Shown here piece by piece: positions 1 through 18,160 of a stretch of DNA of 18,160 bases (its first letter is position 1; each line of letters starts with the position of its first letter). A model generated the notes under the pieces. That model saw nothing but the letters and a program-made list of their open reading frames with translations, was not told the DNA's origin and did no database searches. This DNA comes from an uncultured Nitrososphaeraceae archaeon (lineage in GTDB: Archaea > Thermoproteota > Nitrososphaeria > Nitrososphaerales > Nitrososphaeraceae): positions 1 to 18,160 of the forward strand of contig CAWGVG010000058.1 of assembly GCA_963825865.1 (NCBI GenBank), given 5' to 3'. Position numbers and translations under genes: made by a program.

Positions 1-394
1 AACTAGTATAGAATATTTACTTTTAGTGTCATTTTGTTTACACATATACATAATATCGAATATTATAATATTCAAAAGCATATTACAAAAGGATTTGAAA
101 ATTTGCAAGACTTGTAAATGAAAGTAATTTCTTTCTTGCTATTTTGATTTATCGCACATTTGTATGTATAGTCTATAGGTACTTTTTAGTATGATAGTGA
201 CACAATACTCTCTTTATTCCATCATTAGCACAGTATTATAGAATTATTTACAAGGTTACAGCCCCAAAATCATTTTCCTACCGAGAAGACGTGGACAAAT
301 CAATGCCATATTATCCAGCTAGGAATTTCATTATCAATTAACGAACGAACAAATTACTATGATTAAAATTGTGGAAGGATCCTAATTAAGAGAT

Positions 395-778
395 TTAATT
401 GTTCATCGACTTGGCGACAATTTCACCTGTTGCGCTATCTATATAGTAAGTATAATTATTTTTTTTAACTTCCCATGAAAAATAATTTGCTGTTGTTATT
501 GTTGTCTCCGTTTTACCAAGATATTTCCCAATCGAATTAGAATTTATATTAGACTCAAACAAGGATCCATCACCCTTAATGTAGACGTATCTTATTGAGA
601 AATCGTTTATATTATATCTGGTGAGGTTCTGTTTTTGCGCAACAATCGCAACTGCTGCTTCAGATGATAATGGTGCAGAAAATAAAGCCGGTATTTTTAA
701 AGAATTTTGTAATCCTAAGTATACTAAGACTGTCATAGCTATACCAATTGCAACTAAAACGACTATTTTCTTGTCCAT
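395..778 (-). CDS. Membrane-anchored hypothetical protein with a PepSY-like C-terminal motif
   Basis: 127-aa ORF. Basic N-terminus followed by a hydrophobic helix (MDKKIVVLVAIGIAMTVLVYLGL). The C-terminus WEVKKNNYTYYIDSATGEIV resembles the PepSY W.V...yIDa.TGei motif. Confidence 0.7.
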   Translation of the reverse strand: MDKKIVVLVAIGIAMTVLVYLGLQNSLKIPALFSAPLSSEAAVAIVAQKQNLTRYNINDFSIRYVYIKGDGSLFESNINSNSIGKYLGKTETTITTANYFSWEVKKNNYTYYIDSATGEIVAKSMNN

Positions 779-1420
779 CTTTATTATTTTATTATCGCGC
801 AGAGCAAAAACCCTTTACTTTATCTTTTATATATCTATCGACTCGTTTTGTCGTATATTGATAATAATGTTTGTTGGTTCGCAATAACATGTAAAAATAC
901 ATAGAATATAAACTTGTTGCAACTGCTAAAAAATAAATCGGCCAACAACTAAAGGTAAAGCGACTGAAAGTATGACATGTCAAACCTGTTGCGACGCATA
1001 TATTTACATTAAAAGTCAAATATAAAAGATTTCACCACGTAAATGATCCTAACTAACTATAGGTTAATAACCATGCTATTACTATCCGTGTATGTTAATA
1101 GATAATATAATAGTAAGGATGAGTAATTACATCAATAACAGGCCTCAGCCCGGCGGTTCGATGATCTATACACTTATGACTATTTACAGTCTAGTCCCAT
1201 CTTTAGATTACTGGATTTTGCTTCATTTTTTACCCATATAAACAAGTATCTTGCCAAATGGAATTTTTTTGGCAGTAGTTCACGCGACACAATAACATTG
1301 CAACAACCAGGTGACAAACGTGAATCTATTGGCTACATAGAAAGCTAATAAAAATTGAAGCAAAGAAATATAGAAGATATGCCCATATATGTTCATCAAC
1401 TCCATTTGCAAGTATTATTT

Positions 1421-1434
1421 GAAAACCTTATATT
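1421..1434 (+). promoter_or_regulatory. Putative BRE/TATA box of the P-II gene
   Basis: GAAAAC-CTTATATT lies about 24-30 nt upstream of the ATG at 1458, typical spacing for an archaeal leaderless transcript. Confidence 0.45.
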
Positions 1435-1457
1435 GTAAGATCCTTTTATAGCAAAAC

Positions 1458-1805
1458 ATGAAACGTGTAGAAGCTATTATCGGTAGCGAGAAGGTATTGG
1501 CTGCAAATGAAGCATTGAAGAAGGCAGGAGTGGGTGGATGTACTATTCTTGATGCAAAAGGTAGGGGCAAAGGAGAAAAACCGATCGTTGAAACCGACAG
1601 AGGAACCGGAAGATTTACCTCTGAATTTTCAGTCAGAGCCAATATTCTCCTAATAGTGGAAGACTCTGAAGTAGATAAGGTCATCAAGACGATAGTGGAC
1701 ACAGTAAGCACTGGCTCAGCAGGAGATGGCAAGATTTTCGTCTCTCCAATCATAGAAGCAGTGGATATAGGCACAAAGAAACGAGGAGAAGTAGCTATCG
1801 TTTAA
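1458..1805 (+). CDS. glnB: Nitrogen regulatory protein P-II family (GlnB/GlnK-like)
   Basis: 115 aa. MKRVEAII N-terminus, KGRG at the T-loop base, and the B-loop signature TGSAGDGKIFVSP. Confidence 0.93.
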   Translation: MKRVEAIIGSEKVLAANEALKKAGVGGCTILDAKGRGKGEKPIVETDRGTGRFTSEFSVRANILLIVEDSEVDKVIKTIVDTVSTGSAGDGKIFVSPIIEAVDIGTKKRGEVAIV

Positions 1806-1842
1806 AAAATTAAAAATAACGATAAGACTTATACATCCATTA

Positions 1843-3300
1843 TTATCTAAAGAATTTTTTCGTCTCTCCAAGAGTCAGCACTTCTGTTGCTGCGATCTTC
1901 GCAACTATAGGTAAATCACATACCACCTTCCCAATAGATAAGCAATGACGCTGGGGCAACGTTCTAACTATTGAACGGATAGTATCATTATCTGCTAATG
2001 ATACTTTTGATATTTTATCCAAGTCTGCCTCATTAATAAAATTGAACAAGAATATATTGTCTACTTGCCGGTAAATTCCATCGCCTATAGCATCTGGCTG
2101 GTTTGTGATAAATGTTGTATAGATTCCGAAATGTCTCATTCGTGTGATAATATCTTCCCAGTATGTGTCTCGAATATAGAGGTGGGCTTCCTCTGCAAAT
2201 AAGAAGATCGGAGGAATCATGAACTTCTCGAGCAAATCCACTAGTTTACTCAACACCAACTCTACAATCATTTTTCTTACGACCGGCGTTACTTTACCCA
2301 TATTAATTACCATTGCAGTGCCTTTGCACTTTTTTGAAATCACTTTTTCAAACCTTAATTCCTCATCATCATTACTCCTGTCTAAAAATAATCTAGACGA
2401 CTGGATTACATGGAATCTAGAAATAAGTGCATCCCGTACAAGCTCATTAATATTGCAAGTATTTATCGCGTTACCCAGAGCTCCAATACCCAGTATTTGT
2501 TTAATTTCAAGTGAGTCCCAGATTCTGAAGAATTCACGTAATGAAGCTGCTGGCATATCAAGTGCATTTTTGAGCATGCTAGAGATAGCAGCCTTGCCAC
2601 AGTAATCAAGGGAGAATTTCAATCCATTTCCTGGTTCAAGTACCATTATCTGATCGGCTATTGAAGACGGAGAGCCATCCTGGTTCCATGCCAGTCCCCC
2701 ATATTCATTATTCAGATCAAATACAACGACGAATGCTCCATGTTGTACTAACGTTTTAACAAGCACCTTGGAAAGGTGTGACTTACCAGATTCTTTTTTT
2801 CCAGTAATAATATTTAACTTGCCATCGAGGTCCTCAGCATAGATTTCAAAATCTTCATTATCTCCTCCGGCCTTTCCAATAGGAATAGGAAAAACCCCCC
2901 TCCTTCCTAGAAACAAACCTAATTCCGAAATCTTCAAACGCCTTACTTTAGAATATACTCGAGATGGAAGCCATGTAACATCGCTTGATAATTTATCTGA
3001 CAAATCTATGGCTGCTCTTATTTTAGTTCGAAACAGTCTCGCATCTCTGAGCATCCTTGATAAACTTCCAATGTCGAGAGGATCGTGTAGATTTTCTGTA
3101 CTTGATGCGGTTACCACCTCATCTTTTACAATATCTTCAATCAAAGATTGGGAAGAAAGATATTCTTCATCATATATCTGAACAATCATCTTTCTATTTG
3201 ATTTTTCATCTTCAATTAACAAATAATCACCCTTACCAGCTGTATCTGTTATCATTGCCAACATGACAATTTCATTACCATTTTTTGATAAGATCTTCAT
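1843..3300 (-). CDS. herA: HerA/FtsK-superfamily ATPase (DUF87), HerA-like DNA translocase
   Basis: Intact 485-aa ORF. N-terminal HAS-barrel-like region (GDYLLIED..MIVQI), Walker A GKKESGKS, VVVFDLNNEY, Walker B IFLFAEEAH, RMRHFG..FITNQP. The start overlaps the nurA stop (ATGA). Confidence 0.88.
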   Translation of the reverse strand: MKILSKNGNEIVMLAMITDTAGKGDYLLIEDEKSNRKMIVQIYDEEYLSSQSLIEDIVKDEVVTASSTENLHDPLDIGSLSRMLRDARLFRTKIRAAIDLSDKLSSDVTWLPSRVYSKVRRLKISELGLFLGRRGVFPIPIGKAGGDNEDFEIYAEDLDGKLNIITGKKESGKSHLSKVLVKTLVQHGAFVVVFDLNNEYGGLAWNQDGSPSSIADQIMVLEPGNGLKFSLDYCGKAAISSMLKNALDMPAASLREFFRIWDSLEIKQILGIGALGNAINTCNINELVRDALISRFHVIQSSRLFLDRSNDDEELRFEKVISKKCKGTAMVINMGKVTPVVRKMIVELVLSKLVDLLEKFMIPPIFLFAEEAHLYIRDTYWEDIITRMRHFGIYTTFITNQPDAIGDGIYRQVDNIFLFNFINEADLDKISKVSLADNDTIRSIVRTLPQRHCLSIGKVVCDLPIVAKIAATEVLTLGETKKFFR

Positions 3301-4333
3301 ACCGTGATTGAACCAAGTAAAGTTCTACGAATATCTTCAGATGCAATCTCTGTCACATTATAGTTGCTTAATACATATCCTCTAAGGCAGGATACCTCAG
3401 TGTGAGTAAAAGTCGAAATGTGATGCGCAAGTCGCAATGTTTCTGGATATCCTGCTGCCTATTGAGTCATTTCCAAGTAATTTTCCAAGTGACTCATCTT
3501 TATCACCATTAACAGTAACAACATCTACACGCAATATATGACTATTATTATTTCCAAACTTTACAAGAAGGTTGTTGCCTATACTGTTTCGAATCAGGCT
3601 TTTGATAATCAACTCAACATCCATATATGCAGGTCCACGGACCTTTGTAAGGGGATTTGAAACTCTGTCAAGAATTTTGAGTCTAGTATTCTTGCTGATT
3701 CCAATGATAGAGTTTTTGTAAAGAGAACAATTCTCTAACACATTTTTAATACCCTGATTTTTGTCCTCAAACACAGATGACTTCAAGGACCCATCGACTA
3801 GGATTATAGATTTCTTAAATTGCTTTGAAAGTTCCATCTGAATTGCTCTCTCAACTCTGACTCTGATCAATCGTTTTGCCGAATCACTGTCTAACAAGAC
3901 AAGCTTTGCTAGTCTATGTTCAAGTTCAGAACTTCTAATAGTTTCATTGCTCAAGTAAAACAACACAGGTCCAATTTTGAAATGCATTAGCGCCTGACCG
4001 CTAATAGCTATTGCAATTCCGCTTTTTACGGCATAAAGAGAACCCTCTTCCGTTTCCCCGATTTGGATGCTGCTGAGAATCGATCGCAGATACAATTGTA
4101 TTATCTTGAATCGGCTGAATAGTTGTTATTGTTGTTGTACAATAAGGATCGGACTTGATGCCCCAGCCTTCAACTGGAATAAGACTTCTCTCATCCATAC
4201 TAAAAATGATCTTTTTGCCATTAAGCGCATCGCTTAATCTTGATGACAGACATTGATCCAGTGACTGGTTAAAAATATGTCCAAACTCATTGAAGTCAAT
4301 ACCACAGGAAGGAAGATTTAATTGCGTGGCCAT
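3297..4333 (-). CDS. nurA: NurA-family 5'-3' nuclease (rebuilt across two +1 indels at about 4075 and 3459)
   Basis: Joining frames gives ..VSAIDSSSIQIGETEEG..IILVDGSL..NDSIAAGYPETLRLAHHISTF..LLGSITV*, which contains the NurA AIDxS, DGSL and GYPxxLxxAH motifs. The stop at 3297-3299 overlaps the herA ATG. Start 4333 is preferred from TATA spacing; 4360 is the alternative. Confidence 0.85.
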
Positions 4334-4402
4334 GTTGCTCAACAATATAATACCAGGCATATTTATTAATGTTGTGCAACATGGACAATATATTCAGCAA
4401 CA
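4333..4402. promoter_or_regulatory. Divergent promoter with TGTTG-N2-CAACA palindromes flanking a TATA box
   Basis: TGTTG-CT-CAACA at 4333-4344, ATGTTG-TG-CAACAT at 4369-4382, and degenerate TATTC-AG-CAACA at 4391-4402. Minus-strand TTAATAAAT at 4361-4369 lies about 28 nt upstream of the nurA ATG at 4333. Confidence 0.6.
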
Positions 4403-4444
4403 AGTTTATGTGAAAGCAAATTGTCAATGTTGTATGTCCCTCCT

Positions 4445-4963
4445 ATGACCGAACGGATTCCAACTTCACCCATTGAAGTTAAGATTAAATTAAAACATCG
4501 GGACTGGGAGGTTGAAATAACCTGTCTGGAGAGTAAAATTAAACAAGTAGTAGAACATGTTCTTTCTAGTATTGATACTTCCACTACCAACGATCCAAGT
4601 TGGAATGCTCAGATTACTGAATTGAAAAAAGAGATAGAGTCTCTGAAATTACGAATTAATTCAGGCGATATCAGCCAAACACCGACAATAAATGCCATAG
4701 AATTACAACGCAAAGAGATAACAAAGGGAGGAATGACATGTAGAGGTATACTTGAAACGTTATGGTATGAAGGATATTTTGGAACAGATAAACTATTGGG
4801 AGAGGTTCATGAAGAGATATCAAGACGTGGTTACAATTATGACAGAACAGCGGTATCGCATTCACTTACAGATATGGTACGAGAAAGTATTCTAAGCAGA
4901 ATTGGAACCATGAGAAATTATCGATATATTCAGAAGAGACCACCATCTGAATCGCCACTATAA
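4445..4963 (+). CDS. Hypothetical protein: N-terminal beta-beta-alpha module, coiled coil, C-terminal winged HTH
   Basis: ORF 4421-4963, with the ATG at 4445 or 4427 the likely start. Coiled coil QITELKKEIESLKLRI. wHTH-like LWYEGYF..KLLGEVHEEISRRGY..TAVSHSLTDMVRESILSRIG..YRY. Confidence 0.78.
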   Translation: MTERIPTSPIEVKIKLKHRDWEVEITCLESKIKQVVEHVLSSIDTSTTNDPSWNAQITELKKEIESLKLRINSGDISQTPTINAIELQRKEITKGGMTCRGILETLWYEGYFGTDKLLGEVHEEISRRGYNYDRTAVSHSLTDMVRESILSRIGTMRNYRYIQKRPPSESPL

Positions 4964-5566
4964 CGATGATTGTAGTGAGGTTGTTTTTGCTCTTTTAGAT
5001 AGAGTAGATCCTAACCAGTGAATACCTAATGTAGTAATCCTATAAACGACAGCAGAGTCATCCTTTGTATTATCTCTTGCTACATATCCTGCCTTTACCA
5101 ATTCAGACAGCCTCGAACTAACAGATTTTGATTTGATCGTCATTGCAGATTGGATTTTAGATGCTTGCATTGCATCATCTGAAATTTTGCCAATATCCTT
5201 TGCAATTTTTGATGCTATCAGCTGGAGGGCAACCATCTCTTTATCAGATAATTTTTTCATTCCTGATTCTTCATCTAACACAGGAATTACTCTAGGACCT
5301 TCTGGAGTAATTTTGATTAGATTTGAATATGTTTCTATAAGCTCAGTCGCAGCATAATTTAATGAGATTTTCTTTGCCAGGTCAATCGTTGGAAGCTGTT
5401 TTGTTAGAAAGGTTATGACAGATGTCATGACTGATTGTGCAGAGCCATTGAACTGTACTTTTATATCTCCAATAGTTATCGATACATTAACATTTTCATT
5501 ATTATTATTAATAGTATTACTGTAGTTATAGTGATTATTATTTTTATTTTCAGACATCTTTATCAT
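4958..5566 (-). CDS. Putative transcriptional regulator with a C-terminal winged HTH
   Basis: 202-aa ORF (alternative start 5557). Asn-rich N-terminus, then VNVSITIGDIKVQFNG, and a classic wHTH KSVSSRLSELVKAGYV...YRITTLG. Confidence 0.82.
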   Translation of the reverse strand: MIKMSENKNNNHYNYSNTINNNNENVNVSITIGDIKVQFNGSAQSVMTSVITFLTKQLPTIDLAKKISLNYAATELIETYSNLIKITPEGPRVIPVLDEESGMKKLSDKEMVALQLIASKIAKDIGKISDDAMQASKIQSAMTIKSKSVSSRLSELVKAGYVARDNTKDDSAVVYRITTLGIHWLGSTLSKRAKTTSLQSSL

Positions 5567-6190
5567 CTACTACGATGAAAGTATTTTGGATATTATCAAT
5601 ACTTTCTTCCTCCGATAGCAAGTGTAGTTGCAAAGTATATACATATTCTTCTTTTAAAAATAATGGTGTAGATATAACGCATAGATATAGCATATATATA
5701 GAAGGAATTCGCTGAATAGACTCAACTTTTTCATCGCAATCATCCATAATCGCGGATCTCGAAAGGACAGTACGTCTACACATAACCATAATCTTTAACA
5801 AATCCGTTATATCAGTATAGTTTATTGCATTGTATAAATTACTTATGAAAAGAATATTCATTTATAATGATTAATACAAACAAGATGCAAGAAATTTAAG
5901 GTTCCTATTGGAGAAGACTTTTTCTAAGATACTGATTTCCTCATAGTGCATAGCAGCAAATGTTTAATAATGATGTCGTTTACACTTGCGGCCATTACTA
6001 CCTTACGAGATTTACGATAATATAAAATATCGAAATTACAGTTATAGAATCAGGTATTGAAAGATGATAGCATTTATCACTAAGATTAAGCGGCTACAAA
6101 TAAGAGCATAATCTCGATCTATAAATATTTCATTTCCTTTTATAAAACCATAAATACATAGACATAATAAAATTATTATTCTGTATATTT

Positions 6191-7257
6191 ATGATGTCAG
6201 AAATTAAATCTTCTATTTCTGAAAAATTACATAGCTACTATCATTATATGAATTCTATTGTTGTAATGCCCGATTTCTTTGTTGATCGTATTATAAAATT
6301 AAAATCAAAAGAGGAATTCTTTCATACCTTAACTGAAAAAACTAAGTTTGGCGCGGCAGTGTACAGTGGCATCCCCACTGTCGATGTCAAAGGAGGAAAT
6401 GCAGTAAATGTTGCATATTGCCTTGCTAAACTGGGAGTAAAAGTTACGCTGTTTACGATTTCGGATGAAACTGGATCAGCCATGCTTAGATATATATTTT
6501 CGAGGTTTGGAGATAAAGTAAATCTTCGAATTAAAAATGGAAAGCATGGCCTTACGACGGCATTTGAATTTCTAAATGAAAAAGGTTTTAAAGCAAATGT
6601 AATGGTAAGTGACGTTGGAGATAATATAAATTTTGGTCCTGATAGGATTAATTCAGATGAGGACCTAAAAATTTTGAAAAATGCCGATGGAGTAATAGTT
6701 GTCAACTGGGCCAGCAACTTAAAGGGAACACAATTAGCAGAATATGCCTACAGAAATTCACCAAAAGCTCTTCACTTCATTGACCCTGCAGACATTGATA
6801 CCAGAAAGCAAGAATTTCGAGACTCATTAGCAAAGATTGCAGATATTATTGATATTTTGAGTATAAACGAAAATGAGTGTAACTCTCTAGCCGGCTGCGG
6901 GCTTTGATTCCCTTATACCATCAAATAATTATAGTATAGAGGATGTGAGAAACACGAGCAAAGATACTCGCAGATAAAATTGGAATCAGTATTGATTTGC
7001 ACACGAGAGTAGGTGCCGCATGGTCAAATGGTAGAGAGACTGCAATTGCTCATGCAATCCAAGCTGAAGCAACGACCTTGACTGGGGCTGGTGATTCTTG
7101 GGACGCTGCGGATATTATCGGCTATCTGGCGGGGTTTGATACTAGAGAAAGATTAATATTCTCTAATGTATGTGCCTCACTTTACATTAGAAATCCATAT
7201 ACAGAACCAGTATCTGTAAATAATGCTTTTGAATTATTAGAAAGAATTGATGTATAG
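6191..7257 (+). CDS. PfkB/ribokinase-family carbohydrate kinase (rebuilt across indels at about 6893 and 6957)
   Basis: GGNAVNVAYCLAKLG N-terminal signature, FIDP, SINENE, and the C-terminal TGAGD anion-hole motif. The bridging frame reads AAGFDSLIPSNNYSIEDVRN..AKILADKIGISIDLHT. A probable compensating indel pair at about 6352/6364 would restore FGGGSVRGI. Confidence 0.87.
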
Positions 7258-7322
7258 GATGGATATACAGATGATTTTTTATTTCGGCATATAAATACTC
7301 ATATAATACGGTAAACATAGGG

Positions 7323-7566
7323 GTTGATTTCGGGATTGATGAGATCGATAACTATCAACTTTGTGGTTAAATCCTTTATAGATTACCAGAATGCACAGAT
7401 AAGATACTAATTGGTGCAATGGAAGGAAGGAGATGTGATAAAGAGAGAGATTGGTATAGAAACAGAAGAGGAGGAATCTCCCCAGTCTGCAGACAAATTC
7501 AACAAACTCAAAGTAAGAAAGGACCAAGTTCCAATAAGACCACTGACTGAAGGAATATTAGAATGA
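7323..7566 (+). CDS. Small hypothetical protein, fragmented by indels
   Basis: Open frame 7411-7566 reads LVQWKEGDVIKREIGIETEEEESPQSADKFNKLKVRKDQVPIRPLTEGILE*. Protein-like pieces upstream in other frames read DFGIDEID, STLWLNP and RLPECTDKIL. The start is uncertain. Confidence 0.5.
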
Positions 7567-8171
7567 CATATGTTACTAACCATTAGTATCGTAATAATAT
7601 CGAAAATAAATTTAGGATGTTTTATCAAAAAAACCAGTTTCAATAGATTATTTGATTAAAAGGCTAAGGGCAGAGATAGATTAGTAGTAGGTCGAATCCA
7701 TTATTCTTATGAGAAGTGGTGAACATACGGTGAAAAGAAAAACAGCCCTCATAGCCATTTTAGAATATTCAAGTGAATAACGAAGATGAGTCCTACTAAT
7801 TTAAGAGGTCGAGAGCCGCACGATTCATAATAAAAGAGGTTTGGCAGATCAGTTAATACAGATCAGATAATAAAACACAAGATGTAGTAGGTGTGTCGTT
7901 CCTAAAATACCGACTAATGAGGATAAGAAAACTGACTAAGAATAAGATTTATGTTCTTATCCGTTATCTTTTATTTTTATATATCAAGTTTAAGATTAGG
8001 TTTGGGTGGTATTAAGCGAAGGGCAGAGAATATATACTAATCTTTGCATTGATTGAGACTATAACTGACTAAGACCTTCATATTTATCTATAGTGGAATT
8101 TATCTTTTGTTTAATTACATTTATAATTACATTCTCTACATAGTGTGTTTTTGTAGATAGTCAATACTAAT

Positions 8172-9705
8172 TTATTGAGGCTCTATGGTTGCAGGAGGTT
8201 TGCTTGAAACTGCATATGTGACCCATGTCACATCATCGATCTCATTGGTAATTCTATTGCTTATCTTTTCAATTAATTCATAAGGCAATCGAGTCCAGTC
8301 TGCGGTCATTGCATCAAGTGATTCTACGACTCTAATTATGACAACGTGACCATAAACCCGCTCGTCTCCCAGAACTCCTACTGCCCTGTCATTCCCTACT
8401 GCAGCATATGCCTGCCAGACTTTATCATATAATCCAGCCGGCAGTCAACTCGTCTTCTACTATCTTACTTGCATGTCTAACAATACGTATCTTTTCATCG
8501 GTCACTTCTCCGATAATTCTGACTGCTAAACCAGGACCAGGATAAGGATGTCTTTTTAAGAATTCAGCGGGAATGCAGAGTAATTTTGCAACCTTTCTAA
8601 CCTCGTCTTTATACAAGCTACTTAATGGTTCTATTACTTTTAAATTAAGCCATTTTGGAAGACCACCAACATTATGATGTGTTTTAATAACTACTGCCGG
8701 TCCTTTTGAAACTCCACTTTCAATCACATCAGGATAAAGTGTTCCTTGTGCCAGCCACTGGAAAGGTCCATTTTTTTTTGAAATGTCAACGAATACATTT
8801 GCAAATTCTTCACCTATTATCTTGCGTTTCCTTTCTGGATCATCGACTCCTTTTAATCTTTGAAGAAATTGTTGGCTCGCGTCAATATAAATCACTTTGA
8901 TCCCAAGTTGACGTTTGAAAAGATCGACAACTAATGTTTCTTCGTCTTCTCTTAACAAGCCATGATTAACAAACACACATCGTAAATTGTCTCCTATTGC
9001 TCTGTGCAATAATGCTGCAAGAGTCGTAGAATCAATTCCTCCACTTACTGCACAAAGTACTCTATCGTTTTCAATGACGCTTCGAATGTCTTTAATGGTC
9101 TGTTCTATAAAACTTTCCATATTCCAATCAGGTTTTGCTCTGCTTATATTTTGGGAAAAATTCATCAAAATCTCAGTTCCTTTCTGTGTATGAGCTACTT
9201 CTGGATGAAATTGAATTCCGTAAAATTTCTTTTTCCGGTTTCCAATGGCAGCCGAGGATGAATTTCTTGTATGGGCTAATATTTTAAATCCTTCAGGTAG
9301 CTTCTCTGCAGTATCACCATGGCTCATCCAACATTTTATTTTGTTATCCATACTACTAAATAGATCAGATTTGTCATCAATAACGAGGTCAGCACGACCA
9401 TATTCTCTACCAATTGTTTTTTTGATCTTACCTCCAAAATTATCTATTATTATCTGATGTCCATAACAAATTCCTAAGATTGGAAATCCCAGTTGAAACA
9501 CTTTTTTATCAGGTTTCGGTGAATGCTTTGAATAAACACTTGCAGGGCCGCCTGAGAAAATTACTCCCTTTGGCTTAATTTCTTGGAGCACTTTGGCCGG
9601 TGTATTATATGGTAAAAGTTCACAATATACATTTGCTTCACGTATTCTTCTGCATATTAAGTGACTATACTGAGAGCCAAAATCCAGGACCACTATCGTG
9701 TCCAT
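8172..9705 (-). CDS. guaA: GMP synthase (glutamine-hydrolysing), fused GATase and ATP-pyrophosphatase; one +1 indel at about 8440
   Basis: MDTIVVLDFGSQY start, GICYG catalytic Cys, QFHPEV, SGGIDS PP-loop, IKTHHNVGGLP, HPYPGPGL. The shifted frame continues GLYDKVWQAYAA..DAMTADW..SSKPPATIEPQ*. Confidence 0.96.
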
Positions 9706-9710
9706 GTTAT

Positions 9711-10394
9711 TTATCTGCCGCTCTTTTCTATCATACGTGTAAAGACCCAAGTAGAAGTATTTAATATCTCATTAATTCGCTCGTTTTCTCTGTAATTGTT
9801 AATTATAATCCTTTTAATCAAACCGTTGTTATCTTCTTCGACTTGATAATTCAATGATTGTGATTCTGTGATTTGGCCTTGGCTTATTTTTTCTCTGTCC
9901 TTTGTTTTCATTCCTTCCAAAATTCTATTCAAAAAGAACGACTTGAACGGAGGAGTATTAACATTGAGATTAATTCCTTCGGCAGGAGAAATTTCAACGG
10001 AGTTCGATGATAATCCAGCATTGGCTAGTACCAAGTTGTCTTTAACACTTTTTAAAGGTCTGACATCTCTAAATTCCGGTCCGTCAGATTGTTGTTGATG
10101 GACAAATGGAACAGTTTCGGTCATATCGGTAGCATTAGTCACTCTCTGCTGTTGATTTAGAGGGGTTGAAATCTTTTGAGAATGATCGGTTTTCTGGGCT
10201 ATTGATGATGAAATAGTAGAAGAGGATCTAAAACTGGAAGCGGCTCTGAAGCTACTTTGTTTTAGTAGATTATCGATGATCGAAAGGATAGTGCGTAACC
10301 TTTCAACTTCTTCTTGTTTATCAGAAATCTGTTTGATGAGCCATTCACGTGTTTCTGCTGCACGCCTGACATCGTCTTCAGAATAGGTGAACAT
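9711..10394 (-). CDS. Hypothetical protein, probably co-transcribed with guaA
   Basis: Likely start MFTYSEDD at 10394. N-terminal coiled coil, Ser/Gln-rich linker, and a globular C-terminal domain (TPPFKSFFLNRIL..IIINNYRENERINEI..W). It ends 5 nt before the guaA ATG. Confidence 0.78.
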   Translation of the reverse strand: MFTYSEDDVRRAAETREWLIKQISDKQEEVERLRTILSIIDNLLKQSSFRAASSFRSSSTISSSIAQKTDHSQKISTPLNQQQRVTNATDMTETVPFVHQQQSDGPEFRDVRPLKSVKDNLVLANAGLSSNSVEISPAEGINLNVNTPPFKSFFLNRILEGMKTKDREKISQGQITESQSLNYQVEEDNNGLIKRIIINNYRENERINEILNTSTWVFTRMIEKSGR

Positions 10395-10513
10395 TTGTAA
10401 TGCATCTTTACATAAATGATATAATAGTTTTTCAGATTGAATGACAGTTATAAAGACCATAGTATATGAACATCTAGTTTATTTCCTACATGAAAAGAAA
10501 TAATTTAGTCTAT

Positions 10514-10531
10514 TATATATATATATATATA
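10514..10531. repeat. (TA)9 microsatellite
   Basis: tatatatatatatatata read directly, upstream of the hypothetical-guaA operon. Confidence 0.85.
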
Positions 10532-10796
10532 CAAATATATGTATTATAATACAGCAAATTTCTGAACAACGAAGCACTCTCCTGATATAGTTTGATGGGT
10601 TTCGATTTGCCTTAAAGCATTCATTTTTTGAACAAAGGTGGAGATTTAGGGTAGGCTAAGGAATCATCATTTAGATGGACTTACCGATCACAATTACCAT
10701 ATTCAGGATTAGCAAATTTTTTGGCGACCTAATTAATCTAAACTTTTAAAACACTCTTATTATAAATTCAGTTTCATAAAATTCTAAAGGAAATGT

Positions 10797-10862
10797 TAAT
10801 GCTATTTAGTGTAACAGAAACGGTATTACTAATAATTTATCAGAAACATATTGCCTCAGATA
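10797..10862 (+). repeat. 66-bp direct repeat, copy A
   Basis: 61/66 identical to 15040-15105 without gaps. Exact 35-bp core acagaaacggtattactaataatttatcagaaaca at 10814-10848. Confidence 0.92.
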
Positions 10863-11159
10863 AATGCGTATTCTTCTTTCTTGTTTTAAGGTTTTGTGTC
10901 TAAAAGAAGAATCCATATAGAAATAATCTAAATGGGATTGGTAATGAGTAGGGTTTTTAGTATATGATAATGAGAATCAAAATAATCAAATCAATGGACG
11001 AATTGTGGCCCAATCATATACAAGATTAGGAAACTTCGTTGGCATGTTATATAGCCGTGAATCAGATGATTCTCCGACGCACATTTTGAAATTTGTCTGA
11101 TTTAAGTGCACAGGGTAATGGATAGTGGAAATGTGGGGCCATGTAAGAGTATTGGTATT

Positions 11160-11448
11160 TGGCAGCTATTAAATTAACAGTAGGACTACCACCTATTTGT
11201 TTCCAAGAATAAGATAGTTTATCACCAGCATATACATCTCCACTCCCTATGCCATCTAAAACAACCAATTGTCCCTCATCAACTACATGGTCTAATCCTG
11301 CAGAGGCAGATGGAGCTCCTGATTCTGATGATGAGGGAGTAGACTGGCAGCTGCTGAAGAAATATTGGCAAATTCTGTAAAACTGGTGAATCGAGAAGAT
11401 GTTTTGACAAGTACAACAAGGATATATTTTATTGATTTAATTTGGCAT
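11160..11448 (-). pseudogene. Truncated secreted PKD/Ig-like (K319L/REJ-like) domain protein
   Basis: APSASAGLDHVVDEGQLVVLDGIGSGD..DKLSYSWKQIGGSPTVNL matches the AG.DQ.V.EG..V.LDGS.S.D...L.Y.W.Q PKD pattern. A degraded leader (KSIKYILVVLV..ANISSAAA) lies upstream. Similarity ends mid-domain. Confidence 0.65.
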
Positions 11449-11487
11449 AGTAATAAGAAAAATAGTAAATAGTAAAAAAGAGAGGAT

Positions 11488-12469
11488 TCAGCTTTGAGGT
11501 GATAGCACTATTGCTTCTTTTAACACAGTAGCCAATACCATTTTAGTAATTGAAACAACATAATCCATGTCTACAAAAGATACTTCGTCCGTAATACTAT
11601 GGTAATGAGTATTTTCATCTGTTGCTCCTCCATCATAGCCGCCTATTGTTACATATCCTAATGCTTCAAAAGGCATGTAATCGCTGTCATATATTGGGCC
11701 TAACATAACATCCAGATCAGTATAGTCTACCGCTATTTGTTCCATGATCTGAGCAAAAGTCTGTGAATCTTGATCATTGGTTGGTACTGCATTACCCATA
11801 TCTCTTTCTATGGTAACAATATGTTTTCCATTTGCTGGCGGAAAACCAACCATATCCAAATTAATAAGTCTATGAAGATTTACATTATTGTCTTTTAGGT
11901 GTTTGGAATAGTGTTTTGATCCCCAAAGGCCTTGCTCCTCACCTGAAAAAAATGCTAATTGAAGACTTTTCTCTAAGCTGAATTTGGAAATTAGACGAGC
12001 TATTTCTAAAATAACTGCTACTCCACTAGCATTATCATCGGCACCCGGAGCTCTAGACTCTGAATCTTCAAGATCTTCCATCCTTGAATCATAGTGTGCA
12101 CAAACAAGAATTACTTTATCTGATTATCCCGTCTTCTGACAAATAACATTTTTCAATTTATATTCACTTTCTGTATAGTTATGGAAAGTAACATTAACCT
12201 GACTAAATTTTTCAAGTTCCCCTTTTAACCAATTGGCTGACTCGTCAATAAACTTTGATTTGGTATGCCTCGTATGAAACGATGCCAGCTCGTTGATCGA
12301 TCTTTCTATATTATTTTTCGATACAAAAGATACAATAGATTCTATGGTTTTATCAATGGATAATGATTTTTGTACTTTTAAGACGCCTTTTATCTGATCG
12401 GATTAGTGCAATAGGATGACCTTTTCTTTTATCTGGCGGAGGATACCAATTATTGTTATTCTGTGTCAT
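11488..12469 (-). CDS. M28-family Zn aminopeptidase (indel at about 12400, in-frame TAA at 12124-12126; possibly a pseudogene)
   Basis: All five metal-ligand motifs are present: CAHYDS, APGADDNASG, FSGEEQGL, INLDM, HYHS, plus SDYMPF. The upstream frame reads ELASFHTRHT..KNVICQKTG*SDKVILVCAH. The N-terminus is MTQNNNNWYPPPDKRKG. Confidence 0.85.
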
Positions 12470-12564
12470 AATTTTTATATCTTATCTCCACTTGTATAGT
12501 TTTAAAGGTATCTACCTCTTGCAATATTAGAACACATAGCAATTATTTTCCTTAAACATCGCTA

Positions 12565-14136
12565 TTATCCAAGCTGATCAAAAGGTAAGCCCGCTCGTTT
12601 GTTCTTTCTGTTTTGATTAGGAAGAATTCCACGGCCTATAAATACATCGCGTATTACCTCTTCATTACGACCTTGATTCAAATTTTTATCCGTGGTAATT
12701 AGCGCTTTTGCTGCGTTTTCAAATGTGGCTGTCCTAGATAGTAGAAAGTGATGTGCAATTACAAGTGTGTCAGTAGTTTTACGACCAAGAGTGGCTCGTA
12801 TTTCCCACAAGCATGCTGACCATATCTCCCCATCGTCATGTGGCTCATGAGTCAAGTCTTTTGGATATTTCTTGTTGCTATCCAATCTTCTTAAGCATGG
12901 CGGCTCAGCTCCACTTTACCAAGTTGCATCCCAATTGCCAAGCGTAGGTCTCATTCCTAGTGGTTTGGTTTCAGCGAAGAAGCTTGCAGCATTGTAGTCG
13001 CCGAAGCCTTCACCCATTGCACTTCCTTCTTCATGTTGACCCCAACCAGGCACTTGATCATCTTGAATAGCATGACCATATTCATGAAGAATAATCTCAG
13101 CATCTTCAGCATCGTCAACTCCTCCTGTACCGAAAGTCAAAGACTTGGTCGCTGGACTGTAAAAAGAATTGTCATCAGTTATTCCATCGATATTTACTTC
13201 GATCGGATGATCGAGGACATTGTTAAAACCAAGTTCCTGAATATGCCGCTTGCACTCTGTCGATATGGAAATAGACCATTACTTCCTTAAATGCACGATC
13301 CTCTCTGTTAAAGAGAAATTGTAAGCTCGTTCTTTTAACCCTGTTTGGTGTTGCACGAGGTACTAACAAAAGGCCCATCAAGCATACCTGTATCCTGCAA
13401 GTCTCGGAGAATCACTTCGGAATAAGCAGCTGCAGGAATTTGGGAATTATCTTCTAAGCTCGTATTGTTCAGAGTTACTACAGGGCTAGGATCGAATATT
13501 TTTCCTTGCCCATCCTTGTATTTTAACTGGTTAGTCTTATCCAAGACTGAACCATTTATGGCATCCAAATAAATCCTCCATTCAGCTGAGCGGCTTACTA
13601 GTCTTAACGATAACCTTCCATGCTAAAGTGGGAGTACCATTATGAGGAAAATAAACCAGCTCGTTATGGAGCACTTCATTGGTACTGTCGCTAGCAGCTC
13701 TGCTGCCTTCAAGCGCTCGATTCTTGGCCTCATCTGCAGACAGTTCCTTTGGAGCAGAGCTGTTTCCTTAGTTCTCTCCTCTTTCTTCTTGGACTTCTCT
13801 ATGATTGTTTCTGGAAACTAGATCATTATTGATATTATATACTCTACCCTCTTTATCAATATCCACCCTCACCCATGCACCGGATATTGGCTTACCTTTG
13901 TGTTGTTGCTGATACAAAACATGACTACCAAGGATACTTTTCTTAACCTTGTCAAATTTCAACTGAGATAAATCCGTACTAATCTTGAGATCTGGAGCAA
14001 CCTTCTTTAGCATAGATTCTGCAATTAGTTGTGGATCTTCCTTACTTGAGTGTGATTCAATATCATATATTCGCCGTGGAACATTGTATTGAGGATGTTT
14101 CTCAACTTTTGCCTTTAAGCCTTTTATTTTAGCCAT
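12565..14136 (-). CDS. M36/M4 (fungalysin/thermolysin-like) Zn metalloendopeptidase with FTP and PepSY propeptide; about five indels and one in-frame stop (possibly a pseudogene)
   Basis: FTP domain HVLYQQQHKGKPISGA, PepSY LAWKV..WRIYLDAINGSVL, DNSFYSP, zinc motif HEYGH, third ligand in MGEGFGD, and EPHDDGEIW. Indels at about 13815, 13762, 13590, 13358 and 13250; TAA at 12916-12918. SD-like GAGGAG at 14144-14149. Confidence 0.85.
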
Positions 14137-14258
14137 ATTTGAACTCCTCGATACATTGCACAGTGAGTAGTAGCCGAGAATGATCTATGTAGTTTCTGAT
14201 CCTTACCAAGAGAGTTGTCTGCATACAACATTATGTCCATGCCTATCTATTTAAGAAA

Positions 14259-14411
14259 TAATGTCGTTCACCTTTTAGTTATCAACAAAGTTTGTTACAA
14301 ATAATACACAATCGTTACAATGCGTCAAACATTATCTCTGCCAACAGGATTCCTTAATTGGTATTAATTTTTCTGTGTCAACAATTTTTGAATTAATGTC
14401 ATTCACCTTTT
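14259..14411. promoter_or_regulatory. Pair of 18-bp direct repeats upstream of the protease operon
   Basis: taatgtcgttcacctttt (14259-14276) and taatgtcattcacctttt (14394-14411) are 17/18 identical. The proximal copy sits just upstream of minus-strand TTAAATA at 14248-14254. Confidence 0.5.
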
Positions 14412-14605
14412 TCTTTTTATACTTTCGTAATTGTAAAGTGATCCTTACACAAATACCATTTACATGAACACAGATGCTCCATCGGATGAGGTATTTTTAT
14501 ATAAGAACCTAACAAATATCAGCTTTCATTTGCAAACCCAATAAACTATACTTTCAAAGGGCAGCATGAGAATACTTAGGTATTATAGGAATTGTATAAC
14601 AATAA

Positions 14606-14829
14606 TTAGTTAATTGCCAAGTAGAATCGCTTTCGAGCCTCATACTCGTGATCTCTGCGAACATCCTGTTCTGCCCTTTCAACAACCAGCTTATTTTCCA
14701 AATGTTTCAGCCTTGAGTCATTCTTCCTAACAAAAATAGCAGTTACGGCAGCAGTAACCAATGATATAGGCTGATGTAATAATTGCTACAATAACATCAG
14801 TTTGGTCTTGCCATCCTGCTATGGTTCAT
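14606..14829 (-). pseudogene. Truncated membrane-anchored hypothetical protein
   Basis: Joined frames read IAGWQDQTDVIVAIITSA/ISLVTAAVTAIFVRKNDSRLKHLENKLVVERAEQDVRRDHEYEARKRFY, a TM helix plus coiled coil. A TTTATA box lies about 20-26 nt upstream of the ATG at 14829. Confidence 0.5.
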
Positions 14830-14893
14830 TAAATTTTACAGTTGCTAATATAAATTACCTTTTAATCTCAAACACTGTAAAATAATATGCGGT

Positions 14894-15205
14894 ATGGTCG
14901 CTTTCAATTAAATTCAAGATAGATCGTATTATACTCTACAGAAGACAATAATGAATTCCCACTACCATTTTATAGGACACGTCGCTGCTTCATCTTGGAA
15001 ATTCTGTTTTGAGAGAGGACCGGATTTCAAATGCATTAATAATGCTATGTTGTGTGACAGAAACGGTATTACTAATAATTTATCAGAAACAGGTTGCCTC
15101 AGATATTTGTGGTAAAAGAAGACGGCAGTATGGAAGAGTGGAAAACATGCTGCATTACGGGAACTTGAAAGAACTGGTGTCATACGTGTGTCACTTACTC
15201 ACACT
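14894..15205 (+). pseudogene. Remnant of an unknown Cys/His-containing protein gene
   Basis: A single frame reads MVAFN*IQDRSYYTLQKTIMNSHYHFIGHVAASSWKFCFERGPDFKCINNAMLCDRNGITNNLSETGCLRYLW*KKTAVWKSGKHAALRELERTGVIRV, with two in-frame stops. It contains repeat copy B. Confidence 0.35.
15040..15105 (+). repeat. 66-bp direct repeat, copy B
   Basis: 61/66 identical to 10797-10862. Exact core at 15057-15091. Confidence 0.92.
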
Positions 15206-15428
15206 AAGGAGCAATATGTATAAACTCATTTAGGATTTTATCATTAATTTCTAATTTCTCATTTGAACCTCTTATCGCTTGATATAATTCAGACTGCTTC
15301 CATAAGTTCTCAAATATAGCAACATAAGATAAAACACCTGCTTTACTATTTGAGTAAGTTGATAATCCTATAGCTTCAAAAGTTATTTTTGAATCATCTC
15401 TTATCTCCATTACCAATGTGGATCTTCT
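15204..15428 (-). pseudogene. Internal fragment of a Nitrososphaeraceae-type sensor histidine kinase
   Basis: LVMEIRDDSK.TFEAIGLSTYSNSKAGVLSYVAIFENLWKQSELY..NDKILNEFIHIA is the segment that normally leads into the H-box (IAAHELRTP). Here it stops just before the His. Confidence 0.75.
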
Positions 15429-15540
15429 TAACCATACCTTGGAACGTCATATTTTTTCCAGTATTATTAGTTGCAGTAATGAAAACTAGTGCATGTTCTT
15501 CCTTGCTAGAAGCAAAGGTCTAAGGAAACTTATAATAAAG

Positions 15541-15796
15541 TTAAAGTGGAGTCATGGTATCTATGAGTCTTGCATTCGTGATCAATCCATCCTTTTCCTG
15601 AATCGTAAGGTCGACTGCATATTGAAGGTTGTTTAACAAAAAGATTACCTGAGCATCCCAAGACTCTCTCTTCTGCTCATTTGGAAGTGAAAAGAGAGAT
15701 CTGAATTTTGAGGTCTTTGATATCAGTTCCATACAATGCTTCTATTGCTTTCCGAGCAGACTTTTCGATTTCACTTTGTGTTTTTACTGAATCCAT
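15541..15796 (-). CDS. Small hypothetical protein (about 84 aa; one +1 indel at about 15703)
   Basis: Joined sequence MDSVKTQSEIEKSARKAIEALYGTDIKDLKIRSLFSLPNEQKRESWDAQVIFLLNNLQYAVDLTIQEKDGLITNARLIDTMTPL*. A TTTTATAT box lies about 27 nt upstream of the ATG. Confidence 0.68.
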
Positions 15797-16011
15797 CGCT
15801 GGACGTATATACTTGCTTAGTAAATATAAAAAAGTATTGTTCAAGTAATCATTGTGTATACATTATAATCTTTTCTAAGAAGATTTTATTATAGAGATAG
15901 GATACATGACAAACGTAACTGCAATATTCCATTATATTTTTTGAAAATAAGAAGAATGAATGATCTTCTTTCTAAAATTATATGGATATACCATATACAT
16001 ACCAACCAGAT

Positions 16012-16061
16012 TTCATAACAAGTGTTTATAACTGGTAACCCATTCATAACGGGTTATGAAT
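16012..16061 (+). promoter_or_regulatory. Thermosome promoter: TATA box plus a 20-bp palindromic operator candidate
   Basis: TTTATAA at 16025-16031. ATTCATAAC-GG-GTTATGAAT at 16042-16061 overlaps the ATG. An extra half-site TTCATAAC lies at 16012-16019. Confidence 0.6.
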
Positions 16062-17761
16062 TCTTCTGAACAATTATTTGGTGAAGGTGTTAAGCGTAGC
16101 AATGGAGATCAGGCTCGTAGGTATAATTTACTTGCTGCTAGACTCATTGCAGATCTTATTAAAAACTCATTTGGTCCAAGAGGTATGGAAAAAATGTTTA
16201 TCGATATTTTAGGAGAGGTTACAGTGACAAAAGATGGTGCAACATTGTTACGTAAAATCGATGTTGAGCATCCTGCTGCAAAAGTATTGATAGAGGCTTC
16301 AAATGCAGTGGATAACGAAGTAGGAGATGGAACCACTTCAGTAGTTCTTCTGGCAGGAGCTCTTATCGAAAAAGCTGAAGAATTACTAAACATGGGTATT
16401 CGTCCTGTTACTATCTTAGATGGCTATCTATATGGTTTAGATAGTTCACTAGAAATTTTGCAGTCTATTAGCCAAGGGTTAAATAACACTGATCGAAAAG
16501 TTATGGAAAAGTTAGCTAAAGTGTGCCTGGGATCAAAATCAATTTCTTTAATGATAGGAGAAGAAAATACAATTGCAAAATTCATAGTCGATGCTGTTTA
16601 TACTATTGCAGATTTTGCTAATAACCAAGTTAATACTGATGATATCAAGATCGAAGAAAAGATCGGCAATACAATTGATACTATGTTAATTAAGGGAACG
16701 ATAATTGACAAAACGATTGATAATTCTGCAATGCCACGAATGGTTGAAAAAGCAAAAATCCTACTTATTAATGAGGATCTAGAACCAAAAAGGACAAAAA
16801 TAGATGCCGAGATTCGAATCACTTCACCCCACCAGATCCGCTCATTTCTTGATGAGCAATCAATGATAGTTAAACGAAAAATCCAGAATATAATCGATTC
16901 AGGAGCTAACATTGTAATTTCACGTAAAGGCATTAGCAACTTTGCGCAATATCACCTAGCAAAGTCAGATATTGCATCGATACGGAGAGTAAAGGAAACA
17001 GACCTGCAATGGATTGAAAAAGCCACTGATGCAAAATTAGTTGTAAATCTAGATAATATTTTCAAAGATCAGCTGGGCTACGCTGAGAGAGTATATGAAA
17101 AATCCGTTGGAGAAGACAAAATGGTTTTTATTGAAGGATGTAGAAATCCCAAATCTGTCACTGTTCTTCTAAGAGCAAACTCAAAAAAGTCTCTTGACGA
17201 ATACCACCGTTCAGTATTAGATGTTATTTCAGTTCTAAAGGATTTCATTATGAAACCATTCATAATTGGGGGAGGAGGTTCCACAGAGGCAATCATTGCA
17301 AATAAAATTAGATCTAAAGCTAATTTAATTGAAGGTAGAAAACAAATTGTAGTTCAAAAATTTGCCGAGGCACTTGAAGAGATCCCGCTGACTATTGCAC
17401 AAACGCAGGGATGAACACCATTGATACAATTACACAATTGAGGTCAAAATACTCTACTTATCCTAATGGCAAAAAAATCAATAGATGGTATGGAGTGGAC
17501 GCTATAGAAAGGAAGATATCTGAAATGTTTTCTTGTGATATTATTGAGCCAACTATAGTCAAAGAACAGATTCTTAAAACGGCTGTAGAAGTAACCAATC
17601 TGTTAGTTCGTGTAGACGACGTACTAATGGCTAAACCTGTCATGAATACACATACACATGAGGACGGTACAAAGCATTCCCATCAGGGAGGAGACAACAA
17701 ACACGACCATTACTTTGACAAATTGGGTAAGCAACAGCGACCTATGCACCATTACTATTAA
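16056..17761 (+). CDS. ths: Group II chaperonin (thermosome subunit paralog) with His-rich C-terminal tail; one missing A at about 17403
   Basis: GPRGMEKM, VTKDGAT, HPAAK, EVGDGTTS, NPKSVT, GGGGSTE, IIEP..VKEQ, LVRVDD. Adding one A in caaacgca restores IAQNAGMNTIDT and joins ORFs 16056-17414 and 17411-17761. Confidence 0.94.
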
Positions 17762-17786
17762 TTAATTAACATTGCTCGGATACAAA

Positions 17787-17794
17787 TTTTTTTT
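17787..17794 (+). terminator. Oligo-T archaeal terminator candidate
   Basis: T8 run about 25 nt after the thermosome stop codon. Confidence 0.4.
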
Positions 17795-18160
17795 GCTAAC
17801 ACACATATCCACATTGCGAGCCTCGTATTGTATTTTTTTGTCTGCCTTTGCAAAAAGCAACCTATTATGGTACTAATTTCAGTCGTACCCGCAATCCCCA
17901 CATCGAAAACTACGATATATGTATTGATGGTATCTTCTAAATTCTGAAAAGTATAGGAGGAATGGTCTATAACAAAGACCTTAAAACAGATATGCTCGTC
18001 ATTTTTTACCTTCTATTTTTTAATTTAGACTATCATTGGTTTATGTTGTCAGAGTGTAGTTTTTAATAGGCAAAGCATTCTCAAATGTAATATTCTTCAC
18101 TGGAAAGTCATCTATCATAGCATTAAAGGTGACATTTCTCAGAGTTTAGGGTCCTCCTAT

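Follow-up and report, generated by a model that had tools for sequence, protein, structure and literature searches.

Genes at the locus

The window analysed here is an 18,160-nt stretch of DNA from a soil ammonia-oxidising archaeon of the Nitrososphaeraceae. On its minus strand, a nurA-like nuclease gene (3297..4333) precedes a herA-like gene (1843..3300) encoding a 485-aa ATPase of the FtsK/HerA superfamily (Pfam DUF87), and the ATG of the latter overlaps the nurA stop codon (ATGA), from which a single operon can be deduced. Across an intergenic gap of 111 bp, extending from the nurA ATG at 4333 to an ATG at 4445, lies the divergent plus-strand gene of a 172-aa winged helix-turn-helix protein (wHTH1, 4445..4963), the candidate operator-binding autoregulator, and convergent with it the minus-strand gene wHTH2 (4958..5566) for a second such protein of about 199-202 aa. 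In the assembly, the nurA-like gene is broken and has to be read across three frames. By alignment to a second, diverged copy of the locus in the same genome and to an overlapping contig, two 1-base insertions were located near 3458 and 4075. These frameshifts are assembly errors, because contigs of the independent run X13 omit exactly these two bases and other genes of the window are split likewise; hence, nurA extends over the whole interval given above.

The fragment present in the window matches the Pfam NurA model (PF09376) with 27.5 bits, and the intact orthologue at locus L021 reaches 41.1 bits (cut-off 21) over positions 3-250 of 254. The HerA-like protein scores 35.1 bits against DUF87 (cut-off 23.2; L021 orthologue 38.5 bits, positions 34-219 of 220), shows no match to the HAS-barrel (PF09378) in either the window or the L021 protein, where a divergent barrel is conceivable, and stays far below the NCBIfam HerA equivalog cut-offs (about 27 bits versus 800). 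Matches to PADLOC HerA defence models are weak (3e-11 over 90 residues), and the nurA and wHTH1 products gave no PADLOC match. The same genome holds a canonical herA (DUF87 plus a HAS-barrel at 29.3 bits) together with mre11 and rad50 on contig C9, and a separate canonical nurA on C33. Judged by these matches, the window genes are a second, divergent NurA-HerA-like pair and not the canonical end-resection pair, which in Sulfolobus and Pyrococcus is encoded with mre11-rad50. What they share with the canonical pair is an operon in which the genes of a NurA-domain nuclease and an ATPase of the HerA/FtsK superfamily overlap by their stop and start codons, but their neighbours are two wHTH genes and not mre11-rad50, and 10 of 41 relatives lack them en bloc. 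For Nitrososphaera, a NurA-HerA-Mre11 cluster features in PMC13707971.

The four genes of the module are inherited together. At all 20 order-level loci, herA adjoins nurA and wHTH1 is divergent from nurA, and the genes for HerA-like, wHTH1 and wHTH2 proteins either co-occur or are jointly absent, wHTH2 being missing from nine of the ten genomes without the module. The conserved neighbours across these 20 loci, as found by tblastn with the window proteins, include a P-II gene besides the wHTH genes. Adjacency of wHTH2 is seen at 17 of the 20 loci; in G019, G002 and G029 it is encoded in another part of the genome, and in G025 on the same contig at a distance of about 10 kb.

Palindromic sites and promoter elements

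The sequence-only reading of this DNA had described two perfect TGTTG-N2-CAACA palindromes in a nurA-wHTH gap of roughly 110 bp, and the sequence is as described, with exact matches at 4333-4344 and 4370-4381. Site 1 (4331..4348, CATGTTGCTCAACAATAT) contains the palindrome TGTTG-CT-CAACA (TGTTGCTCAACA), which is fused to the nurA start codon and overlies the presumed nurA transcription start; its columns are invariant in 11 genera and at least 90% conserved in the 57 loci with 37-bp spacing. Site 2 (4369..4382, ATGTTGTGCAACAT) has 6-bp arms, of which TTG, G and CA are invariant in the 11-genus alignment. Between both sites lies a TATA-like box (4360..4369, TATTTATTAA; like the two sites not assigned to one strand) 27-36 nt upstream of the nurA ATG in minus-strand direction, and its TATTAAT is invariant in the same alignment. 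Site 2 abuts this box on the BRE side for nurA and follows just downstream of it in the rightward direction, that is, towards wHTH1. This geometry fits the earlier description of two sites bracketing the nurA TATA box, one lying over the nurA start and presumed transcription start and the other next to the box on the BRE side.

Further copies listed in that reading fared less well. Its third copy at 4391-4402 (TATTCAGCAACA) exists in letters, with two mismatches in the left arm, but conservation is confined to its right arm (GCAACA); the full palindrome recurs with at most one mismatch in 6 and at most two in 32 of 69 anchored loci. It falls within directly oriented follow-on half-sites on the plus strand at 4386..4404 (CAATATA, then CAGCAACAAG), with a consensus CAATATG.TCAGCAACAAG kept in 11 genera and 9-bp tandem units at the same place in other lineages. 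The ATGTTG half-site at 4427-4432 and the one-mismatch copy inside nurA (4133-4144, TGTTGTACAATA) are likewise present in the window, but with counterparts in only 4 and, at up to one mismatch, 3 of 69 loci they look like chance or lineage-specific features.

Across the genome, the positions -39 to -27 from start codons are richest in TATA-like words, and an EM motif derived from 1419 upstream regions (TTTATATA) has its median start at -33. This genome-wide promoter model includes no CAACA-like BRE; hence, the palindromic motif is not a generic promoter element. The TATA-like box at 4360..4369, which sits where TATA boxes of this genome usually lie, may serve both directions. A second TATA-like element on the plus strand (4405..4410, TTTATG), 35-40 nt upstream of the wHTH1 ATG, coincides with the genome-wide peak and keeps its TTTAT in 10 of 11 genera, which makes it the probable proximal wHTH1 promoter in the Nitrososphaeraceae. 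Contigs from RNA libraries span 4591-4960 of wHTH1; being contigs alone, they have no bearing on starts or levels. The way the sites are placed around the TATA-like box and the start codons fits the geometry of archaeal repressors, and the 111-bp region is best explained as a compact bidirectional archaeal promoter with (A)TGTTG-N2-CAACA(T) operators flanking the TATA-like box on both sides.

The motif is rare. In the window, two exact matches compare with 0.03 expected and none of 200 shuffles reaches two, while allowing one mismatch gives four matches against 0.73 expected, a number reached by one of 200 shuffles. The 5-Mb genome contains seven exact sites versus three for a reversed control, and four of these seven belong to the two copies of the locus, two in the window and two in the diverged second copy (C46:77425 and 77459). 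No other paired site was found in the genome-wide scan, suggesting a one-locus switch rather than a LexA-like regulon. Upstream of the canonical herA-mre11-rad50 operon and the canonical nurA the motif is absent, the best matches there having three to four mismatches.

At its own locus, by contrast, the motif is conserved and holds a fixed position in the promoters of orthologous genes. Each of the 79 usable Nitrososphaeraceae loci carries at least one site (up to one mismatch) upstream of the wHTH gene and 74 carry at least two, at a background rate for such sites of 0.012 per 270 bp, and the 37-bp offset between sites 1 and 2 is kept in 57. Little or no variation is seen in the two palindromes and the intervening TATA-like box across these loci and the 11 genera, in whose alignment a variable stretch of about 13 bp separates conserved blocks. 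The sites are also kept in other families of the order. Even outside the order, wHTH1 is divergent from nurA and/or herA at 10 of 11 loci, and at all nine of the 11 whose extracted region reached the promoter a TATA-like box (e.g., TATATAAA or TATTTAAG) directly precedes TGTTG/TATTG-YGCA. The divergent arrangement with a common promoter and repeated palindromes, as proposed beforehand, is therefore real and deeply conserved. Moreover, arm variants in other lineages remain symmetric, among them TCTTGCGCAAGA and one palindrome whose arms measure 9 bp. The letters of the two-base spacer vary between loci, which fits a dimer reading the arms. That the region is a conserved cis-regulatory element can be taken as practically certain, at the least, and the sites are very probably operators for a protein.

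The two wHTH proteins

An AlphaFold2 model of wHTH1 predicts an N-terminal beta-hairpin with a helix, a coiled-coil helix and a C-terminal winged helix, the latter at pLDDT above 90. Best Foldseek matches are the wHTH domains of Fur, Zur, BlaI, ArsR and RTP (E 0.04-0.3). Among 1128 homologues, nearly all are called hypothetical where named by the source. The resemblance to known repressor families stays under every curated threshold: Pfam Penicillinase_R (PF03965) does not match the window protein at E ≤0.01, appears sub-threshold in 9 of 32 family members (best E 0.0015) and is annotated on 17% of the members of one Atlas cluster, and sub-threshold RTP matches occur in 23 of the 32. The recognition helix (YDRTAVSHSLTDMVRE) varies little or not at all; across the phylum sample it is as invariant as the core of the motif.

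For wHTH2, the AlphaFold2 model likewise starts with a beta-hairpin and helix similar to that of wHTH1, followed by a MarR/AspA-like winged helix. Foldseek retrieves YusO and MftR of the MarR family (7e-4) and the pNOB8 centromere-binding protein (1e-3); matches to MarR-family chains range from E 7e-4 to 1e-2 at an rmsd of 13-15 over the whole chain, and the Pfam MarR score of 20.5 bits lies below the cut-off of 24.6. The winged helix also weakly matches PADLOC models of Csa3/CARF-associated wHTH proteins (1e-6). When both wHTH proteins are compared by hhalign, their N-terminal elements form the top pairing, at an E of 0.24 that is not significant. Neither protein bears a peptidase domain in Pfam or NCBIfam, and the LexA model reaches 14 bits (cut-off 111) on the HTH part only. 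Upstream of wHTH2, TTGNNCAA is absent in the window and within about 400 nt of three of the four relocated copies, the fourth (L042) having one distal match at -161. As the recognition helices of wHTH1 and wHTH2 do not vary with the arm variants, covariation cannot pick the binder.

Possible control of the promoter

Our preferred reading, to which we give about an even chance, is a local, autoregulated wHTH1 repressor acting at the conserved bidirectional promoter, and not an SOS-like regulon. Here, a dimer of the divergently encoded wHTH1 would bind the palindromes, with extra copies occupying the follow-on CAAYAW half-sites. Bound at site 1, it would cover both the start codon and the transcription start of nurA-herA, an operon with almost no leader, and at site 2 the BRE side of the nurA TATA box together with the early transcribed region of wHTH1, so that occupancy would block TFB/TBP or RNA polymerase both ways. 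In this manner, wHTH1 would repress its own gene as well as the second, Mre11/Rad50-independent NurA-HerA-like nuclease-ATPase pair until some signal frees the repressor from the DNA, and the system would be inducible. Identification of wHTH1 as the binder appears somewhat favoured, in line with its always adjoining the sites while wHTH2 can move away and has a promoter of its own lacking the motif; against this stands that wHTH2 is by fold (MarR/AspA-like) an equally good DNA-binding candidate and is also co-inherited. Repression as net effect is likely. The confidently modelled winged helix of wHTH1 resembles those of bacterial repressors; against repression stands that in archaea activation, too, can proceed from a site immediately before BRE/TATA. 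Of the previous suggestion that one of the adjacent wHTH proteins is a dimeric repressor of the nuclease-helicase pair, the obvious candidate thus stands, with binding and repression as its presumptive part. The further suggestion of an inducible DNA-damage or anti-invader switch finds no footing, as nothing points to either signal.

It is unlikely, yet worth considering, that the binder of the operators is wHTH2, a hetero-oligomer of wHTH1 and wHTH2 or some unlinked factor, with wHTH1 as regulated target or subunit of the NurA-HerA machine. The MarR-like helix-wHTH-helix fold of wHTH2 (Foldseek E 7e-4), its inheritance with the module even when unlinked and the similar beta-hairpin and helix opening both proteins would agree with this, but the incomplete adjacency of wHTH2, its largely motif-free upstream regions and the symmetry of the palindrome, which favours a homodimer, do not. 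Rather improbable is a function of wHTH1 mainly as activator or dual regulator, in which TFB/TBP would be brought to nurA-herA by site 2, leaving only fine-tuning to site 1. Archaeal activators such as Ptr2 bind at the BRE side of TATA, where site 2 is found; however, site 1 covers the nurA start codon and the presumed start, and in lineages with a single TATA the TGTTG array is located downstream of the box towards wHTH1, a repressor position.

The array might also be a cis-acting site for the machine itself, used for HerA-NurA loading or recognition or as a centromere-like element, with the wHTH proteins as adaptors and regulation as a by-product. The similarity of wHTH2 to the pNOB8 centromere-binding protein (TM 0.81 on target), the RTP matches of wHTH1, the several tandem half-sites with their 9-bp period and the N-terminal element common to both proteins, which could dock on one partner, would be compatible with such a role. 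This is nevertheless decidedly improbable, as the paired array exists at only one locus per genome and its placement is fixed to the base with respect to the TATA-like box and start codon, making promoter control the simpler explanation. There is very little to be said for the conserved letters being basal elements only (BRE, TATA, initiator) of two strong promoters lacking a dedicated regulator: CAACA does occur directly upstream of AT-rich boxes at three places in the region, but the promoter model of the genome lacks it, the exact palindrome is found just seven times in 5 Mb and arm changes are symmetric in other lineages. Pairing of the palindromes with each other as RNA or cruciform DNA structure is extremely improbable. 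Single-strand folding does pair sites 1 and 2, and for the minus strand at 4320-4400 z is -2.61, a fold equalled by 2 of 200 shuffles; but such pairing is automatic for two copies of one palindrome, the spacer letters are complementary in none of 57 loci, plus-strand folds are ordinary (z about -1.1), a 2-base spacer is too short for a hairpin loop, no Rfam family matches, and neither mRNA is expected to hold both sites because the TATA-like box sits between them.

Beyond the wHTH1 repressor, a far-reaching and quite doubtful extension is that the four co-inherited genes might form a self-contained, signal-gated DNA-processing machine. Both wHTH proteins would dock with their common N-terminal beta-hairpin-helix element on a HerA-like/NurA-like complex, the array would be operator as well as recognition or loading site, and a DNA or invader-derived signal, which the complex would sense, would titrate the wHTH proteins off the promoter. 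If true, this would represent an archaeal, LexA-independent feedback switch for a nuclease-translocase, extending from the Nitrososphaeraceae to other orders of the phylum.

The proposed repressor system resembles the BlaI/MecI/CopY (Penicillinase_R) and Fur/ArsR repressors in having a small, putatively dimeric wHTH protein encoded beside its target and a short inverted-repeat operator with a two-base gap, as is typical of BlaI/CopY boxes. Matches of wHTH1 to the BlaI, Fur, Zur and ArsR domains concern the fold, sequence similarity to Penicillinase_R being sub-threshold only; unlike in these families, its dimerising part is predicted at the N-terminus (beta-hairpin, helix and, in the Nitrososphaeraceae, coiled coil) instead of the C-terminus, and no sensor or protease partner is evident. 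Archaeal repressors such as MDR1, LrpA, Phr and Lrs14 occlude BRE/TATA or the start site. Like theirs, the sites studied here overlap the presumed start and abut the TATA box, and autoregulation of the regulator gene is proposed; in contrast, wHTH1 belongs to a different protein family, one TATA region would serve two divergent units with operators on both sides, and even outside the order the element is conserved down to single bases, something unusual among archaeal operators. With bacterial LexA/SOS it has in common a palindromic operator before DNA-processing genes and before the gene of the candidate regulator itself, but it lacks a regulon as well as the self-cleaving S24-type peptidase domain. 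The winged helix of wHTH2 superposes at an rmsd of 2.1 over 93 columns with that of AspA, the centromere-binding wHTH protein of Sulfolobus plasmid pNOB8, which binds a palindrome upstream of its own operon; unlike AspA, wHTH2 is encoded at a chromosomal, syntenic locus with no ParA/ParB genes seen beside it and possesses an additional N-terminal domain.

To our knowledge, very few cis-regulatory elements and regulator-operator pairs have been described in ammonia-oxidising archaea, and we know of none for their DNA-processing genes. As a local switch and not a global damage regulon, the locus is limited in reach, but it bears on how a nuclease-helicase gene pair can be switched without a LexA-type system and on the purpose of a second NurA-HerA pair. 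It offers a defined target, this second NurA-HerA-like pair lost as a block by whole lineages, and a candidate operator defined to the base, because evolution has kept it unchanged in 79 or more members of the family and recognisable beyond the order. The candidate regulator, moreover, has an orthologue among its homologues in a cultivated strain, NVIE_013310 of Nitrososphaera viennensis.

Gene content and distribution of the module

In the 18,160-bp window, which is an entire contig (35% G+C; genome of 4.98 Mb in 62 contigs, 82% complete), a nurA-like gene (3297–4333, minus strand) is followed by a herA-like gene (1843–3300, minus strand) whose start is overlapped by the nurA stop, while across a gap of 111 bp a divergent gene for a 172-aa winged-helix protein, wHTH1, starts at 4445 on the plus strand. 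The gene for a second winged-helix protein of about 200 aa, wHTH2 (4958–5566, minus strand), is convergent with the latter. The reading frame of nurA is spread over three frames, each break corresponding in alignments to one surplus base versus a second copy of the locus or an overlapping contig end. Contigs from the independent sequencing run X13 have exactly one base fewer at 3458 and one at 4075, and nurA orthologues are unbroken; the frameshifts are assembly errors. In the same manner, apparent frameshifts split the genes for a thermosome (16056–17761; 452 + 116 aa) and a pfkB-type kinase (6191–7257; 238 + 86 aa) as well as M36-type peptidase fragments (12565–14136); single-base indel errors seem to be common in this assembly. 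An ORF of 103 aa upstream of and overlapping wHTH2 (5550–5861, minus strand) gave no family match and has a counterpart in 0 of 20 related loci; it was therefore not counted in the module and is likely spurious or lineage-specific. On the other flank, a P-II (GlnB-like) gene (1458–1805, plus strand) adjoins herA as a conserved neighbor in at least 12 of 20 loci. The 119-aa ORF antisense to it (1415–1774, minus strand) owes its seeming conservation in relatives solely to lying opposite the P-II gene, and is probably no real gene.

An intact nurA orthologue gives a full-length match to Pfam NurA (41 bits versus a cut-off of 21), and the herA-like protein shows the DUF87/HerA central domain (35–38 bits versus 23). 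A HAS-barrel was not found in the latter, which scores far under the cut-offs of the HerA equivalog model. As a canonical herA with HAS-barrel, followed by mre11 and rad50, is located on contig C9 of the same genome and a better-scoring nurA on contig C33, the pair in the window is a second, divergent NurA-HerA-like pair independent of Mre11/Rad50. The canonical NurA-HerA-Mre11 cluster in Nitrososphaera is described in a recent comparative paper, the available text of which mentions neither the operator nor the wHTH genes (PMC13707971), and other papers on NurA/HerA in these archaea merely list the genes in the parts accessible.

Among relatives, wHTH1 is present in 31 of 41 genomes, the own genome counted; within the family it was found in 17 of 24, and in the order's other families in 13 of 16. 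At all 20 larger loci the herA-like gene adjoins the nurA-like gene divergently from wHTH1, with nurA being detected by tblastn in 19 and wHTH2 being adjacent in 17 of them. In a sample of the phylum, wHTH1 was found in 64 of 201 genomes, and nurA and/or herA are divergent from it in 10 of the 11 best loci outside the order; as a lead only, Atlas rows suggest that these lineages include Bathyarchaeota. The 10 relatives lacking wHTH1 also lack the herA-like gene (E up to 1e-20), and nine of them lack wHTH2, the exception being a genome only 75% complete. The module genes travel as a block. Genomes without the module include a closed one of 1.6 Mb and a 98%-complete one of 3.2 Mb. In one family of the order (f13), which has many closed genomes of 1.6 Mb, wHTH1 is nearly absent (2 weak matches in 26), and the herA-like gene and wHTH2 are also absent from G036, the sole member tested for these; this family would serve comparative studies as a clean natural knock-out group.

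Palindromic sites and their conservation

The sequence-only reading had tentatively placed the nurA-herA pair and the divergent wHTH gene under repressor operators of the pattern TGTTG-N2-CAACA, and the sites it listed in the 111-bp gap are all present exactly as described, i.e., site 1 (4333–4344, TGTTGCTCAACA), site 2 (4369–4382, ATGTTGTGCAACAT), a degenerate third copy (4391–4402) and a half-site ATGTTG at 4427. A one-mismatch copy lies inside nurA (4133–4144). The two exact sites in the window compare with 0.03 expected, and two or more occurred in 0 of 200 shuffles. Genome-wide, the exact pattern is found seven times versus three for the reversed control. Besides this locus and its copy on contig C46, the remaining three sites are in apparent coding sequence, as judged by eye, and two of these are mirror images of one paralogous stretch. 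With up to one mismatch, 191 sites versus 138 for the reversed control were counted.

Alignment of the intergenic regions from 11 genera reveals CATGTTG..CAACAATA without variation, roughly 13 bp that vary, the likewise invariant TATTAAT.TTG.GCA, and after it CAATATG.TCAGCAACAAG-TTTAT, a pattern that reads as a textbook footprint. Of 80 loci from named Nitrososphaeraceae records, 79 were usable, and all 79 possess at least one site with no more than one mismatch within 270 bp upstream of wHTH1, compared to a background of 0.012 sites per 270 bp in the remainder of these loci. Two or more sites are present in 74 and the 37-bp offset between sites in 57 of them. The predicted conservation of the motif across orthologous promoters was thus borne out, whereas the accessory elements of the sequence-only reading did not hold up, with the half-site at 4427 being conserved in only 4, the intragenic nurA copy in only 3 and the third copy as full palindrome in only 6 of 69 loci. 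Outside the order, the extracted region extended as far as the promoter in nine of the 11 best loci, and in each of these nine TGTTG/TATTG-YGCA with additional CAA-type units comes immediately after a TATA-like box; 9 of the 11 have a TTG-N2-CAA element close to the start of nurA. In some lineages the two arms vary in a symmetric way, or the motif unit shows 9-bp duplications.

Promoter geometry and candidate binder

Upstream of 1419 well-defined gene starts in the own genome, the peak of TATA-like words is at -39 to -27, and a simple EM model of these upstream regions yields TTTATATA with a median start at -33 and contains no CAACA-like BRE. Generic promoter elements as the whole explanation of the conserved sites are excluded by this genome-wide model. 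On the minus strand, 27–36 nt separate the invariant TATTAAT box from the nurA ATG, so that a very short leader is probable for nurA-herA. Site 1 covers the nurA start, and site 2 directly adjoins the box on its BRE side; when read rightward, site 2 and the follow-on half-sites are positioned just downstream of the same box. Lineages with short gaps have no other TATA box ahead of wHTH1. Nitrososphaeraceae have an extra TTTAT element 35–40 nt before the wHTH1 ATG. Operators on both sides of a shared TATA region would fit the layout expected for a repressor that works in both directions. A function of the palindromes as a cis-site of the nuclease-ATPase machine itself appears quite improbable; a more speculative reading, in which the array would be operator and recognition or loading site at once, builds on it. 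A stem between sites 1 and 2 arises automatically wherever two such similar palindromes occur; their spacer letters are complementary in 0 of 57 loci, and an Rfam search gave nothing relevant. Contigs from three soil RNA libraries match parts of herA, nurA, wHTH1 and wHTH2 at 99% identity or more and leave the intergenic part uncovered, but they cannot give starts, strand or level, and carry-over of DNA is possible.

Neither a Pfam nor an NCBIfam family was found for wHTH1, and its 1128 homologues, including NVIE_013310 of Nitrososphaera viennensis, are termed hypothetical in nearly every source naming them. The AlphaFold2 model predicts a beta-hairpin with helix, a second long helix and a winged helix (pLDDT >90), the closest structural matches, all with weak E-values (0.04–0.3), being DNA-binding domains from Fur, Zur, BlaI, ArsR and RTP; below the Pfam thresholds, 23 of 32 members match RTP and 9 of 32 match Penicillinase_R. 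The model of wHTH2 has a similar N-terminal hairpin-helix and, at its other end, a MarR-like winged helix that is similar to the centromere-binding protein of pNOB8. Sequence searches against solved structures resulted in chance-level matches only for both proteins. According to the predicted models, residues 11–47 of wHTH1 and 25–67 of wHTH2 form the same element of beta-hairpin plus long helix, which could be a docking or dimerization module; a profile comparison of the two proteins was not significant (E 0.24, probability 0.3).

Of the two proteins, wHTH1 is the somewhat more probable binder, since it is always at the sites, its recognition helix varies no more than the motif core does between Nitrososphaeraceae and distant lineages, and the genes travel as a block. 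The main rival, binding by wHTH2 or by a mixed complex of both, is weakened by the mobility of wHTH2, which is relocated to other contigs in at least three relatives (G019, G002 and G029) and about 10 kb away in a fourth (G025), mostly without the motif: none is found upstream of wHTH2 in the window or in three of the four relocated copies, and the fourth has one distal match at -161. As the recognition helices of both proteins are invariant, a covariation test with the arm variants is uninformative. With wHTH1 as candidate repressor, the reading as a conserved local switch of operator and repressor is well founded, and this part of the sequence-only interpretation stands. The suggested trigger by DNA damage or invaders is not well founded. 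Defence-system models give only weak, partial matches to the module. The switch is directly testable in N. viennensis. In the literature searched, the motif is not described in a relevant context, the wHTH families are not described and NVIE_013290 to NVIE_013320 are not mentioned; nothing was found on transcription start sites of N. viennensis or joining Nitrososphaera, winged helix and DNA damage.

Genomic scope and the second copy of the locus

The scan of the own genome gave no second paired site besides this locus and its copy on C46. The closest matches in the canonical herA-mre11-rad50 and nurA promoters have 3–4 mismatches, and exact sites in relatives (0–11 per genome versus 0–5 in the control) are at background apart from this locus. 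There is no regulon, and these findings argue against an SOS-like network. Single one-mismatch sites near gene starts have no partner and look like chance, for example, the copy at C46:53127, 21 bp upstream of a replication factor C small subunit-like gene. A word built from 6-mers enriched upstream of genes matched nothing.

At its end, contig C46 bears two exact motif sites 34 bp apart, belonging to a second copy of the locus with P-II, herA, nurA and the wHTH1 start. Over 4.6 kb (C46:73118–77738 versus window 1–4636) identity is 82%, with both palindromes exactly kept. This copy is inverted and about 69 kb from the other end of C46, where positions 1–4059 match window 1–4057 in reverse complement with 99% identity; this dovetail overlap would link the two contigs. 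The final ~230 bp of C46, nearly identical to the window if indels are set aside, possibly represent a chimeric contig end. The intergenic region of the second copy is closer to that of another genus (locus L027) than to the window. Elsewhere in the window, stretches of about 90–230 bp at 7375–7690 and 15220–15418 recur in 10–20 copies at 70–94% identity on many other contigs of the genome and resemble small mobile elements or dispersed repeats. A 66-bp direct repeat (10797–10862 and 15040–15105, 92% identity) has a 33-bp core that is also present on contig C3.
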